A DNA stretch of 64,000 bases, taken from Escherichia phage ALITA. Of this stretch, positions 1 through 64,000 are shown piece by piece. How positions within the stretch are numbered: position 1 is the first letter of the stretch; the number at the start of each line of letters is the position of its first letter. A program made the position numbers and the translations under genes. The notes beneath the pieces are model-generated. The model was not told the origin of the DNA, searched no databases, and saw only the letters and a list, made by a program, of their open reading frames with translations. The DNA is taken from sequence record PP359570. The stretch is one strand, 5' to 3'.

Positions 1-1
1 A

Positions 2-1726
2 GCCACCCAGTTGAAAGATACAGATGGAGCAGAGTTAATAGGACATAGAAACGCTACGGTTGGCACTACTCTGGATTCAATTGCAGTCCGCTCAGATCAA
101 TTTTCTACTATTCAGGAATGGGCATCATACCCAGCAAAGCACAAAACTTTAGCAGGCGGAACATATACTCTGGACTCTACTCTCAGTGTTGAATGTGAAT
201 CACTGACCACTGAGGGTGTAGTTACTATAAATGCTTCTGGTTCATTCATCGCTATGTATTTTGGTACAAATCAGCGAGATTTACTAACCACTCTTAGCTC
301 TGATATTTCAAAAGGGATAACCAGTCTTACTGTCGATAATGTTCAGGAAGGAGATACTTTATGCTTTTATAATCCTTCTGATTTTTCATGGTCTGGATAC
401 CGGAATTATTATCGTAGTGGAGAGTTTGTTAAGGTTGTTAGATATTCAAATGGGATTGCACACTTCAATGGAGGGACGAAAGCCGCATACCCATCTGGGA
501 CTCAAGTTTACAAGCTAAAAACAAAAAAAGTTTCTGTAAGCGGGGCTTTTGTATTTAATTTTCCTTCATACGACAAAACTGCTATGGCTATGCAATTCGA
601 GCAGATAGCTGATGGTAACTTTGACAATCTCGTTGTCACATCTCACACCGCCCCTTATGCCGTTCAGTTTAAACGTTGTTTCAATCTTACCGGTAAGGGG
701 ATGCGTCTCACACAGGAATCTCCTTCTGTAAGTTTTGGCTTAGAATATGGTTGCTACATCTGCAATAGCCAGAATATTGATTTTGAAGGTATATTCTGTG
801 CAGAGCGCCATGCAGTCACTGTTACAGGTAATGATGAAATCTGCGGTATTGTTAACAGATTTGTCAGTGTTAACGCCAGCGGTGGCGGTGCAATCATGAC
901 CACAGGGCAAGGCAAGGTTGCAGCAGCAGACTGGCACGGAAACACTGAAAAGTGCAGGTATGGTGGATATATTCAAGGGCTTGCTTGTGGTGGGTCTAAA
1001 AATAGCGCACGTGGTGCTCATATCGACCACGTACCTAACACCCCGGCATGGCCTAACATACTCGCTACGGAACTTAAGTCAATTGAGTTTGATTTAAGCA
1101 ATATCCATGTTACAGGGATAGGTGATCCATCTTCAGTAAACAGAGGTTGTATTGATTTTGGAGGTAACTCCACTGCATTTGGAGCTAATACTGTAGAACC
1201 TGGCACTTTGAATCTTTCTGGGGCTGTTATTGATTCTCCCGCAAACGTGTTGATTGAGATAAGGAACAGGGGTTCATTGGCTGCTCACACCATAAATCTT
1301 AATGGAGTTACCGCTAATGCAGAGAGCGGTAAGTACACGGTCAGGATTGCGCCAATTGGAGAAGGTATTTCCCCTTCAGATGTTTACATGGCAGGATTTA
1401 AGATGCCTGACGGCAGTATCTCACAGATAAATAACCTGTCATCAGTGAACGTACACGGGGTGTCCAAAAAAGGTAGATCTTCTATAACCATACCAAGTGG
1501 GGCCAGTTCTGCGGAGTTAACCATCCCTTTCGATTCCACTGTACTTGGTGCTCCGAAATCAGTTCAGTTTAATCGGTCAGGGCTTGTTCCAGCGGCACAA
1601 GCAAGGATTGTATTCTCTGAACGAACTTCGTCACCAACAGGGTTTCGGGTTATCGCGGCAACAGCTAACGGTAATACGCTCTCAGCAGACCTTACTATAC
1701 CGTTCTCATGGCGTGCAGATTGGTAA
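2..1726 (+). CDS. Tail fibre/tailspike-like structural protein; frame is open to window edge, so probably 5'-truncated (ORF track start at 11 is TTG without SD)
   Basis: Long ORF at head of structural block; G/S/T-rich beta-rich composition typical of fibre proteins; no SD upstream of position 11. Confidence 0.55.
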   Translation, partial: ATQLKDTDGAELIGHRNATVGTTLDSIAVRSDQFSTIQEWASYPAKHKTLAGGTYTLDSTLSVECESLTTEGVVTINASGSFIAMYFGTNQRDLLTTLSSDISKGITSLTVDNVQEGDTLCFYNPSDFSWSGYRNYYRSGEFVKVVRYSNGIAHFNGGTKAAYPSGTQVYKLKTKKVSVSGAFVFNFPSYDKTAMAMQFEQIADGNFDNLVVTSHTAPYAVQFKRCFNLTGKGMRLTQESPSVSFGLEYGCYICNSQNIDFEGIFCAERHAVTVTGNDEICGIVNRFVSVNASGGGAIMTTGQGKVAAADWHGNTEKCRYGGYIQGLACGGSKNSARGAHIDHVPNTPAWPNILATELKSIEFDLSNIHVTGIGDPSSVNRGCIDFGGNSTAFGANTVEPGTLNLSGAVIDSPANVLIEIRNRGSLAAHTINLNGVTANAESGKYTVRIAPIGEGISPSDVYMAGFKMPDGSISQINNLSSVNVHGVSKKGRSSITIPSGASSAELTIPFDSTVLGAPKSVQFNRSGLVPAAQARIVFSERTSSPTGFRVIAATANGNTLSADLTIPFSWRADW

Positions 1727-1827
1727 ATATTTATACTAAAAACTAAGACCCCAAACTATGCCTTTATTTATACATATAAAGTTTATTGTTTGTACTACCC
1801 CCATAGGATAGTGGGTGTTATGTCTAG

Positions 1828-2019
1828 ATGTCTTTCAACATACTAAGTATTATCTATGATAAGGAGACGCAAAGGGCGTATTCCCTACCTGCTGATATTG
1901 CCCCAGGTATTACTGCCATTAGTCTTAGTGCTGCTGTACTTGTGCATTCAGCGGGTTCTGTAGACCTTGGGGAATTAGCTGTATATCGTGATTTAAAAAG
2001 TAATGAGAACGCACCATGA
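1828..2019 (+). CDS. Hypothetical small protein
   Basis: 63-aa ORF, no clear SD. Confidence 0.3.
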   Translation: MSFNILSIIYDKETQRAYSLPADIAPGITAISLSAAVLVHSAGSVDLGELAVYRDLKSNENAP

Positions 2020-2261
2020 GAAAATTTTTAATAGGTATGTTTTGTACATATCCTGATAATAAAGTCAGTTCTACTAAAGTTTGGAATGCTATTGGTATGA
2101 TTGTTATGTCCAGTATGTTTATTTATTTGGGAATTGACAAAGAAATTCCTGAATGGATGGGCTGGGCTTTTGTTTTTATGATCACACCATCCAGACTAAT
2201 GAAGAATTTAATAGATTTACGTTGGGGCAGATCACCTGCCCCTGATAAGGAGGATAACTAA
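2016..2261 (+). CDS. Small hydrophobic (membrane) protein
   Basis: 81-aa ORF with two hydrophobic segments; stop overlaps next start. Confidence 0.4.
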   Translation: MRKFLIGMFCTYPDNKVSSTKVWNAIGMIVMSSMFIYLGIDKEIPEWMGWAFVFMITPSRLMKNLIDLRWGRSPAPDKEDN

Positions 2262-3748
2262 TGGCAGATTATGGTTTAACAGATGCTGGTTTTGTCATTC
2301 CAACGTTTGATGATATTCTAAATAATTATATGACAGCATTGAAAAACACTTTCGGTGCAGATACAGCTACATCTGAAGATACAGTCTTTGGTCAACTGTT
2401 TCGTATTATTGCATATACAGATTACACCCTTTGGGAAGGTATGCAAGGTGTTTACAATACCCAAACCTTAGATGGTGCAGAAGGTATTTACCTTGATGAA
2501 ATCTTCTCTAAAAGAGGTTTTTATCGTAAAGCTGCTTCTGCTGGTAGTGGTTATGCTTATGTTAAATCTAACAATAAGGCAGCTTGGACTTATGAACTAA
2601 GCACAGATGTTTATTTTAATGCCGATAACGATTTGACATATTATGTCAGTGCACCAACAATGTTGAATGCTAAGATTGGAGCATATACCATTTCTAAAGC
2701 AAACGCAACAGCTTCTGGTGAAACTTCTATTACTTTCTACATTCAAAGTGCTATTGATGGTGGTCTTAACAGTAAAACACTAAGTCCTAGCAATACAAAC
2801 TTTATTGTAGATCTCACGAATTTCATTAAAGCTAACGTATCAACAACAGATCGTGCTTTAGTATGGAATGATGCTGGTAATGTTTATATGGGTTATAATC
2901 CAGAAGATAATGTTAACCCAATAGGTCTAGTAACACCCGTGAAATTTTATGCATCTATTGCCATTGGTACAAAATGGAGTGAAATTCCAGTTACGTGTTC
3001 AGACGTTGGTTATAATCCAGTAGGTACAGAAAGTATTACAGGTATTTCTTCAACGTTTACAGGCTTTTTAGATACAGGTAACTTCTATCCGTTCTCTCCA
3101 GGTACAGATGTTGAAACAGATGCAGAATTCCGTTCTCGTTTCAATGATAATATGGATGAAGCTAATGCTGCTACTCGTGCTGCTATTGTTAAAGCTCTAT
3201 TACTGACAGATGGTGTGACAAAGGTTAAGATTTACGATAACCCTACACTACACGATCAGGAACATGCTCCAGCTATGACATTCCAGACTATTGTGTATGG
3301 TGGTACAGCAGAAGAAGTTGCACAGGTTATTTATAATACTAAGCCTATTAACACATTAACTTATGGTACGACAGCAATTACTATCGTAACAGAAGATGGT
3401 GGTCAAGAAGTAATTCGTTTTTCTCCTGGTGATAATGCGGAATACTCACTTAAACTGGTATATCAAACTGGTAATGGTAGTGTGTTAAGTACAACAGAAA
3501 GAGAAAATATTGTTTCTGCTCTTGCAAACTTACAGGCTTATTTTGAATTAGGGTCAACAGTAACTAACGATCAGATAAAAGGTGTAATTTATTCTGCACT
3601 TGCGTTCGGACGCTTGACTTCTCTCCGTGTTTATGTTAAACTTAATACTGAGGATGACAGTAAATATAATGAGGGAGATATCACTCCAGCGTACAATGTT
3701 GTACCATCCTTTGACCTTGATAATATTTCCTACGAGTACGGAGTCTAA
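2261..3748 (+). CDS. Baseplate (J-like) structural protein
   Basis: 495-aa ORF with strong SD (AAGGAGG); position upstream of small baseplate-like protein and fibre genes as in P2/Mu-type baseplate modules. Confidence 0.5.
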   Translation: MADYGLTDAGFVIPTFDDILNNYMTALKNTFGADTATSEDTVFGQLFRIIAYTDYTLWEGMQGVYNTQTLDGAEGIYLDEIFSKRGFYRKAASAGSGYAYVKSNNKAAWTYELSTDVYFNADNDLTYYVSAPTMLNAKIGAYTISKANATASGETSITFYIQSAIDGGLNSKTLSPSNTNFIVDLTNFIKANVSTTDRALVWNDAGNVYMGYNPEDNVNPIGLVTPVKFYASIAIGTKWSEIPVTCSDVGYNPVGTESITGISSTFTGFLDTGNFYPFSPGTDVETDAEFRSRFNDNMDEANAATRAAIVKALLLTDGVTKVKIYDNPTLHDQEHAPAMTFQTIVYGGTAEEVAQVIYNTKPINTLTYGTTAITIVTEDGGQEVIRFSPGDNAEYSLKLVYQTGNGSVLSTTERENIVSALANLQAYFELGSTVTNDQIKGVIYSALAFGRLTSLRVYVKLNTEDDSKYNEGDITPAYNVVPSFDLDNISYEYGV

Positions 3749-3750
3749 AA

Positions 3751-4380
3751 ATGGCAGTGAGTGTTGACCATGTGACAACGTGGGATAGTATCAATGAAGA
3801 TGTTAAAGACCTACTGATTGAAGATTTTAAATCTTCTCCGAACATTGTCAAACTACTCTATATCATTTCTAGCGAAAAACAAAAGATAGATCAGGCAATG
3901 ATCTATCTTGCCAAACACCGCTTAATCTCTACTGCAACTGGTAAGTATTTAGATCTTATTGGTGAAGAGATGGGGATGGAAAGAAATGGTGCTACAGATG
4001 AAGAGTATCGTACAATATTAAAAATCAGGGCTTATCGTGTTGCGTCTTCTGGTACGCGAGATGATATCATTGATATGTTCGCTCGTTTTACAGGAACAGA
4101 AAAAGAAACGATTAATACATACGTTGGATTAAATAAAACATTCGACGTATTCTTTTATAATTTGTGTCTACAATCCGATCAGGCAGTAGCACAGTTACTT
4201 AACGTTTTCCCGATCCTAAGTAGTTATCGCTTAGGTGCGAAAGCGGGTGCAGCCTTTGGTTTCACTTCCTATTATGCCACAACTCCACCTCATGGTATAG
4301 GTGGTTTAGGTTCTCTTTACACAGAGGCTGAAGGAGATGATACAGGGCGAATGACTATGCTGATAGCTCAAATAGAATAA
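3751..4380 (+). CDS. Baseplate/tail-fibre-associated protein
   Basis: 209-aa ORF tightly coupled to upstream gene. Confidence 0.45.
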   Translation: MAVSVDHVTTWDSINEDVKDLLIEDFKSSPNIVKLLYIISSEKQKIDQAMIYLAKHRLISTATGKYLDLIGEEMGMERNGATDEEYRTILKIRAYRVASSGTRDDIIDMFARFTGTEKETINTYVGLNKTFDVFFYNLCLQSDQAVAQLLNVFPILSSYRLGAKAGAAFGFTSYYATTPPHGIGGLGSLYTEAEGDDTGRMTMLIAQIE

Positions 4381-4393
4381 GGAGTTACTCTTA

Positions 4394-5377
4394 ATGGCAA
4401 AGCCACAATACTACCCTGACTGGGCGACACAAACAGTAACCCTCCCAGGAACGGGAAACACAAACAAGATTAGACCAAAAGAAACCATCCGTAATGTTGG
4501 TATGGACTTTGGTCAGATTATGACTTGTGAAGAAATGAACTGGATCTTAAACAATATTGGGTCTTGGATTCGCTATATGCAAGATGAATTCTTCCCAACA
4601 TTGCCTACTACATATCTTCCTATAGTCGGTACTAAAATTACAATGGCAGGTGATGCTACAGGTGAAGTTACATGGAATGGTAATGCTGCTGTAACATTAT
4701 CTATTCAAGTCGTAGATAACAGCCATAATCACTTATCAGCTAACATTACAGACGCAACATCAAACCAAGTTGTAGGGAATGTCCTTGTTAAGCGTGATAA
4801 TGGTGGTGCTATCTATGCAGGCGATATTTATACCTGTGGTACAGGTGCTACAGATCCTGCAACATTATTTTTTAGAAACTACAACGGACAAACAGTAGGT
4901 AATATGTCCTCTGAACCAGGTGCAGGTGGTCAACTCTATATTTATAGAATGAACCCATCAACTGGAGGAACATCTTGTGCAGTCCGTTTATATGATGCAG
5001 GTTATGTTTTAATAGACAACCCTCGTTCTAATTCTGGTCAAGATACTGGTAATGGTAATGCTCTTGTAAGATTAGACTATCTTAACTCCAGACTAAACTC
5101 ATTGCAAAGCACACTGCAAAATAATATTAACAACGTTAATAGTAACTTGCAAGGCCAAATTAATAGCATTAACAATAGAGTTTCTTCTGTTGTGTCTGCT
5201 ATCCGTCTTGGAACACGTATCCAAGCTGGTGTGTCTGAGTCTCGTTTCTATGCTGGTCACGTGATCACAGGTTGGGGTTTTGGTGACAAGAAAGAACTTC
5301 GTGGTGCTTGGTATTGGTCAGCCCCGCTACAATATTATATTAATGGTAGCTGGATAACAGTAACCAACGTTTCGTAA
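4394..5377 (+). CDS. Tail fibre protein with C-terminal coiled-coil/N-rich repeat
   Basis: 327-aa ORF, SD AAGGAG; N/Q/S-rich heptad-like segment LNSRLNSLQSTLQNNINNVNSNLQGQINSINN. Confidence 0.55.
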   Translation: MAKPQYYPDWATQTVTLPGTGNTNKIRPKETIRNVGMDFGQIMTCEEMNWILNNIGSWIRYMQDEFFPTLPTTYLPIVGTKITMAGDATGEVTWNGNAAVTLSIQVVDNSHNHLSANITDATSNQVVGNVLVKRDNGGAIYAGDIYTCGTGATDPATLFFRNYNGQTVGNMSSEPGAGGQLYIYRMNPSTGGTSCAVRLYDAGYVLIDNPRSNSGQDTGNGNALVRLDYLNSRLNSLQSTLQNNINNVNSNLQGQINSINNRVSSVVSAIRLGTRIQAGVSESRFYAGHVITGWGFGDKKELRGAWYWSAPLQYYINGSWITVTNVS

Positions 5378-5386
5378 GGAGAGTCT

Positions 5387-5938
5387 ATGAAAAAAGACAT
5401 TATTTTTACAGGTTTTGAATTGTATGAACCAGAATTAACAGAAGAAAATATTCTTTATCTTTCTGTTGGTGGTGGTTTTTTGCAAGACAAAGATGGTAAC
5501 GACTGGTATCAGCTTCAAAAAACTTTGATGGTAGAATATCCCGACGCTTATTTTATTACCTTAGATGATAATAATATTGTACGTGGTGCTACTAAAGATG
5601 TTACTACCTATTTCCCTGCCGGACAATCTATTTTAGTTACATATAATGTACCAGATAAAATAGAAGATGAAAGTAATATTGGCTCTTGGCAATATGTTGA
5701 AGGTAAGTTTGTTCCTCACAATAATCTTGCTATTGAAGATGCTACTCTTAGGTTAGAAAAGGAGCTAACTTGGGCTACGAATCAAGTATCTGCGATTCAA
5801 GATTTAGAGGAATTACAAGGTTTATCTGAAGAACAAAAAGATTGGTTAGGAAAAGTTAAACTCTATCGTGCAACATTAATTCAAATTAACGTTGAAGATG
5901 CACCTAATATAACTTGGCCTACAAGACCTAAGAAATAG
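5387..5938 (+). CDS. Hypothetical structural/fibre-assembly protein
   Basis: 183-aa ORF with SD AAGGAG, in fibre cluster. Confidence 0.45.
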   Translation: MKKDIIFTGFELYEPELTEENILYLSVGGGFLQDKDGNDWYQLQKTLMVEYPDAYFITLDDNNIVRGATKDVTTYFPAGQSILVTYNVPDKIEDESNIGSWQYVEGKFVPHNNLAIEDATLRLEKELTWATNQVSAIQDLEELQGLSEEQKDWLGKVKLYRATLIQINVEDAPNITWPTRPKK

Positions 5939-5947
5939 GGGCAATGT

Positions 5948-6289
5948 ATGGAGCTAACAGAAGTATGGGATATCGCTAAAGAGGCGATTATCCCTCTTAT
6001 TGGCGTAATCTGGGTGGTCTTCAAACAGAAGATAGATGATATGGCAAGTGATTTGGATAAAATGGAAGACAAATACCGCGAACTAGAAAAGAAGTTGGTG
6101 TTTGTTGAATCCACTTATGCTACCAAAGCAGAACTTGCTCAAATGCTTAACCAGATCAACTCTACATTAATGGCAAATAATACTGCCTTAGAACAGAAGA
6201 TTGAAAAAATAATGGATTTAAAAAATGCTCCTGTTCAATTAATGCTAGAGGAGATTACAAAGCGCACACAAAGTAAGGACAAAAATTAA
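5948..6289 (+). CDS. Small membrane-anchored coiled-coil protein
   Basis: 113 aa; N-terminal hydrophobic helix then charged coiled-coil; stop overlaps next ATG. Confidence 0.45.
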   Translation: MELTEVWDIAKEAIIPLIGVIWVVFKQKIDDMASDLDKMEDKYRELEKKLVFVESTYATKAELAQMLNQINSTLMANNTALEQKIEKIMDLKNAPVQLMLEEITKRTQSKDKN

Positions 6290-8703
6290 TGGCGAATTTT
6301 CCAACATATCCTGCTACGACACTAGAACAAGGTGTTGATCTGGTTATATTCTCGTCTAACCAGATGCATGATGTTATTAATGGGGATGCTACAGCAACTG
6401 TAGAAACCGAAACAGGTTTAATACCTACACTGCGTAAAGCACTTGTTGATAACTTCTTCTTTAAGAGTCCTGTTGCTTGGTCAGCAGGATCAACTGAAAC
6501 TGTATTTAACCAGTTACGTTATTTTGAAAACGGTATCTTGAGTGGGTACTATTATGCCCCATCTGCCACTACTGCGAACCCTGTACCTATGCAGGGCACA
6601 CCTGTAGGGGACAGTAACTGGACTCTGTACGCTCTTAAAACTGAACAGTTAGCTTCAGATGTGTATCCTTGGTATTTTAAAGGTGCTACAGGATATGAAA
6701 CAGAAATCAGTCCTCCTTATATCTTTGATAATGCTATTGTCACCATTAACGGTGTAATTCAGATTCAAGGTGAAGCATTTACTATCAAAGATAGTAAAAT
6801 TATTCTGGCAGAACCATTAGGTTTAGATCCGTCTACTGGTCTACCTAACAAATTGTTTGCTTTTATTGGTAAAACAACAGCCTCTACTTCTTACGTAGAG
6901 AAAAACCTTTTGTCATCTACCACTGGTGCAGCAATGGTTGGTCTTCCATCTGGAGGCAACCTGTTACAAGCTCAATACTTTGTAACGCCTGAGCAGTTTG
7001 GTGCAATTGGTGATGGAGTTACCGATGATACTCAAGCAATTTTAAAAACTATTACTTTCGCTAACACGAATAACATTCAAGTACGTGCAGATAAGAATTA
7101 TAGATTCACAAGCTCAATTGCTATGTCTGGTATTCGTTGGTATGGTGGTACATTCACTGGTAACGGTGGAACAATGATTTCTACTGTGTCCTGTTGGATG
7201 GAAAACGTTCGCTTTGAAAAATGTTATGTTAAGATGTTAGGTGGTGATTGCCGATTCTATCGTAATATCTTCTCCAACGCAACATCTACAGCAGCATTCT
7301 TAATGCAAGCAATGACAAGTGAAGGTACGTTGGACTTCAGTTACAACGAAATGTATGGTTGTAAATATGCGATCCTGCAACAAGGTACTGGAGAAGTAAT
7401 GACCTACGGGCGTTACTCTAACAACTATATTCACGATATCAAAGGTGATGCTATTGAACTTAACGTAGTTCAAAAACACTACACTGAAGGTTTGATTATC
7501 GAGAATAACCACATTGCTAACGTAGATGCTTCTGGACAAGGTGCAAACTGGGGTATTGGTATTGGTGTAGCAGGTAGTGGCCCATATGGTGTTGATGTTC
7601 CTGATTCACAATATGTACGTAATTTCAGTATCGTTGGGAATAGGGTTTACAATTGCCGTCAATGTCTACACGTTGAAATGGGTAAAAACTTCACAATACG
7701 TGATAATGAAGTTTATCCTAACACAGCAGTTTCAACAGGTACAGGTTTAACTACTTGTGGTGTTGCATTATACGGATGCCAAGATTTTGAAGTTGATGGT
7801 TTAACTGGTTATCTGCTCAATGATCCGTCTGTTTCAACACGTATGGTCTTTATTGACTGGGGTGTTAACAGTGGAAGATATGCGGGGCCACCAATTAACT
7901 TTACAATTAAGAATTTGGATATTCCAGAATCTTCAATTGAGATTGCAACCTCTGGATCAGATGCTTGGGAAAACTCTACAATTGTTAGTAATATCAATTG
8001 TAATGTTTTTAAATGGCGTGGGCTACCATCTAGCTCTACTTTTAATAATATTCGTTGCCGTAGTATTGACTTTATTGGTCAACACGGAAGCGGAGAAGGA
8101 AGTGGTGGCGGTTTCTATACTCGCAGCCAATTCACGTATATGAAGTGGGTAGGATGTACAGCACTTAGCGGAGATGAAACAACAGTTTCTTTTGCTAAAA
8201 TCTACACTGATCGTTGCGATCAGGTTGGAAATAACTTTGGTGTTCCAACTGCTGTTGATGGTACAGGTCATCGTGGGCCAGTTTTAACTACTATTTCTGA
8301 ACAATATTTTACAGCTTATGATGAATTCCCAGGTGGGCGTGAATTCCCTACTGGAACAGTTATTCATTGTGCAAGCGGTAAAAAACATGTTGTTACAGTA
8401 GGTGGTGCTTTCTTTAGTGCCAACGAGAAAATAAAAGCAACTGTTACAGGTCAAACCTATCTACAGTCTAATGCTTTAAACTGGGCTAGTAATGGCTACG
8501 CTAAAGCAGCAGGTACTAAGATTGTTATTCCAGGTGCAGGTGCAAATGGCGGCGATCTTGTGACAACTATAGCACGTGCTACATATGTGACAAATAGTTT
8601 GTACACAATAGATATTGCAGATCCAATTGTAACACCTACAGCAGAGAATACACAAATTAAAGCTCTGAATCCTGTTACTTTTGTTACTGTCAACAATGCT
8701 TAA
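6289..8703 (+). CDS. Tailspike with pectate-lyase-like right-handed beta-helix (putative polysaccharide depolymerase)
   Basis: 804 aa; motif FGAIGDGVTDDTQAIL characteristic of pectate lyase superfamily tailspikes; followed by hairpin terminator. Confidence 0.8.
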   Translation: MANFPTYPATTLEQGVDLVIFSSNQMHDVINGDATATVETETGLIPTLRKALVDNFFFKSPVAWSAGSTETVFNQLRYFENGILSGYYYAPSATTANPVPMQGTPVGDSNWTLYALKTEQLASDVYPWYFKGATGYETEISPPYIFDNAIVTINGVIQIQGEAFTIKDSKIILAEPLGLDPSTGLPNKLFAFIGKTTASTSYVEKNLLSSTTGAAMVGLPSGGNLLQAQYFVTPEQFGAIGDGVTDDTQAILKTITFANTNNIQVRADKNYRFTSSIAMSGIRWYGGTFTGNGGTMISTVSCWMENVRFEKCYVKMLGGDCRFYRNIFSNATSTAAFLMQAMTSEGTLDFSYNEMYGCKYAILQQGTGEVMTYGRYSNNYIHDIKGDAIELNVVQKHYTEGLIIENNHIANVDASGQGANWGIGIGVAGSGPYGVDVPDSQYVRNFSIVGNRVYNCRQCLHVEMGKNFTIRDNEVYPNTAVSTGTGLTTCGVALYGCQDFEVDGLTGYLLNDPSVSTRMVFIDWGVNSGRYAGPPINFTIKNLDIPESSIEIATSGSDAWENSTIVSNINCNVFKWRGLPSSSTFNNIRCRSIDFIGQHGSGEGSGGGFYTRSQFTYMKWVGCTALSGDETTVSFAKIYTDRCDQVGNNFGVPTAVDGTGHRGPVLTTISEQYFTAYDEFPGGREFPTGTVIHCASGKKHVVTVGGAFFSANEKIKATVTGQTYLQSNALNWASNGYAKAAGTKIVIPGAGANGGDLVTTIARATYVTNSLYTIDIADPIVTPTAENTQIKALNPVTFVTVNNA

Positions 8704-8744
8704 TTAAAAAGGGGCGAAAGCCCCTTTATAAAAGGAGTAGTAAA

Positions 8745-10706
8745 GTGATTTTAACACGTCCAAATAGTGCCATTGCAGACATGGTAGAGTCTCGCTATAG
8801 AAAGCGTAGAAGTTTTGCAAGTGGTTTTACCTTAAGAGATGCTCGTGAAGCATTGCTCTTTGAAACTGACGGTAACTACTATCAGTGGAAAGGTTCTCTA
8901 CCTAAAGTTGTACCTGCTAACTCTACTCCTACATCTACTGGAGGGATTTCAGATACAGCTTGGAAAAATGTGGGTAATGCAGATGACATTGCTCAAATAG
9001 AATCAGAATTAGATGCTATTGAAGCTGAAATTGAAGATCTTAGAGAATCCATTCCAGAGGCTGGTAAATCAGCTTACCAGATTGCCGTAGACAATGGTTT
9101 CCAAGGTACTGAGACAGAGTGGTTGGCTTCTTTAAAAGGTGATCCAGGTGCTCCATTAAAGCTGCTAGGGACGCTATCTAATACCAACCAATTACCTACA
9201 ACTGGAAACAATGCAGGAGATGCATGGATTGTAGGCGAGAATATGTATGCTTGGGATGGTACGGCTTGGAGAAAAGTAAACTCACAGGGGCCAGAAGGTA
9301 AATCCGCTTATCAAGTTTGGCTTGCAGCAGGAAACCAAGGTACAGAACTAGATTATCTTGCTTCAATTAAAGGTGATAAAGGGGAGCCTGGCCCAGAGGG
9401 GCCACAAGGTGTGCCAGGTAACAATGCTAATGGTTTTGATTACCAAGGTGCAGCTAATTCCGTTTCAGATCTTCCTTCTGCATCTCCTGGAAACACATCT
9501 CAAGCATGGAGTATTGGTACATATCTATACGTGTCAAACGGTGTAGAATGGATCAATATGGGTGCTATAGTGGGGCCAAAAGGAGATAAAGGCGACAAAG
9601 GAGATAAGGGTAACACTGGTGATTCTGCTTATCAAGTCTGGTTAAATGCTGGTAACGTTGGTACTATTGACGAATATATTGCCTCTCTGAAAGGAGAAAA
9701 AGGTGATAAGGGAGACAAGGGTGATCAAGGTGAGCAGGGTATACAAGGCTTGACGGGGCCAACTGGTGCAGGGTTGACCATTATTGATATTCTGACTGAC
9801 ACTTCTGAACTACCAGGAACTGGAGAAGATGGTGATGGTTATCTGATCAATAATGAACTTTGGGTTTGGTTGCAAGGAGCCACACAGTGGACAAATGTTG
9901 GTCGTTTAGCTGGTACTCCAATCACTGCAAAAGGACACGTTGCGTCTGCAAGTGCACTTCCTCCTACATCCAATTACGGTGATGCTTATCTGACGGAAGA
10001 TACAGGTCATCTTTACATTTACACCTATGATGAACAAACTCAAACTGCTGAATATGTAGATATGGGTAGTTTGAAAGGTGATAAGGGTGAGAAAGGTGAC
10101 GCTGGTACTAACGGTACGGATGGTGCAACTTGGATTGTTAAAACAACAGATCCAATCTCTAGTGATGGTAAACAAGGTGATTATGCCTTTAATATCTCCA
10201 CTGGCGAGGTGTTCTTAAAAACATCTGCAACTGTCTGGACTTCTCAAGGTACACTACCTAGCATCACAGATGCACCTAGTGACGGTAAGATCTATGCTCG
10301 TAAAGATGGAGCATGGGAAGAACTCACTAGTTCTGTAGATGGTCAAGATATAGTTCCAACAAAAGTAACAACTAATTTTATAGAGGTTACAGCATACACC
10401 AACAACTCTGTTACAGGGGACTGGACACCTCCAGGAACACATAACATGAATGTGTTGAATCTTACTGGTAACTCTACTATAAAAGCATGGCCTGGTGTCG
10501 AAGATAGCACAAAACCTAAACCATTCTCTGCAATAGTTTATCTTATCCAAGATGCCACTGGGGGTCATACTGTTACTTTAGATCCATCTTACAAAGTAAT
10601 TGGTTCTAGTGATATTAATACAGATCCTAACGGAGTAACAATACTACAACTAACATATTGTGGTGTTGGTGATTACGTGGATGCTATTGTTGCTAAACGC
10701 ACATAA
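8745..10706 (+). CDS. Collagen-like tail fibre protein
   Basis: 653 aa, GTG start after SD AAAAGGAG; multiple G-X-Y collagen repeats (GDKGEPGPEGPQGVPG, GDKGDKGDKGNTG, GEKGDKGDKGDQGEQGIQG). Confidence 0.8.
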   Translation: MILTRPNSAIADMVESRYRKRRSFASGFTLRDAREALLFETDGNYYQWKGSLPKVVPANSTPTSTGGISDTAWKNVGNADDIAQIESELDAIEAEIEDLRESIPEAGKSAYQIAVDNGFQGTETEWLASLKGDPGAPLKLLGTLSNTNQLPTTGNNAGDAWIVGENMYAWDGTAWRKVNSQGPEGKSAYQVWLAAGNQGTELDYLASIKGDKGEPGPEGPQGVPGNNANGFDYQGAANSVSDLPSASPGNTSQAWSIGTYLYVSNGVEWINMGAIVGPKGDKGDKGDKGNTGDSAYQVWLNAGNVGTIDEYIASLKGEKGDKGDKGDQGEQGIQGLTGPTGAGLTIIDILTDTSELPGTGEDGDGYLINNELWVWLQGATQWTNVGRLAGTPITAKGHVASASALPPTSNYGDAYLTEDTGHLYIYTYDEQTQTAEYVDMGSLKGDKGEKGDAGTNGTDGATWIVKTTDPISSDGKQGDYAFNISTGEVFLKTSATVWTSQGTLPSITDAPSDGKIYARKDGAWEELTSSVDGQDIVPTKVTTNFIEVTAYTNNSVTGDWTPPGTHNMNVLNLTGNSTIKAWPGVEDSTKPKPFSAIVYLIQDATGGHTVTLDPSYKVIGSSDINTDPNGVTILQLTYCGVGDYVDAIVAKRT

Positions 10707-10745
10707 TCAAAGCCCCTTCGGGGGCTTATTGTTTAAGGAGATTAA

Positions 10746-12905
10746 ATGTATCCTATTCCTTTATTTATGTCAACAACATCAGCTTCAGTAGTAACAGCTA
10801 CATCTATAACTACTTCCTCTATTGGTATTGCAATAGTTGGTGGTAAAAAACAACTGACATACACAGTTACACCCGAAGATGGTGCGTTATTTGATATAGC
10901 TTTTTCATCTTCAGATGATACCAAAATGGTTATAGATAATAGTGGTATGATGGAGTTTGTTGCCGAAGGTGGTTTTGATGCAATAATGACAGCTAAAAAT
11001 AATTTAGGTGCTGTCTTAACTGATCAATCTGGTGGTTATGCTTCAGAATTAAGTGTGTACACTGAAAGTCTATCGGCTATGGATGTAGGCACTACTCAAC
11101 AGTTGGTTGCTACAATCAGTCCAGAAGGTGCTAAAGACCTTCCAGATATGGTAATTACATACACCACAACAGATCCAGAAGTAGCTACTGTAAGCCCTAC
11201 AGGGTTAATAACTGCTCTTAAAGATGGCGGTTGCCGTATAGGTTGTACTGCAACGTATCAAGGAACAGTTGTGGCCTCTGATAGTTCTTATTTAGGTGTT
11301 AATGCTATTCCTGTTATTTCTAATGTAACAGCCGTGGCAAACAGCTATGGAGACGTTCGTGTTGCTTGGGATGTAGCTGATCCGCTAGACGGTGATACTT
11401 ATACTGTAGAAGTATTAGATTTAAGTAATAATAGTGTTCAGTGGACTACAACAACCACGAATACTTACGCCTACTTTGATATCTCTGACTCTATTCCTCT
11501 TTATGGGTTTGCTCCAACATACCTTAAAATTAGCGTTAAGAGCACCAAAGCAGCAGCCGTTATCTTTAATAACTCAATAGCTACAGATGATTCGTTCATT
11601 AAAGAAGTTATTGTCTTTGCTGGACAAGATAACGTAAATGCACACTTTACAGAACTATCTGGTGCAAATAAAGCAGCAATGGGTAGCACAACAGCCCGTA
11701 ATGCATATGCTACGCAACGTGGTTTAGCAAATGCTGAAGTTCTTCCGTTAAATACAGCTTCTGGATCATCAGCAGCAGATAAATATGCTGACGATAAAGC
11801 TGGAACAGGTACACCAGATAACTACTGGTATGATTTGGATAACACAGCAGATGGGCCATGCTTAACTAACTTTATCACTAAAGTCACACCTTATGCAAGT
11901 AAGGTTAAAGCAATTATTTGGGGACAAGGTGAAAATGATGCTGTATCAGCATCTTCGACTGTTGCAGGTAGGTACAGTAACACTACACGTTACCATGATG
12001 CTACGATAGCTATCTTTGATAAGATGCGTACAATAGTTCCTGCTTCTCAAGCAAAAATTGTTTGGCAGATCCTAGGACGTTCTTATTTATATGGTGTAGA
12101 AGTTAATGGTGTGGATTGGCAGAAGTACAGAAATGTACAAAGAACCATCTCTACAGCACGTGATGATGTTATCATTGGTTCTTGGGTAGATGGTGCTGAA
12201 CGTTACAGTGGTTATGTTTATGAAGAAGGTATTGATGGTCGTATCCATTATGTTTCTTCTGTATACCAAACAGCAGCTACAAAACTTGCTAAATCAGCAG
12301 CAGACGGTACAGACTTAACATCAACGTCACCTGTTTGGGTTGATATGGCTGTTCCAACTGGAGCAACAGCTACTTCCCAACCTAATCAAGATACAATTTT
12401 AGCATGGGATGCTCAAGGCTATAGTAAACACTACTTCCGTAATATTAACGTCTTAACCGCATCTGTATTAACTGAACAAACGCTTAATACGAACAGTTAT
12501 ACGTTTACCTATGCAGATCAAGTAGAACAATATGGTTTTGCAGCAGGAACTACTATATTTGATGTTGCATATTATGACGAAGCAAATGATGTGTTATCTC
12601 CTTTAGTACGTTTTAATGTTAACGTTACAGCAGGAACCGTAGAAGATAAACCTGTCGTGATGGACTATGATTTGACGCAAGAAACTCTTCCATCAGATGT
12701 TAAGGTTAATGGTGGGAACTCTTTTGCTCGTGCTTCTGGAGATATACTTGTAGCCACTAACACCTTGGTTGCTCCGTTGGAGTATGTTGGTAATACCCCT
12801 GTAGGTAGACGTGTAACAGCTAACACAGCTTCACAAATTTTTGTCAACAACGCCTTAACAAGTGCAAGCCCGTGGGTAAAGACCAACTTAACTGTTGCAG
12901 CTTAA
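10746..12905 (+). CDS. Tail fibre/receptor-binding protein with Ig-like (Big_2-type) domains and SGNH/sialate-O-acetylesterase-like domain
   Basis: 719 aa; SD AAGGAG; Ig-like repeats near N-terminus; esterase-like blocks FAGQDNVNAHF and WGQGENDA. Confidence 0.7.
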   Translation: MYPIPLFMSTTSASVVTATSITTSSIGIAIVGGKKQLTYTVTPEDGALFDIAFSSSDDTKMVIDNSGMMEFVAEGGFDAIMTAKNNLGAVLTDQSGGYASELSVYTESLSAMDVGTTQQLVATISPEGAKDLPDMVITYTTTDPEVATVSPTGLITALKDGGCRIGCTATYQGTVVASDSSYLGVNAIPVISNVTAVANSYGDVRVAWDVADPLDGDTYTVEVLDLSNNSVQWTTTTTNTYAYFDISDSIPLYGFAPTYLKISVKSTKAAAVIFNNSIATDDSFIKEVIVFAGQDNVNAHFTELSGANKAAMGSTTARNAYATQRGLANAEVLPLNTASGSSAADKYADDKAGTGTPDNYWYDLDNTADGPCLTNFITKVTPYASKVKAIIWGQGENDAVSASSTVAGRYSNTTRYHDATIAIFDKMRTIVPASQAKIVWQILGRSYLYGVEVNGVDWQKYRNVQRTISTARDDVIIGSWVDGAERYSGYVYEEGIDGRIHYVSSVYQTAATKLAKSAADGTDLTSTSPVWVDMAVPTGATATSQPNQDTILAWDAQGYSKHYFRNINVLTASVLTEQTLNTNSYTFTYADQVEQYGFAAGTTIFDVAYYDEANDVLSPLVRFNVNVTAGTVEDKPVVMDYDLTQETLPSDVKVNGGNSFARASGDILVATNTLVAPLEYVGNTPVGRRVTANTASQIFVNNALTSASPWVKTNLTVAA

Positions 12906-13565
12906 TCTGATAAATCTCCGGCTGGAACTACTGCCAATGTATTCAAATTAACTCCGACTACAACCTCTGGTAGTCATATCTTAACTGCAACATATACTAA
13001 CGCGTACAACATATCTGCCGGACGTAACTGGTCTGCCTCTGTTTTCTTGAAAGCGAACGGGATCACTAAGGCCAAACTAAGATTAAAAGCAGGAACTGAA
13101 GTTAATGAGGGTACTTTTGATTTAGCAGCAGGTACATTCACAGGAAGTGAAGCTAATATTATATCTATGGGCAACGGTTGGTATCGTGCTATTCTGCATA
13201 AAACAGGGATAGCCAAACAGTCCTCCATAAGTTTTGAAATAATTGCCTTGGATGCAACTGGTGCGGAGATTTTCGCTGGAGATGGTACTAGTAACCTTGC
13301 AGTTTGGTTGCCACAGCTTGAAGGTGCTTCTACAGGAGAAACATCAAAAGCTGGATCGCCTTATGTCTGCACATATCCTGGAAATTTAGGAGGAGTATCC
13401 TTCACTATACCAAGGAACGGACATACTGGTGTGGATGTTTACTATTCCAACGGAGACGTTGTTCGTGACGTATTCTCTGGTACGGCATCTACTTGGACAA
13501 TAAACTACTCCAGCTTGTACGATTGGGGATCAGTCTTTATTACAGGTTTGAAATATTACGACTAA
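12906..13565 (+). CDS. In-frame continuation of the preceding fibre gene after a single TAA (putative C-terminal distal domain; readthrough, pseudogene or error)
   Basis: Same reading frame as 10746-12905, no ATG or SD for 140 nt after the stop; ORF track start at 13047 is TTG. Confidence 0.4.
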   Translation, partial: SDKSPAGTTANVFKLTPTTTSGSHILTATYTNAYNISAGRNWSASVFLKANGITKAKLRLKAGTEVNEGTFDLAAGTFTGSEANIISMGNGWYRAILHKTGIAKQSSISFEIIALDATGAEIFAGDGTSNLAVWLPQLEGASTGETSKAGSPYVCTYPGNLGGVSFTIPRNGHTGVDVYYSNGDVVRDVFSGTASTWTINYSSLYDWGSVFITGLKYYD

Positions 13566-13598
13566 TAAAAAAGGAGCCATTAGGCTCCTTTTCTTTTA
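13566..13598. terminator. Bidirectional intrinsic terminator between convergent operons
   Basis: AAAAAAGGAGCC-ATTA-GGCTCCTTTTCTTTT hairpin flanked by A/T tracts. Confidence 0.7.
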
Positions 13599-13600
13599 TC

Positions 13601-14032
13601 TTAGTCAGTGAAAATTACGCTTACATCTTCTTTAGAAAAGAGTTTATGATCTTCACCTTTTGTCTCAAGAGTTTCATACAGATTAAGAAGTTCTGAAACA
13701 TCTTTCTCTACCAGTTTCTTCAATGTTGCAATTTTCTGTTTGCGACTCTTAATACGTTCAGCTACAACCTTACGCTGGTATCCGGCAGTACGATAACCTG
13801 AGAAAGTTACACCAGTAAGGCTTGCAGTCACAGGATCGTAGTGACGTTCAATCTGAAACTTATTAAAAGGTACAGCGTCATCACGAATAATCTTACCGCC
13901 ATTACTTACCTGACGAAGACCAGTAACTTGCTCCAGTCGTGCCATAGAAATCTTTGGAGACAGACCAGAGTCCAGGTTCATACCATTGTTAATCAGTGCT
14001 TTCAGGGTGATTTTGCTGTTCAGTGTACTCAT
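13601..14032 (-). CDS. Hypothetical protein co-transcribed with methyltransferase
   Basis: 143 aa; SD GGAGG 9 nt upstream; start overlaps end of MTase gene. Confidence 0.55.
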   Translation of the reverse strand: MSTLNSKITLKALINNGMNLDSGLSPKISMARLEQVTGLRQVSNGGKIIRDDAVPFNKFQIERHYDPVTASLTGVTFSGYRTAGYQRKVVAERIKSRKQKIATLKKLVEKDVSELLNLYETLETKGEDHKLFSKEDVSVIFTD

Positions 14033-14720
14033 TTAGTCGTTCCTCCGCTTGCTTAAAAATATTTACATCGGCTTCACAGCCTAAGTATTCTCTACCTGTT
14101 AAAAGTGCCGCAACTTGTGTTGTTGCACTTCCAGAGAAGAAGTCTAAGACTACATCTCCTTCGTTGGTGTGTATATTAATAAGGTCACAAAACAAAGTCA
14201 AGTGTTTTTGTGTTGGATGAAAACGATCTGCTCCTTGATAGATAGGATACTCAAACACACCCTTATGGTAGGAAGCATTGAAGGTTGGCTTCGAACCTTT
14301 AACACAAACAATAGCCATCTCTTTAGCGTTACTAAGGTAGTTAACACCACTGTTGATGGGTACAGGGTTTGTTTTAATCCATTCGATAGTACGGAACATA
14401 CGAAAACCAAGCGGTTCAAGGATTTCACGTAGCTCCTGGATCTTCCAGATATCATACCAAACTATGCAAGTACCACCTTTTCTAAGCACCCTGTAGGCTT
14501 CTTTGAATACTTCTTTAAAGTAAGGAATATCTACAACATCCCAATCACCGAAGTTGTAAGATACACGGAATCTATCCGTATCTTTTCCAGTCGGCTCTCC
14601 AGATTGAAAATTTGTGTCACGAGAAATAGCATATGGTGGGTCAGTAAGAATCAAATCTACACTATTGCTTTCGAGGGTTTGCAGGTAGTTTAATGCGGTG
14701 TTGTTTACAAATTCGCTCAT
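13989..14720 (-). CDS. DNA methyltransferase, beta-class amino-MTase (N6-adenine or N4-cytosine)
   Basis: 243 aa; DPPY catalytic motif near N-terminus and SAM-binding FFSGSATT near C-terminus (beta-class order); strong SD AAGGAGAT. Confidence 0.85.
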   Translation of the reverse strand: MSEFVNNTALNYLQTLESNSVDLILTDPPYAISRDTNFQSGEPTGKDTDRFRVSYNFGDWDVVDIPYFKEVFKEAYRVLRKGGTCIVWYDIWKIQELREILEPLGFRMFRTIEWIKTNPVPINSGVNYLSNAKEMAIVCVKGSKPTFNASYHKGVFEYPIYQGADRFHPTQKHLTLFCDLINIHTNEGDVVLDFFSGSATTQVAALLTGREYLGCEADVNIFKQAEERLNEYTEQQNHPESTD

Positions 14721-14736
14721 TATATCTCCTTCAAAG

Positions 14737-14758
14737 AAAAGGAGCCGTTAGGCTCCTT
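14737..14758 (-). terminator. Hairpin terminator, near-identical copy of the 13566 hairpin
   Basis: AAAAGGAGCC-GTTA-GGCTCCTT followed on minus strand by TTTTCTTTG. Confidence 0.6.
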
Positions 14759-14780
14759 ATATTCACACAATATTTAACTA

Positions 14781-15728
14781 TTAGAAACAGTGCAGGAAGT
14801 TTCGACCATACTGCAAACCAATAGGAGCAAATGGGATATCATCATCGAAATCTTGAACAACAGGTTCTGGTTCTTTCGGTGCTGGCTCTTTCTTCTCTAC
14901 TTTTTTAGTTTCTTTCTTAACTTCTTGTACCGGGGTAGACATTCCACGGATAGCAGCAGCTACTTTATCAGACAAAGCAAGAACTTCACGAGCAGCTTCA
15001 ATAATCTCTTCTGCCGTTACAGTTTTACCTGTATGATCACGACAAGCGTTAAGAATTGCGTGTCCAACTGAAGCACCAAGATCATAGTCAGTTACATCAA
15101 CGCCACGATCTTTAGCAATTTCTGCTTTCAGAGTAACAGTTGCAGATTGTACCACACCAGCCAAGTCGAAAGCATCACCTTTCACACCAGCACGTAGAAG
15201 CTCCAGAGCGCCGTTTACAGCGTGTCCTGTTTCAATCCCTACGGTATCACGTTTTTTGTAGTTAGGCTTGCTACCTTCGTTATTAGATGGCTTATTTCCA
15301 CCTTTTGAAGAAGATTGTGCTTGCTGAACACCTTCTGTTGAAAGAATAGTGATTTTACCTTTAGAGGAATTGTAGTATGTTTTGCCATTCCATTCAGAAG
15401 GTTTAACATCCATAGTTAGTTCTACACCTTTTTCGATAGTAACCCACTTATCACCATCTTTAACTTGCAGGTTTTCATGTTCTGGGTGCAGTTTAACTTC
15501 ACCTAGGCTAACCCAAACACCTTTATCATCAGCACCAGCACCTTTCTCTTTAATAAGCAGGGATGCTTTGTGAGTTGATTCAATTTTCTTATCTGGCTGA
15601 CCTGCAACCTTAATATAAGAAACTTTCATTTCATCAAACTTATCTAGTTTGACATATTCAACGATACCTTCAGCCCAGAATGCTTCTTTTTTAGTACGAC
15701 GGTCGATTTCAGAATTAATTACTGGCAT
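14781..15728 (-). CDS. Single-stranded DNA-binding protein-like
   Basis: 315 aa; acidic DFDDDIPF motif (as at bacterial SSB C-terminal tip) 15 residues from the end; G/S/N-rich linker; position beside replisome genes. Confidence 0.55.
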   Translation of the reverse strand: MPVINSEIDRRTKKEAFWAEGIVEYVKLDKFDEMKVSYIKVAGQPDKKIESTHKASLLIKEKGAGADDKGVWVSLGEVKLHPEHENLQVKDGDKWVTIEKGVELTMDVKPSEWNGKTYYNSSKGKITILSTEGVQQAQSSSKGGNKPSNNEGSKPNYKKRDTVGIETGHAVNGALELLRAGVKGDAFDLAGVVQSATVTLKAEIAKDRGVDVTDYDLGASVGHAILNACRDHTGKTVTAEEIIEAAREVLALSDKVAAAIRGMSTPVQEVKKETKKVEKKEPAPKEPEPVVQDFDDDIPFAPIGLQYGRNFLHCF

Positions 15729-15744
15729 AAATTCTCCTCTATAA

Positions 15745-16143
15745 TTACATTACTTTAACACAAAACTCTCGTAAAAGAGTAGCGTCAGTTTCTTCCAACA
15801 GGTATTTACCAAGACCAATACCAAATCCTATTTCACCACTTTCGAAATGGAGGATTTGTATCTTTTCTCCACCAAGGTTAATTACTTTTGCTTTTCCAGG
15901 ATTATCCAAAACATCTCGTATTGTATCCTGTAGTAGCATTAGTTCACGTTTTGTGATAGTGGTTTCAGATATCTCTTTGTTTTCTACTCTCACTGTTAAA
16001 CGGTTGTATCCACCAAAGAGACATAGTATTTGAATAAAAAAGGTATTATCTTGAGGTTCAACATCTTTTTTAGTTAGTTCAAGACGATTAGTTTCTCTAC
16101 TATAGAACGTCTCGACTAAGATTTTAGAACGATTATCTGTCAT
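15745..16143 (-). CDS. Hypothetical protein
   Basis: 132-aa ORF in replication block. Confidence 0.45.
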   Translation of the reverse strand: MTDNRSKILVETFYSRETNRLELTKKDVEPQDNTFFIQILCLFGGYNRLTVRVENKEISETTITKRELMLLQDTIRDVLDNPGKAKVINLGGEKIQILHFESGEIGFGIGLGKYLLEETDATLLREFCVKVM

Positions 16144-16186
16144 TCAAGTCCTCATAATAACACATAATTATAATGTTTGTCAACAC

Positions 16187-16780
16187 TTAAATTTTAAATT
16201 CTTCACTGTTAAATGAATCCAGTGTACGTACTTCTGGTTCTTTGGGAATGAAAACATCTTTTACAAAGCGGAACATAGGGAAACGTTCTGCCATTTTACG
16301 GACGTGTGCTTCTTTACCTGTGTATCGGTGATTAATAGTACAAATATTAGTTTTCAGTGCAAATTCAAAATCTGGATGATATACATAATTTTGACCGTCC
16401 CAGTAACACAGGCAAATAGCTACATCAAAGTTCCATACGATTTCACTGCGTACACCTTCTTCCATGATCATAAAGTTAAACTTAAGATCTTTATAGTATG
16501 CTTCAAATACCCATTTCAAATGTGGTAGTTCGGCATAAGTGTGTTCTGTTTGCTTAGTAAGTTGTTTAACATTACGTGCACCAACACCCAACATCAAAAA
16601 TTTCTCTACTAATACGAGTGTATTGTGGTTAGGCATACGCAAGTAAATGTCAATATCTTGCGCAGGTTTCTCTAATCGCCAGTCACGTACAGCGCCGCCA
16701 GCTACAATTGCAAACGGATCTACCAGTTGGCACATACGTAATACTTCTAAAGCTCGTACTTTTTGATCTTCAATATTCAT
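16187..16780 (-). CDS. Nucleotidyltransferase (pol-beta-like head domain; CCA-adding/poly(A)-polymerase family-like)
   Basis: 197 aa; motif FAIVAGGAVRDWRLEKPAQDIDIY resembling GGAVRD...DxD of tRNA nucleotidyltransferases. Confidence 0.55.
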   Translation of the reverse strand: MNIEDQKVRALEVLRMCQLVDPFAIVAGGAVRDWRLEKPAQDIDIYLRMPNHNTLVLVEKFLMLGVGARNVKQLTKQTEHTYAELPHLKWVFEAYYKDLKFNFMIMEEGVRSEIVWNFDVAICLCYWDGQNYVYHPDFEFALKTNICTINHRYTGKEAHVRKMAERFPMFRFVKDVFIPKEPEVRTLDSFNSEEFKI

Positions 16781-16815
16781 ATTTTCTCCTATCTCTTATG
16801 GTCTTTGCGTTATTC

Positions 16816-16833
16816 TAGATGTTCAAACATCTA
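16816..16833. promoter_or_regulatory. Perfect 8-bp-arm palindrome (candidate operator) upstream of nucleotidyltransferase gene
   Basis: TAGATGTT-CA-AACATCTA. Confidence 0.3.
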
Positions 16834-16919
16834 ATTATGAAATAGTTTAAAAGTGCGGAACAACCTTGGCAATCACAGATTGTTCCACATAAAAACTCCT
16901 TATAAAACAATATGTTAGA

Positions 16920-19499
16920 CTAATGACAAGACGCCCATGAGTTACCAACATCGTAACCAGCAGTGAGAGGTACATTAAGATTGTAATACTCACCAGCTTT
17001 ATTAACAGCGATAGATGCTAATTCTCCAGCACGACTGTAGGCTGTAAACCAACCACCTTTCGGAGATTCATGTACGTTAGCCCAAATCTTGCCAGTACGT
17101 TTCTCTTCCTCTTCTTTCCAGGCATTAACCTTATCCAAACATTCTTTATCAATTTTCTTTTGTTCTTCTGGATCATCAACTTGAGTCCAACCTAAAGATT
17201 CTTTAGAGAACCATTTAAAATGCACCAGATCACGAGTTACTTCAAGCTGTGCTTCATCGTGATATGCAATCATTTGTTGAACGAATGACTTATTTTTCCA
17301 GTCATCAACAAAAAAGTCAACAGCTAATCCTTCTTCTTCGATAAGATCGTCGTAGATAACCATTGCTCTTTTTGCACAAATAACACCACCACTCTGGAAC
17401 AGAGAGTTAAGTATTGCGTGTGCAGATCGTGTAGGTACTTTCCTACCATCAATACCAAGAATGTATTTCTTACCTGTTTTAACCCAAAAATCATGCAGAC
17501 GTTCTTTAAGAAGCGCAAGAGGTTTTGCAGCTTCCCAGAAAGCATCGTATACAAGCTGTCCTGTATACATATCACTACCTATAGTTTTTGCTACTTTTGC
17601 AGCTTGAGCACCATAAGTAATACCATACTTAACAGATTTAGCAGGGCTTCGTTCAAACTTACGACCAATAGTGTCAGAAATACGTCGAGCCATCATTGTA
17701 TGAACATCATTAGGTTTTTCCAATAATAGAGCATTACAATATTCGTGTGGTTCCTGCTCGTACCGCCAACAGTAGTGTGATTCTATTTTTGCCTCAAGAG
17801 AATCAAAGTCATAACCAATTTGGAAGTATTTTGGAACTTCTACACCAAATAAGTTACGCATTTCATATCCGTACAGAGATGTTACACGTGGGATATTTGC
17901 TACTAACCTATGTTTCATACGAGACGTAGCTGCATCACACGTTGCAGCAGGAGTTGGTATACGACCATCAGCCCTTACTGCTGCCAGATAACCTTTATCG
18001 TAATCCTCTTCATCTTCTTCCCAATCAGCACCACCCCCTAGAATAGAGTTCCTACGGTGTTTATACGTAAGATACTGCACAATCTGCGTAGCATAAGGAA
18101 ACTTTTCACCTAGTGCTTCCAAGTTAGGACAAATATCTTTCTCTTGCCCTTTTGTAAAGGAAGGGTTAGTAAGCACTTTAACACCACGACCTTTAGCTTT
18201 AGCAATACGATCTCTTAGTTTCCATTCCAAAGTTTCTGGTGTGCACTCCAGATGATCACATCTGTCCTGGCAGAAGTTAGATGCTAACGTTTGATCAACA
18301 TAGTCACGAATAGCTTTCTCCATCTGTGCTTCATCTTTCTTAATCTTAGTGCCAGATTTAAGAGTGATATCTTTATCTTTATATTCAGATGGACTCCAAC
18401 CTAAACCAACTAACCAATTTTTAATATGTGTAGTGTCGTCTAAAGTAGCAGGTACTGTAGGATCACAAATAGGTTCTTCTGCTGGAATAGGCAGTTTAAA
18501 CTCTTTACCTAATGCAAATAACCACCAACCATCTTCTTTTTGTACAAGTTCACCAGAATGTTTCTCTGCAAACTTTATCATGTTACTTGAAGGTTCACCA
18601 TTCTTTTTAAACTGTAGTTTAGGTGGAATGAATGATTTCAAATAACCTTTAGTAGCAGGTTTAGGAGGTAGCACAGGTTCTGCCTCTAAACGACATGCTT
18701 CCATTCGAGCATCCAGATCACGAATATTATCTTCTGCTTGCTTCATATTGAAAGCAAAGCCACGGTGCTCTTGACGTGTAATAATATCAGCTACACGTTG
18801 TTCTAAGTTAAATGGTTCAGACCACTTATTATAATCACCCCACTCTTCCATCAAATAACGGAACACTGCGGTGTTAGCTTTGTTATCGTAAATACAGTAA
18901 TACAGCATATCTGCTGCAAATGTTTTAAATCTTTCAGTTTCAGGGATGTTTTTTCTAAAATCAATTTTAACATCCCCTCCAGCTTTCTTAGATAACTCTG
19001 CCAGACTATGACCACCGAAGCGATCAGGGTTTAGTGTCTTACTTAAGATCATAGTATCACAAATTTCAATGTTACTATTACCCCAAGTATTGTACTTAAT
19101 ACTGTAGTTGAGTTTAAAAAATAATTTAATTGCCAGTAAGTCAAAGTTAATGATGTTATGTCCAACTACTTTGGTAATTTTATAGTTTGAATTACCTTTA
19201 AATTTACCTGTTCCATTTACAAAATCAGGAAAATCTTTAAGAGGGAAATGGGTATATTCTAAATGCTCATATTCCTCCAGTCGGTATTCATACTTTCCGT
19301 CAGTCTCAATATACGGACGACCATCGAAAAGATATTTATCACCATCATGGAAAGCAATAATCTCTCCAGTATCATGACTTTCGCACACAATACAGTGCAT
19401 TGCAAAACTATCTTTTAAACGATATGGACTTGCCAAGTAATCTACACTTTCGTCATTAAGCAAGTTGTTACTTTCAATGTCGAAAGTAAAAGCTCCCAT
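16920..19499 (-). CDS. DNA polymerase, family A (T7 gp5-like)
   Basis: 859 aa; motif A GYDFDSLEAKI, motif B RSPAKSVKYGITYG, motif C YHDEAQ; C-terminus ...NSWASCH like T7 ...NWAICH; SD AAGGAGG. Confidence 0.95.
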   Translation of the reverse strand: MGAFTFDIESNNLLNDESVDYLASPYRLKDSFAMHCIVCESHDTGEIIAFHDGDKYLFDGRPYIETDGKYEYRLEEYEHLEYTHFPLKDFPDFVNGTGKFKGNSNYKITKVVGHNIINFDLLAIKLFFKLNYSIKYNTWGNSNIEICDTMILSKTLNPDRFGGHSLAELSKKAGGDVKIDFRKNIPETERFKTFAADMLYYCIYDNKANTAVFRYLMEEWGDYNKWSEPFNLEQRVADIITRQEHRGFAFNMKQAEDNIRDLDARMEACRLEAEPVLPPKPATKGYLKSFIPPKLQFKKNGEPSSNMIKFAEKHSGELVQKEDGWWLFALGKEFKLPIPAEEPICDPTVPATLDDTTHIKNWLVGLGWSPSEYKDKDITLKSGTKIKKDEAQMEKAIRDYVDQTLASNFCQDRCDHLECTPETLEWKLRDRIAKAKGRGVKVLTNPSFTKGQEKDICPNLEALGEKFPYATQIVQYLTYKHRRNSILGGGADWEEDEEDYDKGYLAAVRADGRIPTPAATCDAATSRMKHRLVANIPRVTSLYGYEMRNLFGVEVPKYFQIGYDFDSLEAKIESHYCWRYEQEPHEYCNALLLEKPNDVHTMMARRISDTIGRKFERSPAKSVKYGITYGAQAAKVAKTIGSDMYTGQLVYDAFWEAAKPLALLKERLHDFWVKTGKKYILGIDGRKVPTRSAHAILNSLFQSGGVICAKRAMVIYDDLIEEEGLAVDFFVDDWKNKSFVQQMIAYHDEAQLEVTRDLVHFKWFSKESLGWTQVDDPEEQKKIDKECLDKVNAWKEEEEKRTGKIWANVHESPKGGWFTAYSRAGELASIAVNKAGEYYNLNVPLTAGYDVGNSWASCH

Positions 19500-19567
19500 T
19501 CTCCCTCCTTAAAATATTTCTAAAGTCTTAATTTGTTAATACTGTACCACAAATTAATTGTTTTGTA

Positions 19568-19589
19568 AAGGGGCTTTCGCCCCTTCTTG
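19568..19589 (-). terminator. Hairpin between small gene and DNA polymerase gene (attenuator or processing site)
   Basis: AGGGGC-TTTC-GCCCCT stem-loop; weak U-tract. Confidence 0.4.
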
Positions 19590-19986
19590 TTATTTATTGT
19601 CAGCACTTAGTTGTACTTTAATAAGGCAATTAGGGACACCATTGGTATTTCTCAAGCCTACACGTTCAATTTTAACAGTGCCTGTCAAACCATTAAAAGT
19701 GGAAACAATGTTATTAATGTTTTCATCCTTACTAGTGATATCAAGAATAACTTTATCACTGACATTTTTCAACATACGATCTACAAGCTCTCCCACAAAA
19801 CCACTGGTAGTTTGAATGAGAAGGTATAGACAACCATCCTCAAACCACAAATGTTCACCATAAGCATAACCGTATGGTTCTAATTCTGATCCGTCTTGAA
19901 ATTTAAACTTAGCAATAGTTTTCGTATAATCATACGCTAAAGCAGAAGGGCATACCCCATAGAGGATGTTTTCGTTGTCTTTCATA
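19590..19986 (-). CDS. Hypothetical protein
   Basis: Start reassigned to internal ATG with SD GGAGAAA (MKDNENIL...); 132 aa. Confidence 0.45.
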
Positions 19987-19995
19987 TTTTTCTCC

Positions 19996-21768
19996 TTAAT
20001 AAGAACCAGCAGAAATATTTTCTGGGTTACTTGTGTATTGATCGTAATCGTGAAGTGTAGCTGTTTTAATCTCATAGAAGAAACTACCTGCTGCACCAGT
20101 CTCTGAGAACTCACGGTTCTTTAGAATGTAGCAATATGTGCGGTTACGTTCCATAGGATCTTCAGCTTGTTTATCACGCTCCAGCGCAATTGTGATACCA
20201 GCACCTTTAGCAAGGAAGCTACTACCCATTGCATCATCTTCTACAATATGTTCATTACTATTGTTAGAAGACTTTTTAACGTGTGAAATTACAACAATGG
20301 TTATTGCATACTCTTTCATAATGCGTTTCAGCCACGTCGCAAGTTCCTCTTGTTGTGACACGTCCATACCAGAAAGCAAATCAGAATAAGGGTCGATAAC
20401 AAGAATGGTTACTCCGAAATAAATAATCATTTCCAGAACCTTCTCTTTAATCACATCTACGTTAGCTCCACGATCATCACAAACATAGAAACGTGGTGTT
20501 CCATCTTCTCGTTCGTAAAAATCACGAATCTTTTCTTCATTATCTTTTAAAATCTTTTCCTTCTCTTCTTTCGTTTTACGGTGAAGAGGGATATGCAAGA
20601 ATGAAGACAGTAAGTTACGAGAATACTTCTTATACGTTGCCTCCAAAGATAAAATACCAAGAGTATGTTCTGGGTGTGCAAGAATAATGTGTTTCGTAAT
20701 CTCGTTAACCAACAGTGTCTTACCGATACTTGTTTTTGCAAGTATAACAGTAATTTCTTCTTCTACCAAGCCTCCACCTAACATATTCGAAGCAACACGC
20801 ATGAATGGAGGAAGGGTGATCATTTTAGCTTCCAGGCATTCCAAGGCTGCTTCATATAGTACGTTAGAAGCGTAAACACCAGCAGGTGTGTACAGTTTAG
20901 CTTTGAAAAAGCGATCAATAAAATGATCAATTTTTCCTTCTACTAGTGCCTGGTTAGGATCTTTAACATCCGTTAGTTCCATCACGTAAACTTTATTACG
21001 TGGTAAGATTTTAACACATTTCTCAACTGCTGCACGTCCAGCTTCATCATTATCCATACATAGAACAATCTTTTTAAATTGATCTAAGAATTTATAACGA
21101 TGTTGAAGCTGCTTATGCAGAGATGTTTCGCCACAAGTACCAGATACTACAGCAGGAACAGGATATTTACCACCCTTGTTATAATCTTTTAGCATCTGTG
21201 TTGCAGCCAGCATATCGTGTTCACCACCAACGATTAGAATAGTACCGCTGTGGTTACGATATTTAAACTCCCCAAAAAGATCACAATCCTTTCCTGTTTC
21301 ACCGATAGGATGTGAGAAATCTTTTGGATCGATACGTTGTTTATACCCAGCAATATTGTAATCTTTAGTTGTAGGGTATAGTGTTGAAATTACTTCGCCA
21401 GTAGCTTCATCGTACATATAACGTACACCGAAAGGCTTAGAGATATCTTCACGAATACCGCGATAACCTTTTGGATTAGTTCCAGTGCTGGCTTTTAGTT
21501 TATCATGTACTTCTGGATTAAACTCACTACCCAAGATATCCTCCTCTTCAATTTCTTCGCCGTGTGCATTTAACCATTTTTGATCAGGGATAGTAAAGCC
21601 ACAAGAAAAACAATGTGCGCCTCGATGGTCTTCATCGGCATCTAAGCCATATACCATCAAATTGTTTTGTGATCGATCACGCCCTCCTTTCATACAACGA
21701 GGACACCCAGTATGTCCTTCTTGACTTAGATCAATGTTATACCCATATTTATTTACAACATAAGACAC
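19996..21768 (-). CDS. Primase-helicase (T7 gp4-like)
   Basis: 590 aa; N-terminal zinc ribbon CPRC...CFSCGF, then DnaB-like helicase with Walker A LAKTSIGKT. Confidence 0.9.
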   Translation of the reverse strand: MSYVVNKYGYNIDLSQEGHTGCPRCMKGGRDRSQNNLMVYGLDADEDHRGAHCFSCGFTIPDQKWLNAHGEEIEEEDILGSEFNPEVHDKLKASTGTNPKGYRGIREDISKPFGVRYMYDEATGEVISTLYPTTKDYNIAGYKQRIDPKDFSHPIGETGKDCDLFGEFKYRNHSGTILIVGGEHDMLAATQMLKDYNKGGKYPVPAVVSGTCGETSLHKQLQHRYKFLDQFKKIVLCMDNDEAGRAAVEKCVKILPRNKVYVMELTDVKDPNQALVEGKIDHFIDRFFKAKLYTPAGVYASNVLYEAALECLEAKMITLPPFMRVASNMLGGGLVEEEITVILAKTSIGKTLLVNEITKHIILAHPEHTLGILSLEATYKKYSRNLLSSFLHIPLHRKTKEEKEKILKDNEEKIRDFYEREDGTPRFYVCDDRGANVDVIKEKVLEMIIYFGVTILVIDPYSDLLSGMDVSQQEELATWLKRIMKEYAITIVVISHVKKSSNNSNEHIVEDDAMGSSFLAKGAGITIALERDKQAEDPMERNRTYCYILKNREFSETGAAGSFFYEIKTATLHDYDQYTSNPENISAGSY

Positions 21769-21780
21769 AGGATTCTCCTA

Positions 21781-22050
21781 CTAAAATGATTCGTTTGTCT
21801 CCATAATATATTGCATTTCCAAATCTTCCATATGTTTCTTAAATTGGTAAACAATTTCCGATGGGGAAATATCTATATCAAAAAGTTCTTTTGTACCAGA
21901 ATAAAACCTAATACCATCAACAATAAGACCACCATAATAATCCCAATCACTTTCTCGTGAGAAAGGGTTAGGTTCTTCATAATAGTAATCTACTTCAACA
22001 ATAATAGGTTCTTTATTATCTTGTTTATACTCAAAATCAAAAGTGTGCAT
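21781..22050 (-). CDS. Hypothetical protein
   Basis: 89 aa, SD GAGGA. Confidence 0.45.
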   Translation of the reverse strand: MHTFDFEYKQDNKEPIIVEVDYYYEEPNPFSRESDWDYYGGLIVDGIRFYSGTKELFDIDISPSEIVYQFKKHMEDLEMQYIMETNESF

Positions 22051-22985
22051 TATAAATCCTCGATAAGCAGTCTGCGGGTTTCATTTAAATTGTAGTTATC
22101 TCTTACATACTTAGCAAGAGCCAATCCTTTCTCAATACAAACATCAGGGGATTCGATTAAGTATTCTACAATATCTTTCCACTCTTTAACTGAATCAGCA
22201 AAGAAGATTAGATCTTTAAATTCTTCAGTATAATAGTTCTCTCGTGGCGAACAAACGAGTGGCAAACCTTTAGCACCAGCTTCAAGAATTTTTAAATTAC
22301 TTTTGGCATTATTAAAATGATTATTTACTAATGGAGCTATGGAGATTTGATGACCATCGTATGCTTCCATATAACACTCATAAGGACGAATACCTTCATA
22401 AACACAATCTGGTTGAATATTTTCTTTAATTTGCAACCATTGAGCACTACTTAACTCTTCGTGATCTCTACGAAATCCACATAAAGTTAAATCTTTACCA
22501 AAATCAGGAAGAATTGCTAAATCATGTTTATGTGTTTCACTTCCCGCCCAAACCAGTGGACTTTTAGAATAACGATCTTTAGTAAGAACAAACTGTCCTT
22601 CATCAAAAGGTAGTCCGTTAGGCACAATATGTACATTATCATTGTATTGGCTTAATTCAACCTTTAATGCCGGAGTTGTTGTAGTTACAAGATCACTTCT
22701 TTCAAGGAACCATTTTAGGTCATCTCGGATTTGATTTTCAAATAATCCTTCAAGCATATGCCCTTCAGGAATAATTAAAGAATCATCCAGATCCATTACC
22801 AATTTAAACCCAAGTTGTTTAAGAGCCAGGAAACCTGGCTTTCCACGTGTTGGTACTCCATTGAACACAAAAATATTATGCTTAGGATTAATTGTCAGTT
22901 TGCGTTTATATGGCAAAATGATTCTATGAAAATCACATACACTATACTTTTCATTTCCGCGTGTGTCAAGAATAATATTAGGCAT
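22050..22985 (-). CDS. Glycosyltransferase (GT-B fold, group-1-like)
   Basis: 311 aa; C-terminal motif ISIAPLVNNHFNNAKSNLKILEAGAKGLPLVCSP; paralog of next gene. Confidence 0.65.
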   Translation of the reverse strand: MPNIILDTRGNEKYSVCDFHRIILPYKRKLTINPKHNIFVFNGVPTRGKPGFLALKQLGFKLVMDLDDSLIIPEGHMLEGLFENQIRDDLKWFLERSDLVTTTTPALKVELSQYNDNVHIVPNGLPFDEGQFVLTKDRYSKSPLVWAGSETHKHDLAILPDFGKDLTLCGFRRDHEELSSAQWLQIKENIQPDCVYEGIRPYECYMEAYDGHQISIAPLVNNHFNNAKSNLKILEAGAKGLPLVCSPRENYYTEEFKDLIFFADSVKEWKDIVEYLIESPDVCIEKGLALAKYVRDNYNLNETRRLLIEDL

Positions 22986-22996
22986 ATATCTCCTTG

Positions 22997-23971
22997 TTAA
23001 AGACTTTCAATAACTTGACGACGCAGTTCATTGGCATCTGCAAGATTATAATTAAGACGAACGTGTTCTGCAAGCATCATACCACGATCTTCTGTGTATC
23101 TAGGGTTCCTCATTAGCTTGACAACTTCATAATGCCAAGATGCTTTAGAGTCTGCATAGATAACAGCCTTTGCATCTACCGGATTGAAGTACGGCAGCAC
23201 AGGAGAACAGATAATAGGAAGACCCTTTGCACCTGCTTCCAAAATCTTCAAATTGCTTTTACAGTTGTTGAAGTCATTATCTACCAGGGGAGCAATTGCA
23301 ATACTGTGACCGTCATACACAGACATATACTCACCTAAATTTTTAATAGCTGGTTTATACTGTGCATTTGGAATCTTACGTTTTATTTTAACCCACTCCG
23401 CAGTAGTTAGATACTGACTATTATTTCCAACAGGTGCAGAAGGATACACTTCATACCCTGCAATTGTCAATAGTGTATCATCAAATGTATTAGCTACAAG
23501 AGATAAATCAGGTTCGTGGCTTGCTCCTCCAGCCCAGATAATAGGCGTGTCAGAATTACGGTCTTTTGTCAAAGTAAATTGACCTTCGTCGTAAGGTAGT
23601 GCGTTTCTAATAACGACAACATTACGATTTAAATGACGAATTTTGTAAGCTAGGTATTCTGTTGTTACAGTAACAACATCTGCTAACTTGACCATCTCTA
23701 CAATAGTCTTTGAGTGATTAGTAAATACGCCAGCCATATAATGTTCAGGATTAAGTGAATAAAAATCATCTAAATCAACAATAATCTTAACACCTTGTGC
23801 CTTCAGGCGTTTAACCTCGTCTGCTCCACGAGAATACACTCTATTAAAAACTAAAACGTCTTTCTTAGGTTTAAACGTATTTCCAGCAAATGGCATTACA
23901 ATACGATGGTAATCACAACCACTGCCTAACTTATTATCACACTTAAGTACAGGAGTATTAGGATTTACCAT
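22997..23971 (-). CDS. Glycosyltransferase (GT-B fold), paralog
   Basis: Start set at ATG with SD AGGAGG (MVNPNTPVL...); motif IAIAPLVDNDFNNCKSNLKILEAGAKGLPIICSP. Confidence 0.65.
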   Translation of the reverse strand: MVNPNTPVLKCDNKLGSGCDYHRIVMPFAGNTFKPKKDVLVFNRVYSRGADEVKRLKAQGVKIIVDLDDFYSLNPEHYMAGVFTNHSKTIVEMVKLADVVTVTTEYLAYKIRHLNRNVVVIRNALPYDEGQFTLTKDRNSDTPIIWAGGASHEPDLSLVANTFDDTLLTIAGYEVYPSAPVGNNSQYLTTAEWVKIKRKIPNAQYKPAIKNLGEYMSVYDGHSIAIAPLVDNDFNNCKSNLKILEAGAKGLPIICSPVLPYFNPVDAKAVIYADSKASWHYEVVKLMRNPRYTEDRGMMLAEHVRLNYNLADANELRRQVIESL

Positions 23972-24644
23972 ATTTTTGAGCCTCCTCATAAGAGATAAAA
24001 GTTTTACCATTGCGAAGATCCTCCAGTGATTGTTTATATTGTTCCCAGTTTACACCAATCCCCTGTTCTTTCTCTTCTTTTGACAGATTCGCAAAAGGTA
24101 AAGGATTATCTCCAAATACATCATCAGGATGGATAAACGCCATAATTCGAATAGGACATGGCACGCCTTGAATACCTCGGTTCAAACCTGCCAGTGGAAC
24201 GCGATGAATCCACTCTGCATCTTCATATCCATAACCGTGGGTGTATGAGCGGAAATAGCCAGCTTTCTCAATAACTGCACGGGAATACATACCAAACTGG
24301 CACATACCTAGTTCCCAAATAACCACTTCCCCTTCAATACCTTTTACTTTATCTTTAAAGTATTCAGGCATACCAAAGAAATCCCAACCATTTTCCTTCG
24401 CCTGTTTTACAAAATATGTTTCCCAACCTTGAACAACAGGATAGCAATCATCATCAAAAATAAACCAGTAATCATACCCTTCATCATAAAACTTTTTCAT
24501 CAGTTCATTACGAGCATATGCAACACCTTTTCGTTCCCGATCATACTGTACAACAAAAGTAGCATTAGGATCAGTCACAAGATAATCTTTAAGAGGACGC
24601 TTACCTACAGTAATAACACCAACACCAATTTTTGTATTTTCCAA
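23958..24644 (-). CDS. Glycosyltransferase (GT-A fold, DxD)
   Basis: 228 aa; YWFIFDDDCYP DxD-type motif. Confidence 0.6.
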   Translation of the reverse strand: MENTKIGVGVITVGKRPLKDYLVTDPNATFVVQYDRERKGVAYARNELMKKFYDEGYDYWFIFDDDCYPVVQGWETYFVKQAKENGWDFFGMPEYFKDKVKGIEGEVVIWELGMCQFGMYSRAVIEKAGYFRSYTHGYGYEDAEWIHRVPLAGLNRGIQGVPCPIRIMAFIHPDDVFGDNPLPFANLSKEEKEQGIGVNWEQYKQSLEDLRNGKTFISYEEAQKYGKS

Positions 24645-24653
24645 AATAACTCC

Positions 24654-25217
24654 TTAAATAATTTTATTCATGTCTTGACAATGTAAAAGGTGTGAAATAG
24701 CTTTTCTAGGATCATCATTACCTAAACGGTATGTGTGAAATAAATATAACCCACGTAGTAAACCTAGCCTTTTATTGTTAGCGTGCAATGCTTTAGAGAA
24801 AATTATATCAAACTGTATTGATCTTTCCTCAAAAGGGATTTCATTCCACAGACTCTTACGAAAGAGAAGAAAGAATCCTGCTAAGATAGCATCTGTAGGT
24901 ACTTCCTCTATTGAGTTTCCCCATTCTAGATGTGCTCTTTTTGCAATCTCAATGTGGTGTAATATATTCGGATCTTCACTTCTTTCATTATTAAATAATT
25001 GATATGTTGATCCCAATCTATTACAAGATGCACCAAGAACATCAAAATCAGGATTTGAACGGACTATTGATTCCAGCCAAGCAGGTTGTTCTGGAAGAAG
25101 AAACATTGTATCAATGTCTCTTAGGCAAATCCAACTATCTTCTGGTAAGACACTTATTGTGTCATTGATACCTTTTCCAATATCTCCAGAAAGATAGGGA
25201 GTTATGTGAAATATCAT
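24654..25217 (-). CDS. Putative glycosyltransferase-like protein
   Basis: 187 aa; CLRDIDTMF acidic motif; adjacent to three GT genes. Confidence 0.4.
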   Translation of the reverse strand: MIFHITPYLSGDIGKGINDTISVLPEDSWICLRDIDTMFLLPEQPAWLESIVRSNPDFDVLGASCNRLGSTYQLFNNERSEDPNILHHIEIAKRAHLEWGNSIEEVPTDAILAGFFLLFRKSLWNEIPFEERSIQFDIIFSKALHANNKRLGLLRGLYLFHTYRLGNDDPRKAISHLLHCQDMNKII

Positions 25218-25274
25218 ACTCCCTCCGTATTATTACTTTAGCATTTTTAGACTAAAAAGTCCAAATGGTTTTAC

Positions 25275-25469
25275 CTATTGATTACGTTTTGCGAGTTCCA
25301 TTTGGATAGCTAAACTGTGATCTCGTGCTTCCATATACTCTTTATATGTTTCATTAAGATGATCACGACAAACATCACGCAGTTTAATCAGTTTATCTGT
25401 AGGGATACCACTAAGATCATCCCAAGATTTTACAACTTCACCAGTATCATTGATCCCAATGGTTTTCAT
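25275..25469 (-). CDS. Hypothetical small protein
   Basis: 64-aa ORF. Confidence 0.4.
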   Translation of the reverse strand: MKTIGINDTGEVVKSWDDLSGIPTDKLIKLRDVCRDHLNETYKEYMEARDHSLAIQMELAKRNQ

Positions 25470-25677
25470 CTACAACCTCCTTAATTGCTACAGCACAGTT
25501 TTTGCAGATACACTGCCCTTTACCTTTAGAAATCTGGATGTAAGGTTCATTTTCATTTTCGCCCTTACGTGAGTCATATATTACAGTATTGAAGCACACA
25601 ACGCAAATATTTTTTAAGATTGTATACTTATCAACTTTCTTTTTTGTTTTAAAGTTAACTTCAATAACATCAGCCAT
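25447..25677 (-). CDS. Small Cys-rich (zinc-ribbon-like) protein
   Basis: Start at internal ATG (MADVIEV...); CxxC...CxxC. Confidence 0.4.
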   Translation of the reverse strand: MADVIEVNFKTKKKVDKYTILKNICVVCFNTVIYDSRKGENENEPYIQISKGKGQCICKNCAVAIKEVVDENHWDQ

Positions 25678-25955
25678 CAGTGTAACACTCCCAGTATGTT
25701 GCTTTGTGACATAACCATAGAACATTCAACATTATCGTGACTACGTGAAAAACGTTCCCAAACATCTTCATCGACTCGTAAAGCTATACAAGGATAGACG
25801 TTATCATTGATCATTTCAATTGAATAAACATCCATATTGTCTTCGTCTTCGATGAACATCATTGCAAACTGTTCTAAATGTTTCCTAATGTAATGTACAT
25901 CCTCTTCTGTAAGACCAATAACAAGATAACTTGCAACGATAACGCCATCTTTCAT
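25677..25955 (-). CDS. Hypothetical protein
   Basis: 92-aa ORF. Confidence 0.45.
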   Translation of the reverse strand: MKDGVIVASYLVIGLTEEDVHYIRKHLEQFAMMFIEDEDNMDVYSIEMINDNVYPCIALRVDEDVWERFSRSHDNVECSMVMSQSNILGVLH

Positions 25956-25965
25956 CTATATCTCC

Positions 25966-26475
25966 TTAGCGATAAAATTGATGTTCTTTGTAGCGGTACA
26001 CTAGAACCATATCTTTTTCCCAGTGTGCTCTTATTGTAGATTTTTTAAAGTATAATGCTCCTTTTGTAATATCTAATGCAATTCGTAATTCTGGAAAATG
26101 CGTATCGAGATAAAGTAGACGTTCTGCTATAGCCTTAGCTTCCTTCCACTTATCACGTTCCATAACGTTGAATGTCTTTGTGTAAGAGAATTGTCCTTTT
26201 TGAAACAAAACTTCTTTTATAGTATCAGGGAAATATGAATCTCTAGCCCTATTCAATACTACATTACCAACAGCAGACATACCGCGCTTTCCTTGATTAC
26301 GACTTTCTGCATAGATTGCACAAGCTAATAGATTTTCTTTACTATCACGCTTTGTACACTTGTGAACTACTTTAGCAGTTTTTACGTTTGCAGCTTCGGC
26401 TTGCGCCACAACAGGTGTAAATGTAAAAGCAGTTAAGGATAGTAACGCAATTGCGACAAAGGTTTTTATTGACAA
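25966..26475 (-). CDS. Cell wall hydrolase (SleB/Hydrolase_2 family) with N-terminal signal peptide; putative secreted endolysin
   Basis: 169 aa; signal peptide MSIKTFVAIALLSLTAFTFTPVVAQA; motif AIYAESRNQGKRGMSAVGNVVLNRAR. Confidence 0.75.
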   Translation of the reverse strand: MSIKTFVAIALLSLTAFTFTPVVAQAEAANVKTAKVVHKCTKRDSKENLLACAIYAESRNQGKRGMSAVGNVVLNRARDSYFPDTIKEVLFQKGQFSYTKTFNVMERDKWKEAKAIAERLLYLDTHFPELRIALDITKGALYFKKSTIRAHWEKDMVLVYRYKEHQFYR

Positions 26476-26538
26476 ACTTGCCTCCTATTTTGTTAAACGA
26501 ACTTTTATTGTAACACAGAAGAGGCTGTTTTGCAAGTG

Positions 26539-26558
26539 GAGGGGGATAATCCCCCTCT
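26539..26558 (-). promoter_or_regulatory. GC-rich hairpin between genes (attenuator/processing site)
   Basis: GGAGGGGGAT-AA-TCCCCCTC. Confidence 0.35.
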
Positions 26559-26567
26559 TACATTCTG

Positions 26568-27170
26568 TTAGATGTTGTAAACCTTTGTATGAGTTACTAC
26601 ACCATCTTCTACAAAATCAATACGTTCTTGATCCGTAACTAGTGCAGACAATACTTTAAATTTAATTGTTACACGTTCAAAAGCTGGTTGACCATCTTTA
26701 AGATAATTATGTTCGGTTGTCACTGTCTTGTTTACAAAATCAACTTTCGCTTTACCGTTTTCGCGCAAGTGGAATGTTTTTCCTGCTTTATACACAATTT
26801 CAACATTACCTTCGAGAGTAATTCCTTCAAAAAGTTCACCCTCTTCTTCATTTTCTTCGCTTTTGAACAGACGACGAAACTCTTCCATATCAAGATAAAC
26901 AACATCTTCAGAATAACTATCAGTAAGGTATGTCTTACCATCCATTAACCCGAAATATTGCCAGATCGCAGAATAAACATCACTAGTTGATCCAAGGGTT
27001 TCTCTGAGTTTAGTTCCACGGATTACTTCATAAACTTCAAAATTGAAACCAGACTGCAAAGCATTAAACAGTACATCACTAACTTCTAAAGCATAATCTT
27101 CATTGTTGTCAATATCCACAAGAAAATTACCGCTGCGAATAAGTTTTTGACCTTCTAAAGTAATACCCAT
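26568..27170 (-). CDS. Hypothetical protein
   Basis: 200-aa ORF. Confidence 0.5.
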   Translation of the reverse strand: MGITLEGQKLIRSGNFLVDIDNNEDYALEVSDVLFNALQSGFNFEVYEVIRGTKLRETLGSTSDVYSAIWQYFGLMDGKTYLTDSYSEDVVYLDMEEFRRLFKSEENEEEGELFEGITLEGNVEIVYKAGKTFHLRENGKAKVDFVNKTVTTEHNYLKDGQPAFERVTIKFKVLSALVTDQERIDFVEDGVVTHTKVYNI

Positions 27171-27197
27171 TGTTTTCTCCTCTTCTATTTAAAATAT

Positions 27198-27213
27198 GCG
27201 CCCCGAAGGGCGC
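27198..27213 (-). terminator. Intrinsic terminator closing the Ter-like operon
   Basis: GCGCCC-CGAA-GGGCGC; on minus strand followed by ATATTTTAAAT. Confidence 0.6.
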
Positions 27214-27222
27214 TATGATTTA

Positions 27223-27819
27223 TTACTCGAACCAATCGTCGCCAGCGCCAAACGCTTTAACTACATCATAAATGTCAAGTCCAGCTTTACCTACACCATA
27301 TGCTTTCAGTTTCCATTCGCTATCTTCCCGCACCAGGGAGGCAACGTGGCAAATGGTATTACCTGCAAGTTCTGGAGCCAAGAAGTCAAAATCCAGCAGT
27401 TCAACGTTACGTTCATCATCGAAGATTTTAAGGAAACCTTCGGTAGCGTGACCAAGGCGTTTCTTACCCGTTTCGTCATCAATAGTGATTACGAATGCAA
27501 TTTCCTGTGCTTCAGCAGAGATATTATCCAGTGTAACATCAATCTGCTCCATTTGTCCTACACCGTCACGAACATCTTCACCTGCAAAAGTAGAACGTTC
27601 AGGATCAAATTTCTGTGCGTAGCATACCAGGTGGCGAGGAGACAACAGTTCCGGCAGACCAGATGCATTGTGTCGGCAAATCAGAGCACTAACATCCAGA
27701 TCCAGTTTTTCGTTAGATTTCCAAGAGAATTCCAGACGAATGCGTTTCAGTGCTGGTGCAATCTTTTTCAGAGAAACTTTTTCGCTAGAACCTTTTTTCA
27801 GGGAAATTTTCTGAGTCAT
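27223..27819 (-). CDS. TerD-family protein (tellurium-resistance/stress-response TerD domain)
   Basis: 198 aa; alignable by eye over full length to E. coli TerD (MTQKISLKKG..VSLKK, LDLDVSAL, IAFVITIDD, EWKLKAYGVGKAGLD). Confidence 0.85.
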   Translation of the reverse strand: MTQKISLKKGSSEKVSLKKIAPALKRIRLEFSWKSNEKLDLDVSALICRHNASGLPELLSPRHLVCYAQKFDPERSTFAGEDVRDGVGQMEQIDVTLDNISAEAQEIAFVITIDDETGKKRLGHATEGFLKIFDDERNVELLDFDFLAPELAGNTICHVASLVREDSEWKLKAYGVGKAGLDIYDVVKAFGAGDDWFE

Positions 27820-27891
27820 AATTTATTATCTCCTTTGTTGTTAATTTACGTTGTCTATTTTACTAATCTTTTCTACAAAGTCAAGCGTTTT

Positions 27892-28686
27892 TTACGCTTT
27901 TGCTCCAAATTTTTTAACCCACTCGCCAAACTCTTCGGATAGCAGTTTATCGTAAAGTTCTTCGTCAGACAAGGACAAATCTGCAATACCGATAAAATCA
28001 ACGTTATCGTATTCTTTTGCCAAGTCTTTCAGGAATTTAAAGTTTGCATTACCTACACCAACCATAAACCAGTAAACAGGAGTGTTGCGGTGTTTGTTCA
28101 GCAAACTACGTACTGCTGAAGTATCCATGTTCTCCCCGTCAGTTTGGAAGAAAATCATTGCAGGAGTACGATCAACTTGTGCATCAGTATCTACAACCTG
28201 TTCTACAACAGTACGTGTAACTTCTACACGTTCTTTTTTACCAGTTAGTTTAGCAAGGAAACCCTTAGCCGGAACTTCTTCATACTCAACGACTTCGCGT
28301 GTAATATTTTTCATAGGTACACTACCGAAGTATGTATCATAGATCTCTTGCATTACTGGAGCATAAGCTGTACCACCATTGATGCAAACATTAGACATAC
28401 AAGAGCCGACATAATCATCATATACATCAGCCGTTGCAGGAGGCAGTTCAAAAGAAGAACTATTGAAAGCCCACATGTCAATCTGTGCATTATCATCAAA
28501 CTTCATACCAAACGGCAGCAGCTTACCTACAAAATCACTAACAGTGCCATCACGATACAGCTCACACATACTACCCGAAATATCTAAGGCGCTACCGACA
28601 CGAAGAACAACATCGTTAATCTTTTTCTTACGCAGAGATACGGTAAGAGTTTCTTGACGTTTTTTAAGACTGATTTTATTGGACAT
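27892..28686 (-). CDS. von Willebrand factor A (vWA) domain protein, TerY-like
   Basis: 264 aa; MIDAS motif DISGSM; adjacent to TerD. Confidence 0.7.
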   Translation of the reverse strand: MSNKISLKKRQETLTVSLRKKKINDVVLRVGSALDISGSMCELYRDGTVSDFVGKLLPFGMKFDDNAQIDMWAFNSSSFELPPATADVYDDYVGSCMSNVCINGGTAYAPVMQEIYDTYFGSVPMKNITREVVEYEEVPAKGFLAKLTGKKERVEVTRTVVEQVVDTDAQVDRTPAMIFFQTDGENMDTSAVRSLLNKHRNTPVYWFMVGVGNANFKFLKDLAKEYDNVDFIGIADLSLSDEELYDKLLSEEFGEWVKKFGAKA

Positions 28687-28687
28687 A

Positions 28688-28957
28688 TTATTTCTCCTTT
28701 CTGAGTGTAATGTTAGTAACTTCTAAATCCACTTCTACCACTTCTGTATCATATAAAATACAGTTAAGTTGACCTCTTTGTGAACCGTTCAGACACATTG
28801 CTTGGTTTGTATTAACCTTAATAAACACTAAGTTTCTGAACGTATCTAAACCAGCATCTTGATAGGCAACATAATATACGAATGTATCACCTGTGTCAAG
28901 TTCTCCAAAACATTTAGGTTCATCTGATTTGTCGTCTTTGATATTAAATTTAAGCAC
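28688..28957 (-). CDS. Hypothetical protein
   Basis: 89-aa ORF. Confidence 0.45.
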   Translation of the reverse strand: MLKFNIKDDKSDEPKCFGELDTGDTFVYYVAYQDAGLDTFRNLVFIKVNTNQAMCLNGSQRGQLNCILYDTEVVEVDLEVTNITLRKEK

Positions 28958-29513
28958 TGTCTTCTCCTTTACCTGCTCTCAAGCCTAAATAGAAAGCCTC
29001 TCTGGTGATCTTTTGCAACTCGTTTAAAGAGATAGTTACAACTAAATCATCTTCAATTTCTAGCTTTGAGTCTTCTTCTGTCTCAATGCAAGTATTATGC
29101 ACTTTGTGGTAAGGATTGTCAACACGTTTAAATTTATTATTTTCAGTGCTGAAGAAGCAATCTGGATCTTCTTCCCCATCACCCCAACCCTGGTTAGGAT
29201 CTTCTTCAGATCTTTCTGTTGGGATCTCGCCTGTAAAGTGCTCTTCTAATACCAGAGCAATCCCATCTCCAAGATCGGAAGAGAACATCAAATTACAAAC
29301 TTCTTCCCAAGGCATAGACCACTTAAATCTTTTACGATTGCCATGTTTATCTTCTTCGTTAGAGAAAACACTACCATAGCTATCATAATTCCCATACATC
29401 TCTTCGACAACCTTACCACCTTTCAAAAGAAATAGGTAGCAAGGAGAGCCATCGAAAGAGGTAGAAAGAGCAGCATTACCAGACTCTTTGCACAAGAAAC
29501 TAAAACACCCCAT
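28950..29513 (-). CDS. Hypothetical acidic protein
   Basis: 187-aa ORF. Confidence 0.5.
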   Translation of the reverse strand: MGCFSFLCKESGNAALSTSFDGSPCYLFLLKGGKVVEEMYGNYDSYGSVFSNEEDKHGNRKRFKWSMPWEEVCNLMFSSDLGDGIALVLEEHFTGEIPTERSEEDPNQGWGDGEEDPDCFFSTENNKFKRVDNPYHKVHNTCIETEEDSKLEIEDDLVVTISLNELQKITREAFYLGLRAGKGEDSA

Positions 29514-29713
29514 TATACACCAGCCTTAAGATCAATTAAAGCCAAAGTTGTTTCAGAGTGTGTTTGCTCGTCTACAGGTGCAGTCATATGATAATACAAA
29601 AAATCTTCGGCATCATACCAATCTGATTCTTGACCTTGTTTCCAACCATCAATGAAAGCATCTTCCATAATGGTTTGCAATTCTTCACGAGTTAAGTGAA
29701 TATCTTTACTCAT
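29513..29713 (-). CDS. Hypothetical small protein
   Basis: 66-aa ORF. Confidence 0.4.
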   Translation of the reverse strand: MSKDIHLTREELQTIMEDAFIDGWKQGQESDWYDAEDFLYYHMTAPVDEQTHSETTLALIDLKAGV

Positions 29714-29919
29714 TACACATTCTCCTCTTTTACCAATTCCATTGTTGAATTGTCAAAACCATCTTTAGAAGAATAGGTATAGACAGCACGTAGTTCTCGC
29801 AGGACAGTGAATACATTAGGATCATCTAACCAAGCATCCTGGAGGAGAACATAACGATCTTCATTGTCATACTGGACAGCAATCATAGAGCCAGACAGTT
29901 TGTAAATTTTAATATTCAT
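29713..29919 (-). CDS. Hypothetical small protein
   Basis: Start at internal ATG with SD AAGGAG (MNIKIYK...). Confidence 0.4.
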   Translation of the reverse strand: MNIKIYKLSGSMIAVQYDNEDRYVLLQDAWLDDPNVFTVLRELRAVYTYSSKDGFDNSTMELVKEENV

Positions 29920-29932
29920 AATATATTTCTCC

Positions 29933-31036
29933 TTAAAGTAGACCACGTTTAACAGTTTGAATCATACCATCTTCAAGAGATTGCACTTCTTGAATGTAAT
30001 CAATACGAGCAGCACGGGCTTCAGTGTTGATTCGGTTAGTTTCTTCCAACATTTTAACTAAGTTTTCTTGATCACGACGCAATGTTTCAATATCCAATAC
30101 TTGACGATTAGCAAGTTGTGTAGCTTCAATCTGGTTTTGTGCAGCCAGATCACTACCCATTGCAATAGCAGCATTAAATTCATTCAGTACGTTGTTCTGT
30201 GTATCGGCTGCTTTCTTCTGGCGCAGACTTTCAATATACATAGAAAAGTTTGCAGAGTAAGCAGGAATAACATTGTTCACAATATTACGGGCTGATCGCA
30301 TCAAACTTGCAGATACTTTCTGCATACTTTGTACACGTGGCCCCATCTGAACGCACAGTAAGCGTAAGGCTTTCAGGTCTGCAATACGAATTTCAAGCAG
30401 ATCCATAGTGTCACGAGTACGTTGACGCTCTTCTACTTCATTTTCAGGTAGTGTATTAAGGCGAACTTCTTCTTTTTCATAAGTAGCTGTTAGAAGCTCT
30501 ATATCCCTGTTTAAGCTAAGAGCATATTTTGCAATAGCCTCCTCTAAACGTTGCAGATATCGTAAAGAATCTTCTTCTTTTTTCAAGTCTGTTTGGAGTG
30601 TCTTTACCAAACCCTCAATACGATTATTGATGGTGTCAAATTCTCCAAACAAATCTTCTTTCATACCTAATACTTTCTTAACTAACTTACCTAAACCTTT
30701 AGATTGTTTAATAGAATTAGGATCAAGTTGCTTTGCTTGCTTAATAAGTGCAGTTAAACGTTCACTCATTTCATCTCCCTGAGATGAACGCTGGTGTTTA
30801 AGCACTTCAGCATTAAGGTTACGAAGAGTAAGTCCTGCATCAGCACCAACTTGTTCAATCTCTTCACGAGACATTGGAGGCAGCATTTGTACAGGTCGTG
30901 CAACAGCAGGGGCATATACAGGACTTGCATCCATAGCACTTGGAGCAAACAAAGACTTACTTTTTTCTGTTGTTGCCGTGAATACACTCATTTCAGACGG
31001 TTTGCTTTTTACGGCACTGATAAAAGGACTGGACAT
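29933..31036 (-). CDS. TelA-like (toxic anion resistance family) coiled-coil protein
   Basis: 367 aa, extended alpha-helical/coiled-coil architecture and length typical of TelA/KlaB; context with TerD/TerC. Confidence 0.55.
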   Translation of the reverse strand: MSSPFISAVKSKPSEMSVFTATTEKSKSLFAPSAMDASPVYAPAVARPVQMLPPMSREEIEQVGADAGLTLRNLNAEVLKHQRSSQGDEMSERLTALIKQAKQLDPNSIKQSKGLGKLVKKVLGMKEDLFGEFDTINNRIEGLVKTLQTDLKKEEDSLRYLQRLEEAIAKYALSLNRDIELLTATYEKEEVRLNTLPENEVEERQRTRDTMDLLEIRIADLKALRLLCVQMGPRVQSMQKVSASLMRSARNIVNNVIPAYSANFSMYIESLRQKKAADTQNNVLNEFNAAIAMGSDLAAQNQIEATQLANRQVLDIETLRRDQENLVKMLEETNRINTEARAARIDYIQEVQSLEDGMIQTVKRGLL

Positions 31037-31104
31037 TCAATTTCCTCCATATTCTTTAGTAGATGGTGATACCTCTGTACCACCATCATAACACAAATTA
31101 AGTA

Positions 31105-31956
31105 TTAAACAAACATATCTAAATAATTTGTAGTAATAAATGCTCCATCTGCTTCCAGATTAACATAACCAGTAGCATTAGTGGTTAAGAAATCCAGATC
31201 GAAGGACTCTTTAACACCCCGTACCTCAACACGAGAGATATCGAATACAGGTAGTGTAACAGCCTCTTCGTGCAATACCGTACCTTTGTAGGTTGCCTTA
31301 ATGATAAACTTGATATTACCCGTTCCAGCATCATACAAAACACTTTCAAACCCTTTGAGAGTATATTTATCACCAGAAGTGAAGTGCAAAGTTGCTTTGT
31401 TTACAGTACGTTTTTTACGAGGAGTTCCTTTCACACGTTTATGATCACTACGTTTTTTGTATTTAGGAATGAATACAAACGATACACTCTCAAGAAAGGT
31501 ATCAACATCAAGGATTTTAATATCCTCTGTTGCAGCAAATTTTGAAGTCGTTGCATCAAAATGCTTTTCCCTGCGATCATACATAAAGATATCAAACCGA
31601 TCTTCTAAATCAAACAAATTATGTATTTTAATTTCAGAATGCTTGCGCATTGCAGCAACCTTGAACTCTTCAAAACGTGGGTGTTCTACAAGTTCTTCAA
31701 GTTTTACACCAAAGACAGTATATTGCTTCGAAGTCTTTTCTGGTGTTGGCATTACAGAAGCATAATCACCGATTGCGCTCTTAAAGCAAAATTGTTCTTG
31801 ACCTGTATTTTTACCAACGAATTTACAGTATTCGTCATTGTGCATACTTTCCTTAGTAGTACCAACAAACTCAAAACCATCTTTATTCTTCTCAAGGATT
31901 TCTTGATTAAAGATCCAACCTTCCAGGCGATATACTTTACCAACTTCTAGTTTCAT
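31105..31956 (-). CDS. Hypothetical protein
   Basis: 283-aa ORF. Confidence 0.5.
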   Translation of the reverse strand: MKLEVGKVYRLEGWIFNQEILEKNKDGFEFVGTTKESMHNDEYCKFVGKNTGQEQFCFKSAIGDYASVMPTPEKTSKQYTVFGVKLEELVEHPRFEEFKVAAMRKHSEIKIHNLFDLEDRFDIFMYDRREKHFDATTSKFAATEDIKILDVDTFLESVSFVFIPKYKKRSDHKRVKGTPRKKRTVNKATLHFTSGDKYTLKGFESVLYDAGTGNIKFIIKATYKGTVLHEEAVTLPVFDISRVEVRGVKESFDLDFLTTNATGYVNLEADGAFITTNYLDMFV

Positions 31957-31991
31957 CTGTTTCTCCTTCTTATTTAATCTGTATTAAATTA

Positions 31992-32582
31992 TTAACGACG
32001 ACGTGAGCTACTAAAACTACGTTTCGACGAAGAATAACTTTTCGAAGACTTACTATAAGAGCTAATAGGGCTTGAGTAAGACTTACGAGCAGAGTAATCA
32101 CTATTCACTTTTGTTGTTGACGGGCGTGAATACGTTTGTACACTTTGCTGCTTAATTGTGTTTTGTTTAGTGGTTGTATATTTATTTCCTTGTTTATCAT
32201 AAAAACTATGCTTTTGTGTTGTATATGCTTTACTGTTAGTTGTAGGAGCAGCGTTGTTATTAATAATTGTTGTACTGCTACCACCATCTCTATAACCGCC
32301 ACCGCCACTATTACCACTCAACATATGACCAAGAAGCATACCTGTAGCAAACTCACCTACACCAGAAGAACCACTGCCGCCTCCTTGCACAACAACTGTT
32401 GAAGGTTGTGCAGGTGCTGCTTGAACAACTTGAGGTGCAGGTTGATTTACATATTGTTCATCTACCATCTGATTTGGTGTTTGTTGGTAACGTTGATTTT
32501 GTACATTTTCAGAATCATCACAACCTACCAGCAATGCACTACCTAATACAACTGCAACAATAAAAGATTTAATGTTTTTCAT
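31992..32582 (-). CDS. Lipoprotein with glycine-zipper segment and S/Y/K-rich low-complexity tail
   Basis: Signal peptide plus lipobox LLVGC; GGGSGSSGVGEFATGMLLGHML glycine zipper; start set at MKNIKS. Confidence 0.55.
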   Translation of the reverse strand: MKNIKSFIVAVVLGSALLVGCDDSENVQNQRYQQTPNQMVDEQYVNQPAPQVVQAAPAQPSTVVVQGGGSGSSGVGEFATGMLLGHMLSGNSGGGGYRDGGSSTTIINNNAAPTTNSKAYTTQKHSFYDKQGNKYTTTKQNTIKQQSVQTYSRPSTTKVNSDYSARKSYSSPISSYSKSSKSYSSSKRSFSSSRRR

Positions 32583-32775
32583 TTGTAACCCTCTCATTTA
32601 AAGTCTCAACACAATTTTTAAAATCCCTAGAGAAACAATACATCTGTTCTCCGTTCCTGTTGATAGTAATTGTATGGTTATCAATATATGTTGTCAAGAT
32701 AAAAATCAAACAAAACAACCCTAGAGCAAAACAAATATTTTCAAACAGAATCCAAAGAACACGTAAAACCACCAT
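32569..32775 (-). CDS. Small membrane protein
   Basis: 68 aa, one hydrophobic helix. Confidence 0.4.
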   Translation of the reverse strand: MVVLRVLWILFENICFALGLFCLIFILTTYIDNHTITINRNGEQMYCFSRDFKNCVETLNERVTNEKH

Positions 32776-32790
32776 CAGATCACCTCAACA

Positions 32791-32808
32791 AAGCCCCCGA
32801 AGGGGCTT
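32791..32808 (-). promoter_or_regulatory. Intra-operon hairpin (partial terminator) after TerC gene
   Basis: AAGCCCC-CGAA-GGGGCTT. Confidence 0.4.
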
Positions 32809-32814
32809 AATGAA

Positions 32815-33792
32815 TTAAGCAACAGTCTGGTCTTCTTTTTCAGGGAAGATTAAACTTGCAATAACACCCAACCCAAGAGTACCTAACACAATATACATAC
32901 TGATCGTCGGATCAATGTGTGCTGGCAGGAAACTCACTTTTGCGTGCAGAGTTTCTGCAAACGGATGATACATCAGTTTTACACCCACAAACACCAGGAC
33001 TACGATAACTGCTTTCTCCAGATGAACCAAATACTTCAGTGCAACACTAAGAACAAAGAACAGAGCACGTAAACCTAAGATTGCACAAAGCATCGAAGAG
33101 AACACCAGCAGAGGTTCTTGTGTCACTGCAATTACTGCTGGAACAGAGTCTACTGCAAAGATTACGTCTACCATTTCCATTACAAACACACAAACCAGAG
33201 CCGGAGTTGCTACACGAACACCATTTTTGATTGTGAAGAACTTCTCACCATCCATCTGATCAGATACAGGGAACAGCTTACGAACAATACGAGTAGCCCA
33301 GTGTTTAGAGTAATCAATTTCTGCATCATTATCCCCAGCGAATACCATTTTAGCCGCACAGAAAAGGATGACAGCACCGAAGAAGATATTAACATACCAG
33401 CCCAAACTCAACAAGTAAGTACCTACTGCTACAAACACACCTCGGAAGACAATTGCACCTGCAATACCCCAAAGTAGAATCTTGTGCTGCAAGTGTGTGC
33501 TTTTAATACCAAAACTTGCGAAGACTGCCACAAATACTACTAAGTTATCTACAGAAAGAGATTTCTCCAACACATAACCACTCAAGAACAAGCTCGCAAA
33601 ATCAGCACCGTGTTGGAAGTATACAAAACCATAGTAGGCTAATGATACCCCAATCCAGAAAATTGACCAGCCAATTGCAGATTTAAATGAGATCTCTTTG
33701 TTTTCTCTGTGTCCAAAGAAGTCAATACAAATCGACAAGACTAAAATACCCACTAAAACAACCACATCAATAATTGGGAAACCCAGTTGCAT
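32815..33792 (-). CDS. TerC-family integral membrane protein
   Basis: 325 aa, multi-pass; motifs EKSLSVDNLVVFVAVF and IFAVDSVPAVIAVTQEPLLVFSSMLCAILGLRALFF. Confidence 0.85.
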   Translation of the reverse strand: MQLGFPIIDVVVLVGILVLSICIDFFGHRENKEISFKSAIGWSIFWIGVSLAYYGFVYFQHGADFASLFLSGYVLEKSLSVDNLVVFVAVFASFGIKSTHLQHKILLWGIAGAIVFRGVFVAVGTYLLSLGWYVNIFFGAVILFCAAKMVFAGDNDAEIDYSKHWATRIVRKLFPVSDQMDGEKFFTIKNGVRVATPALVCVFVMEMVDVIFAVDSVPAVIAVTQEPLLVFSSMLCAILGLRALFFVLSVALKYLVHLEKAVIVVLVFVGVKLMYHPFAETLHAKVSFLPAHIDPTISMYIVLGTLGLGVIASLIFPEKEDQTVA

Positions 33793-33810
33793 TCTTTTCT
33801 CCTCTTTAAT

Positions 33811-33829
33811 GCGGAGGACAATCCTCCGC
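33811..33829 (-). promoter_or_regulatory. Hairpin upstream of TerC gene
   Basis: GCGGAGGA-CAAT-CCTCCGC. Confidence 0.35.
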
Positions 33830-33869
33830 TCTATGTCTTATACTATAAACTGTTTTTAAAGAAAGTCAA

Positions 33870-34118
33870 CTAGTTCAGTTCTGTAATTTTAAGTTTATCT
33901 TCTTTGTTAATGATAGGGAAAGCTACAGCATCACCTACGTCATCAATAAAGCAAATAGCAATACCACCTTCCACTTTGCTAATCTGACCATTAAAGGCAT
34001 GATACGGGGCAGGAACTTGATCTCCATCTTCAAGGAGAATAGCCTCGTAAACCTTGCCGATAGTACAATCACGAGTGTTTCTAAATTTTTCAAGCACTTC
34101 AACATTTACTTTACGCAT
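33870..34118 (-). CDS. Hypothetical protein
   Basis: 82-aa ORF. Confidence 0.45.
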   Translation of the reverse strand: MRKVNVEVLEKFRNTRDCTIGKVYEAILLEDGDQVPAPYHAFNGQISKVEGGIAICFIDDVGDAVAFPIINKEDKLKITELN

Positions 34119-34132
34119 ATAAAAATCCTCTC

Positions 34133-34339
34133 TTATTTGTTAGATTGAAAGATACCACGAAGTACCGCAAGAATGAACGTCACACAGACTACACTCCAAA
34201 ACGTTACAGGAACATGATGCCAGTCTAAACCGATAATGTCAATCATATAGTTGTATGCTAAAAGCAGTAGCCAACTAGGGATTAACACAATCAAGAACAC
34301 AACAATAAAACAACCTAATACTGCTAAAACACCTGCCAT
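34133..34339 (-). CDS. Small two-helix membrane protein
   Basis: 68 aa, two TM segments. Confidence 0.45.
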   Translation of the reverse strand: MAGVLAVLGCFIVVFLIVLIPSWLLLLAYNYMIDIIGLDWHHVPVTFWSVVCVTFILAVLRGIFQSNK

Positions 34340-34348
34340 ACTTTCTCC

Positions 34349-35065
34349 TTATTTCAGTTTGTAAACAATTACATTTAAACCTTTGTTCACTAGAGTTTCT
34401 TCGATCATAAGTTTTACAATATTCCAAGAACCTCCAGCCAAACCACAACCAAGCATTGGTAAACCTACAATTTTACCGCCTGAAGATACAACATCGTCTC
34501 CCATACTATCTAACGCATTGTAGATAGCTTCATAATTCAGGTCACGCTTACCTTCCTCACGACGACTATAACCATATTGTCCATATAAATTATAAATTGT
34601 CAAATTGTTTTCTGTATATTTGGTAAACGTACCTAATTTTTTATAATCACCACGTTTAGTGGCACAATCTGCTTTAAACGCACCAGGCCACTTGCTTTTA
34701 ATTTTTGGTGCAATACCACTACCCATAGTGCAAAAACAGTTACAGCAGTGTGCTATAGCGTCTATATCGCCTCTCTCGGCTGCTGCTAAAAGATCACCGT
34801 ATACCTCAATGATACCTGCCGGATAACTTGTTACAATTTCATCTTCCCAATACATTTTCTCTACACCACCGATCAGTGCAAAGTTTTGTGTAATGCGATC
34901 ATCAATATAGTTAAGACCTGAAACATACACAGCGTATTCATCCTGTGCTGTAATACCTTGCACACGAATTCTTAAGACACCATCTTTATCTGTTGCTACA
35001 CGCCCAAAATCTTTTTCTGTAATATTGGTGATAGGATCTCCGAAAGTCATTACTTTATTAGACAT
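34349..35065 (-). CDS. Macro-domain-like protein (putative ADP-ribose/nucleotide-derivative processing)
   Basis: Start at ATG with SD AAAGGGG (MSNKVMTFGD...); DAIAHCCNCFCTMGSGIA resembles macro DAIVNAAN..GGGV block; later GLPMLGCGLAGG. Confidence 0.45.
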   Translation of the reverse strand: MSNKVMTFGDPITNITEKDFGRVATDKDGVLRIRVQGITAQDEYAVYVSGLNYIDDRITQNFALIGGVEKMYWEDEIVTSYPAGIIEVYGDLLAAAERGDIDAIAHCCNCFCTMGSGIAPKIKSKWPGAFKADCATKRGDYKKLGTFTKYTENNLTIYNLYGQYGYSRREEGKRDLNYEAIYNALDSMGDDVVSSGGKIVGLPMLGCGLAGGSWNIVKLMIEETLVNKGLNVIVYKLK

Positions 35066-35915
35066 AATAATCCCCTTTAACATTAGGTTTGTTGATAATG
35101 TTGCTTTCAAAAAATTGACGTAGGAAATCAAAGTTCTCTTTGTATTTTTCAATGTTATTGTAACCTTCTGCAAGGCAACCAAAGAACAGTTGTTCTACAT
35201 AATACAAAGGAAGTTGTGAAAGTGCAATTTTAAAATCAACTTCGCTTTGACTCATTAGATACTTAATAGGACGAACCAAACATTTAGCATCAGCTTCTTG
35301 CTTAATCATTTTAATAAAAGCTGCCAGATTATTGATATAGTTGAAGTTAAGTGCAGCTTCGGTGTTGGCTTCTGTACCTTCATACTTTGCAAAGTACAGG
35401 AAAAACGTATCGTTTTCAACACCTTCTTTGTCTAAAATTTCAATAAGTTTTTCTTCGTGTGTTCCTGTAATATTAACATCATCAATGAAAATCAGAGTTT
35501 TATTACCCCAGAAATCACGATTGATAGAGAAAGTGTCACCATCGATCAAAGCCTTACGATCTTCTTTGCTAAGAAATCCATAATCATTGATATAGCTCAC
35601 TTTACGATGAACGATATCCCACTCCACTGGTTTACCACCTTTGATAGAGATTAGGTAGTTGAGGTGATCTACAAAATGTTCAGATAACACTGTAGCTGCA
35701 TTTTTCACATAGTTATATGGAGATGGAATAACAACAAAACTTTCATTTACCAGTCGTTCTTCATACTTAGAAAAGAAACTTTCAGCCAGAATGCGCCCCA
35801 TTCTTTTTGCTGCCTGGTTACTACCAAACTTTAGTTTGGAATAATCTGCAATGTTAAATTTTGCTTCCTTCAGGTTAGTAAAAGTATTAGCAAAATGTTG
35901 AATTTGATTACGCAT
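35058..35915 (-). CDS. Phosphoribosyltransferase (PRTase) family protein
   Basis: 285 aa; PRPP-binding-type motif LIFIDDVNITGTH. Confidence 0.7.
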   Translation of the reverse strand: MRNQIQHFANTFTNLKEAKFNIADYSKLKFGSNQAAKRMGRILAESFFSKYEERLVNESFVVIPSPYNYVKNAATVLSEHFVDHLNYLISIKGGKPVEWDIVHRKVSYINDYGFLSKEDRKALIDGDTFSINRDFWGNKTLIFIDDVNITGTHEEKLIEILDKEGVENDTFFLYFAKYEGTEANTEAALNFNYINNLAAFIKMIKQEADAKCLVRPIKYLMSQSEVDFKIALSQLPLYYVEQLFFGCLAEGYNNIEKYKENFDFLRQFFESNIINKPNVKGDYYV

Positions 35916-36564
35916 TAATAAGTTCCTCTTTTTTAAGTTTAGCCAACAAGTCTTCTGGATTAATAATATGACAGAACTTCATCCCTATGTCAACAGCTTT
36001 TCCATCATAAATCAAACTATCTCCAACGTGTAAAATCTCTTCTGGTGCGAGATCAAACGTCACCATTTCATCAAAAGAGAGTTTAAAAAACCTAGGATCT
36101 GGTTTACACAAGCAAAACTCGTCAGAAAAATGCATAAAGTCAAATGGTAATTTTGTTAAGCCAGAATATACAGCTAAGAAACTACCTGGTACAAAATTAG
36201 TATTGCTCTTAATACTCAAAGAGTAGGTTGAACTTAGCTCTTCCAACTTCTTGCAAAGTTCAGGATTCAATGTTGGAGGATGTTTTATAAACATTGCCAA
36301 ACAATCTCTTTTTAACCCATCCACTTTATCAAGATCAATGTTCAAACGAGTAGAAAGTGTTACCCAAGCATCCTTAGACGTTCCACAAATGCCTTTTTCT
36401 GCTTTTAAATCCAAGAAAGTTTTTACCTCTTTGTATACGGTAGCTGCTTCTGCCTCAGAGCAAGAGGCATACTCGGCAATAACCTTGTTGCGCTCTTCTG
36501 CATACAAAGGGTTAGCAGTAATAAGAGTATTCCATACATCAAAAGAAATATGCTTAACAGTCAT
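35908..36564 (-). CDS. HAD-superfamily hydrolase (phosphatase-like)
   Basis: Start at ATG with SD GGAGG (MTVKHISFDVWNTL); HAD motif I FDVWNTL and motif IV HVGDSLIYD. Confidence 0.6.
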   Translation of the reverse strand: MTVKHISFDVWNTLITANPLYAEERNKVIAEYASCSEAEAATVYKEVKTFLDLKAEKGICGTSKDAWVTLSTRLNIDLDKVDGLKRDCLAMFIKHPPTLNPELCKKLEELSSTYSLSIKSNTNFVPGSFLAVYSGLTKLPFDFMHFSDEFCLCKPDPRFFKLSFDEMVTFDLAPEEILHVGDSLIYDGKAVDIGMKFCHIINPEDLLAKLKKEELINA

Positions 36565-36566
36565 TT

Positions 36567-36722
36567 TTAATCCTCCGTCCAAAAGAATATCATCTGCTTA
36601 ATTTTATTGATTTCTTGATGTAGTAACTTTCCAGCATGTGATTGATCTTTAATATTGACAGCAAGAATTTCAAGTTCCGTTAGTTTTTCTTGGATAGCTT
36701 TATATTCATCATCTGTAAGCAT
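36567..36722 (-). CDS. Small hypothetical protein
   Basis: 51 aa (below ORF-track cutoff); SD AAGGGGAAG; stop 2 nt before HAD gene start. Confidence 0.3.
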   Translation of the reverse strand: MLTDDEYKAIQEKLTELEILAVNIKDQSHAGKLLHQEINKIKQMIFFWTED

Positions 36723-36733
36723 TTTCTTCCCCT

Positions 36734-36925
36734 TTAGAATGGTAATCTTTGTATGTCACTTATCCCCACACCAAGAAGTCTAGCAATATCCTTATCTAAA
36801 AGCAACTCTTTTTGTTCTAAAATGTTAATCAGATCTCCTAATACTTCTTTAATGTCACGATCATTTTTAGCAACGTGACCACCTGCTGTATCAACTTTAT
36901 CTTTAAAAACAAAGTAATGATCCAT
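36734..36925 (-). CDS. Small hypothetical protein
   Basis: Start at ATG with SD GGAGGG (MDHYFVF...). Confidence 0.4.
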   Translation of the reverse strand: MDHYFVFKDKVDTAGGHVAKNDRDIKEVLGDLINILEQKELLLDKDIARLLGVGISDIQRLPF

Positions 36926-36944
36926 AATACCCTCCATATAAATA

Positions 36945-36966
36945 AAGGAGGCTTTCGCCTCCTTTT
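36945..36966 (-). promoter_or_regulatory. Hairpin between AAA ATPase gene and downstream genes
   Basis: AAAGGAGGC-TTTC-GCCTCCTTT. Confidence 0.4.
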
Positions 36967-36971
36967 ATCAC

Positions 36972-38132
36972 TTAGTAAGAACGACCACCAAACACATACT
37001 CTGTGTAGTTTTTACGTTCTTTGTTTTTAATAACAACTTCAATGTTGTTGCCTTTATCATCGGTGAACACAAAGTGATAACCGTCACCACCCATTGTACG
37101 GATGTGTTTTTCATCATACGTCAGCAAGATACGGTCTACACCCCAGTAGTAGTCACCTTCTTCATCTTTGTCTTCTACTGTAACGACCCCTTCCATTTCA
37201 GGAAGATGCTCTTCTCCTAGCTTATGGTCTACAGCTACAACATAACGATTACCGCTAAACAAACCCTGTGCTGTCATACCGTCAATATCGGTATCTGCCG
37301 AAACATCTCCTGTACGATCTACACCGTTAACTTTCAGGAGTTTAACTTCTTTTGCAGCATAGCGGTGTTCAGTAATACTGATACCCATTAATGCAAGTGC
37401 ATCAGAGAATTTGTCATTAGGGTAACGGTTAAGTTCTTCTACTAGTGACTGAACAATATCAAAGTTCAAGTCCACGGAAAGATTATAAAGCGTTTCAAAA
37501 TCTGGTAAAAAGGCTTTGTTCTCCAGATTTTTAGCCAGATAGTCATCCATAGTAGCTTTAGGTAGTTTCTTATAGCTAAAACTGTAGAAAATACGGCTAG
37601 GACGATTACGCAAAAATTCTGATACATAACCATCATTTTTAGTCAATACAAACAGCTTGTCATAGCCACCTACACCATCCAGCAGAGTAAGCAAACCATC
37701 CTGTGCATCTTTTTCAGCATACAGTTTATCAAATTCATCGATCATAATCATCACAGGTTGTGTGATTTTAGACATAAAATTGATAAAGCCTTCGCCATTA
37801 AAAGCACTACCGATAGAAATAGTAGGAATACCCATTTCACGAAGAGCAGAAGACAGCATTTTAGCTTGCAAAGTTTTACCACTACCCTTCGTACCCTCAA
37901 GGAGAACACCTGTGTTTTTACCTTTGCGGCTAAGGAACGTCTTGATAATACGTTCTGATTTATCATCAGTATCACCGTATGTTACTGAAGGGACTTCCAT
38001 ATCGTTTTTAGGATACAGGAAGAACTCACCACTTTGAGTAACACCTACACCAAAAGTTCCTGCTGGAATTTCTTCAATATCTGTACCAGATTTCTGACGC
38101 AGGAAGATTTGATTGCCGAATACTGTAAACAT
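36972..38132 (-). CDS. P-loop AAA-type ATPase (paralog of 53127-54254)
   Basis: 386 aa; Walker A LLEGTKGSGKT, Walker B MIMIDEFDK. Confidence 0.75.
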   Translation of the reverse strand: MFTVFGNQIFLRQKSGTDIEEIPAGTFGVGVTQSGEFFLYPKNDMEVPSVTYGDTDDKSERIIKTFLSRKGKNTGVLLEGTKGSGKTLQAKMLSSALREMGIPTISIGSAFNGEGFINFMSKITQPVMIMIDEFDKLYAEKDAQDGLLTLLDGVGGYDKLFVLTKNDGYVSEFLRNRPSRIFYSFSYKKLPKATMDDYLAKNLENKAFLPDFETLYNLSVDLNFDIVQSLVEELNRYPNDKFSDALALMGISITEHRYAAKEVKLLKVNGVDRTGDVSADTDIDGMTAQGLFSGNRYVVAVDHKLGEEHLPEMEGVVTVEDKDEEGDYYWGVDRILLTYDEKHIRTMGGDGYHFVFTDDKGNNIEVVIKNKERKNYTEYVFGGRSY

Positions 38133-38152
38133 AGTTTTCTCCTCTATTTAAT

Positions 38153-38623
38153 TTAGTCAGATTCCCAAATGTTGTCTTTCTTAACCCACATTCGTTGATT
38201 ATCTGAACCTCTATAACGTTTCGTTGTTGGTTGATTCATATCATACTTACCATCTATCACTATGTCAACCAGTTTTTTAATTTTCTCTGGAATTTCTTCA
38301 AAAAGATATCCTGTATATAAGACAATATCTTTTTTGTTTCCAAAACAATCTCTTACCTTCTCAAGAACATACTCTACAGTGTCAATGTTCTCTTTGTCAA
38401 GAGGTTCACCACCTAAAACTGTTAATCCTTTAATGAAAGGTCGAGATAAATCTTCCAAGATAAGATCTAATGTTTCAGTAGTGAACTCTTGTCCGTAGTT
38501 ATACGACCAGGCTTTCTGGTTAAAGCAGCCACGGCAACCGTGGCTACAACCGCTCACCCACAAAGAGCATCTTACACCATCACCGTTGAGCATGTCAACA
38601 GGTTCATATCCGGCGTAATTCAA
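38153..38623 (-). CDS. nrdG: Anaerobic ribonucleotide reductase activating protein (radical SAM)
   Basis: 156 aa; CSHGCRGCFN CxxxCxxC cluster; immediately downstream of NrdD. Confidence 0.85.
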   Translation of the reverse strand: MNYAGYEPVDMLNGDGVRCSLWVSGCSHGCRGCFNQKAWSYNYGQEFTTETLDLILEDLSRPFIKGLTVLGGEPLDKENIDTVEYVLEKVRDCFGNKKDIVLYTGYLFEEIPEKIKKLVDIVIDGKYDMNQPTTKRYRGSDNQRMWVKKDNIWESD

Positions 38624-40419
38624 AAATGTTTCTCCCTTTCTAGTACCTCTTGCATTTTACCTTTATTATAAGGGCGAGAGTTAGGGGCAGAAAGGTATCC
38701 TGACACTCTTCTGATTACAGATATAGATTCTTCCTCATGATTGCCACAACTTGGACACTCGAAGCCTTTAGCTGTTGCCTTAAATTCACCATGAAAACCA
38801 CATTTGAAACACTGATCTACAGGTTGGTTCACGCCAAAATAAGGAATTTTGTTGTAGGCATAATCTACAAGAGTTTCCAGTGCTTGCAAGTTATTTTTAA
38901 GGTTTGGTGTTTCTACATAACCTATGTTCCCACCGTTACTGATTTGTGCAAAACCTTCCTCATAATCCCACTTTTGGAACGGGGTAGTGTGCATCCACAC
39001 AGGTTGATGGAAAGAGTTTGTCAAGTAGTCACGATCAATAGAACCAGGATAGCGATCATTTAATGCTTTGGCAAATTTATAGCACAAGGATTCTGCTGGT
39101 GTTCCATACAAACTAAAAGCTAAACCAGAACGTTCTTTAAATGTGCCACAGATATCCTTCATATATTGAAGGATGTTTTTACCCATTGCTTTTGGATTGG
39201 TGTTACCTGGGTATAAAATCTCCATAGCTTCTGCTAAACCTACATAACCGATACTAATAGAGGCATAACCACCTTCAAATAGTTTACCAATCTCTTCATT
39301 AGCTTCTAGTCGAGCTAAAGCCCCTTCCATAAACAATGTAGGGTTTTGAGATGCTTTGGTATGTCTAATACGGTTAACACGTAGCATATGTGCCTTATAC
39401 GCCACCTCCATATGTTGTTCCAACAGTTCAGTAAATAAGATGCCCTTTTCACGGGACTCTGCTGCAATGATAGGTAAGTTTAAAGAAACTACGCCTAAGT
39501 TGAAACGACCATCATATTTTTCACCTTGCTCTGTTGCATAGTATGACAAGAAGCTACGGCAACCCATGCTTGTGACGCGACCATCTGAAGATCCTGTAAC
39601 TTCTTTATTTAAAGGTACAGAGATAAAATCAGGATAAATGCGTTCAGCACAACACTCCATTGCCAGTTGCTTCAAATCATAGTTTGGATCGCCAGCTTTC
39701 ATGTTAACACCATCTTCCAAGAAGAAGATAACTTTAGGAAACACAGGAGTTACCCTATCTTTTCCCAATCCTTGTTTGTGCACCATTAGGTAGTTTTTAG
39801 TGATCATTCTACCAAAAGCAGAGGTATCCAAACCTAAACTAATTGTTATAAAAGGTGACTGACCATTTACACTCATTAGAGTGTTCACCTGGTAGATTAA
39901 AGTTTGCATTGCATCATAGACCTGTTTATCTACCATACGCATAGCAATATCATAATCGCCAACATCGGCATATATTTTATTAAAACTTGCTTTAACGTAT
40001 TGACTAAGCCCAGTATCAACATGTGCACAAGTTTGTCCACCATATTGGCTAGAAGCTACTGCTTGAATAATTTGAGTTAGGACAGTAGTCGCTACACCGA
40101 TAGATTTTGGTTTTTCAATATGTGCATTACCAATACGGAAACCGTTCTCAAGCATATCTTGGTAATTTACCAGGCAACAATTAGTTAAAGGTGAGAGTAA
40201 ATAATCTAAATCGTGAATGTGACCATACCCACTTTTATGCCATTCTGCCAGATCTTCCGGTAAAATATGGGTCATTGCCATGTGCTTGCTTAGGATACCT
40301 GCTAGTAAGTCTCGGTGAGTATTAACAATCATTGCAGGTTTGTTTGCATTTTCACGAGTAAATTCTTCGGATGTTTGTTCGAGGAATCCGATTACATCCT
40401 CATATAGTTTTTGGGTCAT
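38620..40419 (-). CDS. nrdD: Anaerobic ribonucleoside-triphosphate reductase
   Basis: C-terminal zinc ribbon CFKCGF...CPSCGN and glycyl-radical motif RRVSGY; start set at ATG with SD GGAGG (MTQKLYEDV). Confidence 0.9.
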   Translation of the reverse strand: MTQKLYEDVIGFLEQTSEEFTRENANKPAMIVNTHRDLLAGILSKHMAMTHILPEDLAEWHKSGYGHIHDLDYLLSPLTNCCLVNYQDMLENGFRIGNAHIEKPKSIGVATTVLTQIIQAVASSQYGGQTCAHVDTGLSQYVKASFNKIYADVGDYDIAMRMVDKQVYDAMQTLIYQVNTLMSVNGQSPFITISLGLDTSAFGRMITKNYLMVHKQGLGKDRVTPVFPKVIFFLEDGVNMKAGDPNYDLKQLAMECCAERIYPDFISVPLNKEVTGSSDGRVTSMGCRSFLSYYATEQGEKYDGRFNLGVVSLNLPIIAAESREKGILFTELLEQHMEVAYKAHMLRVNRIRHTKASQNPTLFMEGALARLEANEEIGKLFEGGYASISIGYVGLAEAMEILYPGNTNPKAMGKNILQYMKDICGTFKERSGLAFSLYGTPAESLCYKFAKALNDRYPGSIDRDYLTNSFHQPVWMHTTPFQKWDYEEGFAQISNGGNIGYVETPNLKNNLQALETLVDYAYNKIPYFGVNQPVDQCFKCGFHGEFKATAKGFECPSCGNHEEESISVIRRVSGYLSAPNSRPYNKGKMQEVLEREKHF

Positions 40420-40436
40420 TAATCCTCCGTGGAAAA

Positions 40437-40460
40437 TAAAAGCCAGCATTAAGCTGGCTT
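40437..40460 (-). terminator. Hairpin terminator upstream of nrdD
   Basis: AAAAGCCAGC-ATTA-AGCTGGCTTT. Confidence 0.5.
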
Positions 40461-40508
40461 TAGGGTGGATCTTTATTTTAAATCTTTTTCGTAAGATTGT
40501 CCTTGATC

Positions 40509-41459
40509 TTAGTCAAGGTTTTTGGTAATACGTGTACAACCATCAGAAGTCAAACCGTCAACTTGAGTTTCCCAAGTGCCATGAATATTTCGGAACAATG
40601 TTGTTACACCTTTTGGTTCATTAATAATGATTGCCATAACAAGTTTAGGATCGATAACAGACATAATCTTTTCCTCAATACCCTCTGTAATAACATTATT
40701 ACGCACAATATTAATTACATCTTCTTGTACAGAAAGGGTACTTACGTTCTTAAGAGTATATACCTGCTGCGTAGTGTAAATGATACGAACATAACTTACA
40801 GAACGAGTAGGCACAGGTTTACGCGGTCGGCGAAAACGTGGTTTTGGTGAAGATTCAGTCTTACTTTCATTTTTTGAATAATACTCCTCAAACAGTTTAG
40901 TAAATGTTTTTACATCAACTACAAACCGATCTTTCCTATATGGAGAATTCTTATGTGCACCATTAATACCACTGTTTTCATCGAAGAAAGTAATGTTTTC
41001 TTCAGTTGAATATGTTAGATAATGGTCTGCATCTTTCCAATGTGGTTGTGGACAATGCGGATTACAAACGGAAAGCAGATAACTAATATCTTCTTCCGTT
41101 GCACTAGTATCCAGGAAACACGTATTATGCACAGTCAGTTCTACTTTTGCAACCATATCCATTTCTTTATCCTCGTTGGCAAGATATTCAGTACGAATAA
41201 TCTCCAGAAAACCTTCAGGTGTTACTTCCATAAATGTGTATTCAGGGTGAAGTTCCATATATTCAAATCCACAACCATCTAATTGCTGTAGGAAGTTAGG
41301 ATAGAAGAACAAATCATTAACACTGTGAATCAGATCATTGATTTCTGCTTCAGTTGTGTAACCAAAACTCTTGTGAATTGCTTCGTTAAGAATATGCAGG
41401 ATACCCATCTCTTCTGCTGCTTTTTTAACTTCCAGTTTATTAGCGTAAAATGCAATCAT
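40509..41459 (-). CDS. Hypothetical protein
   Basis: 316-aa ORF. Confidence 0.5.
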   Translation of the reverse strand: MIAFYANKLEVKKAAEEMGILHILNEAIHKSFGYTTEAEINDLIHSVNDLFFYPNFLQQLDGCGFEYMELHPEYTFMEVTPEGFLEIIRTEYLANEDKEMDMVAKVELTVHNTCFLDTSATEEDISYLLSVCNPHCPQPHWKDADHYLTYSTEENITFFDENSGINGAHKNSPYRKDRFVVDVKTFTKLFEEYYSKNESKTESSPKPRFRRPRKPVPTRSVSYVRIIYTTQQVYTLKNVSTLSVQEDVINIVRNNVITEGIEEKIMSVIDPKLVMAIIINEPKGVTTLFRNIHGTWETQVDGLTSDGCTRITKNLD

Positions 41460-41476
41460 TATGTTCTCCTTCTAAA

Positions 41477-41911
41477 TTAGTTTAAAATTTCTTTTGCAAT
41501 GGTAGAAGCAAGTTTTCCATCATATTGATTCGGATACTCTGCTTTAAGGTGTTTCATCATATCTGGCATTTTCTTGCCTGTCAAGGCAAATTCTTCAGCA
41601 ATAGCTCGAAGATCATCTTCAGATAGCATTTCTGGCAAATATTTTTCCAGAGTGGTGATATCACGCATAGCTCGCTCACACTTGCTAATGGAGGCATTAA
41701 CTTTCTTAAGCGAGTCTAGTTCCTCTTTAGCGTGTGCAATACCAATCTTAACAATGTTAATCATAATATCGTCTTCTGATTTGTTTAGATTTGCCTTTTG
41801 AGTACGAGCAAGGTCAAACTCACCAATAATATTAGTTAACAAAGCAAAAGCACCTTTATCGGTTGTACGTGCTAAGATACGATCTGCTTTCATTTGTGTC
41901 ACAATAGACAT
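41477..41911 (-). CDS. GatB/YqeY-domain protein
   Basis: 144 aa; alignable to B. subtilis YqeY (LEKYLPEMLSEDDLRAIA; YDGKLASTIAKEIL). Confidence 0.7.
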   Translation of the reverse strand: MSIVTQMKADRILARTTDKGAFALLTNIIGEFDLARTQKANLNKSEDDIMINIVKIGIAHAKEELDSLKKVNASISKCERAMRDITTLEKYLPEMLSEDDLRAIAEEFALTGKKMPDMMKHLKAEYPNQYDGKLASTIAKEILN

Positions 41912-41923
41912 TCTATTCTCCTC

Positions 41924-42496
41924 TTATTTGCTAATGCTTTGAATCTTATTTACAACACGGTTTATTGCCAGTGAAGCCCTAGGCTCCGCAATACCTGTTG
42001 CATAGATATAAGGATGACCTCTTGGAGACTCCCTCATACCGAATGAACCTAATTCTAAACCATATTTATCCTCTACGTCAACCCCAATATTAGTGGGTAC
42101 TAAATATGTTTTAACTCCATAATAAGTAGAGAAGAAACAGCGCATAGCGTTAGCATACTCTTCAATTGTAGCATCAGGGTAGAACTCAATCAACTCCAAT
42201 TTCAAGAAAATATTGAAATGAGTGTCATCTAAATTTTCTTCTGTACGGTAACATGGTGTTAGTGCCATATAAGGATTACCTGCTGCAAATTCAAAACCAT
42301 CCTTCTCCATTTGCAGGAAAGATTGTTCTGCACTGGCTACATAGTATTTACCGTTAGGATGCCCTAATGGGCGATCCTCTTTATTTTCTGGTAGTGTGTA
42401 CGCCAGTATATCAGCATCCACGAGATATGGAACTTCCAACATTTGTGCAAACCGACCATAGTAATCAATAGCTTGAGCTATTACTTCAACATTCAT
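41924..42496 (-). CDS. Class II aminoacyl-tRNA-synthetase-like catalytic-core fragment (function unknown)
   Basis: 190 aa; motif-2-like CYRTEENLDDTHFNIFLKLELIEF and motif-3-like GLELGSFGMRESPRG. Confidence 0.45.
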   Translation of the reverse strand: MNVEVIAQAIDYYGRFAQMLEVPYLVDADILAYTLPENKEDRPLGHPNGKYYVASAEQSFLQMEKDGFEFAAGNPYMALTPCYRTEENLDDTHFNIFLKLELIEFYPDATIEEYANAMRCFFSTYYGVKTYLVPTNIGVDVEDKYGLELGSFGMRESPRGHPYIYATGIAEPRASLAINRVVNKIQSISK

Positions 42497-42744
42497 GAGC
42501 GACCTCCATTGCGGAATGCACGTTTAGTAATGTTCGACATAGTGATCAAATCTTGAAGCGTCATATCAGGAAAATGCTGTTCAAGAACACCTTCAACAGC
42601 GCCTACAATATCTGATAACTCAATAAGTTGCATCAGCTTGCAATCTTGATCAATAGCATCCTGAAGTTCATAAAGCTCTTCTTGAATTTTAGCAATAGAA
42701 CCATATTCCTCTTTGCTAATCTCCTTCAAATGATACCCTGCCAC
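42493..42744 (-). CDS. MazG-like nucleotide pyrophosphohydrolase (small)
   Basis: 83 aa; EExxE-type acidic helices (EEYGSIAKIQEELYELQDAI). Confidence 0.45.
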   Translation of the reverse strand: MAGYHLKEISKEEYGSIAKIQEELYELQDAIDQDCKLMQLIELSDIVGAVEGVLEQHFPDMTLQDLITMSNITKRAFRNGGRS

Positions 42745-42754
42745 TTTAACCCCC

Positions 42755-45529
42755 TTAGTTTACCAGTTTATTTATATCTGGTAAAAGATTTATTTCACCT
42801 AAGAAATCACCTTCACCTTCCTCTAGCCAACTCTCATATGCTTGTGCATGATTATAGTTACCATCAAAAGAATCTGCAACAAATTTTTCTACAGTTTTTC
42901 GAGATGTGCCAGCACCAAATACACCAAGTTTAATACCATTGATCGGTAAAGTGGTGCTTGTGGGTACTTTCTCTGTTGCAACACGGTTGATATCTATAAT
43001 CTCCTGTACGGTTGTGTTCCATTGTAAGCATTTAACACAACGGGTATGCGCTACATACAGTAGGTTTCGCTCTGCCTCTTCCAGTCCTACCCATTCACCA
43101 GTCTTTTTATCATAGTTGGAAGGAAAATCATTAGCAACAATAACCTGATCCCACTCCAAACCTTTAGACTTGTGTGCTGTAGTCAGTGTGACTTTTGCTG
43201 TAGGAGAATTTCTATGCGTTCTAAGTGTATGTGCTATAGTGTTTGCCTTACCAGAAACTACGATGTTTAACAAGCGTTTAGCATCTGGATCAGCCTCTGC
43301 ACACTCAACAAATTCATCCCAGTCTGCGTAAGGTAATACAGTTTCATGTTTTACTTTCTCAATATCTCCTCTCCGAAGAGCATTAACACTATCTACCATA
43401 GAGATAAAATCCCTGGTATCTACGTTAATAATAATTTCTTCCCCATCTGCAATACGATCCATTGCCTCCATAAGCAAGGTTAAATTCTTGCGAAAGATGA
43501 TAGTGTAAGGTTTTGTATAGTCTACAACATCTGATTTGTAGCTACCTACTACAGTATCAAAGCCTTTACCAACCAAAGGATGACGCAAAGGTTCTTTATC
43601 GCTTAAAATCATATTGGCAATGTTTGCCACTTTGGGGCCAAAACGGAAGCAAGCAGTTAATGGAAGTTCTGCCCCATACTTAGCTGTTTCAATCATCATA
43701 TTAGAGCTACCTCTAAATTGATAAATGCAGTTGTGGCTAAGAATTTCATTGCCAAAGAAGTTAGCAGTATCCTCTACTTCAATATCATAATAGATACCCT
43801 CACTATCTACAATGTCCACAATCTCTTCTGCCGTTACAGTATCACCATCTTTTACCAACACAGACATGCCTTTAAACAAACCCGCTGCCGGAATTAAGTT
43901 ATATTTGGCACTGTTCACAGAGGACATGCATTCTTTTAAAGATGCAAACGGAACTATTTCAAGGATCTTTTGTGCAAAACTCAATGCTTCACGATAAGAA
44001 TTGAAATATTTACGTACACGGTAACGACCTTCCAATTTAGCAGCACTTACGCTTACACCTGCTTTAATCAGTGAAGAATAGATCGGCATTTCACTTTCTG
44101 TCCACTCAAAACTAACTTGTGTTCCTTTACAACCTTGTGCTCGCAAAGTCACTGTTAGCATTTTTCTTTCATCTACTGCACAATTGATGCTGTGCCAGTG
44201 TGGATAAGCAAAATGATAATCTTTATCCTCTAAAAGTTTAAAACCATTTTGTCCGAATTGTTCAAAGATGTTATTGATCCTTTCTTGATTAATGCCGCGT
44301 GAACTTGCTTCAAATACACAAGTAGGAATGCCATATTGTAAACTGTAAGCCATTTCTTTTTCCATAGCAGCTTCACGGTTTTCAACAATATCCAACACCC
44401 ATAATTTCTGTGCTTTTTCAGAACGTGTACGTTGCCCCAGTTTAGAAAAACCTTCTTTATCATCGAATTTGTTAGTGATCCCTACTCGGAAACCTAAATC
44501 TTTCCTCCACATTAGGTATACCACCATCTGATCATCTTTCAGAACATAGGATGAAGCCCAAATACGATGGTTATGTGTCATATCTAAAGTTTTACCTGTG
44601 GCAGTAATAATATTCCTACCTTTTGTACGTGTAGATAAAGTCTTATTTGTTACTTTTCTAAATGTAACTTTACCATTAGAATAAGACTCTACCTTATCAC
44701 CGATTTGCAGGTCTTTCATTGTAACCTGACCATTCTCGGTATTAAGTACCGTGTTTTCCGACACACATTGGAATTCATCGCCCACTACCACAATTTGTTT
44801 TGCAGATTTAGCATTTCGCAGAATAGACAAGAATGCAGGGTTAACATCCTGGAATTCATCACCAAAAATAATATCATAACCAAGATCAGCACCAGACAAT
44901 TCAAACAATTTTACATAGGTGTCATGCGTCATTAAAGTATCTGTGTTAGGATCGATGCGCTCTCGCCACAATTGTTTTGCATACTTAACTACTTCTGTAA
45001 TTAGTTTGTGTTCGTTAATACCTTTTCTTTTAATATCTGCAAGATGTACACTAGGAAAATGTTTACGGCTGATAAAAGGATCATCCGAAAATTCAAACTT
45101 ACCTACGGTTTGCTTGATCATTAAACCGATCATAGCACGAGTTAAAAGTGTTTTACCTCGTTTATCAATAAGATTATTAATCTTAAATTTCTTTGCTATC
45201 TCACTACCTGTACCTGCAACGTTAACATACTGTCCTTCTGGTCGTGACAGTTTTGCACGTAAACGATGATCCAGGAATTGATAGCAAATAGAATGCAATG
45301 TACGGCATTCTACATTTAGTGGCATCTTACGTCGTGCTTCTTCTGCCATGCTTTTATTGAAAGCTAAGTAAAGAATGCGATCTTCTGTACTGTTAGCCAG
45401 CAAATAAAGTGTTGACGTTTTGCCTGATCCAGATTTAGCTTGGATAGTTAAAAAGCGATGGTCTGGAAAAGCCTCCTTAATAGCTGTTTGCTCTTCTGTT
45501 GGAGTGAAGCTCAACTCTTTCTTAGCCAT
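42755..45529 (-). CDS. UvrD/Rep-family SF1 helicase interrupted by an intein
   Basis: Walker A AKSGSGKTS; motif II IFGDEFQDVN; motif III split as VVVGDEFQ | intein | CIYQFRGS; start set at ATG with SD (MAKKELS). Confidence 0.85.
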   Translation of the reverse strand: MAKKELSFTPTEEQTAIKEAFPDHRFLTIQAKSGSGKTSTLYLLANSTEDRILYLAFNKSMAEEARRKMPLNVECRTLHSICYQFLDHRLRAKLSRPEGQYVNVAGTGSEIAKKFKINNLIDKRGKTLLTRAMIGLMIKQTVGKFEFSDDPFISRKHFPSVHLADIKRKGINEHKLITEVVKYAKQLWRERIDPNTDTLMTHDTYVKLFELSGADLGYDIIFGDEFQDVNPAFLSILRNAKSAKQIVVVGDEFQCVSENTVLNTENGQVTMKDLQIGDKVESYSNGKVTFRKVTNKTLSTRTKGRNIITATGKTLDMTHNHRIWASSYVLKDDQMVVYLMWRKDLGFRVGITNKFDDKEGFSKLGQRTRSEKAQKLWVLDIVENREAAMEKEMAYSLQYGIPTCVFEASSRGINQERINNIFEQFGQNGFKLLEDKDYHFAYPHWHSINCAVDERKMLTVTLRAQGCKGTQVSFEWTESEMPIYSSLIKAGVSVSAAKLEGRYRVRKYFNSYREALSFAQKILEIVPFASLKECMSSVNSAKYNLIPAAGLFKGMSVLVKDGDTVTAEEIVDIVDSEGIYYDIEVEDTANFFGNEILSHNCIYQFRGSSNMMIETAKYGAELPLTACFRFGPKVANIANMILSDKEPLRHPLVGKGFDTVVGSYKSDVVDYTKPYTIIFRKNLTLLMEAMDRIADGEEIIINVDTRDFISMVDSVNALRRGDIEKVKHETVLPYADWDEFVECAEADPDAKRLLNIVVSGKANTIAHTLRTHRNSPTAKVTLTTAHKSKGLEWDQVIVANDFPSNYDKKTGEWVGLEEAERNLLYVAHTRCVKCLQWNTTVQEIIDINRVATEKVPTSTTLPINGIKLGVFGAGTSRKTVEKFVADSFDGNYNHAQAYESWLEEGEGDFLGEINLLPDINKLVN
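43730..44767 (-). mobile_element. Intein (~346 aa) inserted in helicase motif III, with a central putative homing-endonuclease region
   Basis: N-terminal Cys (CVSENTVL), block B TxxH (LDMTHNH), C-terminal ...FFGNEILSHN followed by extein Cys. Confidence 0.7.
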
Positions 45530-45530
45530 T

Positions 45531-46007
45531 TCAACCTCTCTTAATTTGTTTAACAAGCATAGGAACAAAGTCTCGTTTTAAAATTTGTTCAATAATATGA
45601 TCAGGTAGCTGTTGGAAATTATAATTAAAAGCTACTGTCTCACCTTTAGGCGTTTCTACCCGCACATATAACATGTTACGAAGTTTATCAACTTGTGCTG
45701 TATATTCTAAACCATGTAATTGATGTAATGCAAACATCAAATCATCAGTTTCAGTTTGGAATCTATCCCTTCCCTGCATCAAGGACAAGGAAAAAGGTAG
45801 ATTTTCCCTAAGAGCCACCTTCTTAGGAACTAGTGAAGGAAAATACTCACCAATAACTTCCTGTGTAAGCTGGATACACTCTTTTTCAAGTTGGTTTTGT
45901 TCCTTAAGTTCACAAACACTTTTTTGTAAAGTGTTAACCTCTTTTTGCAAAGCTGCTAGTTGAGCACTTAACTTTCTTTTTTGATTACGACCAAAACGTT
46001 TAGACAT
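45531..46007 (-). CDS. Hypothetical coiled-coil protein
   Basis: 158-aa ORF. Confidence 0.5.
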   Translation of the reverse strand: MSKRFGRNQKRKLSAQLAALQKEVNTLQKSVCELKEQNQLEKECIQLTQEVIGEYFPSLVPKKVALRENLPFSLSLMQGRDRFQTETDDLMFALHQLHGLEYTAQVDKLRNMLYVRVETPKGETVAFNYNFQQLPDHIIEQILKRDFVPMLVKQIKRG

Positions 46008-46015
46008 ATTTCCCC

Positions 46016-46531
46016 CTAGTAAAACCCTTTAACAATCTGTATTAACTCGGCACAACGGTTGACCAACTTTTCCTCATACAATACACGTTGTGGCATATGT
46101 TGTATAATATACTCCATTTGCTCATGCCATGTCCACTTTTCTTTTTTGTCTGGGATAACATCACTAGCACGAGAATTATCTTTTAATGTTTGTATAATCC
46201 AATTGCTTGGAAAGTGCTCTCCACCTTTCTTAAATGGTTTATAGTGGCCTAGAGTGAATTGAGAATCCCCTGTTAGAGCACCCAATTTATTTAGATGGAT
46301 AATCAAACTACGAAACACGTAGTATTCATAGATGTTATCCACCGTATAGCAAGCATAATATTTCAAGATGCCCTTATCTCGCGGATACTTACCAACATCC
46401 AGATTACACCAGTTGACATTTTCTGGATCATAGTTGTGTTCCTTAAGCCATATTTCTCTTTCATCAAAGTCTGGGTATATTACCGCCCTGCTTACAGAGT
46501 CAACAAGTGGAGATTGAGCATCAAAAAACAT
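46016..46531 (-). CDS. Hypothetical protein
   Basis: 171-aa ORF. Confidence 0.5.
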   Translation of the reverse strand: MFFDAQSPLVDSVSRAVIYPDFDEREIWLKEHNYDPENVNWCNLDVGKYPRDKGILKYYACYTVDNIYEYYVFRSLIIHLNKLGALTGDSQFTLGHYKPFKKGGEHFPSNWIIQTLKDNSRASDVIPDKKEKWTWHEQMEYIIQHMPQRVLYEEKLVNRCAELIQIVKGFY

Positions 46532-46552
46532 TATATTTTCCTTATTGGTTTA

Positions 46553-46915
46553 TTAAACGTTTTCTAAATCTTTTAAGGCATTACCCAACGTTAGAACAAT
46601 AACATCGTTTGCTGCCTCTTCCCCATTGATATTGGTGAAATTTGGTGTGACAAAAGTAACCATATAAAACTCGTCCACCTGGAAGACAGCAATAACACCA
46701 TCCATCTTAACATCTTGACGAAAGGAAAAACCAATCATCTTCTCTTGCAAAGGCATATCCCCTTCCTTCATTACTGCCAGGGAGTTTTCAGGAATGTTAT
46801 ATTTATCTGCTCCGATGTAGATGTACGTAATGTTATCTTTATCGTGATGATACAGGGTTGCTTTTTCCATATCTAAACCTGACAGATCAAATACGTTAAT
46901 TTCTTGTGTAGTCTT
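46553..46915 (-). CDS. Hypothetical protein
   Basis: Start moved to internal ATG to avoid overlap. Confidence 0.4.
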   Translation of the reverse strand, partial: KTTQEINVFDLSGLDMEKATLYHHDKDNITYIYIGADKYNIPENSLAVMKEGDMPLQEKMIGFSFRQDVKMDGVIAVFQVDEFYMVTFVTPNFTNINGEEAANDVIVLTLGNALKDLENV

Positions 46916-47282
46916 CATAAATATCCTCCCAAATCCAATAATCATCTGTGTAAGTAGGATGCCTTTTATCCCACTCTGTTCTAGCCCAAGCAACCGCTGC
47001 TACCAACACATCACCATGACAAGGTTGAGGTGAGCAGAAGCAAACTAAATCTTTCCCTTCTAATTCTAACAAATCTTCAAGAGTGATTTTACCACAACGA
47101 ATTTGCTCCCACAACCACTCTTTATATCTTTGTATAGTTGATCCTCGTGGTTCATCATCCTTTAACTTAAAAGGATTTGCAAACTTTGAGGCTTTTAACC
47201 CCATATGAGGCATAGCTCTGCCAATGTACACTGCACCTTCAGGTATTACTTTACCTAAATGGTAGAAATTTAATACTTTCAT
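46896..47282 (-). CDS. DUF4326-like protein
   Basis: Start at ATG (MKVLNF...) one nt after upstream stop; motifs VYIGR, ANPF, LVCFCSPQPCHGDVL. Confidence 0.5.
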   Translation of the reverse strand: MKVLNFYHLGKVIPEGAVYIGRAMPHMGLKASKFANPFKLKDDEPRGSTIQRYKEWLWEQIRCGKITLEDLLELEGKDLVCFCSPQPCHGDVLVAAVAWARTEWDKRHPTYTDDYWIWEDIYEDYTRN

Positions 47283-47283
47283 A

Positions 47284-47634
47284 TTAACCCAAACACATCT
47301 GTGCAATCAAGCCCTGTATAAATTTATTAGCTTCTTTACTGTCGTAATCAGTTTCTTCTGGATATCCATCTTCATCGTACACAACTGTACCTTCAATATA
47401 CCCTGCCTCAATTAAGGCACGGATCATATCAAATTGCCAGCATGAGTTACCAAATGGACGTTTACCATTAAAACACTCTTCTTCTCTCCATAACGTAGAG
47501 AGTAGTTGTCGGAAATATTCCCGTACAGTGACAGTACCAAGATCTGAATCCTCAAACATAACATCCAGGGCATCAGGATTGCTTTTCTCTACATAAGGAA
47601 TATATTTAACACCATTAATAGTTACATCAAGCAT
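47284..47634 (-). CDS. Hypothetical protein
   Basis: 116-aa ORF. Confidence 0.5.
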   Translation of the reverse strand: MLDVTINGVKYIPYVEKSNPDALDVMFEDSDLGTVTVREYFRQLLSTLWREEECFNGKRPFGNSCWQFDMIRALIEAGYIEGTVVYDEDGYPEETDYDSKEANKFIQGLIAQMCLG

Positions 47635-47997
47635 TTATTTCTCCTTATCATCATATTCTAGGAACATATCTGCACGATATGCTTTACGCTCTTCAAACTT
47701 AGCAGGATCTACAACAATAAGCAATACAAGGTTAACATCTAAATACTTCTTAACAAATAGAAATAAATCTTTTCCACAGTTAAAACCTACACCAGTATAG
47801 GCATCCCCATATTGATCTACTGATTTAATCTTCTTACTAACCGTACATTCTATGCTATTCTTTTCTTCTTGGTATAAGGCTTTCCCACCCCAATATGTAA
47901 AGAATTTAGTACCGTCAGCACCAAGTTTAAAACCTTCTGTTGCATGCCCAGCAAATGAAAGTAAACATAACCAAGTGATCATCAGGTACTTTAGCAT
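47635..47997 (-). CDS. Secreted/periplasmic hypothetical protein
   Basis: Start at MLKYLMITW with SD GGTGG; signal-peptide-like N-terminus ending AGHA. Confidence 0.45.
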   Translation of the reverse strand: MLKYLMITWLCLLSFAGHATEGFKLGADGTKFFTYWGGKALYQEEKNSIECTVSKKIKSVDQYGDAYTGVGFNCGKDLFLFVKKYLDVNLVLLIVVDPAKFEERKAYRADMFLEYDDKEK

Positions 47998-47998
47998 T

Positions 47999-48481
47999 TT
48001 AACCACCCAATTGCAAATGTTTAGAAAGAACAATATCCCACTGATCACCACAACCGTTATCTATGCGGAACATAATGTACGTATCATCTTCTTCTACAAC
48101 ATATAACACCTCATAGGAATTACAACAGCCTTCCCAATTTTTAACAGCCTCTGGTGTGTCATGTGTAAAAATTTCATTACCATCATACGACCAAAACAAA
48201 GGGGTGAGGTTTTCGAACGTCAGTGAAGTAGGGTTCACTTCATCTTTAACTGCTTCCTCATACTCCTTATGCGTTTGTACTGCTTTAGTTAGTGTACTCA
48301 TGTCTATCTCCTTTTCTCCTTCTTGACTATGGAGGATAGCGAACTCTCTAAACTCCACTTCACGCCATGTTTTTAGGTAGTGCTTTATAATTTTATCAAC
48401 ATCTGCCTGTTCAACATTACTTTTCAAGCAATAGTAATCATGGTCTTCGCCCATTCTACCCCATATGCTATACCTTGTCAT
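47999..48481 (-). CDS. Hypothetical protein
   Basis: 160-aa ORF. Confidence 0.5.
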   Translation of the reverse strand: MTRYSIWGRMGEDHDYYCLKSNVEQADVDKIIKHYLKTWREVEFREFAILHSQEGEKEIDMSTLTKAVQTHKEYEEAVKDEVNPTSLTFENLTPLFWSYDGNEIFTHDTPEAVKNWEGCCNSYEVLYVVEEDDTYIMFRIDNGCGDQWDIVLSKHLQLGG

Positions 48482-48749
48482 CTGATTGATCCTTTACATT
48501 GCTCTTGGTATACACAGGAATAACATCGTGTTGATCTTTATTACTTTCATCTGTTAAAGCCCAAAACAACTTACCTGCTGGATGTTTAAAGATATAGGCA
48601 ATAGGTTCCTCTTCCTGTGCTTCTTTGCTACGGATACCATCCCTCCAGGCAAGCCAAGTGTAGATCATCACTTCTTGACGTTCTTCTTCGTTAGGCCACA
48701 TATGTGGTGGGAAGGTTTTATCAAACCATTGCTTAAATTCTTCGGTCAT
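48468..48749 (-). CDS. Hypothetical protein
   Basis: 93-aa ORF. Confidence 0.45.
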   Translation of the reverse strand: MTEEFKQWFDKTFPPHMWPNEEERQEVMIYTWLAWRDGIRSKEAQEEEPIAYIFKHPAGKLFWALTDESNKDQHDVIPVYTKSNVKDQSDDKV

Positions 48750-48759
48750 AATCTACTCC

Positions 48760-48924
48760 TTAGCGTACAAAGTTAACTTCTGCTTCTTTCAGCTTTGACA
48801 CTTCTACATAACCACCATGATCATCTTTAATCCATTCTTTTCCTTTACGGATGATAACAGGGTATGTAGAGTGAGTAAGTTTAGGTACAGATCTTTTTGT
48901 TTTAGTGATAGAAATGTTTTGCAT
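48760..48924 (-). CDS. Small hypothetical protein
   Basis: 54 aa, below ORF-track cutoff; SD GGAGAC. Confidence 0.3.
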   Translation of the reverse strand: MQNISITKTKRSVPKLTHSTYPVIIRKGKEWIKDDHGGYVEVSKLKEAEVNFVR

Positions 48925-48984
48925 AGTAGTCTCCTTAGTAAATTTTACATAGAGTCTAGATTATTTAGTAGATAGAGTCAATAA

Positions 48985-49251
48985 CTAATTACTGTTAGAT
49001 CTGTATTCTGTCTTCCATTCGCAATGGTAAACTTCAACAGGTTCTAACTTCCAGTGTTCAGGAACTAATTCAGGGCAATATCTACAAAAGAGAAATAGAT
49101 AGATAATTAAGACAGGTATTAAATAGTAAAATGGTATACGATCATAACCATACTTACGAGATAACATGTAGACATATAGATAGGGTATAACAATTAATCC
49201 TATAACTATAAGTAAGAAGAGAAGTATAAACCTTAGTGTAGTAACATCCAT
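48985..49251 (-). CDS. Small membrane protein
   Basis: 88 aa, two hydrophobic helices. Confidence 0.45.
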   Translation of the reverse strand: MDVTTLRFILLFLLIVIGLIVIPYLYVYMLSRKYGYDRIPFYYLIPVLIIYLFLFCRYCPELVPEHWKLEPVEVYHCEWKTEYRSNSN

Positions 49252-49415
49252 AGTATTCTCCTATACAGTAATATACTCTGTTCCTGCCCCTCCATGAGTG
49301 ACAGGAACAATATCTATAGAGAATACTAACTCGCTTCGCTCGTCACCTTTCAGGTTTAGGGTAGCATGTTTTTCTGAAAAAGTCAATACTCTCCACAAAA
49401 CTTTACAAAATACTT

Positions 49416-49688
49416 TTACATAGGTACAACAGAGTCTGTTTTGAAGTCGTACATATGATTTACACCTGTGATTTTTGACATAGAGATTGCACGTTTAGCA
49501 CCTGCAATTACCTGGTCTGTCTTCTTAATCTCTTCACGGAAATTACGTACAGTTAGAGAGAAGAAACGATGATCCATCCATTGACGATTCACACGATCAC
49601 GCTTGAAGTGACGGAAATCTTCAATCTGTTTATTGCGCAATCGGCGCAGTACATGCAATAATTTATAGTAAGGGTGTTTATTTTTCAT
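49416..49688 (-). CDS. Hypothetical basic protein
   Basis: 90-aa ORF. Confidence 0.45.
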   Translation of the reverse strand: MKNKHPYYKLLHVLRRLRNKQIEDFRHFKRDRVNRQWMDHRFFSLTVRNFREEIKKTDQVIAGAKRAISMSKITGVNHMYDFKTDSVVPM

Positions 49689-49691
49689 AAT

Positions 49692-50120
49692 TTATTCTCC
49701 AAATCGAAAATCGTCAATATCATCAAACCATACACAATGGCGAGTCCTTTCTTTTTCTGTTGCAGACATTGTTTCAACAGCTTTAGGACTAAGCACAACA
49801 GGAATGTAACGAACAGGTCGTTCATAATAGTAGCCATACTTTTCTGTATTAGCTGCCTCAAAGACTTTACGGCGTTCTTCAAGATCTTCTATGGTGAATC
49901 CTACCATATAACCATCATGTTTGCTACCCCATCCTTCCTCACTTTCAACAATCGGGATATAAAAGCCGTTACGCGTCCCTGACGCTGGTTCTTCTTGAGC
50001 CTGAAGGCAAGCCTCCCATCCTGCTTTAAAGACGTTATAGAGCGATTTACGCACGTTATGAGTGCCGCTTTCGCTTGCTGGATAGAGTTCATTAAATTTA
50101 TCTTGGATTTGTTGCGTCAT
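49692..50120 (-). CDS. Hypothetical protein
   Basis: 142-aa ORF. Confidence 0.5.
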   Translation of the reverse strand: MTQQIQDKFNELYPASESGTHNVRKSLYNVFKAGWEACLQAQEEPASGTRNGFYIPIVESEEGWGSKHDGYMVGFTIEDLEERRKVFEAANTEKYGYYYERPVRYIPVVLSPKAVETMSATEKERTRHCVWFDDIDDFRFGE

Positions 50121-50263
50121 ACTCGCCCCTTAGTGATTATTTGACCAGCTAAACAAATAGCTTGCAGTACAGTAAAGAAGTAGCCTAATTTTACACTACC
50201 TAATACCCAGAATGCAATGTTTGCAAACAAACAGAAAGCAATATTAAGTCTAAAGAATAACAT
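50117..50263 (-). CDS. Small hydrophobic protein
   Basis: 48 aa; SD AAGGGG; ATGA overlap with downstream gene. Confidence 0.3.
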   Translation of the reverse strand: MLFFRLNIAFCLFANIAFWVLGSVKLGYFFTVLQAICLAGQIITKGRV

Positions 50264-50530
50264 TTAATCCCCTTCGTATTTAGGTAAAGGCATATATGCC
50301 ACAATAGGAGGGTAATCAAAGTGAAAATGATGGTTCACCACAATAATCTTACCAGACATACTTTTATGCACTTCACAATACCCTTTTCCACCATCTTCCA
50401 TTACCACCACATACTCACCTAGTGGGATATCGTATGGATCTTCTACTTTTACCCATTCTGTCATTTTGTAAACTCCTCGTAGTAAGGTAAAGCCTTGATC
50501 AGTTGTTCTGAAGTGCCATTTTGCACCCAC
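50264..50530 (-). CDS. Hypothetical protein
   Basis: 88-aa ORF. Confidence 0.45.
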   Translation of the reverse strand: MGAKWHFRTTDQGFTLLRGVYKMTEWVKVEDPYDIPLGEYVVVMEDGGKGYCEVHKSMSGKIIVVNHHFHFDYPPIVAYMPLPKYEGD

Positions 50531-50596
50531 GTAACACCATTGTCAACAGAAACATACCCTTTTTTGTCAATAAATTTACGCAGACAGCCAGTGAAC

Positions 50597-50776
50597 TTAT
50601 TTTTGTAGATCATTTCTTCTTTCCTTTTTGATTACAGCCCCATCACTCCCTTGCCAAACTTCCGATCTGAATTCCATCTCAAACCACTCACCACCGCAAA
50701 AACGGCTATGTTCAACACGTCTATCTTCCTTCATTGCTTCTTTAGCTTCGATAGAAGTTAGTTCGATGTTTTGCAT
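50597..50776 (-). CDS. Small hypothetical protein, first gene of minus-strand block
   Basis: Start at ATG with SD AGGAGA (MQNIELTS...). Confidence 0.4.
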   Translation of the reverse strand: MQNIELTSIEAKEAMKEDRRVEHSRFCGGEWFEMEFRSEVWQGSDGAVIKKERRNDLQK

Positions 50777-50807
50777 TTGTTTTTCTCCTTTCATTTGGTA
50801 TGCGCTA

Positions 50808-50835
50808 ATCTTAACAAAATAAAAATGTATGTCAA
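50808..50835 (-). promoter_or_regulatory. Sigma70-like promoter for minus-strand block
   Basis: TTGACA-16 nt-TAAGAT on minus strand. Confidence 0.45.
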
Positions 50836-50894
50836 TACTTGATTTGAAATTAGTTTCTGGTACTCTGTGTGTATCGTAACAAAAGAGGTTAGAT

Positions 50895-51185
50895 ATGAAC
50901 ATCACACTAGCAACTAAGAATATTACAGAAACTTTTGATGGTTTTGGCATTATTATTGCTGTTCATGGGCATAACGAAAAATGGTTAGCCTCTTTTGAAG
51001 AGGACAAAGAACGCAATGTACGTTTGAATGCACCAATCAAAGTTTTACACCAGGTAGGTGAGAATAAGAAACAATGGAGATCATACAAAGAGTGGAACAT
51101 TACGAACGAGTTAATACACAAACTTGACAAAGTGATAAACATGTTCGACAATGCACCAAGCAGTGCAAAACGTGTTTTACTATAA
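50895..51185 (+). CDS. Hypothetical early protein
   Basis: 96 aa, SD AAGAGG. Confidence 0.5.
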   Translation: MNITLATKNITETFDGFGIIIAVHGHNEKWLASFEEDKERNVRLNAPIKVLHQVGENKKQWRSYKEWNITNELIHKLDKVINMFDNAPSSAKRVLL

Positions 51186-51196
51186 AGGAGAGTGAT

Positions 51197-51550
51197 ATGA
51201 AAATTGTACACGATGAAATTCAATTTGAAGACAGTGATCTTCTTGATCTGGATGTGACACTAAGTAAACTGATCTACAACGCACTTTCTGCATATCGTGC
51301 AAAAGTGATAGCCACAAACAATGTTAAAATTCCTAGTGGGTTACTTCGTCGGATGTACCCACACGCTAAAGGTGACTATCTACCTTATATGGAAGAACGA
51401 GCAGCAGAACACTGGTTAGAAATTCTTGAAAAAATGGAGTCCTCTTTTAAAGATTCAACTCCACCGGAAGAAGTTAATGAAAAACAACGGCAAGAGCGTT
51501 TAGAAGGTCGTATTTTGTTTGCTAAGTATTTCCATAATTTGTGGAGCTAA
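51197..51550 (+). CDS. Hypothetical protein
   Basis: 117 aa, SD AAGGAG. Confidence 0.5.
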   Translation: MKIVHDEIQFEDSDLLDLDVTLSKLIYNALSAYRAKVIATNNVKIPSGLLRRMYPHAKGDYLPYMEERAAEHWLEILEKMESSFKDSTPPEEVNEKQRQERLEGRILFAKYFHNLWS

Positions 51551-51626
51551 ACATATCTGGTAAAATCACTTATATGTTCTTAGTATACTTGTGTAAAGAA
51601 GTTATCGGTCTAATTAAGGGGAAGAT

Positions 51627-51878
51627 ATGATTCAGTTTCAAAAAGGTCAAAAGATGACAGTTCACAATGCAGAGGAAATGGAATTTGCACTTAAACTTCT
51701 CGAAAATGCTGGGTTTGTGTGGATCAACGGTGGAGAGAAGCCTACAGCTTGGCTTCCACATGAGAAAATAGCCAACCACACCTTTCCTGATAGTATCAAT
51801 TGGCATTCTGATGGTAAGATTTGCCGTGGAAGTTACCCAACAGGTGTTGAGTGGACTATTAAATTAGGAGGGCTTTAA
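51627..51878 (+). CDS. Hypothetical protein
   Basis: 83 aa, SD AAGGGG. Confidence 0.5.
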   Translation: MIQFQKGQKMTVHNAEEMEFALKLLENAGFVWINGGEKPTAWLPHEKIANHTFPDSINWHSDGKICRGSYPTGVEWTIKLGGL

Positions 51879-51879
51879 T

Positions 51880-52218
51880 ATGTTTAGTAAAGAAATGAGA
51901 GAAGTAATTGCCACTTTGGTAGTTGATCATGGTGTTGAAGTTGAGCGTCACGTTTGGAACGATGAACCTCCTTTCTTCGATTTGGCATCACGAGCTAAAA
52001 GTCATATGCACCTGCTGGAAGACGGTAATGAGTTTGTTCTCCGTATGCGTTATGATCGAGAGTTTCGAATTCCGCTTGACACTGAACCAGATGGTGTAGT
52101 AATGTGGTTGGCAGAACATTTCGCATACGATGCACTACATGGAAGAAGTTTTGGTAATGAGCGTTGGGATGCCATTTGTCGTAAGCATAATATTGAACCA
52201 GAGTACGGGAGTATGTAA
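51880..52218 (+). CDS. Hypothetical protein
   Basis: 112 aa, SD AGGAGG. Confidence 0.5.
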   Translation: MFSKEMREVIATLVVDHGVEVERHVWNDEPPFFDLASRAKSHMHLLEDGNEFVLRMRYDREFRIPLDTEPDGVVMWLAEHFAYDALHGRSFGNERWDAICRKHNIEPEYGSM

Positions 52219-52469
52219 TGTTAAGTATCAAACCTAAAATGATAACGGAAGATGAAGCAGACTTTATTTTCAAATGTGGACGTGTATGGAGAGAATTCAC
52301 AAAAGGAAATGAAGTGGTTGTTGTTGTCGAACACAAGATATCTATCCAGGATCTGTTTGGACAATATGTTGATGTTATTAAATTAGGTATTGACAAGGGT
52401 TTAGTTGAGGTGTTAACATTAGATCAAGTTGAAGCAGAGCACCTCGATAAAGTAGTGGTTGAATTTTAA
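52218..52469 (+). CDS. Hypothetical protein
   Basis: 83 aa, TAATG overlap. Confidence 0.5.
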   Translation: MLSIKPKMITEDEADFIFKCGRVWREFTKGNEVVVVVEHKISIQDLFGQYVDVIKLGIDKGLVEVLTLDQVEAEHLDKVVVEF

Positions 52470-52489
52470 AATACAGACGGGAGAAAGGT

Positions 52490-52663
52490 ATGAGTTTCTT
52501 TGTTACAGTATTTATGGCTATCTGGATTGTAGTCTCACTCGTTCTTTTCCTGGTGGGTTGTCTGGAAGAGATTAAGAAAGCGGTTATTTGCGGTTTCTTT
52601 GGCTTTATTATCTCTCCTGCCTGGATGTGGTTCTTCATTATGATTGGTTTCCTTAAAAGGTAA
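52490..52663 (+). CDS. Small membrane protein
   Basis: 57 aa (below ORF-track cutoff), SD GGGAGAAAGG, two hydrophobic helices. Confidence 0.35.
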   Translation: MSFFVTVFMAIWIVVSLVLFLVGCLEEIKKAVICGFFGFIISPAWMWFFIMIGFLKR

Positions 52664-52677
52664 GTGAGGAATAAAGA

Positions 52678-53115
52678 ATGAGTAAAACAAACGCAATTGC
52701 AGATAAAGCAACGGATGTACTTCTGAACATGGTTAACGTCACTATTCAAACAATGAGTGATGTTGTAGAGTTTGGAAAACAACAAATTCCAGAAGTAATC
52801 CATCAATTATTAGTGTGGAAAGCAGTATCCGCAGGTTTATGGCAACTTTTTAGTATTTGCTTTATGTTTATTACTTTTATTGCTGTGCGGAACCTCGTAA
52901 AAGCAATTAAAGATAAAGAATGCCTGTGGTCACGAGATCGCTATGGTGAAGTATCTGCTTTACCTATTGTTGGTCTTGTTGTCTGTGCTTTCTTTTTCTT
53001 TTTAGGATTTGTTATTTTCTTTTCGAATTTTGATTGGCTAAAAATCATTATTGCACCAAAAGTGTATCTGATTGAATTTGCTGCTGATTTAATTCGTTCA
53101 TCTCAACAAAAATAA
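52678..53115 (+). CDS. Membrane protein
   Basis: 145 aa, SD GAGGA, hydrophobic helices. Confidence 0.5.
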   Translation: MSKTNAIADKATDVLLNMVNVTIQTMSDVVEFGKQQIPEVIHQLLVWKAVSAGLWQLFSICFMFITFIAVRNLVKAIKDKECLWSRDRYGEVSALPIVGLVVCAFFFFLGFVIFFSNFDWLKIIIAPKVYLIEFAADLIRSSQQK

Positions 53116-53126
53116 AAGGGGTTAAA

Positions 53127-54254
53127 ATGAAATACACGATTTATGGTGATATTGTAAGTGTAAATAAAGATATGGGCGTGGAATCTAACTATCTTCCACC
53201 TGGATTCTATACTGTTAGTCGTGATCCCCTTGGCAATTATTTTTTAAGCCGTGGTAATCTAACAGGTGTACCGGATGTTTTGTATGGTGAAACAGAAAAA
53301 CGAGCAAATCACGTTATCCGTACATTCCATCGCCGGAGTGCACAAGGTAAAAACACAGGCTTGCTTCTGACAGGAACTAAGGGCAGTGGTAAAACTATGT
53401 TAGCCAAACTCATTAGTCGTGACCTTGTAGAAGAAGGTATTCCAACTATTATGGTTACTCAAGCCTACAGCGATGCTAATTTCATTGAACTTATTAGCAA
53501 GATCACCGACAAAGCAGTGATTATTTTTGACGAGTTTGATAAAGTATATGAGAAGAAACAAGATCAAGAAGCACTTCTCACTTTGTTAGATGGTACTGGG
53601 AGTGGTAATAAACTGTTTATTCTAACTAAAAACAGTGGTTTTATCTCTGAATTCTTTTTAAATCGTCCTAGTCGTGTGTTTTATAATTTTAATTATGATA
53701 AAATCTCACTAGAAACTATGATTGACTATTTAGATAAAAACTTGGATAACAAAGCACACTTTGATAATTTCCAAAGGCTTTGGGATGTAAGTTTAGAGTT
53801 GTCCTTTGATGTGATCCAAGGTATAGTAGAAGAACTTAATTTCTACCCTGATTTATCCTTTAAAGAATGCATCTCTATGATGGGCGTTTCTTTGGGTGGT
53901 GGTAATAAATGGGATATCAGCAGCGTTGTTATTAATGGAAAACTTCAGAAAGTTAGCTGGGTATCTAGTTGGCATAACTTCACACCTGCAATCTTCTTAG
54001 GTGGCTCGTGCACACTAGACGTGTACTTGTCATCTCCAAGTGATGCAGACTCTAAAGAAGCCCTTGCTAATAGCTCTTACGTGGTTTTTGATGATGAAGG
54101 CGATGCTCGAATTCCATTGAATGCGACAAAAATGAAAGCAGATCTTATTACAGGCGGTAAAATCGTTGTGTTTAGTGATGATCCAGAAGATTCTTTCCGT
54201 ATTGTTCTGGAACCAACTATCACCAATGGTGCAACTTTGGCAAGCGTGTTTTAA
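53127..54254 (+). CDS. P-loop AAA-type ATPase (paralog of 36972-38132)
   Basis: 375 aa; Walker A LLTGTKGSGKT, Walker B IIFDEFDK; co-linear similarity to the minus-strand paralog. Confidence 0.75.
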   Translation: MKYTIYGDIVSVNKDMGVESNYLPPGFYTVSRDPLGNYFLSRGNLTGVPDVLYGETEKRANHVIRTFHRRSAQGKNTGLLLTGTKGSGKTMLAKLISRDLVEEGIPTIMVTQAYSDANFIELISKITDKAVIIFDEFDKVYEKKQDQEALLTLLDGTGSGNKLFILTKNSGFISEFFLNRPSRVFYNFNYDKISLETMIDYLDKNLDNKAHFDNFQRLWDVSLELSFDVIQGIVEELNFYPDLSFKECISMMGVSLGGGNKWDISSVVINGKLQKVSWVSSWHNFTPAIFLGGSCTLDVYLSSPSDADSKEALANSSYVVFDDEGDARIPLNATKMKADLITGGKIVVFSDDPEDSFRIVLEPTITNGATLASVF

Positions 54255-54268
54255 GTAAGCCAGCAAAT

Positions 54269-54295
54269 AAAAACCCGCTTCGGCGGGTTTTCTTG
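54269..54295 (+). terminator. Intrinsic terminator
   Basis: AAAAACCCGC-TTCG-GCGGGTTTTCTTG. Confidence 0.75.
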
Positions 54296-54328
54296 TATTG
54301 ATACCAGATTTAATAAGAGGAGTAATAG

Positions 54329-55735
54329 ATGCCAGCACCAAAATCATGGGAACAATATAAAGAAGAATTAACACCCCTTGCTAAAAATCACAACATTCAG
54401 ATTCTGGGTTATATTGGTGAATGGAAAGGGAGCAAGACTAAACTTAAGCTATCTTGCTCTGATCATGGGGAGTGGGAAAGTACCATAATCAATAGCTTTA
54501 AAACTAAAGGCGGTAAATGTTGCCCCGATTGCAATGGTCGTAGAAAAGTAACAGAAGAAAAGGAATGTATTTCCCTTGTTGATGTTGCTAAAGAAAGAGG
54601 GTTTACTTTTATAGGTCTTGCCGAAGAGTGGCGAGGTGTGCTAACAAAAATCCGCATAGTTTGCCCTAAACATGGAGAGTGGAACACCACGACCATTAGT
54701 GGTTTTAGGAAGGGACGTGGTTGTCCGGCATGTGCAAGTAATAAGCCGTTAACATGGGAAACAGAATTACCGATCTTGGAAGAGATAGCACAGAAGAAGG
54801 GGTATCAGGTGTTAGGGTACGTGGGAGAATGGAAAGGGATTGATACAAAACTTGATTTGTTGTGTCACTGTGGTAACAGATGGGATACTACAAGTATTAA
54901 CAGTTTTAAACATGATCATGGTTGTCCTTTATGTGGGTATGAGAATACAAGGAAGGCACAAACAATACCCGACGATCAACATATTGCAGATTTCTTTTCT
55001 ACAGGGAAATTTAAGGAAGGCACTATCTTTACCAATACAGGGAAACGTAGTTGTAGTAAAAACAAGGACATTATCTGGATGATCGAATGTCCTGTTTGCT
55101 CTCATGATGAGTATGTGCAAGCAGGTGTATGTGATGGTAAGTTTTATATGACACGTAGCGATCTTAAGGCTGGACACTTGCCCTGCCGCTGTGCAACTAA
55201 CTCTCATTATACAGAAAATCAGATTACCTACAGGGTAAAAAAGGAAGTAGAAGGGAGAGGGTATGTCTGGGTAGGTTGGATCGGTAAACCGTCTATAAGA
55301 CTGGGTAATTTTAAATATCTTTGTCTTGTTCATGGGGAACAAATTGGTAGTGCTTATCGCTTACTATATCAGGATAATGGTTGTCCACAATGTGCAGGTC
55401 ATAGTCAGCAGCAATTGTATGTTAATGTTGTTAAAGATAATGGTATTATAGTTGCTCTTAAGTTTGGTATATCTAAAGATAGTGCTAGGAGATTAAACAT
55501 TCAAAATAGGCGTAATATGTTTTTTATGGAGCGTATTTGTTTATATGATTTTAGTACAGTGAAGCAGTGTAAGGCTGCTGAAAGAGCTATAAAGAAAAAA
55601 TTAAAAACTGGTATCTTAACAGCAAGAGAGTTGAAAGATGGTTATACAGAAACAGTAAGTGTTTCTGATTTGGAAAATCTTCAAAAAATTATTACACAAT
55701 ATGGTGGCAAATTAGTATACAGTAAGGAGGTGTAA
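54329..55735 (+). CDS. Zinc-ribbon repeat protein with C-terminal T5orf172/GIY-YIG-like domain
   Basis: 468 aa; four or more repeats of C..HGEW...F...GCP.C; C-terminal LYVNVVKDNGIIVALKFGIS...RRL block. Confidence 0.55.
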   Translation: MPAPKSWEQYKEELTPLAKNHNIQILGYIGEWKGSKTKLKLSCSDHGEWESTIINSFKTKGGKCCPDCNGRRKVTEEKECISLVDVAKERGFTFIGLAEEWRGVLTKIRIVCPKHGEWNTTTISGFRKGRGCPACASNKPLTWETELPILEEIAQKKGYQVLGYVGEWKGIDTKLDLLCHCGNRWDTTSINSFKHDHGCPLCGYENTRKAQTIPDDQHIADFFSTGKFKEGTIFTNTGKRSCSKNKDIIWMIECPVCSHDEYVQAGVCDGKFYMTRSDLKAGHLPCRCATNSHYTENQITYRVKKEVEGRGYVWVGWIGKPSIRLGNFKYLCLVHGEQIGSAYRLLYQDNGCPQCAGHSQQQLYVNVVKDNGIIVALKFGISKDSARRLNIQNRRNMFFMERICLYDFSTVKQCKAAERAIKKKLKTGILTARELKDGYTETVSVSDLENLQKIITQYGGKLVYSKEV

Positions 55736-56287
55736 ATGCGGATTACTGATAAGTATGTGTTCTTCTTCTCGGCAAAAGATGAATTTAGCAACTGGTATCT
55801 ATCATCTTTTATTGAACCTTTAGCTCCCAAGTATAATAATTCTATTACAAGTTCTGTTGAATTTACTTGTGTGGAACAATATATGATGTGGAGAAAAGCA
55901 TGTTTGTTTTATGATTACAGTATTGCATCTTCTATTTTAACCGGAGATCTAAGATATACAGGAGAAAAAGAACAAGCATATTATAAACGACTAGGCAGAT
56001 TAGTTAAAGATTATGATGAAGATACCTGGGCTTCTTTACGGGAGAAGATTGTCAAGCGTGGTTTGTATCTTAAATACACACAAAATGAAGATCTCAAAAA
56101 TAAACTTATCGCTTACGCAGATAAGGAGTTCGTAGAGGCAAGCCCCTATGATTCTATTTATGGTATCAAAATGGGGATGTGGGATCGGGACGTGGAAAAT
56201 AAGGATTGTTGGAAAGGGCAAAATCTTTTAGGAAAATGGCATACAGACCTTGCTGTTTATCTAAAATCACAATCTGATATTTCCTGA
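55736..56287 (+). CDS. NADAR (YbiA/DUF1768)-family protein
   Basis: 183 aa; strong SD AAGGAGG; blocks FFFSAKDEFSNW, VEQYMMWRKACLF, LGRLV, FVEASPYDSIYGIKMG alignable to E. coli YbiA. Confidence 0.75.
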   Translation: MRITDKYVFFFSAKDEFSNWYLSSFIEPLAPKYNNSITSSVEFTCVEQYMMWRKACLFYDYSIASSILTGDLRYTGEKEQAYYKRLGRLVKDYDEDTWASLREKIVKRGLYLKYTQNEDLKNKLIAYADKEFVEASPYDSIYGIKMGMWDRDVENKDCWKGQNLLGKWHTDLAVYLKSQSDIS

Positions 56288-56506
56288 TATTTTGAAAATT
56301 TTTATTTTTATAAAAAGGGGTGTGGGTTTCATGTACGGAAATCCACCCTCTGAATAATATATCCAGAGTAAGTAGTATTCTGTACTCTGTTAATAAAGTA
56401 TTTAATTTGTTTGTTGGATTATGGTGGCTGATCTTTAAAAGGCATACTATCTCTTAACTACTACTTATAACAAAACAGTAAAATCCTTTTTATAAAAGTA
56501 CAAAAT

Positions 56507-56703
56507 TATTTAAAGTTTTTACAGATTTTCGGGTACAAATTTTGAAAATGAAAAGTTCAAGTTTGGTCAAAATTATTTAAAGTTTTTGTACGTATTTCTG
56601 TCCAGATTTTGAAAATGAAAACTTCAATTTTTTAAAAATTCCCCAGTTTATTTAAAGTTTTTTTGCCTTTTTCCGTAGAAAAATCAAAAATGAAAAGTTC
56701 AAT
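56507..56703. repeat. Three tandem direct repeats (~55-60 bp) in noncoding region
   Basis: Each unit starts TTATTTAAAGTTTTT and ends GAAAATGAAAAGTTCAA with a variable centre. Confidence 0.8.
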
Positions 56704-56724
56704 TTCGTGTTTTTATAGGTGTGT

Positions 56725-56841
56725 TAATGAGAATCATTTTCGTTTGTAAATGAGAATCATTATCATTTAACTATGTAAGTGATAATCATTCTCAGTAAGA
56801 GAATGAGAATCATTAGCAAATGAGAATTTTTCTCATTTACA
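56725..56841. promoter_or_regulatory. Cluster of five palindromic sites with Fur-box-like core (candidate repressor sites or origin iterons)
   Basis: AATGAGAATCATT variants; AATGAGAATCATTATCATT and GTGATAATCATTCTCAG; last copy is perfect inverted repeat AAATGAGAA-TTT-TTCTCATTT. Confidence 0.6.
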
Positions 56842-57098
56842 GAATAACGCGCAGGGGCGGTGTTTGTCTCGCGCTCCCGTGTCCCCTCGCCATACAATAA
56901 GAATAGCATAACCAATAACAAAAGCAAGCGATTATTTTTATCTTTACATTTCTTTACAAATTTATTTTAGACGAGCTACCGGCGATCAACCTTCCAACCA
57001 GTGCCCCCTGGTATGTTAGCCCCGCCTTTACGCCGTGGGGTGGCGTTTCCTCTTCTGTATGTAAAACAGTATAAGCCCGATCCCTGGGCTTGTCAAGA

Positions 57099-57365
57099 TT
57101 ATTTTTTGTTTTCTTGCCAGGATAGGACACCTAACCAAAAATACATGTCGCCCCGCGCCCCTGGTGGGATCTTGCTTTCCCCGCCGCCACTGCAAGCCCA
57201 TAAATAACCATCAGCGAACGGATCAAAGTGATCTATCTCTTCCACCTTATGATCGCCCAGGTTGAGAACGGTTTCAACCTTTAAGCCCGTTGCGCTTGCT
57301 ACCTGGTGCACCGTGCCGCCTTGCCAGCCCAGTGAGTGCATGAGATGTAAAGAAGTATTTGTCAT
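57099..57365 (-). CDS. Hypothetical protein, divergent from early array, GC-rich codon usage
   Basis: 88-aa ORF; hairpin AGCCCAGGGATCGGGCT downstream. Confidence 0.4.
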   Translation of the reverse strand: MTNTSLHLMHSLGWQGGTVHQVASATGLKVETVLNLGDHKVEEIDHFDPFADGYLWACSGGGESKIPPGARGDMYFWLGVLSWQENKK

Positions 57366-57736
57366 GGTATCGCCCTTTCTTTGTTGTGCGCCCTGGTTGG
57401 CGCGGTAGAAAGATGATAGCCGTTTCCTTCATATATAGCAAGCAAAAAAGAAATGAAAAAAAGATTAAAAAATGGTTGACGTTCCTCACCTGGTAGCGTA
57501 GTATTCATCTTGTCGAGGGGGGCAAGACACAACGACAATAAACAATAGGCGGGTGCAATGCAAGACGGGCAAAGGTGAGGATCTCCACAATCCACCGTCA
57601 CAATAACATTACTTATAAAAGGTTGATAACGATGATCAAGAAAGAAAATAGCTTGACGGTTGGAACGATTAACGCTATCATTCTTGCCGTTCCATTTTGG
57701 ATTGTAGTTGCGGTTATTATTTTCTAAAAAAATATT

Positions 57737-57764
57737 CTTGACAACGTTTTTTAATCTGATAAGA
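57737..57764 (+). promoter_or_regulatory. Sigma70-like promoter
   Basis: TTGACA-16-TAAGAT, followed by leader hairpin 57775-57794. Confidence 0.6.
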
Positions 57765-57817
57765 TGTATCACATAGGGCGGCAATAGTGCCGCTCATAAC
57801 AGAAGAGAGAAATAATC

Positions 57818-58090
57818 ATGGCATCATATAGCGCATCAATGATTGTAAAGGGTATCACTGGTAAACCTATGCGCGGTGGCGGATCTTTCGCTAACATCAA
57901 TATTGATGGACGTTTATCCCTGGACGCAGCGATCACAGTGGCACGGGAAACATTTAAAAAAGAATGTAATTTCAATAAACAAGATTATCTCGGTTTTGCT
58001 ATTGAAAAAACCGCGCGCTTTGTGGATTATAAAAGCCCGAAAATGATCGACACTACACTAAAAGCGCAAGATGTAGCGTTTTTGCTTTAA
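57818..58090 (+). CDS. Hypothetical early protein
   Basis: 90 aa; promoter-hairpin-SD unit upstream. Confidence 0.55.
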   Translation: MASYSASMIVKGITGKPMRGGGSFANINIDGRLSLDAAITVARETFKKECNFNKQDYLGFAIEKTARFVDYKSPKMIDTTLKAQDVAFLL

Positions 58091-58093
58091 GAC

Positions 58094-58122
58094 TTGACAC
58101 TGAAAAATAATTTGATAATATA
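58094..58122 (+). promoter_or_regulatory. Sigma70-like promoter
   Basis: TTGACA-17-TAATAT, leader hairpin GGCGGGGAAATGGTTTCCCGCC at 58133-58154. Confidence 0.6.
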
Positions 58123-58176
58123 TACCACATAAGGCGGGGAAATGGTTTCCCGCCAAATCAAAGAAAGGGTAATGCA

Positions 58177-58539
58177 ATGAGCAAGCAAATCAATACTATC
58201 ATGTTTAATCTGGTATCTTTCCGCGATGACGTGAAAAACCTTTCGCGTGATGCAGTGGATGCACGGATCGAAAGCTATCGCACACAGATCGCAACGTTAC
58301 CGCTGAAACGTGATCAACATGCCGCTAATATGATGCTTGATGCTATGATTAAAAAGATGATTCAATGTGATCTTACCCTGGCTTATGAATATGCTGGCGA
58401 TCTCTTTGTAACATATAGCAAGCCCGTTCCAGGTATGAGCACCACGGAAGAATTGCATGCCTTAAATCTGCGACAAGATGCATGGGATAACATGCGCCGT
58501 GTTATGGTATGGGTAGAAAGCGGTAAAATTTACGAATAA
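58177..58539 (+). CDS. Hypothetical early protein
   Basis: 120-aa ORF. Confidence 0.55.
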   Translation: MSKQINTIMFNLVSFRDDVKNLSRDAVDARIESYRTQIATLPLKRDQHAANMMLDAMIKKMIQCDLTLAYEYAGDLFVTYSKPVPGMSTTEELHALNLRQDAWDNMRRVMVWVESGKIYE

Positions 58540-58545
58540 AAACGG

Positions 58546-58573
58546 TTGACATTGCACTAAAACCTGATAAGCT
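58546..58573 (+). promoter_or_regulatory. Sigma70-like promoter
   Basis: TTGACA-16-TAAGCT, hairpin AGCGGGAATAGTTCCCGCT 58581-58599. Confidence 0.55.
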
Positions 58574-58617
58574 ATCTTAAAGCGGGAATAGTTCCCGCTT
58601 ACATAGGATAAAACTTT

Positions 58618-58764
58618 ATGAAACAATATGTAATGAGTATTCACACCAAAAACGGCGCTACTGTTACGACTCCGGCACGGTTTGCACTTGTAAACCGTTG
58701 CAAGAGACTAAAACGAGAGCTAAAAAACAACCGTGCAACGGGCTTTAAACGCTGGGGAGGATAA
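58618..58764 (+). CDS. Small basic protein
   Basis: 48 aa, below ORF-track cutoff. Confidence 0.35.
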   Translation: MKQYVMSIHTKNGATVTTPARFALVNRCKRLKRELKNNRATGFKRWGG

Positions 58765-58766
58765 TC

Positions 58767-59027
58767 TTGTTTTTTCTAAAAGTTTTTGATAATGTGATCG
58801 CTTTTGAACATGCTACAACGTTCGACCTGGCGAGATACGCTATCAGGTTTAAAGATAATGTTTATCCCCGTGCTGGCGGCGGTTACACTATTTTTAATCA
58901 TCGCAACGCGCAACTAACTGATATAACTAATCCAGATCCTGGAGTGTATCGGATAGGCTGGCTACCGTCAAAAGATGCGGCAAGCATGTTTAAGGTATGT
59001 AAACTACTAACAGAAGAGGCGAACTAA
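58767..59027 (+). CDS. Hypothetical protein (TTG start)
   Basis: 86 aa; SD GGGGAGG 9 nt before TTG; coupled to upstream small ORF. Confidence 0.4.
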   Translation: MFFLKVFDNVIAFEHATTFDLARYAIRFKDNVYPRAGGGYTIFNHRNAQLTDITNPDPGVYRIGWLPSKDAASMFKVCKLLTEEAN

Positions 59028-59028
59028 C

Positions 59029-59583
59029 ATGGGGCGTGAATATGTGATCCAGTCCTGGGTAAAGCATGATGCTAATGATCCGCGCATAATACCAGATGAC
59101 ATGATCGATCACATGGTAGGGTATAGCGGGGAGCAGATAGGAAATCGAGCGGCAAAGAGCAACGGCAACACCAGGACGCGATCCGTTCGCCCTGGATGGC
59201 TGGCAAATGGTAACGCTGACATTGCAAGCGCCGCAGATCCAAGCGATGACGCTAAAAATAATCCCTTATACAGTATTGATCCGGCTTTTAAGGTGTTGGA
59301 AGAGTATCCCGCTAAATTAGCCGCACTAGATAAAGCATACGAAGAAAAACGGGTGGCATGGACTGTATACAACACCGCTAAAATGGTGCTAGATGCAAAA
59401 TTGATTAAAGCCCAGGAGAAGATCAATAAACTTGTTACCATAGCGCAAGAGGAAGACCAGGACGACCAGGAGGAAGAGGAAGAAATCATGCCTAACCTGG
59501 AAGAGGAAGAGATCCAGCCATACACGCCGACAGAAGAGGAAAAAATACAAGCCTTAAAAAATTATAAAAATTGTATTGTGTAA
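59029..59583 (+). CDS. Hypothetical protein with acidic D/E-rich C-terminal tail
   Basis: 184 aa; EEDQDDQEEEEEIMPNLEEEE. Confidence 0.5.
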   Translation: MGREYVIQSWVKHDANDPRIIPDDMIDHMVGYSGEQIGNRAAKSNGNTRTRSVRPGWLANGNADIASAADPSDDAKNNPLYSIDPAFKVLEEYPAKLAALDKAYEEKRVAWTVYNTAKMVLDAKLIKAQEKINKLVTIAQEEDQDDQEEEEEIMPNLEEEEIQPYTPTEEEKIQALKNYKNCIV

Positions 59584-59586
59584 GGC

Positions 59587-59615
59587 TTGACATATGCAAA
59601 CAAGCCCCGTAATAT
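59587..59615 (+). promoter_or_regulatory. Sigma70-like promoter
   Basis: TTGACA-17-TAATAT. Confidence 0.5.
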
Positions 59616-59663
59616 GTACCACATAGAGCGGGGCAACCCCCTCAAAGGTGAAATAAAAATCAC

Positions 59664-59691
59664 TTGACAACTGAAATCAGTAAGCTATAAT
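59664..59691 (+). promoter_or_regulatory. Sigma70 consensus-like promoter
   Basis: TTGACA-16-TATAAT. Confidence 0.65.
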
Positions 59692-59728
59692 GCTTATATA
59701 AATTAAAGCGTTACTAAGGAATAAAATC

Positions 59729-60094
59729 ATGGCTAAAAATATCAATGTTTCTGCTTATGCTACCCTGGCTAACACTGCTAAAATTGAACTATCCAGCATT
59801 GAAGCGGTACATATTAGCGCCCGTCGCTGGTTTCAAAAGTCTTATGGTAATACTTATTTCTCTTTGATGGTTGACGTTGAGATCGGCGGTAAACTGATTG
59901 AAGTCGTTAACGTTCCGTTTCAATATGGTTATGGTGATCATTTTGATACCGTTGCCCTAGAAGAGTTTAGCAAGGTTATCAACCTGGAAGGTAAAGACTT
60001 TTCAAATTATGCTTACCTTTCCCGTTTTTGCCGTGATAATGGGATCGCTGTATACAGTCATGCAAGCGATGTTAAACGTAAAAAAGATTTATAA
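59729..60094 (+). CDS. Hypothetical early protein
   Basis: 121 aa, SD AAGGA. Confidence 0.55.
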   Translation: MAKNINVSAYATLANTAKIELSSIEAVHISARRWFQKSYGNTYFSLMVDVEIGGKLIEVVNVPFQYGYGDHFDTVALEEFSKVINLEGKDFSNYAYLSRFCRDNGIAVYSHASDVKRKKDL

Positions 60095-60100
60095 AAAGTA

Positions 60101-60128
60101 TTGACAGCACGAATAAAAAGCGTAAAAT
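60101..60128 (+). promoter_or_regulatory. Sigma70-like promoter
   Basis: TTGACA-16-TAAAAT, hairpin GGGGGAACGGTTTCCCC 60144-60160. Confidence 0.6.
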
Positions 60129-60183
60129 GTTTTATATCAGGACGGGGGAACGGTTTCCCCTCCTAACAAAGAGAGAAATAAAA

Positions 60184-60366
60184 ATGGCTAAATGCACTAT
60201 CTGTAAGAAAGAAATAGTATTAGTTCCAAGCGCCCGTGAACGTGCCGCTAAGTTTGGTGGCAAACCGTCAGACTATACAAAAATGTTCACTACCCATGCA
60301 GCTTGCCAGGTAGCGAAACGTTCACAAGAAAGCGTAGAATTAATGCGTAAACTTTCCAAAAAATAA
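60184..60366 (+). CDS. Small Cys-containing protein
   Basis: Start at ATG after SD (MAKCTICKK...), 60 aa. Confidence 0.5.
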   Translation: MAKCTICKKEIVLVPSARERAAKFGGKPSDYTKMFTTHAACQVAKRSQESVELMRKLSKK

Positions 60367-60368
60367 TA

Positions 60369-60396
60369 TTGACAAAGTATTTTATTACTATATAAT
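60369..60396 (+). promoter_or_regulatory. Sigma70 consensus-like promoter
   Basis: TTGACA-16-TATAAT, hairpin GCGGGAATAGTTCCCGC 60411-60427. Confidence 0.65.
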
Positions 60397-60451
60397 GGTT
60401 TACATCGAGAGCGGGAATAGTTCCCGCCTCACTGAAAAAGAGATTAACATC

Positions 60452-60691
60452 ATGGCTAAATCTAAAATGTACAACGGTCACAAAAACAAAACTCATTGGA
60501 ATGTAAGCCTTTGGATCAACAACGATGAAGGTTTTTATAATCTTGCGCGTGAATTTATCGCAGCTAACACCAATAAGAATGACGCAGCGCGGGATATGAT
60601 GTTATTTCTTGAAAGTATGGATCAAGATAAAACGCCAGACGGTTACAAGTTCAGTAAAACTGCAATCCGTGCCGCTATGGTTGGAATGTAA
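60452..60691 (+). CDS. Hypothetical early protein
   Basis: 79-aa ORF. Confidence 0.55.
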   Translation: MAKSKMYNGHKNKTHWNVSLWINNDEGFYNLAREFIAANTNKNDAARDMMLFLESMDQDKTPDGYKFSKTAIRAAMVGM

Positions 60692-60786
60692 AGGAGACAT
60701 AAAAATGAAACATCGTTCGACCTATCTGACAAAACGTTTTAGCTTAGATCATAAATTAGGCTATTACGGAAGAAATAGAAAATAAT

Positions 60787-60814
60787 TTGACAACGTTTAA
60801 AATTAGTGTAAGAT
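60787..60814 (+). promoter_or_regulatory. Sigma70-like promoter
   Basis: TTGACA-16-TAAGAT, hairpin GGGCGGGAAATGGTTTCCCGCC 60826-60846. Confidence 0.6.
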
Positions 60815-60868
60815 GTATCACATAGGGCGGGAAATGGTTTCCCGCCAAATCAAAGAAAGGTTATCATT

Positions 60869-61096
60869 ATGGCTATCGTTATTGTTCGCGTATCCGGTAC
60901 GGTTGGGATCTCCCAGGTAGTAGCAGTTATCACCGAGAAGAAAGGAGATGATCTTCACTCCTCCTTGAATAGCTGGGCGGTCGCTAACTTTGGGCAATGG
61001 TCGAGCGTTGAGTACATCGAATCCTACCAGGTGCCAACGATTAGCCTAACCGATCTAAATGTTGATCGCTTGTTGTGCCTGGATCAATTAAACTAA
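60869..61096 (+). CDS. Hypothetical early protein
   Basis: 75-aa ORF. Confidence 0.5.
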   Translation: MAIVIVRVSGTVGISQVVAVITEKKGDDLHSSLNSWAVANFGQWSSVEYIESYQVPTISLTDLNVDRLLCLDQLN

Positions 61097-61104
61097 AAAT
61101 AATA

Positions 61105-61132
61105 TTGACAAGATAACTAAAATCAGTAAAAT
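61105..61132 (+). promoter_or_regulatory. Sigma70-like promoter
   Basis: TTGACA-16-TAAAAT, hairpin GGGCGGCAATAGTGCCGCTC 61143-61162. Confidence 0.6.
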
Positions 61133-61183
61133 GTAATGCATAGGGCGGCAATAGTGCCGCTCCTAGTGAGAGAGATTATCAAG

Positions 61184-61399
61184 ATGGCTAATATCCGCAC
61201 ACTGTTAAAAAATGCAAGTCAAGTTTTATTTTCAGATGACGAGTATTTCAACAAAGACATTACAGGCGTGAAAAATTTAAAAGACGTGAAGGATGTTATC
61301 GGTATCCGTGGATCTTTACGTAAAGGTGACATATACGGTAACAAGGTGCAATATAAACTGTCAAAAGATTATGATTTTACTTTGACATTTATTTCATAA
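61184..61399 (+). CDS. Hypothetical early protein
   Basis: Start at ATG after SD (MANIRT...), 71 aa. Confidence 0.5.
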   Translation: MANIRTLLKNASQVLFSDDEYFNKDITGVKNLKDVKDVIGIRGSLRKGDIYGNKVQYKLSKDYDFTLTFIS

Positions 61400-61405
61400 A
61401 ACCGC

Positions 61406-61433
61406 TTGCAATACTGCAAAAATAAAGTAAACT
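61406..61433 (+). promoter_or_regulatory. Sigma70-like promoter
   Basis: TTGCAA-16-TAAACT, hairpin GGCGGTGGAATAGCCCACCGCC 61446-61467. Confidence 0.45.
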
Positions 61434-61489
61434 GTATTCATCAAGGCGGTGGAATAGCCCACCGCCTAACAAAGAGAAGAGGAAACATC

Positions 61490-61660
61490 ATGATCACTTT
61501 CGCTACCCGTGAAGCCGCTCGCAACGTTGCACGTAAAGTTAACGCCGCCAACCTGGGCGCTACGCTTAAAGCCCCGGTAAAAGATGAATCAGGTAAATGG
61601 ATCTTCCCTGGTCTGCGTCACGCTGATAAGCTGGGAACGTTAACGCTAAAAAATAAATAA
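61490..61660 (+). CDS. Small basic protein
   Basis: 56 aa. Confidence 0.45.
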   Translation: MITFATREAARNVARKVNAANLGATLKAPVKDESGKWIFPGLRHADKLGTLTLKNK

Positions 61661-61667
61661 AATCCGC

Positions 61668-61696
61668 TTGACAGTAGCATCATTTATAAGTAAAGT
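61668..61696 (+). promoter_or_regulatory. Sigma70-like promoter
   Basis: TTGACA-17-TAAAGT, hairpin GGCGGGAAATGGTTTCCCGCC 61706-61726. Confidence 0.5.
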
Positions 61697-61746
61697 AACA
61701 ACAACGGCGGGAAATGGTTTCCCGCCATCAATAAAGAGATAAGATC

Positions 61747-62106
61747 ATGAAATCAGTAAAAGCAATTAAAACTTACATTGTGTCGGCTATTTCTTTTGAT
61801 GGTACTACAACCGAAAAAGAAAAGATCACCGAACTGATGCGCCGTTTTAACTCTGAATACTGGTATCCCGATAATCAAAAACGTTACAATTATAACGTGA
61901 TCAAGGCAATAGCCTCATGGTTACAAGGTTTACCGTCAGAAATCAATATTGCTTTTGATTATAACGAGATCGATCACTTGTTAATTGAATGGAAGTACAT
62001 AAAAGAAACAAGCAAAGAAACAACCGTTACCCGTGAGCGGGAAAATTATTGGTTATATATTGCAAGCATGATCGTAATCCTGGCAAAACAGCATAACGCG
62101 GCGTAA
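61747..62106 (+). CDS. Hypothetical early protein
   Basis: 119-aa ORF. Confidence 0.55.
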   Translation: MKSVKAIKTYIVSAISFDGTTTEKEKITELMRRFNSEYWYPDNQKRYNYNVIKAIASWLQGLPSEINIAFDYNEIDHLLIEWKYIKETSKETTVTRERENYWLYIASMIVILAKQHNAA

Positions 62107-62120
62107 TTAAGAGGAAAAAA

Positions 62121-62258
62121 CATGAACGCATCACAGCAGATCGAAAAATTCAACCGCAGCAAGGCGCGTAAAGATTGGAACGAAGAGATCACCAAAAAAG
62201 GCGACAAGCGGAACAAAACAAAAAGAGATCGCAGCACAAAAAGATACTGGAACGAATA
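62121..62258 (+). CDS. Small highly basic protein
   Basis: 45 aa, K/R-rich, SD AAGAGGA; followed by terminator. Confidence 0.35.
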
Positions 62259-62260
62259 AC

Positions 62261-62289
62261 AAAAAGGGCGCAATAAGCGCCCTTTTAGC
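62261..62289 (+). terminator. Intrinsic terminator
   Basis: AAAAAGGGCGC-AATA-AGCGCCCTTTTAGC. Confidence 0.8.
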
Positions 62290-62376
62290 TTATATAGAGG
62301 CTTGTTACCCATAGGCAATGGTAACGCCAGGGCAAGCCTATAAATCAACGTTAGACGGCTTTACAGGAGCTTTAAA

Positions 62377-62559
62377 ATGAGATTAGAAGAAATAAGCAAG
62401 GCACTAGCCCAGGGGCAAAGGTTAAACGCCCGTTATCGTGATCAATATGGCTTCATAACTAGCGGCGTGATCCTGGGGATTGAAGGCAATAAGATTTTTA
62501 TTGACACGTTGAAAAACGTTGTATATAGTGACAATATAATCTCAATAAAACATATATGA
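62377..62559 (+). CDS. Hypothetical small protein
   Basis: 60 aa, SD CAGGAGC. Confidence 0.4.
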   Translation: MRLEEISKALAQGQRLNARYRDQYGFITSGVILGIEGNKIFIDTLKNVVYSDNIISIKHI

Positions 62560-62567
62560 GGCAAGAA

Positions 62568-62969
62568 ATGAAAAAATTATTGATCGCTGGTTTAATCTCT
62601 TTTGGCATGGTTGGAACATCTAGCGCGGCGATATCCTCCACAGTAGCAGAATTAAGCGCCGTTGATGCAATGGAAAACGTCATGCTTATTAATAATGCGA
62701 TCCCCGATGAAATCATGGAGGATTCACACATGATCGCTTATGGTGCTGTTACACAACTAACGGCAAAAATAGATAAATCTATTGTTAATGGCTTAAATGA
62801 AGATGTACCATGTGAAATTATTACCAGTGTGCTCACTACTCAAAATTTTACGCCGTGGTTAAAAAGTATTCAAAAAGTACACAGTACAGCCGCAGATCGT
62901 AGCAATGAAAAACTAGTGTCAGCACTTGCAACGTATACCCTAGCAAAATGCACTGAAATAAAAGATTGA
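62568..62969 (+). CDS. Secreted/periplasmic small protein
   Basis: Start at MKKLL after SD GAGG; signal peptide LIAGLISFGMVGTSSAAIS. Confidence 0.5.
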   Translation: MKKLLIAGLISFGMVGTSSAAISSTVAELSAVDAMENVMLINNAIPDEIMEDSHMIAYGAVTQLTAKIDKSIVNGLNEDVPCEIITSVLTTQNFTPWLKSIQKVHSTAADRSNEKLVSALATYTLAKCTEIKD

Positions 62970-62994
62970 CAGCATAGAAAGCACGTTATAAGAT
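62966..62994 (+). promoter_or_regulatory. Sigma70-like promoter
   Basis: TTGACA-17-TAAGAT. Confidence 0.5.
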
Positions 62995-63016
62995 ACACAC
63001 AACAAAGGAGAACTAC

Positions 63017-63319
63017 ATGAACGGCATAGCTAAAACGTTTTTTCTTTTTTCTGGTGTAAATGATCCATCAATAAAAGTCGATAGTGTAAAAGAAAACAAT
63101 ACTATCACCGCTAAATTGTTTCAAGATGAAACAAATAACGTGCTAATCATTAATCTTAAAGAAATAACTAAAGGTTATTATACTATTGCTTACCATGCGA
63201 TCTATCATGCTGGTACTAGCGAGGAAGTGCAAACAAGCAACAACGAAAGCGCGGCGCTACCTGGTGATCTGGTGCTGGGTGTTATTAGTTTAATTGTCAA
63301 TGATTTTTTTAAGGAGTAA
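63017..63319 (+). CDS. Hypothetical protein
   Basis: 100 aa, SD AAAGGAG. Confidence 0.5.
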   Translation: MNGIAKTFFLFSGVNDPSIKVDSVKENNTITAKLFQDETNNVLIINLKEITKGYYTIAYHAIYHAGTSEEVQTSNNESAALPGDLVLGVISLIVNDFFKE

Positions 63320-63577
63320 AACCATGCCCTATTTACATTTATTTTTCGGGATCTTATTGTCAGGATCTTTTTTCTTCTGTATGCTTGTTTCTATTGTAAA
63401 CCACGTTTTAAGACATTAAGGAAACAGCATGAAAATTATTCCCGTACAATATAGCGTAATAAATCCAGCATATGAGGAAGGAAGGAAAACAAGCATGGCT
63501 TTATGTTGTATTGTTACTATAGCCATGTTGTTATATATTGTGTTTTAATAGGTTTTATAGTTGTACGCTTTAAAGGC

Positions 63578-63605
63578 TTGACAATTTTTTGTTATGCTTT
63601 AAAAT
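63578..63605 (+). promoter_or_regulatory. Sigma70-like promoter
   Basis: TTGACA-16-TAAAAT. Confidence 0.5.
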
Positions 63606-63648
63606 ATATCTTGAAAACGGCAAAGGCCGCAAACAAAAGGGTAAAATT

Positions 63649-63972
63649 ATGAAATCTGTGATCGGTGTTTATTTGGATAACTCTGATTTTTTCTATCATC
63701 GCGCGCGTTTACTTGATGCTATTGAAATGATAGAATCAGGCTTTAAAGAGTATCGCCTTGCACATGATGACCTGGAAGCATTACAGGGCAATAGTGTTTT
63801 TACATTGCAAGCGAAAGCACTATGCAAAAGCCGGATCGAGATTGCAAGTAAAAAGATAGAGCGCGGCATGTCCTGGTTACGCACCGCAGAAATCAACATG
63901 GGGCAATGGTACGGCAAAAACTTAGAAAATAAACATGCTTTTGTAAATGTAGAAAATATTGAAGATTATTGA
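63649..63972 (+). CDS. Hypothetical protein
   Basis: Start at internal ATG (MKSVIGVY...) downstream of promoter. Confidence 0.45.
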   Translation: MKSVIGVYLDNSDFFYHRARLLDAIEMIESGFKEYRLAHDDLEALQGNSVFTLQAKALCKSRIEIASKKIERGMSWLRTAEINMGQWYGKNLENKHAFVNVENIEDY

Positions 63973-64000
63973 TTGACAGCACACCTGATAAGGAGTATAT

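Follow-up and report, generated by a model that had tools for sequence, protein, structure and literature searches.

The window, by which the whole analysed stretch of 64,000 nucleotides from Escherichia phage ALITA (record PP359570) is meant, carries on its plus strand a gene for an AAA+ ATPase that is here called PAR1. The source phage is a phi92-like myovirus (Justusliebigvirus, Stephanstirmvirinae), and the 5 kb surrounding PAR1 are 94-96% identical to many Justusliebigvirus Escherichia phages (alia, PaulScherrer, vB_Eco_J-01). Around the gene, the following features are found:

52390 to 52419, plus strand: candidate sigma70 promoter, TTGACA, 18 nt, TG-n-TAACAT (extended -10), inside the ORF 52218-52469
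52490 to 52663, plus strand: gene of a 57-aa protein with two hydrophobic segments (phrog_22950)
52678 to 53115, plus strand: gene of a 145-aa predicted membrane protein (phrog_3054), ending 11 nt before the PAR1 start
53127 to 54254, plus strand: PAR1, AAA+ ATPase gene, 375 aa plus stop
54270 to 54291, plus strand: intrinsic-terminator-like hairpin of 9 bp with a UUCG loop and a U-rich 3' side, AAAACCCGC-TTCG-GCGGGTTTT, then CTTGTATT

PAR1 begins with an ATG that has AAGGGG as a good ribosome-binding site 6-11 nt 5' of it. In phage alia, a gene of equal length and position is gp101, which is annotated 'ATPase' and followed by gp102, an 'endonuclease', and deposited phage proteins with the label "ATPase" are 100% identical to PAR1. 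The Pfam family PF00004 (AAA) is matched by PAR1 with 38.9 bits (cutoff 21.2, E 1.5e-9) and by a second protein of the window, PAR2, with 29.4 bits at the same cutoff of 21.2. The first-pass annotation, which had been made from the sequence alone, regarded the two as AAA ATPase paralogs with PAR1 as the plus-strand copy, and this is well founded: BLASTP aligns them with E 1e-81 and 47% identity over aa 3-256, and both are full-length members of phrog_2376 'ATPase' (PAR1 with E 6.6e-108, aa 1-367 corresponding to profile positions 1-357 of 363, and PAR2 with E 3.6e-104). PAR1 is a real gene and plainly an AAA protein; dozens of phi92-like genomes already carry an annotation of it, and gene, AAA class and family are known from public records and PHROGs. 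A phage AAA ATPase or a pair of such paralogs is no surprise to the specialist, and PAR1 is not unusual. In the literature on the PAR1 family and on phi92/phAPEC8-like phages, no functional or transcript data were found.

The family is large and comprises no fewer than 3,338 clusters when grouped at 50% identity (E ≤ 1e-30), nearly all of them 350-400 aa long and matched over their full length. Phi92 gp190, phAPEC8 gp014 and Salmonella phage 7-11 gp125 belong to phrog_2376, which also takes in the 'AAA superfamily ATPase' of Herelleviridae. Members occur in Herelleviridae, jumbo phages, Salmonella phage 7-11, phages of Aeromonas, Acinetobacter and Proteus, and crAss-like phages, and bacterial assemblies carry members too, some of which adjoin Xre, PcfJ, HipA or PIN genes. 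The BFVD models of phrog_2376 members superpose along their whole length, and all BFVD matches to the PAR1 family are unnamed or generic 'AAA' proteins. When 61 bacterial or MAG loci were clustered by neighbour similarity and considered together with six phages and two metagenomic relatives, no conserved gene neighbour emerged that would point to a substrate. The only neighbours that do recur are host leuCD-like and LMW-PTP genes at about 10 Lachnospiraceae loci, besides sporadic Xre, PcfJ, HipA and PIN genes. In the Lachnospiraceae loci L031, L034, L037, L039, L043, L058, L063 and L069, a lone member lies between duplicated leuC/leuD-like genes and a gene for a low-molecular-weight phosphotyrosine phosphatase; these members, placed among housekeeping genes, are thus chromosomal and not part of an obvious prophage. 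At the locus L064, the member adjoins HipA-like, PIN, AAA_14 and Xre genes.

An AlphaFold2 model of PAR1 was built on 54 family members and reached a pLDDT of 87.9. Together with the alignment to the D2 module of p97, it gives the following parts of the protein, all on the plus strand:

53127 to 53276, aa about 1-50: N-terminal beta domain of five strands in the model; 27% identity to PAR2
53292 to 53702, aa 56-192: AAA alpha/beta core, from the model and the alignment to p97 D2; 56% identity to PAR2
53373 to 53396, G83-T90: Walker A motif GTKGSGKT, in agreement with GxxGxGK[ST]
53457 to 53474, T111-D116: pore-loop-1 position with Y114, from the alignment to p97 D2
53661 to 53675: arginines R180 and R183 of the SRH, in NRPSR, which aligns to RPGR of p97
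53709 to 53882, aa 195-252: helical lid in the model; 47% identity to PAR2
53886 to 54227, aa 254-367: C-terminal beta-rich domain in the model; 24% identity to PAR2
54228 to 54251: C-terminal tail, of low confidence in the model, ending with ...ASVF

The strands of the N-terminal domain, which in the model spans aa 1-45, are aa 3-6, 9-12, 18-20, 27-32 and 38-43. In the core, the Walker B motif is VIIFDE (aa 131-136) with D135 and E136, in agreement with hhhhDE, and sensor-1 is N169. The family (54-128 members) has as invariant residues G83, G86, G88, K89, D135, E136, N169, R180 and R183, of which N169, R180 and R183 occur in 128/128 members, and PAR1 and PAR2 both retain every catalytic motif. 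The lid has the invariant residues F227, D228 and N238 and the further conserved residues E235, E236 and Y240, and in the family alignment there is no conserved Arg in the lid that could serve as a sensor-2 arginine, an absence that is typical of the classical AAA clade. Of the 128 members, 110 have an aromatic residue at the pore-loop position 114, and at position 116 there are 86 with Gly and 33 with Asp. The triplet at this site is Y-S-D in PAR1 and F-N-G in PAR2, the canonical form being aromatic-hydrophobic-Gly and the aligned site of p97 D2 being W-F-G, and the region of pore loop 2 is in the family about 12 residues shorter than in p97. Because of the shortened pore-loop-2 region, threading is less certain here than in p97. 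The C-terminal domain is confidently folded in the model (pLDDT 89), has no invariant residue across the family, and matched no solved fold. Of 125 family members, 82 end with F, Y or W, and most others with a hydrophobic residue.

With regard to the class of the ATPase, the family profile searched against PDB sequences gave top matches that are all classical-AAA proteins (E 7e-13 to 1e-7), namely AFG2, NVL/Rix7, Bcs1 and the D2 module of p97/Cdc48/VAT. The closest solved relatives of PAR1 are p97/Cdc48 D2, AFG2, NVL/Rix7, Bcs1 and the bacterial Trip13. The matches in NCBIfam are sub-threshold hits to the P-loop only. PAR1 is a soluble ATPase that falls in the classical AAA clade, and it belongs to the large, phage-associated and uncharacterised family phrog_2376. 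Other assignments were considered and dismissed. The STAND NTPases (nSTAND3, PF20720) would require winged-helix and sensor or effector domains next to the NTPase core, a combination that was not found; a clamp loader of the RFC/gamma/gp44 type would be expected to have a helical collar, whereas the C-terminal domain of PAR1 is beta-rich, and the SRC arginine motif of clamp loaders is absent, PAR1 having NRPSR; and a membership in Bcs1 fails on the BCS1_N domain and the membrane anchor, which PAR1 both lacks.

The paralog lies about 15 kb away on the opposite strand and has signals of its own:

36944 to 36965, minus strand: terminator-like hairpin AAAGGAGGC-GAAA-GCCTCCTTT, directly after the stop codon of PAR2
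36972 to 38132, minus strand: PAR2, paralog of PAR1, 386 aa, with the same architecture and motifs and a strongly diverged C-terminal domain
38240 to 38268, minus strand: sigma70-like site, TTGACA, 17 nt, TATGAT (11/12), inside the end of nrdG, 108 nt upstream of PAR2

When the C-terminal domains of the PAR1 and PAR2 clades are aligned by hhalign, the direct comparison gives 8.5%, whereas 92% and 96% are obtained via an intermediate clade. As each C-terminal domain aligns with that intermediate clade, the entire architecture must have been duplicated and the C-terminal domain strongly diverged afterwards. In a neighbour-joining tree of 251 conserved columns, which carries no support values, the PAR1 and PAR2 clades are sisters and a jumbo-phage protein stands outside, and the pair is regarded as the product of an old duplication inside the phi92-like phage lineage. 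As the motor has been kept (56% identity) and the end domains have diverged (24-27%), PAR1 and PAR2 may be expected to act on different targets or partners. Both paralogs are present in Justusliebigvirus and in Klebsiella phage phi1_175008, and Phapecoctavirus (phAPEC8 and relatives) has the PAR1 type alone (64.5% identity), in the same order of small ORFs, ATPase and endonuclease as in the window phage.

PAR2 is flanked on one side by TelA, TerC, Macro, PRTase_3 and HAD genes and on the opposite side by NrdG/NrdD, and the Ter-like genes that the first-pass annotation had placed in this region are thus indeed there. Its idea that PAR2 is tied to a Ter-like operon is weakened, however, since Phapecoctavirus keeps the cluster without PAR2: phAPEC8 retains the NrdDG and the HAD-PRTase-TerC genes, no AAA gene separates the two groups, and the Ter-like genes therefore do not need PAR2. 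PAR2 is also separated from them by its own promoter-like site and terminator. Both these signals are kept in a divergent metagenomic relative (L009, 5862-7180), in which the gene order NrdD-NrdG-AAA-...-PRTase-...-TerC is as in the window phage. The unit at 36944-38268 on the minus strand is self-contained and is missing exactly at the corresponding junction in phAPEC8.

PAR1 has comparable surroundings. The cluster in which it resides begins at the divergent intergenic region 50778-50894, and PAR1 lies downstream of this promoter region, the sites in which reach only 9-10/12. From 50895 to 57737, the plus strand has a single exact TTGACA-N16-18-TANNAT, the site at 52390, and both hexamers of this site are unchanged in phAPEC8 despite differences in neighbouring codons. 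As judged from the sequence, this site, the two small membrane-protein genes, PAR1 and the terminator could form one unit, with 52490-54254 being driven by the site. The phrog_3054 gene is not conserved at the corresponding position in phAPEC8, and the upstream membrane proteins were rejected as conserved PAR1 partners, as phAPEC8 carries other small genes there. The terminator that had been proposed after PAR1 is confirmed: the hairpin, in RNA form AAAACCCGC-UUCG-GCGGGUUUU, has a local dG of about -16 kcal/mol (z = -2.6) and is kept both in alia and in phAPEC8, which is more distant. The stretch 54255-54328, comprising hairpin, spacer and RBS, is nearly invariant relative to phAPEC8, while the flanking proteins are 64.5% and 54% identical, which suggests a strong constraint or a recent exchange together with the endonuclease gene. 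No well-placed promoter was recognised by eye at 54292-54328, between the terminator and the endonuclease gene, and Rfam and tRNA scans of the PAR1 region found nothing.

The genes that follow had been described as T5orf172-like and NADAR, of which the order and the NADAR assignment are correct (55736-56287, E 3e-36), whereas T5orf172 stays sub-threshold in 54329-55735 (17.5 bits vs 20), a protein dominated by four CapR repeats (E 7e-47). The phAPEC8 version of this protein is shorter, with 394 aa and fewer CapR repeats. The supposed tie of PAR1 to these genes is undermined by the terminator, which separates them from PAR1, and adjacency therefore is no proof of co-transcription. The terminator is also no special mark of PAR1, as PAR2 too is followed by a tetraloop terminator (36965-36944) and preceded by an 11/12 sigma70-like site (38268-38240). 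Each paralog thus lies in a short unit between a sigma70-like site and a hairpin terminator, and both are insulated from the neighbours to which they had been assigned. Strict TTGACA-N16-18-TANNAT sites occur 19 times in the window with 1.3 expected, and of the 11 on the plus strand, 10 are found at or beyond 57738 and one, that at 52390, upstream of PAR1, a distribution that does not support the label 'early' for the PAR1 operon.

The region downstream of the NADAR gene has a number of features of its own. In the non-coding stretch 56290-57730, three tandem AT-rich repeats of ~70 nt with 23-25% GC are found at 56487-56705, which carry a 'repeat_region' annotation in phage alia and could be an origin-like or regulatory region. 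Just downstream of them, at 56723-56817, the E. coli Fur-box consensus GATAATGATAATCATTATC is matched at 16/19 positions three times in a cluster, with 0.03 expected, and these matches are part of a four-copy repeat with a TGAGAATCATT core; such an array could be a set of candidate Fur-binding sites or another operator array. A GC-rich block at 56850-57420 (50-54% GC vs ~37% around it) contains an 88-aa ORF on the minus strand (57099-57365) and terminator-like hairpins on both strands, and looks like foreign DNA or a moron. In 57738-61151, finally, a cassette occurs five times before small ORFs, consisting of an A/T-rich stretch, TTGACA, 16-17 nt, TAAGAT or TATAAT, CACATAGGGCGG, a GC hairpin (GGCGGGAAATGGTTTCCCGCC) and a ribosome-binding site, and this is probably the true early-promoter region. 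The strict sigma70-type sites that lie at or beyond 57738 on the plus strand belong to this cassette.

The catalytic motifs, the classical-AAA relatives and the unmatched C-terminal domain together lead to a reading of PAR1 as a hexameric protein-remodelling motor with end domains that choose the target. On balance, it is somewhat likely that PAR1 forms rings and uses ATP to remodel or unfold proteins as a motor of the classical AAA type, the oligomeric state and the protein nature of the substrate being inferred. PAR1 would assemble into a ring, probably a hexamer, in which ATP bound at Walker A and B would be hydrolysed with the help of R180 and R183 from the neighbouring subunit. With this energy a protein substrate could be pulled on or remodelled by way of the central channel, in which the conserved aromatic Y114 would be positioned. 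The choice of the substrate or of a partner would fall to the two beta domains at the ends, the small N-terminal one and the C-terminal one, which evolves fast and is not catalytic, and PAR1 and PAR2 may have been specialised for distinct targets through the divergence of these domains.

A more specific role has been considered in which PAR1 would act early as a remodeller in host takeover or anti-defence and dismantle a host protein complex, such as an immune complex, while PAR2 would serve in another pathway. Bacterial Trip13 resets the HORMA-CdnC immune complex, and NADAR proteins can reverse the ADP-ribosylation of DNA by DarT. PAR1 lies among small ORFs downstream of the divergent promoter region, a position that is kept in phAPEC8, the homolog of Salmonella phage 7-11 likewise lies among small ORFs, directly behind an Srd-like sigma70 decoy, some bacterial homologs adjoin Xre, HipA and PIN genes, the NADAR gene is only 1.5 kb downstream, and the C-terminal domain evolves fast, as a conflict interface would. 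However, the Trip13 score is indistinguishable from that of Bcs1 or NSF, the PADLOC defence library gave noise-level matches only, the terminator sets PAR1 apart from the NADAR and endonuclease genes, and the strong repeated sigma70 promoters begin only at 57738, and we regard such a role as unlikely, although compatible with the proposed mechanism. A function in DNA replication, as a DnaC/IstB-like helicase loader or a clamp-loader subunit, is improbable. It would agree with weak partial matches to the clamp loader phrog_168 (1.2e-8, 36 bits, aa 63-199), to DnaC-like PHROGs (~1e-6) and to Hda (3.9e-7, 29.8 bits), with the source names 'DnaC' (P0119) and 'putative DNA replication protein' (P0116) of relatives, and with the nucleotide-metabolism genes that adjoin PAR2, but the matches are confined to the P-loop core and remain far below the cutoffs (Hda 29.8 vs 194.8, IstB in NCBIfam 19.9 vs 200). 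The family has the NRPxR double arginine of the classical AAA proteins and no conserved sensor-2 arginine, the model has beta2 (107-110), a 6-residue loop, alpha2 (117-125) and beta3 (130-134) with no helical insertion, PAR1 lacks a collar or DNA-binding domain, and in other phages there is no recurring association with genes for helicase, primase or polymerase.

As the two motors are 56% identical, with complete active sites and equal architecture in both proteins and with similar promoter-like and terminator signals, PAR1 and PAR2 might also co-assemble into a hetero-oligomeric ring in a single pathway, like Pex1/Pex6 or Yta10/Yta12. However, 15 kb lie between the two genes, which are on opposite strands, Phapecoctavirus has the PAR1 type alone, and many other phages are single-copy, in which homo-oligomers must work, which makes co-assembly quite improbable. 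Finally, the GenBank names 'putative ATPase or Zn metalloprotease' and 'FtsH-like protease' would make PAR1 an FtsH-like ATP-dependent zinc metalloprotease, an identity that deserves hardly any credence. Neither Peptidase_M41 nor any other protease domain is found in Pfam searches, there is no HExxH and no hydrophobic segment (the maximum Kyte-Doolittle mean over 19 residues is 1.0 vs a threshold of ~1.6), an IGF-like loop for docking of the ClpP or HslV type is lacking, and the C-terminal domain has neither an invariant residue nor a protease-like fold. Without transmembrane segment, HExxH or ClpP-docking loop, the labels 'Zn metalloprotease' and 'FtsH-like protease' are unfounded, and these two database labels are herewith corrected.

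PAR1 alone matters little. Some value as a target comes from its family, which ranks among the larger ones in phages and combines a clear enzymatic core with a C-terminal domain whose fold is unsolved and that has no relative of known structure. The family is found in many large virulent phages that are used or proposed for therapy (Stephanstirmvirinae, Herelleviridae, jumbo phages), and with PAR1 and PAR2 there is a natural experiment in which the same motor is combined with different end domains in an easily handled E. coli phage. A wider and speculative proposal, to which we assign little probability, is that the phrog_2376-type proteins are widespread phage remodelling motors with a novel C-terminal fold that recognises host proteins. 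The phi92-like pair would then have been re-targeted by divergence of the C-terminal domain, for example against host defence or stress complexes, and the bacterial homologs beside Xre, HipA and PIN genes would represent the other side of the conflict.

In comparison with known systems, PAR1 is an ordinary member of phrog_2376, with the identical three-part architecture and no difference. The best sequence-profile matches of the family are AFG2, NVL/Rix7 and the D2 module of Cdc48/p97/VAT (E about 1e-12), and the p97 D2 group and the PAR1 family align at Walker A and B, the LLTxxDG helix, the sensor-1 Asn, the RPxR motif and an aromatic residue at the pore-loop-1 position. In contrast to Cdc48/p97, PAR1 has a single AAA module and not two, has no Cdc48-type N domain, and possesses a unique C-terminal beta domain. 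Bcs1 is a heptameric mitochondrial AAA protein that moves the folded Rieske protein; with it PAR1 shares 19% identity, but PAR1 lacks the BCS1_N domain (Pfam) and the membrane anchor. The bacterial Trip13/Pch2 of CBASS operons is 13% identical to PAR1, with the AAA module alone covered, and does not have the C-terminal domain that PAR1 has. FtsH belongs to the same clade as far as the AAA module is concerned, but its transmembrane helices, its Peptidase_M41 domain and its HExxH motif have no counterpart in PAR1.

Follow-up and report, generated by a model that had tools for sequence, protein, structure and literature searches.

What is encoded by the open reading frame at 54329..55735 on the + strand of the 64,000-nucleotide stretch of Escherichia phage ALITA analysed here (PP359570; the window)? 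The phage belongs to the phi92-like E. coli myoviruses (Justusliebigvirus), and the gene is called 'hypothetical protein' in many phi92/phAPEC8-like phage records. The ORF is complete and ATG-initiated, specifies 468 aa plus a stop codon, and matches PHROG 681 'endonuclease' (E=2e-92); homologues of the protein range from 263 to 562 aa. Five CapR-type Zn-finger repeats are followed by a C-terminal T5orf172 nuclease domain. This architecture was already described by Barth et al. 2023 (PMC10448857), and the gene therefore belongs to a known kind, the class of T5orf172 homing endonuclease genes with Zn-finger arrays known from cholera phages. We consider it probable that this gene is a homing endonuclease gene (HEG), free-standing and belonging to the T5orf172 branch within the GIY-YIG superfamily, which gives the 'hypothetical' gene a defensible predicted function. 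Scanning the whole 64-kb window with a repeat HMM and a nuclease-domain HMM found no paralogue.

A first-pass annotation had described at least four repeats of the form C..HGEW...F...GCP.C. The repeats are real at the sequence level, far above chance expectation, and number five: R1 (aa 4-72, 54338..54544), R2 (aa 73-139, 54545..54745), R3 (aa 140-206, 54746..54946), R4 (aa 207-292, 54947..55204) and R5 (aa 293-359, 55205..55405), all on the + strand. The motif itself is looser than was written, because the literal C..HGEW is restricted to R1 and R2, the corresponding residues being C..HGEQ in R5, CHCGNRW in R3 and CPVC in R4. The whole protein scores 157.9 bits against Pfam CapR (PF21817; E=7e-47), with five matching stretches. 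When each repeat was scanned alone, R1 (42.9 bits), R2 (37.4 bits), R3 (52.9 bits) and R4 (50.8 bits) exceeded the CapR cut-off of 24.2 bits, and R5, at 18.1 bits, fell below it. The repeat HMM that we built gave E values of 1e-24 to 1e-28 per canonical repeat and identified R5 as clearly homologous to R1-R3 (E ~1e-24).

All five repeats carry four putative Zn ligands, arranged as two CxxC / CxC or CxxH pairs separated by ~16-28 residues: C43, H46, C65 and C68 in R1; C112, H115, C132 and C135 in R2; C179, C181, C199 and C202 in R3; C254, C257, C286 and C288 in R4; and C332, H335, C352 and C355 in R5. At these ligand columns 68 homologues show no or almost no variation. R4 is longer and spaces its ligands as CapR does (CxxC...CxC), R5 is the repeat that invariably adjoins the nuclease domain, and the order of modules is fixed across homologues, with one to four A-type repeats, then the long CxxC..CxC repeat, then the terminal repeat. 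Per-column entropy over 253 non-redundant repeats did not single out an obvious small group of specificity positions; variability is distributed across most non-ligand columns. CapR, the founder of the family, binds DNA via its Cys pairs (PMC8096241), and Zn-dependent, sequence-specific DNA binding has been shown only for this PLE protein, by EMSA and Cys-to-Ser mutants (PMC8096241). The homology supports assigning the repeats as Zn-finger domains of the CapR, or DUF723, type and predicts that the array binds DNA.

The resemblance of the C-terminus to T5orf172/GIY-YIG-like domains, also proposed in the first-pass annotation, held up, although in sequence it is weak. The domain spans aa 360-468 (55406..55732, + strand) and, when isolated, scores 20.3 bits against Pfam T5orf172 (PF10544; cut-off 20 bits), matching only profile positions 9-69 of 101; the full-length protein scores 17.5 bits, below the cut-off. 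None of the close homologues has a precomputed PF10544 match. Among 32 diverse family members, 20 match T5orf172 (best E=1.5e-5) and 18 match MUG113. ICP1 Gp130, an accepted T5orf172 member, itself reaches only 21.2 bits. The T5orf172 domain of Gp130/tcgB, which is annotated as a putative homing endonuclease and adjoins a split terL, is 42% identical to ours in a gap-free alignment of 110 aa (E=2e-24). With a T5orf172 signal that only just reaches the Pfam threshold or falls short of it, the family could escape a Pfam screen at E<=0.001; the same holds for the entire subfamily, which Pfam-based HEG censuses could overlook.

Residues Y364 (55418-55420), K378 and G380 (55460-55468), R388 (55490-55492), E418 (55580-55582) and E441 (55649-55651), all encoded on the + strand, show no variation in 68 homologues, down to ~27% identity; R388 and E418, the putative catalytic Arg and Glu (R27 and E75 in I-TevI), are also invariant in the 32-member alignment. 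E418 occupies the same alignment column as E180 of Odn, and the K-x-G and Arg core motifs align as well. The E180A mutation abolishes cleavage by Odn, the one T5orf172 protein for which metal-dependent DNA cleavage has been demonstrated, and E180 is equivalent to I-TevI E75 (PMC8263062), an equivalence that we take by citation rather than by superposition. The catalytic residues that the first-pass annotation had named as a possible point of failure are thus present. The predicted structure (an AF2 model with pLDDT 96.1) has the three-stranded sheet and flanking helices of the GIY-YIG fold (b-b-a-b-a-a), and the C-terminus can be regarded as a T5orf172 domain with a GIY-YIG fold. By sequence alone there is no link to classical GIY-YIG enzymes, since hhalign of the C-terminal alignment against an approximate I-TevI query left the I-TevI catalytic core unaligned (E=0.16). 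Sequence searches of solved structures returned spurious matches only, with nothing meaningful for the full protein and a designed repeat protein for the C-terminal profile.

The gene occupies a short intergenic slot, with the terminator that ends an AAA ATPase gene on its 5' side and the RBS of a NADAR gene on its 3' side. The ATPase gene (53127..54254, +) is conserved and is followed by an intrinsic-terminator-like hairpin, AAAACCCGCTTCGGCGGGTTTT, with a T-rich tail (54270..54299, +), which forms the upstream border of the slot; in Phapecoctavirus relatives an analogous hairpin is retained at empty and occupied sites alike. A strong RBS, AAGAGGAG (54315..54322, +), lies 6 nt 5' of the ATG, and no convincing sigma-70 promoter was found between terminator and start codon, the promoter-scan counts being at the level of shuffled sequence. 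At the other end the stop codon TAA (55733-55735) immediately adjoins the ATG, at 55736, of the NADAR (YbiA-like) gene (55736..56287, +), whose RBS, TAAGGAGGTG (55723..55738, +), falls within the terminal part of the HEG. The reading frame of the Phapecoctavirus alleles likewise runs through the RBS and ATG of the following gene. The insertion thus leaves both flanking genes intact, and the embedded RBS also fits integration into an operon. About 0.8 kb 3' of the gene there is an AT-rich, repeat-laden non-coding region with an array of AATGAGAATCATT repeats.

The first-pass annotation had left the choice between a sequence-specific nuclease and a DNA-binding regulator; both of its domain calls are borne out, and conservation of the catalytic motifs leads us to favor a nuclease over a pure regulator. 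A protein with a catalytically silent C-terminal domain, acting on promoters as CapR does or by autorepression as I-TevI does, would have precedents in that CapR is a pure promoter-binding repressor (PMC8096241) and I-TevI doubles as an autorepressor (PMC10448857), and the repeat-laden region downstream could be read in its favor. Invariance of the Arg, the Glu and the other GIY-YIG-type residues in all 68 homologues is unexpected for a dead domain, however, and we regard this explanation as very unlikely. We considered the AATGAGAATCATT array as an operator or target and rejected it: the region shows 95-97% conservation whereas the binding array differs widely between alleles, so that the two do not covary.

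Homing is predicted to leave related genomes with and without the gene, and insertion-site polymorphism between related phages, which the first-pass annotation had proposed looking for, was found. Compared with the empty site of phiWec190, phiWec181 carries a clean 1007-nt insertion that replaces 9 nt, precisely between the terminator that ends the ATPase gene and the RBS of the gene that follows, in flanks that are 98.0% and 95.6% identical. The last six codons of the ATPase gene, beside the insertion, contain six synonymous changes between the two phages, where background divergence is 2%; this cluster, which comes from one HEG+/HEG- pair, is located 26-43 nt 5' of where the insertion begins. 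The 3' end of the Phapecoctavirus ATPase gene is a candidate for the homing or co-conversion region. The site is also empty in phiWec188, matches unbroken across the junction suggest that it is empty in EP57 and three Klebsiella phages, and Citrobacter Tr1 has no HEG 3' of its ATPase gene. In principle the empty sites could be precise deletions instead of the ancestral state. Both phiWec181 and phiWec190 infect E. coli and differ cleanly in carrying or lacking the gene; homing, the mapping of target sites and the recognition rules of CapR-type repeats should be more tractable with this natural pair than in Vibrio/ICP1, where the class was defined.

Record counts place the gene in most Phapecoctavirus genomes, and matching counts suggest that all ~55 sequenced Justusliebigvirus genomes carry it; by those counts the genus yielded no empty site. 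Genus-wide presence leaves no empty sites there to home into, and for Justusliebigvirus a domesticated gene therefore fits as well as a fixed HEG. A domesticated nuclease would be an HEG descendant kept for the benefit of the phage, cutting satellites, competing phages or host DNA as Odn does, and its variable Zn-finger array might track shifting targets in an arms race. Consistent with this are the purifying selection on the invariant nuclease motifs (omega 0.34-0.39), the wholesale exchange of DNA-binding modules between nearly identical phages, the coupling to the downstream gene through the embedded RBS, and the RepA_N-T5orf172 'odn-like' genes carried by Inny, Muut and Mt1B1_P17, phages of the same group, for which E. 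coli satellites are the proposed targets (PMC10448857). Unlike the phage-satellite sequence sharing seen for Odn and RepA or for ICP1 HEGs and CapR, however, blastn found no nucleotide match to the gene in 5,426 complete E. coli genomes, so that a sequence-sharing satellite or prophage counterpart is unsupported, and PADLOC returned no defence-system match. Presence or absence of the gene as a clean polymorphism, with silent changes clustered in the flank, is the classic signature of an HEG, and we consider domestication unlikely.

Among alleles, divergence is concentrated in the binding array. Identity drops to 63-92% over 54378-55577 in a background of flanks that are 97-100% identical, and the array, which diverges far faster than the flanks, varies both in repeat number and in whole modules. 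Between alleles individual modules are 28-91% identical and the nuclease domain 91-96%. dS in R4-R5 is 0.46-0.93; dN in the ATPase gene is ~0 and omega in the HEG is 0.32-0.36, above that of the flanking genes and below 1 in every module. Allele lengths (325-486 aa) differ by whole in-frame repeats, in steps of 67-69 aa, and the family has three to six units. A nuclease domain that is frozen while the binding array is shuffled, in near-identical genomes, makes this locus instructive for the evolution of HEG specificity.

The raised omega and the sub-threshold T5orf172 score of the full-length protein might also be read as signs of a spurious or decaying ORF, with repeats due to composition or chance, or of a pseudogene left after fixation. 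This reading is effectively refuted: all alleles examined keep an unbroken ORF, the repeats come and go whole and in frame, the RBS is strong, omega stays below 1 throughout, the match to Pfam CapR is highly significant, and two structures are confidently predicted (pLDDT 96 and 86).

We propose that the homing endonuclease works as follows. The five tandem CapR-type modules, arranged as beads on a string, would read an extended DNA site, and the C-terminal T5orf172 domain would cut the DNA nearby by means of Arg388 and Glu418, with the conserved Tyr364, Lys378 and Glu441. In a mixed infection the cut would be repaired from the HEG-carrying genome, so that the gene and adjacent markers would be copied into a genome that lacks the HEG or has another allele. 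In phi92-like phages the gene is now at apparent fixation, and its array continues to be remodelled by gain and loss of repeats and by module replacement, which would redirect the nuclease to other targets. A more speculative extension, which we hold to be quite improbable, is that the array is a modular, re-assortable DNA-recognition system in which each ~67-aa repeat reads a few bp, target length scales with repeat number and module swaps change specificity. If that were true, co-infecting phages with different nuclease alleles at this one fixed locus could cut one another's genomes, which would amount to allelic exclusion between phages, and the scaffold might be engineerable like zinc-finger or TALE arrays.

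The closest known systems are the ICP1 T5orf172 HEGs with CapR-type Zn fingers, Gp130/tcgB, Gp174, Gp165, Gp121 and Gp53 (Netter 2021, PMC8096241; Barth 2023, PMC10448857). They share with our gene the N-terminal repeated CapR-type Zn fingers and C-terminal T5orf172 domain, a free-standing position adjoining conserved genes, and gain or loss of ~70-aa repeats in frame, as in the 228-bp deletion in ICP1 gp174 (PMC10448857). The gene described here differs in being carried by Stephanstirmvirinae coliphages, in its longer array (five units, up to six in homologues), in its fixed module order, in its apparent fixation in one genus and in its T5orf172 signal, which barely reaches the Pfam threshold or falls short of it. 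Odn (Gp88) of ICP1, an origin-directed nuclease, has the same class of nuclease domain, which cleaves DNA where the fused DNA-binding domain directs it (PMC8263062); that DNA-binding domain is RepA_N, taken from the satellite target, and the anti-satellite role is proven (PMC8263062), whereas for the Zn-finger array of the gene here the E. coli genomes yielded no counterpart.

PLE CapR, the capsid-operon repressor of the V. cholerae satellite, shares with R4 the CxxC...CxC Zn motif, which it requires for DNA binding, but is a 15.5-kDa single-domain protein without a nuclease domain (PMC8096241). I-TevI and the T4 Seg proteins offer an analogy in their modular, beads-on-a-string organization, in which a catalytic domain of GIY-YIG fold is linked to distinct DNA-binding modules, in their free-standing or intergenic genes and in the co-conversion of flanking markers that we propose here. 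In I-TevI, however, the nuclease is N-terminal, so that the domain order is reversed, and DNA is contacted by a helix-turn-helix and a minor-groove helix rather than by Zn fingers; the second Tyr of YIG is Lys in our protein (KFG). SLX1 and HIGLE, structure-specific repair nucleases of eukaryotes that also have a RING/PHD partner domain, are 14-17% identical to it, a similarity of fold only.

The putative homing endonuclease gene (HEG) occupies 54329..55735 on the plus strand and encodes 468 aa from an ATG start preceded by a strong Shine-Dalgarno sequence (AAGAGGAG, 54315-54322, plus strand). The window comes from a phi92-like E. coli myovirus of the genus Justusliebigvirus (Stephanstirmvirinae) and matches phage PaulScherrer best (95% over 4 kb). 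Upstream lies an AAA ATPase gene (53127..54254, plus strand; PHROG 2376) followed by a canonical terminator-like hairpin (54270-54291, plus strand). Downstream is a NADAR/YbiA-like gene (55736..56287, plus strand), whose RBS falls inside the final codons of the HEG ORF and whose ATG abuts the HEG stop codon. No HEG paralogue was found elsewhere within the 64-kb window, PADLOC gave no match to the HEG, and no nucleotide match to it was found in 5,426 complete E. coli genomes.

The N-terminal 359 residues of the protein form five modules in tandem. R1 (aa 4-72), R2 (aa 73-139), R3 (aa 140-206) and R5 (aa 293-359) are canonical repeats of 67-69 aa with potential Zn ligands at C43/H46/C65/C68, C112/H115/C132/C135, C179/C181/C199/C202 and C332/H335/C352/C355, respectively, while R4 (aa 207-292), between R3 and R5, is a longer variant of 86 aa with potential ligands at C254/C257/C286/C288. 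The Pfam CapR homology domain (PF21817) matches the whole protein in five stretches (E=7e-47), and PHROG 681 ('endonuclease') covers its full length (E=2e-92). Searched singly, R1-R5 score 42.9, 37.4, 52.9, 50.8 and 18.1 bits against PF21817, only R5 falling below the 24.2-bit cut-off. The first-pass annotation had described repeats of the form C..HGEW. The repeats are real by the CapR profile and number five, but the literal motif is confined to R1 and R2; R5 has HGEQ, R3 CHCGNRW and R4 CPVC...CRC. Judged by their sequences, the modules are beyond doubt homologous to one another despite these differing motifs. Every module folds confidently in a model of the full-length protein (pLDDT 86.4, pTM 0.42) as a helix, three strands and a short helix, and the modules have no fixed arrangement relative to one another, giving a predicted beads-on-a-string picture.

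The C-terminal part is a T5orf172 domain with a GIY-YIG fold. The T5orf172 model (PF10544, cut-off 20 bits) scores 17.5 bits against the full-length protein, below the cut-off, and 20.3 bits against the C-terminal domain in isolation. When C-terminal domains from 32 diverse homologues were aligned, 20 matched T5orf172 and 18 the related MUG113 model, and Y364, K378, G380, R388, E418, G438, E441 and T442 were invariant, as they are in a full-length alignment of 68 sequences. The nuclease domain of Gp130/tcgB from Vibrio phage ICP1, a protein that Netter et al. (PMC8096241) list among putative HEGs with CapR domains, is 42% identical to that of the window over 110 residues without gaps (E=2e-24); Gp130 itself scores only 21.2 bits against PF10544, and its gene adjoins a split terminase gene. 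Odn, another ICP1 protein, aligns to the HEG-family profile with E180 on E418, its K-x-G on K378/G380 and its Arg motif on R388, and the Odn substitution E180A abolishes DNA cleavage in vitro and in vivo (PMC8263062). The GIY-YIG catalytic residues, on whose presence the first-pass reading partly depended, are thus in place. Sequence searches of solved structures and direct hhalign to I-TevI gave nothing useful, so the link to classical GIY-YIG enzymes rests on the fold and the T5orf172 bridge.

The best-supported reading is a free-standing T5orf172-type homing endonuclease gene, in which the Zn-finger array would choose the target and the C-terminal domain would make the cut. The array probably binds DNA, as does CapR, the capsid-operon repressor encoded by the satellite PLE (PMC8096241), and the nuclease domain probably cleaves it, as does Odn (PMC8263062). 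The earlier proposal of a sequence-specific nuclease or DNA-binding regulator is supported, and the invariant catalytic residues favor its nuclease side. A purely regulatory protein that does not cleave is unlikely because those residues are invariant.

The HEG lies directly 3' of the ATPase gene in Phapecoctavirus too, for example in ESCO25 (486 aa) and iGC_PHA_EC001 (402 aa). In 55 phage records the ATPase shows amino-acid identity of 99% or more, and 55 records contain the segment comprising R5 and the nuclease at 60-90% identity, equal counts that were not compared record by record; these figures indicate that the HEG is fixed in Justusliebigvirus. Apparent fixation, the downstream RBS embedded in the HEG and a nuclease domain under purifying selection give some scope to the main rival to homing, a domesticated nuclease that would benefit the phage.

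The HEG is not universal at this locus. In phiWec190 and Citrobacter phage Tr1 the next gene comes straight after the ATPase gene; tblastn with HEG alleles gave no match at either locus. A query across the empty phiWec190 junction matched contiguously in phiWec188, phiWec190 and EP57 and also in Klebsiella phages KP13-26, phi1_175008 and KP2025, and was split at the junction in about 70 other records. The insertion-site polymorphism that the first-pass annotation had proposed looking for is present in the Phapecoctavirus relatives phiWec190 (empty) and phiWec181 (occupied), the best such pair, whose flanks agree at 98.0% over 2375 nt on one side and 95.6% over 1675 nt on the other; phiWec181 carries an insertion of 1007 nt in place of 9 nt. 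The inserted segment sits precisely between the ATPase terminator hairpin GATGCCCCGCAAGGGGCATTT, retained in both phages, and the next gene's RBS GGAGGAAA, and the inserted ORF continues through that RBS and ATG.

The final six codons of the ATPase gene, stop included, hold six silent substitutions between these phages (4616-4640 of the phiWec190 locus, L010; 2944-2968 of the phiWec181 locus, L012), 26-43 nt before the insertion point, in genomes that diverge by 2% overall. Three of the six are common to other occupied genomes. Such a cluster could be the expected product of co-conversion or of target-site immunity, with immunizing changes in the homing site. Coming from one pair, it serves here only as a hint to the possible position of the homing site; under the homing reading, the target would lie near the ATPase 3' end.

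Hypervariability is limited to the binding array. Against PaulScherrer and alia, 100-nt windows give 97-100% identity in the HEG flanks and only 63-92% over 54378-55577, with recovery within the nuclease domain. By Nei-Gojobori estimates, the ATPase has a dS of 0.07-0.09 and a dN of about 0, omega is 0.04-0.08 for the NADAR gene and 0.32-0.36 for the HEG, and R4-R5 reach a dS of 0.46-0.93, which implies that R4-R5 were swapped for a divergent allele rather than having drifted in situ. Alleles share a common plan of one to four A-type repeats (the R1-R3 kind), a long CxxC..CxC repeat, a terminal repeat and the nuclease. A-type repeats number three in the HEG of the window, two in phi92 gp222 and one each in the EmilieFrey and JLBYU50 alleles. 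Where the nuclease domain is 91-96% identical to that of the window, single binding modules are 28-91% identical in a mosaic pattern. About 100 homologues contributed 329 repeats (253 non-redundant at 80% identity), across which conservation is restricted to the ligands, a few glycines and the 'T/S-W-E-Q' linker between repeats. That the array is a modular, re-assortable recognition device driving allelic exclusion between phages is a long shot.

The class is already known. T5orf172 HEGs carrying anything from a single CapR/DUF723-type Zn-finger domain to several were described by Barth et al. 2023 (PMC10448857), together with the loss and duplication of repeats in frame, the shuffling of domains, and odn-like T5orf172 genes in phages of the window's own group (Inny, Muut, Mt1B1_P17). 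RefSeq copies in relatives are labelled 'endonuclease', and the UniRef label is 'CapR homology domain-containing protein'. Our literature search found no paper on this particular HEG or its empty-site polymorphism. The specifics added here are the five-unit array, the fixed module order and the sub-threshold T5orf172 signature; the clean natural HEG+/HEG- pair in coliphages is a further useful one.

Long ORFs turn from the minus to the plus strand at about 50000-52000, where GC skew also changes sign (negative from ~14 to 50 kb, positive after ~52 kb); this places the HEG close to the beginning of a rightward transcription unit made up of small genes. The ATPase (99.1-100% aa identity in about 55 genomes) has a second tblastn place in each of those genomes; its distant homologues come from jumbo phages of Erwinia and Yersinia and from phages of Aeromonas and Salmonella. 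The NADAR/YbiA-like protein (Pfam E=3e-36) has a further match to PADLOC candidate PDC-M42C (E=2e-34) and a weak one to the NCBIfam NADAR anti-phage protein DS32_2; in a phage, its role might be counter-defence, for instance undoing DNA or RNA ADP-ribosylation.

Downstream of the NADAR gene, an AT-rich non-coding stretch (56487-56837, GC 0.24-0.26) holds three direct repeats of ~70 nt each (56487-56705) and, after them, a cluster of the near-palindrome AATGAGAATCATT (56726-56837). The element resembles an array of iterons or operators, or Fur boxes. Allowing up to two mismatches on both strands, AATGAGAATCATT has 12 matches in the window against 4.2 +/- 2.3 in shuffles, eight of them within the cluster. 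The repeat element at 56487-56837 showed no covariation with the HEG binding array. Beyond it lies a GC-rich island (57000-57400, GC 0.50-0.54 against about 0.38 for the genome) with an 88-aa ORF (57099..57365, minus strand), a phi92 gp224 homologue to which Pfam gave no match. The island is kept across Justusliebigvirus and Phapecoctavirus, and parts of it match Klebsiella phage KpS11 and 19-1-2, an E. coli phage of 54 kb, a pattern suggestive of a module that moves horizontally.

Follow-up and report, generated by a model that had tools for sequence, protein, structure and literature searches.

An orphan NADAR gene of Escherichia phage ALITA and its relation to the anti-DarTG1 factor AdfN^Bas60

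NADAR enzymes in the conflict with DarT1

DarT1 ADP-ribosylates the N2 position of guanine in DNA and blocks phage replication (PMC11257639, PMC11543638). The antitoxin associated with it, DarG1, is a NADAR protein of the BC4488 subfamily, represented for example in E. coli C7 and G. lovleyi, and hydrolyses the ADP-ribose linked to N2 of guanine. In C7 DarG1, E88, K95 and D171 are required for both guanine de-ADP-ribosylation and rescue from DarT1, while K115, the counterpart of K75 in the Phytophthora nicotianae enzyme (PnNADAR), is required for rescue only (PMC11543638). Structurally, PnNADAR (PDB 8BAU) holds ADP-ribose through E43 and E125 at the distal ribose, through K50, R79, W89, R93, W133 and D130 at the phosphates, through Y84 stacked on the adenine and through D86 at the proximal ribose, with K75 nearby (Schuller et al., Mol Cell 2023, PMC11543638). 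The third catalytic position separates the families: the 'NADAR' and YbiA families have Glu there, DarG1 has Asp, and phage NADARs of the T4 type have His (PMC11543638).

Phages use the same domain against this defence. The anti-DarT factor NADAR, AdfN, was found in T4 as gp30.3 by Johannesman, Carlson and LeRoux (bioRxiv 2024, PMC11257639; Nat Commun 2025;16:1598, PMC11825919), and alanine mutants of T4 AdfN at E36 and K43 lose anti-DarTG1 function (PMC11257639). A search of the BASEL collection then yielded AdfN^Bas60, a NADAR common to phages Bas60, Bas61 and Bas62 (PMC11825919). Expressed from a plasmid, AdfN^Bas60 neutralises DarT1 toxicity in uninfected E. coli and brings three DarTG1-sensitive phages, RB69, T5 and Bas25, back to full titre where the host carries DarTG1, and it leaves T5 plaquing on DarTG2 unchanged (PMC11825919). 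Conditional essentiality on DarTG1 has been confirmed for T4 adfN only (HIDEN-SEQ preprint). For AdfN^Bas60 itself, we found in the literature no in vitro assay, no catalytic mutants and no deletion from a native phage (Bas60-62 and relatives), and the published evidence is ectopic expression.

Activity on guanine-ADPr in vitro does not always translate into protection. AdfN^T4, unlike AdfN^Bas60, cannot neutralise DarT1 in uninfected cells (PMC11825919), and neither can E. coli K-12 YbiA (PDB 2B3W), a riboflavin-intermediate N-glycosidase encoded in a chromosomal dinG/rhlE/ybiB context. [quoted passage not shown]

The gene, its fold and its active site

The gene considered here lies in a 64,000-nt stretch of DNA from Escherichia phage ALITA (sequence record PP359570), the whole of which is referred to as the window. 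It is an ATG-started ORF of 183 codons plus stop, and its start directly adjoins the TAA of the upstream gene (55733-55735). Features of the locus are collected in Table 1. In comparisons with three relatives, synonymous codon changes outnumber non-synonymous ones (11 versus 2, 10 versus 4 and 11 versus 5), which identifies the ORF as a gene under purifying selection.

Profile searches confirm a genuine gene for a clear NADAR-domain protein, as the initial annotation had proposed. Residues 13-168 align with positions 9-154 of the 163-position Pfam model NADAR PF08719 (DUF1768); this match has E=3.4e-36 and, at 125.4 bits, exceeds the gathering score of 35.1 bits. PHROG 1017, a family of unknown function, also matches, with E=6.6e-50. 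An AlphaFold2 model built from a 56-sequence alignment reached a mean pLDDT of 97.1 and a pTM of 0.91. When this model was compared with the PDB using Foldseek, only two matches were significant, 8BAU (E=3.9e-9, TM 0.77) and YbiA 2B3W (E=4.6e-6, TM 0.69/0.74), and the YbiA-like alpha-helical core fold is present.

Table 1. Features at and around the NADAR gene, numbered from the first letter of the window
Feature	Position	Strand	Description and basis
Intrinsic-terminator-like hairpin with T-run	54270..54291	+	3' of the AAA ATPase gene, 5' of the endonuclease-like/NADAR pair; scan, -15.9 kcal/mol, z -3.6; annotated terminator in phage Paula
CapR/T5orf172 protein gene	54329..55735	+	468 aa, homing-endonuclease-like, stop adjoins NADAR start; Pfam CapR x4 (zinc-finger repeats), weak C-terminal T5orf172 (GIY-YIG-like); PHROG 681 'endonuclease'
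Shine-Dalgarno AAGGAGGT	55724..55731	+	Five bases 5' of the NADAR ATG, within the 3' end of the upstream gene; read from sequence
adfN-type NADAR gene	55736..56287	+	ORF, Pfam NADAR, 99% aa identity to the Bas60 protein, AlphaFold2, Foldseek
Codon E47	55874..55876	+	PnNADAR E43 (phmmer alignment to 8BAU), C7 DarG1 E88, T4 AdfN E36, which coordinate the distal ribose; aligns with the Glu of T4 gp30.3 and YbiA
Codon K54	55895..55897	+	PnNADAR K50 (phmmer alignment to 8BAU), C7 K95, T4 K43, essential phosphate-coordinating residues
Residue K84			PnNADAR K75 (phmmer alignment to 8BAU)
Residue R88			PnNADAR R79 (phmmer alignment to 8BAU)
Residue Y93			PnNADAR Y84 (phmmer alignment to 8BAU)
Residue E95			PnNADAR D86, conservative (phmmer alignment to 8BAU)
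Residue W98			PnNADAR W89 (phmmer alignment to 8BAU)
Residue R102			PnNADAR R93 (phmmer alignment to 8BAU)
Codon E134	56135..56137	+	PnNADAR E125 (phmmer alignment to 8BAU); Asp (D171) in DarG1, His in T4-type phage NADARs
Codon D139	56150..56152	+	PnNADAR D130, water-mediated pyrophosphate contact (phmmer alignment to 8BAU)
Residue Y142			PnNADAR W133, conservative (phmmer alignment to 8BAU)
Hairpin without T-run	56316..56351	+	29 nt past the NADAR stop; 81-nt stretch folds at -21 kcal/mol, z -2.3; almost invariant in four relatives
Three direct repeats of ~70 nt	56487-56705		ORF-poor stretch after the NADAR gene
Lone 88-aa ORF	57099-57365	minus	Between plus-strand gene blocks; PHROG 19316, function unknown

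Sequence comparison gives the same order of likeness. With phmmer against PDB sequences, 8BAU is found at E=6.5e-13 and YbiA at E=0.037 over 59 residues. The alignment with YbiA that the initial annotation had drawn by eye therefore holds at the level of the family, where the blocks with Glu, Lys, Trp, Glu and Asp line up at 26% identity in the multiple alignment; YbiA is a distant relative and not the closest one, and the best match among solved structures is 8BAU. The latter is a eukaryotic protein with 28% identity and insertions at other places, and the additional segments of the phage protein, around residues 28-38 and 74-80, are shared in the multiple alignment only with phage relatives.

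Mapped through the phmmer alignment (8BAU chain numbering equals that of the paper plus 2, an offset confirmed at residues E, K, E, D and W), all ADP-ribose contacts of 8BAU are kept in the phage protein, two of them conservatively. In an alignment of this protein with 55 homologues at 36-62% identity, E47, K54, K84, W98, E134 and D139 are invariant and R88 is nearly so. The seven-residue spacing of the catalytic Glu and Lys in PnNADAR, C7 DarG1 and T4 AdfN recurs at E47 and K54. The initial annotation had named missing catalytic residues as the observation that would speak against its reading; none is missing, and E47, K54 and E134 align with mutationally validated residues.

Compared with DarG1, the phage protein has the same fold, a predicted activity of the same kind, and in common the Glu, the Lys and the lysine that corresponds to C7 K115. 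It differs in carrying Glu in place of Asp at the third catalytic position and in lacking the N-terminal beta1-beta2-alpha1 extension: its core begins at about residue 6, with the first strand at 7-10 and the Pfam core from 13. It also differs in being an orphan, with no adjacent DarT1 gene; its neighbours are an AAA ATPase, the CapR/T5orf172 gene and small ORFs, none with an ART domain. AdfN^T4 is likewise an orphan phage NADAR that counters DarTG1 and has the Glu/Lys pair in common, yet the two align at only 17% identity, with the T4-type His facing E134.

The decisive likeness is to AdfN^Bas60. The protein is identical at 181 of 183 positions, with no difference in length, to bas60_0111 (QXV83846.1) of Escherichia phage PaulScherrer/Bas60 (MZ501100), and the vB_EcoM_PHB05 protein is 100% identical to that of ALITA. 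The two conservative substitutions, A99T and S178T, fall at no mapped contact position. Around the gene, a 3.5-kb stretch is 92-94% identical to many E. coli myophages of the genus Justusliebigvirus (Stephanstirmvirinae) of about 147 kb, Bas60 among them. With about 94% identity in the surrounding DNA, ALITA and Bas60 are separate isolates or species within one genus-level group, and the gene order (ATPase, CapR endonuclease-like gene, NADAR, ORF-poor repeat region) is the same.

These results support the gene as an orthologue of the published anti-DarTG1 factor AdfN^Bas60, whose effect is already known. The initial annotation had read the protein as removing ADP-ribose from guanine in DNA and so opposing DarT-type toxins. 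With only two differences, both away from the contacts, that hypothesis has in effect already been tested and published; it stands for DarT1, which modifies guanine, by way of the 99%-identical protein, and does not extend to DarT in general, as there is no effect on DarTG2, which modifies thymine. Very probably, then, the ALITA gene encodes an orphan, phage-borne NADAR ADP-ribosylglycohydrolase of the AdfN^Bas60 type that reverses guanine ADP-ribosylation by DarT1. Counting against this reading are the two residues that differ from the tested protein, the restriction of the published evidence to ectopic expression, the failure of some NADARs with guanine-ADPr activity in vitro to protect cells, and a family-profile score discussed below.

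A reaction sequence can be proposed from homology to 8BAU and C7 DarG1. On infection of E. coli carrying DarTG1, DarT1 would modify guanines of phage DNA at N2 and replication would stop. The phage enzyme would then bind the ADP-ribose, its phosphates contacted by K54, R88, W98, R102 and D139 and its adenine stacked against Y93. Hydrolysis of the bond between ribose and guanine would proceed through E47 and E134 at the distal ribose, together with K54, a step that the phenotype of the orthologue supports. The DNA would thereby return to its unmodified state and replication could proceed. Specificity for guanine-ADPr over thymine-ADPr would follow the in vivo behaviour of the AdfN^Bas60 orthologue. 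The scheme presumes expression in time for replicating DNA to be protected, and under it the gene may be needed by its own phage on such hosts.

Gene neighbourhood and the region downstream

The NADAR gene is the last of a co-directional plus-strand block that starts near 51197, beside a divergent minus-strand block of small ORFs. Its placement at the end of an early operon in the initial annotation is thus borne out as the end of a co-directional gene block, and early expression is plausible. A promoter scan places a TTGACA-17-GACAAT site at 51124-51152, ahead of the block's first ORF. That perfect TTGACA boxes lie between genes is suggestive; the total number of sigma-70-like sites, 29 against a shuffled expectation of 28.3, gives no statistical support for an 'early operon'. 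The terminator-like hairpin inside the block suggests that NADAR forms a two-gene unit with the CapR/T5orf172 gene. Past the NADAR stop, the hairpin without a T-run may mark a weak transcript end or a site of processing. No tRNA genes were found in the window.

The CapR/T5orf172 gene, which adjoins NADAR, is context and not a functional partner. Its length varies among relatives, from 468 aa here and in Bas60 to 390 aa in Paula and 335 aa in SF1-1, and most megablast matches contain a gap of about 230 bp, approximately the size of one repeat, which may reflect a repeat gained or lost. Further upstream, at 53127-54254, lies a 375-aa AAA+ ATPase (PHROG 2376) that relatives label 'FtsH-like protease' or 'ATPase or Zn metalloprotease'. 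In this protein Pfam recognises the AAA module alone (residues 79-170), without a peptidase domain, and the protease label therefore seems unsupported. Shigella phage SF1-1, with a NADAR at 58.7% identity, repeats the order of ATPase, endonuclease-like gene, NADAR and a long gap with few ORFs; Klebsiella phage 05F01, with a NADAR at 60% identity, does not.

About 1.5 kb on the 3' side of the NADAR gene is poor in ORFs and carries repeats. The direct repeats of about 70 nt are followed by at least four copies of a palindromic unit, AATGAGAATCATT, and the whole repeat stretch spans 56487-56841; phage alia annotates it merely as 'repeat_region'. Three of these units, at 56723, 56746 and 56799, resemble a Fur box, each with 3 mismatches to the E. 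coli consensus GATAATGATAATCATTATC; 0.03 such matches are expected in the whole window. Four relatives share 97% identity over the 613 bp at 56288-56900; this matches the conservation of the NADAR gene (96.7-97.6%) and exceeds that of the 3.5-kb query overall (93-94%). The repeat stretch could be a replication origin, a set of iterons for a phage regulator or a group of candidate Fur-binding sites. An Rfam search of 56200-58200 for structured RNA returned only chance-level miRNA and leader matches, far below gathering scores.

Next to the repeats, GC content rises to as much as 0.51 across 56850-57560, compared with about 0.3-0.4 around it. The lone minus-strand ORF within this patch has no Pfam match and nothing significant in a PDB sequence search. 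Bas60 (as bas60_0113), alia and Paula all conserve it. On its 5' side lies a promoter-like site at 57441-57413 and, immediately after the stop codon, a terminator-like hairpin at 57091-57073. Taken together, the patch and its ORF look like a self-contained moron-type insert.

Relatives, substrate range and meaning for the phage

Relatives of the NADAR protein are common among phages. A tblastn search found them in 716 phage records, 55 of which, from Justusliebigvirus, Phapecoctavirus and phi92, reach at least 95% identity. A few Klebsiella, Shigella and Escherichia phages follow at 57-60%, and many large myophages of Staphylococcus, Listeria, Enterococcus, Bacillus and other hosts at 31-45%. 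Bas60-62 are called 'Vequintavirinae' in PMC11825919, while GenBank MZ501100 places Bas60 in Stephanstirmvirinae, Justusliebigvirus; the NADARs of true Vequintavirus-like phages such as A73 and LTH01 are only 38-40% identical. Among cellular genomes, searched with one genome per bacterial or archaeal species, the best relatives reach 35-45% identity. Their taxonomy is scattered (Myxococcota, Clostridia, Paenibacillus and Bacteroidota), and no enterobacterial relative is among the best 80 cellular matches. At no more than 45% identity and with such scatter, no recent cellular donor can be named.

The domain also occurs in defence collections. The protein matches weakly the NCBIfam entry 'DS32_2 NADAR family anti-phage protein', and PADLOC reports PDC-M42C, a candidate defence component, at E=1.9e-34. 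Because the gene sits in a lytic phage, the latter match was taken to reflect the common NADAR domain and not a defence role. NADAR domains thus serve both sides of the conflict between phage and host.

This spread over distant hosts bears on what the enzyme acts on. It would suit a broad nucleic-acid de-ADP-ribosylase directed mainly at other ARTs (toxins that act on cytosine or RNA, for example pierisin/ScARP-like, YarT/Tre23-like or further ART effectors), with DarT1 as one target or a side activity. [quoted passage not shown] However, the 99%-identical protein is strongly anti-DarTG1 and restores full titre. The neighbours of two myxobacterial relatives were also searched with Pfam for a YarT-like ART; one GreA/GreB gene was returned and nothing else, and no partner ART was recognisable. 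To our knowledge, there is no Pfam model for YarT. On balance, a main role against other ARTs is unlikely.

Database labels point to quite another function. Homologues in phages are called hypothetical, DUF1768, NADAR, YbiA, 'swarming motility protein' or 'GTP cyclohydrolase II'. Several stand-alone genes of NADAR size bear the label 'GTP cyclohydrolase II' or 'GTP cyclohydrolase', probably carried over from RibA-NADAR fusion proteins. The GenBank label of bas60_0111 is 'putative YbiA-like N-glycosidase', the EC_OE_11 orthologue is labelled likewise, and JGI names several homologues 'ribA/ribD-fused uncharacterized protein'. The orthologue labels are explained by the NCBIfam model TIGR02464, 'riboflavin biosynthesis intermediates N-glycosidase', which the ALITA protein matches at 110 bits against a cutoff of 73.7. 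Taken literally, these names would make the gene an auxiliary metabolic gene whose product acts, in the manner of YbiA, on reactive intermediates of the riboflavin pathway. Yet TIGR02464 is an 'equivalog_domain' model built before the ADP-ribose activity was known, so its name does not fix the substrate, and since E. coli YbiA itself hydrolyses guanosine-ADPr in vitro, the name does not discriminate between the two functions. Moreover, the gene encodes a stand-alone 183-aa domain without RibA or RibD fusion, direct similarity to YbiA is weak in the phmmer comparison, and no riboflavin-pathway genes occur among the scanned neighbours, several of which have no Pfam match. Finally, the orthologue at 99% identity counteracts a DNA ADP-ribosyltransferase inside cells. 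On these grounds the riboflavin role is very improbable.

Some large phages encode their own ADP-ribosyltransferases. That the enzyme might erase, for regulation and not against defence, marks set by such phage enzymes or by host housekeeping enzymes is suggested by analogy, as in T4 about 3 kb separate gene 30.3 and alt, but with no ART domain in the genes flanking the ALITA NADAR and with a published phenotype that is anti-DarTG1, this idea has next to no probability.

The preferred reading, an orphan NADAR of the AdfN^Bas60 type acting on DarT1-modified guanine, has practical consequences. In this phage group the gene should be annotated accordingly, and not as 'hypothetical', 'YbiA-like N-glycosidase' or 'GTP cyclohydrolase II'. 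Its presence suggests that the phage resists E. coli carrying DarTG1, a prediction relevant to phage therapy and to the prediction of host range. [quoted passage not shown] By analogy with those families, AdfN^Bas60-type enzymes might be broad-spectrum erasers that protect large myophages from several nucleic-acid ART toxins beyond DarT1; we regard this as a tentative proposal with the odds against it. If true, it would explain why related NADARs are found in phages of Staphylococcus, Listeria, Enterococcus and Bacillus.

Follow-up and report, generated by a model that had tools for sequence, protein, structure and literature searches.

The window analysed here, a 64,000-nucleotide stretch of the Escherichia phage ALITA genome (sequence record PP359570), contains a non-coding region of 811 bp (56288–57098) that is bounded by a NADAR-domain gene (55736–56287) on the left and by an 88-aa minus-strand ORF on the right (Table 1). 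A preliminary description of this DNA had noted a gene-free stretch of about 0.8 kb, and this holds, the region bearing only short ORFs; the one of these that was scanned, at 56320–56457, had no family match. Most GenBank records carry no annotation within the non-coding region, two tag the repeats found there as a bare 'repeat_region', and a function is given in none. The other neighbours are a gene for a CapR/T5orf172 endonuclease and one for a Bcs1/FtsH-like AAA+ ATPase. The CapR-repeat/T5orf172 endonuclease-like gene (54329–55735, plus strand) differs in length among closely related phages, being 1173 bp in inny, 1398 bp in alia and 1407 bp in the window, and its presence upstream of the NADAR gene probably reflects insertion of a mobile element.

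The left edge of the non-coding region carries two short motifs and a hairpin. Motifs of the GATATTT type, in 2–4 copies with a phase of approximately 10 bp, are found at this same edge in both subfamilies compared below, despite a different upstream gene. The hairpin is predicted to be a terminator or 3′ stabiliser of the upstream operon, marking the left edge of the non-coding region; a role as a terminator for minus-strand transcription was rejected, as the fold is good on the plus strand only. At the right edge, the 88-aa ORF is acidic, contains a GWQGGT motif and is conserved from phi92-like to phiTE-like phages. It matched no DNA-binding family, no other family and no solved structure. 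Further to the right, near-consensus sigma-70 promoters on the plus strand (57476–57504, 57653–57681, 57738–57765 and 58094–58121) lie ahead of the small-early-gene block, which extends in the direction of the genome end; promoters of this type in phAPEC8 have conserved 5′ hairpins downstream, which are annotated as 'PHIRE' motifs.

Table 1. Features of the non-coding region and its right-hand boundary. Positions are those of the window.
Feature	Position	Strand	Description
Two TGATATTT motifs	56275–56292	+	10 bp apart; left edge of the non-coding region
Hairpin after NADAR gene	56316–56351	+	-20.1 kcal/mol, z = -3.7; minus strand -11.8 kcal/mol
Repeat unit 1	56506–56560	+	Box A 56506–56520, Box B 56540–56560, both exact
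Repeat unit 2	56573–56627	+	Box A 56573–56587 (exact), Box B 56607–56627 (1 mismatch)
Unit 2/unit 3 spacer TTTTTTAAAAATTCCCCAGT	56628–56647	+	Position-specific conservation in other genera
Repeat unit 3	56648–56702	+	Box A 56648–56662 (exact), Box B 56682–56702 (4 mismatches, AATCAAAAATGAAAAGTTCAA)
Five Fur-box-like 7-1-7 palindromes (TGAGAATnATTCTCA / TGATAATnATTCTCA)	56726–56838		Directly right of the array
nAGAAT hexamer	56840–56845	+	Abuts the last Fur box
GC-rich block	56845–57060	-	Highly conserved, far more so than neighbouring genes
Predicted sigma-70 promoter, TTGACA-17-TATACT	57068–57096	-	11/12 consensus matches; points at the array
88-aa ORF, phrog_19316	57099–57365	-	Conserved; right bound of the non-coding region

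Each of the three repeat units opens with Box A (TTATTTAAAGTTTTT, 15 nt), present as exact copies on the plus strand, and closes with Box B (TTTTGAAAATGAAAAGTTCAA, 21 nt). A variable centre lies between them, and the distance from the start of Box A to the start of Box B is 34 nt in all three units. The earlier account of three repeats with common 5′ and 3′ ends around a variable centre is thus borne out by two boxes at a fixed offset. The coordinates it gave, 56507–56703, were in the right place but one base off (56506–56702), and its figure of 55–60 bp for the tandem units agrees with the conserved core of 55 bp but not with the repeat periods, which are 67 and 75 bp. Sub-sites fall at 0, 46, 67, 113, 142 and 188 within the array.

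The array is unique in its replicon. Only one further match to Box A was found in the 64-kb window, at 22999 with 2 mismatches, and 0.03 matches to Box B per window are expected by chance. In the complete 147-kb genome of the relative BME3, Box A and Box B are confined to the array locus, this array is the top-scoring tandem repeat (TRF score 185), and a tandem-repeat scan found no other arrays. Nor was an origin-like array found at the divergent-transcription region at 48.5–51.8 kb of the window.

The DNA of the array is also physically distinctive. Its GC content is 23%, and by AA/TT periodicity at 11 bp it ranks within the top 0.2% of windows. In the 64-kb window no 400-bp duplex is less stable than 56447–56846, and the BME3 counterpart of this segment ranks second genome-wide for low duplex stability, the two least stable stretches of that genome being the array/Fur-box region and the terminal-repeat region. 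Low stability is not universal, since the corresponding region of Kashira and phiTE has 42–45% GC. The GC skew does not change sign at the array.

When the segment 56300–56900 was used as a query, 176 phage records matched, with Escherichia phage PD114 closest (99%); the phi92-like Justusliebigvirus genomes all matched at 95–99%. By sequence identity the window belongs to Justusliebigvirus (phi92-like). A host derivation of the DNA was rejected, there being no match in 5,426 E. coli genomes. Column counts over six genomes of the genus show that 5 of 197 columns vary in the array, compared with 26 of 218 in the left non-coding flank and 14 of 143 in the Fur-box stretch (Fisher p = 2.6e-4 when the array is compared with the left flank). 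All five changes in the array are in centres or spacers, which leaves the 111 box positions without variation (p = 0.015 for boxes against centres plus spacers). Variation in the array is therefore four to five times below that of the flanking non-coding DNA within the genus, and we conclude that the boxes are under purifying selection. The suggestion that this is an iteron-like array under selection is supported, its boxes being invariant while its flanks drift.

The repeats are neither absent from nor unconserved in related phages. All 13 genomes checked, drawn from the Stephanstirmvirinae and the Vequintavirinae, have a three-unit array at this position, and in each of them it lies directly left of the Fur boxes and in one orientation. 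The shared order is upstream gene, AT-rich DNA, three units, Fur-like palindromes, GC-rich block and 88-aa ORF, and the same layout is seen in Phapecoctavirus, Citrobacter phage Tr1 and the Klebsiella phages KP2025, FKP3 and phi1_175008. Position-specific conservation across genera extends to the unit 2/unit 3 spacer; the units are therefore positional orthologues, and the triplication is old. This bears on one possible explanation for a repeat of this kind, a recent and functionless tandem duplication in junk DNA. AT-rich intergenic DNA is indeed prone to slippage, but recent slippage is contradicted by positional orthology across genera and a conserved inter-unit spacer, by invariant boxes beside flanks four to five times more variable, and by a three-unit architecture kept across two subfamilies despite turnover of the boxes themselves. 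We regard this explanation as very improbable.

The turnover of the boxes is itself informative. The Vequintavirinae (Av-05, Kashira, UPEC06, phiTE and SSBI34) have three units, occasionally four, of approximately 65–78 bp at the same place, with boxes that are unrelated to the phi92-like boxes and specific to each lineage; the box types over all 13 genomes, the phi92-like one included, are TTATTTAAAGTTTTT, GTTCTCGATCGGTTTTTC, GGGTCTCGATCG, GAACTNGA..CTTTTTT and GAACTTGAGRGGTTTTTC. In rV5-like phages the three-unit array at this position has GATC-rich boxes, for example GTTCTCGATCGGTTTTTC ... ATCGTAT ... GCGAAAAATTTTT. Av-05, UPEC06 and the phi92-like phages have E. coli as a common host and yet differ in their boxes, which points to a putative binding protein that is probably phage-encoded and not a host factor. 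Lineage-specific sites are the pattern expected of a phage protein and its cognate sites, as with initiators and iterons. The 88-aa ORF was considered as the binder and rejected, its identity not tracking box type: Av-05 encodes a protein 68% identical and has other boxes, and phi1_175008 encodes one only 42% identical and has the same boxes.

The same observations weigh on the idea that the array is architectural or decoy DNA, a curved, AT-rich stretch to which nucleoid proteins of the host, H-NS for example, would bind or which would titrate a host factor, or alternatively that it is a pause signal for DNA injection as in T5. A GC content of 23% and phased A-tracts would suit an architectural element, and the neighbouring Fur boxes could likewise titrate. 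Exact boxes that are specific to lineages of phages sharing a host nevertheless argue against a host protein, and in Kashira and phiTE the homologous region is not AT-rich. A pause signal would fit the location of the array, which lies 12–14 kb (approximately 8% of the genome) in from the right end and is separated from that end by blocks of small early genes. The first-step-transfer boundary of T5 is similarly repeat-rich non-coding DNA about 8% from one end with small early genes between; however, T5 combines terminal repeats of 10 kb with a two-step injection that is well documented. To our knowledge, neither feature has been described for these myoviruses, so that the resemblance of the array to the T5 boundary is positional only. 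We consider readings of this group quite unlikely.

Whether the array acts as RNA or as DNA was addressed with the alignments. RNAalifold placed 0 pairs in the array columns and there was no Rfam hit at E <= 1, so that an RNA element was rejected. With no consensus RNA structure and no coding potential, the array therefore acts as DNA: it is a cis-acting element, and not an RNA or a gene. Scans of the boxes for sigma-70, IHF and DnaA motifs were empty, and a by-eye check against consensus sequences for sigma-32, Fis, CpxR and PhoP found nothing consistent across units or genomes. Taken together, these results show that the array is under selection, occurs once in the genome and consists of three bipartite sites at the level of DNA, within a conserved non-coding control module.

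Repeat arrays are also found where phage genomes are packaged, and the preliminary description had raised both a packaging site and a terminal-repeat boundary. In lambda cosB and SPP1 pac, as is textbook knowledge, the sites of the terminase small subunit form repeat arrays, and the array resembles lambda cosB (R3-I1-R2-R1) and SPP1 pac in having three repeated protein sites (predicted here) at a unique non-coding locus. In addition, a few GenBank records begin near the array, for example EC.P2 at 495 and PP357458 at 87. These record starts are, however, scattered and not shared, and cosB and pac lie at the cutting site or genome end beside the terminase genes, whereas the array is distant from both. 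In Schickermooser (MK373788) an exact direct terminal repeat of 329 bp occupies the two ends of the record and the homologous region is located approximately 14 kb inward, and the published 342-bp direct terminal repeat (DTR) of BME3 lies approximately 12.4 kb from its array, which contradicts a terminal-repeat boundary or packaging site here. The records of phi92 and of many other phages end approximately 11.6 kb beyond the array. The large terminase gene of BME3 (88633–90717) is also distant, approximately 77 kb from the array (11994–12235). A pac or cos site, or a terminal-repeat boundary, thus has a very small chance of being correct.

Directly right of the array, the five 7-1-7 palindromes resemble binding sites of the iron regulator Fur. 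Of the matches in the window to the 19-bp E. coli Fur consensus GATAATGATAATCATTATC with <=3 mismatches, 3 of 4 fall within 56723–56817, where 0.03 are expected, and the cluster is conserved in all 13 genomes. The palindromes are therefore candidate Fur operators on the strength of their match to the consensus. In BME3 all 7-1-7 Fur matches (<=2 mismatches, 147 kb) lie beside the array or in or near the terminal repeats, the Fur-box positions recorded being 55, 250, 1161, 1219, 146223, 146418, 147084 and 147279, and the DTR of Schickermooser has two Fur-type boxes, at 77 and 256. Fur-consensus boxes are thus limited to two non-coding regions of these lytic phages and conserved across two subfamilies. 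In the hexamer that abuts the last box, GAAT is invariant in 8 of 8 aligned sequences; variants of the hexamer are TAGAAT (Av-05), CGGAAT (phiTE) and CAGGAT (SSBI34). It could be the -10 element of a Fur-controlled rightward promoter, or the tail of a minus-strand RNA.

Such an RNA would start at the predicted minus-strand promoter, which is oriented to the array from approximately 360 nt away and is conserved in 10 genomes, with TTGACA invariant. The spacer of this promoter is at the same time the terminator hairpin of the 88-aa ORF, with compensatory changes present. Downstream of it, the GC-rich block contains three compensatory pairs, with G-U pairs that are valid on the minus strand only; the covariation score is modestly raised (0.165 vs 0.114 in shuffles), the RNA would be G-rich (skew +0.17, with G-runs), and there is no matching Rfam family. 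The block is probably a structured non-coding RNA that is transcribed toward the Fur boxes and the array. A possible terminator hairpin before the Fur boxes has a fold that is not significant (z = -0.18).

The units themselves might instead be promoters. They could form three tandem activator-dependent or phage-specific promoters, one per unit and firing rightward, in which Box A would be an activator or UP-like site near -43 and the NAAAAT of Box B a weak -10 element. Tandem early promoters are common in phages, as in T7 A1-A3, a unit length of 67–75 bp corresponds to the footprint of RNA polymerase, NAAAAT is present in Box B of every Stephanstirmvirinae unit, and the SSBI34 units read TTGAGA-15-TAAAAT. 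Yet no unit within 56506–56702 has >=9/12 consensus matches on either strand, the position of a -35 element is not conserved, and the geometry differs by subfamily, NAAAAT abutting Box A in the Vequintavirinae. A promoter class found at one place in 147 kb would also be odd, and there is no obvious downstream gene before the antisense of the 88-aa ORF. Promoter function within the units accordingly seems improbable.

The reading that we favour is that the array serves for recognition and unwinding within an internal replication origin activated by transcription, an origin having also been among the functions raised in the preliminary description. We would give this reading a probability of roughly one in three (0.35), and in it we infer protein binding, promoter firing and initiation from the sequence. 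Each unit would offer a bipartite site, Box A and Box B being in fixed register to each other, to a DNA-binding protein that is sequence-specific. The minus-strand promoter would fire the structured G-rich RNA leftward, through the Fur boxes and into the array, which occupies the stretch of the region that melts most readily. Binding of protein at the three units would then open or mark the DNA for a start by a T7-type primase-helicase and polymerase. The annotation of BME3 includes a T7-type primase/helicase and a polymerase, without a recognisable origin-binding initiator. In the related phage rV5 the origin could not be located by skew analysis (rV5 genome paper).

Two traits of known origins are found here. 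The first is the adjacent AT-rich DNA-unwinding element of iteron origins, seen at the array in its stability rank and its 23% GC. Like the iteron arrays of lambda ori (ITN1-4), P1 oriR, T4 oriE and the plasmids RK2, F and pSC101, the array consists of direct repeats that are unique in the replicon and lie in or by easily melted DNA. The sequences of iterons likewise diverge between related replicons, as if co-evolving with a binder encoded by the replicon. The differences are in construction, iterons being 17–22-bp sites in helical phase, whereas here there are 55-bp bipartite units at 67 and 75 bp, and an adjacent rep or O gene is absent, as are DnaA and IHF sites; the likeness of the array to iterons is one of logic, not of anatomy. 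The second trait belongs to transcription-primed origins and is a promoter that, as predicted from its sequence, is aimed into the AT-rich region. This is the layout of the T7 primary origin (phi1.1A/B), T4 ori(uvsY) and ori(34), and ColE1 (RNA II), where, as here, the AT-rich DNA lies a few hundred nucleotides downstream of the promoter. The likeness extends to a predicted structured G-rich transcript between the two and to a phage that has a primase-helicase of the T7 type but lacks a recognisable initiator. The AT-rich part of such origins, however, needs no conserved repeat boxes, and here Fur boxes stand between promoter and array.

Several observations count against an origin. There is no adjoining initiator: a search of the genes next to the array did not find a cognate initiator of the Rep, O or DnaA-like kind. 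DnaA and IHF sites are not conserved, with neither DnaA (TTWTNCACA) nor IHF (WATCAANNNNTTR) sites in 12 of the 13 homologous regions and one DnaA box in Kashira. The skew lacks a sign change, and units of 55 bp with spacings of 67 and 75 bp are unlike in-phase iterons of 17–22 bp. The promoter is approximately 360 nt away with a possible terminator hairpin between, and low stability is not universal. Finally, the array is directly upstream of the Fur boxes, a position that a transcriptional role fits equally well.

One of the neighbouring genes was examined as a possible initiator. The AAA+ ATPase (53127–54254, plus strand) has weak sequence matches to Hda, DnaC and Orc; the structures nearest to its AlphaFold model (pLDDT 85) are Bcs1, FtsH and proteasomal Rpt, and on this model it is a classical-clade, unfoldase-like protein. 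It was rejected as the initiator on account of this Bcs1/FtsH/Rpt-like model and of its distribution, the matches listed being from unrelated phage groups with no Vequintavirinae among them. The family occurs widely among large lytic phages, whose hosts include Gram-positive as well as Gram-negative bacteria, and the annotation of the protein varies between replicative helicase and FtsH-like protease.

A transcriptional role is accordingly the main alternative. The units may be operators or upstream sites that bind a phage regulator and switch the flanking transcription units, the targets being the putative rightward Fur-box promoter at approximately 56840, the convergent promoter at 57096–57068, or read-through from the upstream operon. 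We hold this to be a realistic possibility, only slightly less likely than the origin element. It would account for the constant place of the array immediately left of the Fur boxes in the same orientation (13 of 13 genomes), within a region that has conserved promoter-like elements and a structured RNA; the lineage-specific boxes fit a phage-encoded regulator, the boxes are invariant and the centres variable, and the 11-bp phasing of A-tracts suggests wrapping or bending of the DNA. The early/late switch region of phi29 (multiple p4 sites and the p6 nucleoprotein complex) and the triple operators OR and OL of lambda similarly place several regulator sites, candidate ones in the case of the array, within approximately 200 bp of non-coding DNA between opposed promoters, in A/T-tract-rich, bendable DNA. 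These known operators, however, are dyads that overlap -35 and -10 elements, whereas the array consists of direct repeats far from the candidate promoters. It lies 140–340 bp from the nearest candidate -10 element (56840–56845), with five Fur boxes between, and approximately 360–550 bp from the minus-strand promoter, which is unusually far for bacterial operators. There is, moreover, no strong promoter in or directly by the array, no DNA-binding regulator was identified among the neighbouring ORFs, and the small early ORFs at 57.8–62 kb had no DNA-binding Pfam domain.

Returning to the origin reading, a more speculative extension is that array, Fur boxes and promoter-driven RNA might form a single iron-gated control region, in which host Fur would decide if a primer or regulatory RNA reaches the initiator-binding array. 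We think this improbable as a whole. If true, these lytic phages would couple their replication or early programme to the iron status of the host, and the set of Fur boxes in the terminal repeats would gate the first-entering promoters likewise. The Fur boxes in themselves hint at a connection, so far unexplored, between the iron status of the host and lytic development; searches of the literature yielded nothing on origins, transcriptomes or Fur boxes of these phages, and no description of the array. Phages of the phi92-, phAPEC8- and rV5-like groups are isolated widely and find use in therapy cocktails. The array is the most prominent repeat of the genome and a testable candidate for an origin or a master switch. 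It offers a defined DNA bait for the protein that binds it, and genome engineers should avoid disrupting the region.

Some observations concern the records used for comparison. In the BME3 record (PP239276), Ns are present in the terminal region (145800–147371 and 1–1500), together with a duplicated segment of 861 bp that takes in the annotated DTR and has the look of an assembly artefact; four short repeats of CTATTTGTTG are also found there. A pattern scan of IMG/VR for more arrays returned mostly unrelated AT-rich contigs. Four records labelled 'Campylobacter phage' (MG065639, MG065645, MG065656 and MG065689) are approximately 97% identical to E. coli Justusliebigvirus in this region and are probably contaminants or have mis-assigned hosts. 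Acinetobacter ABPW7 and Pseudomonas PsgM04F look like similar host mis-assignments.
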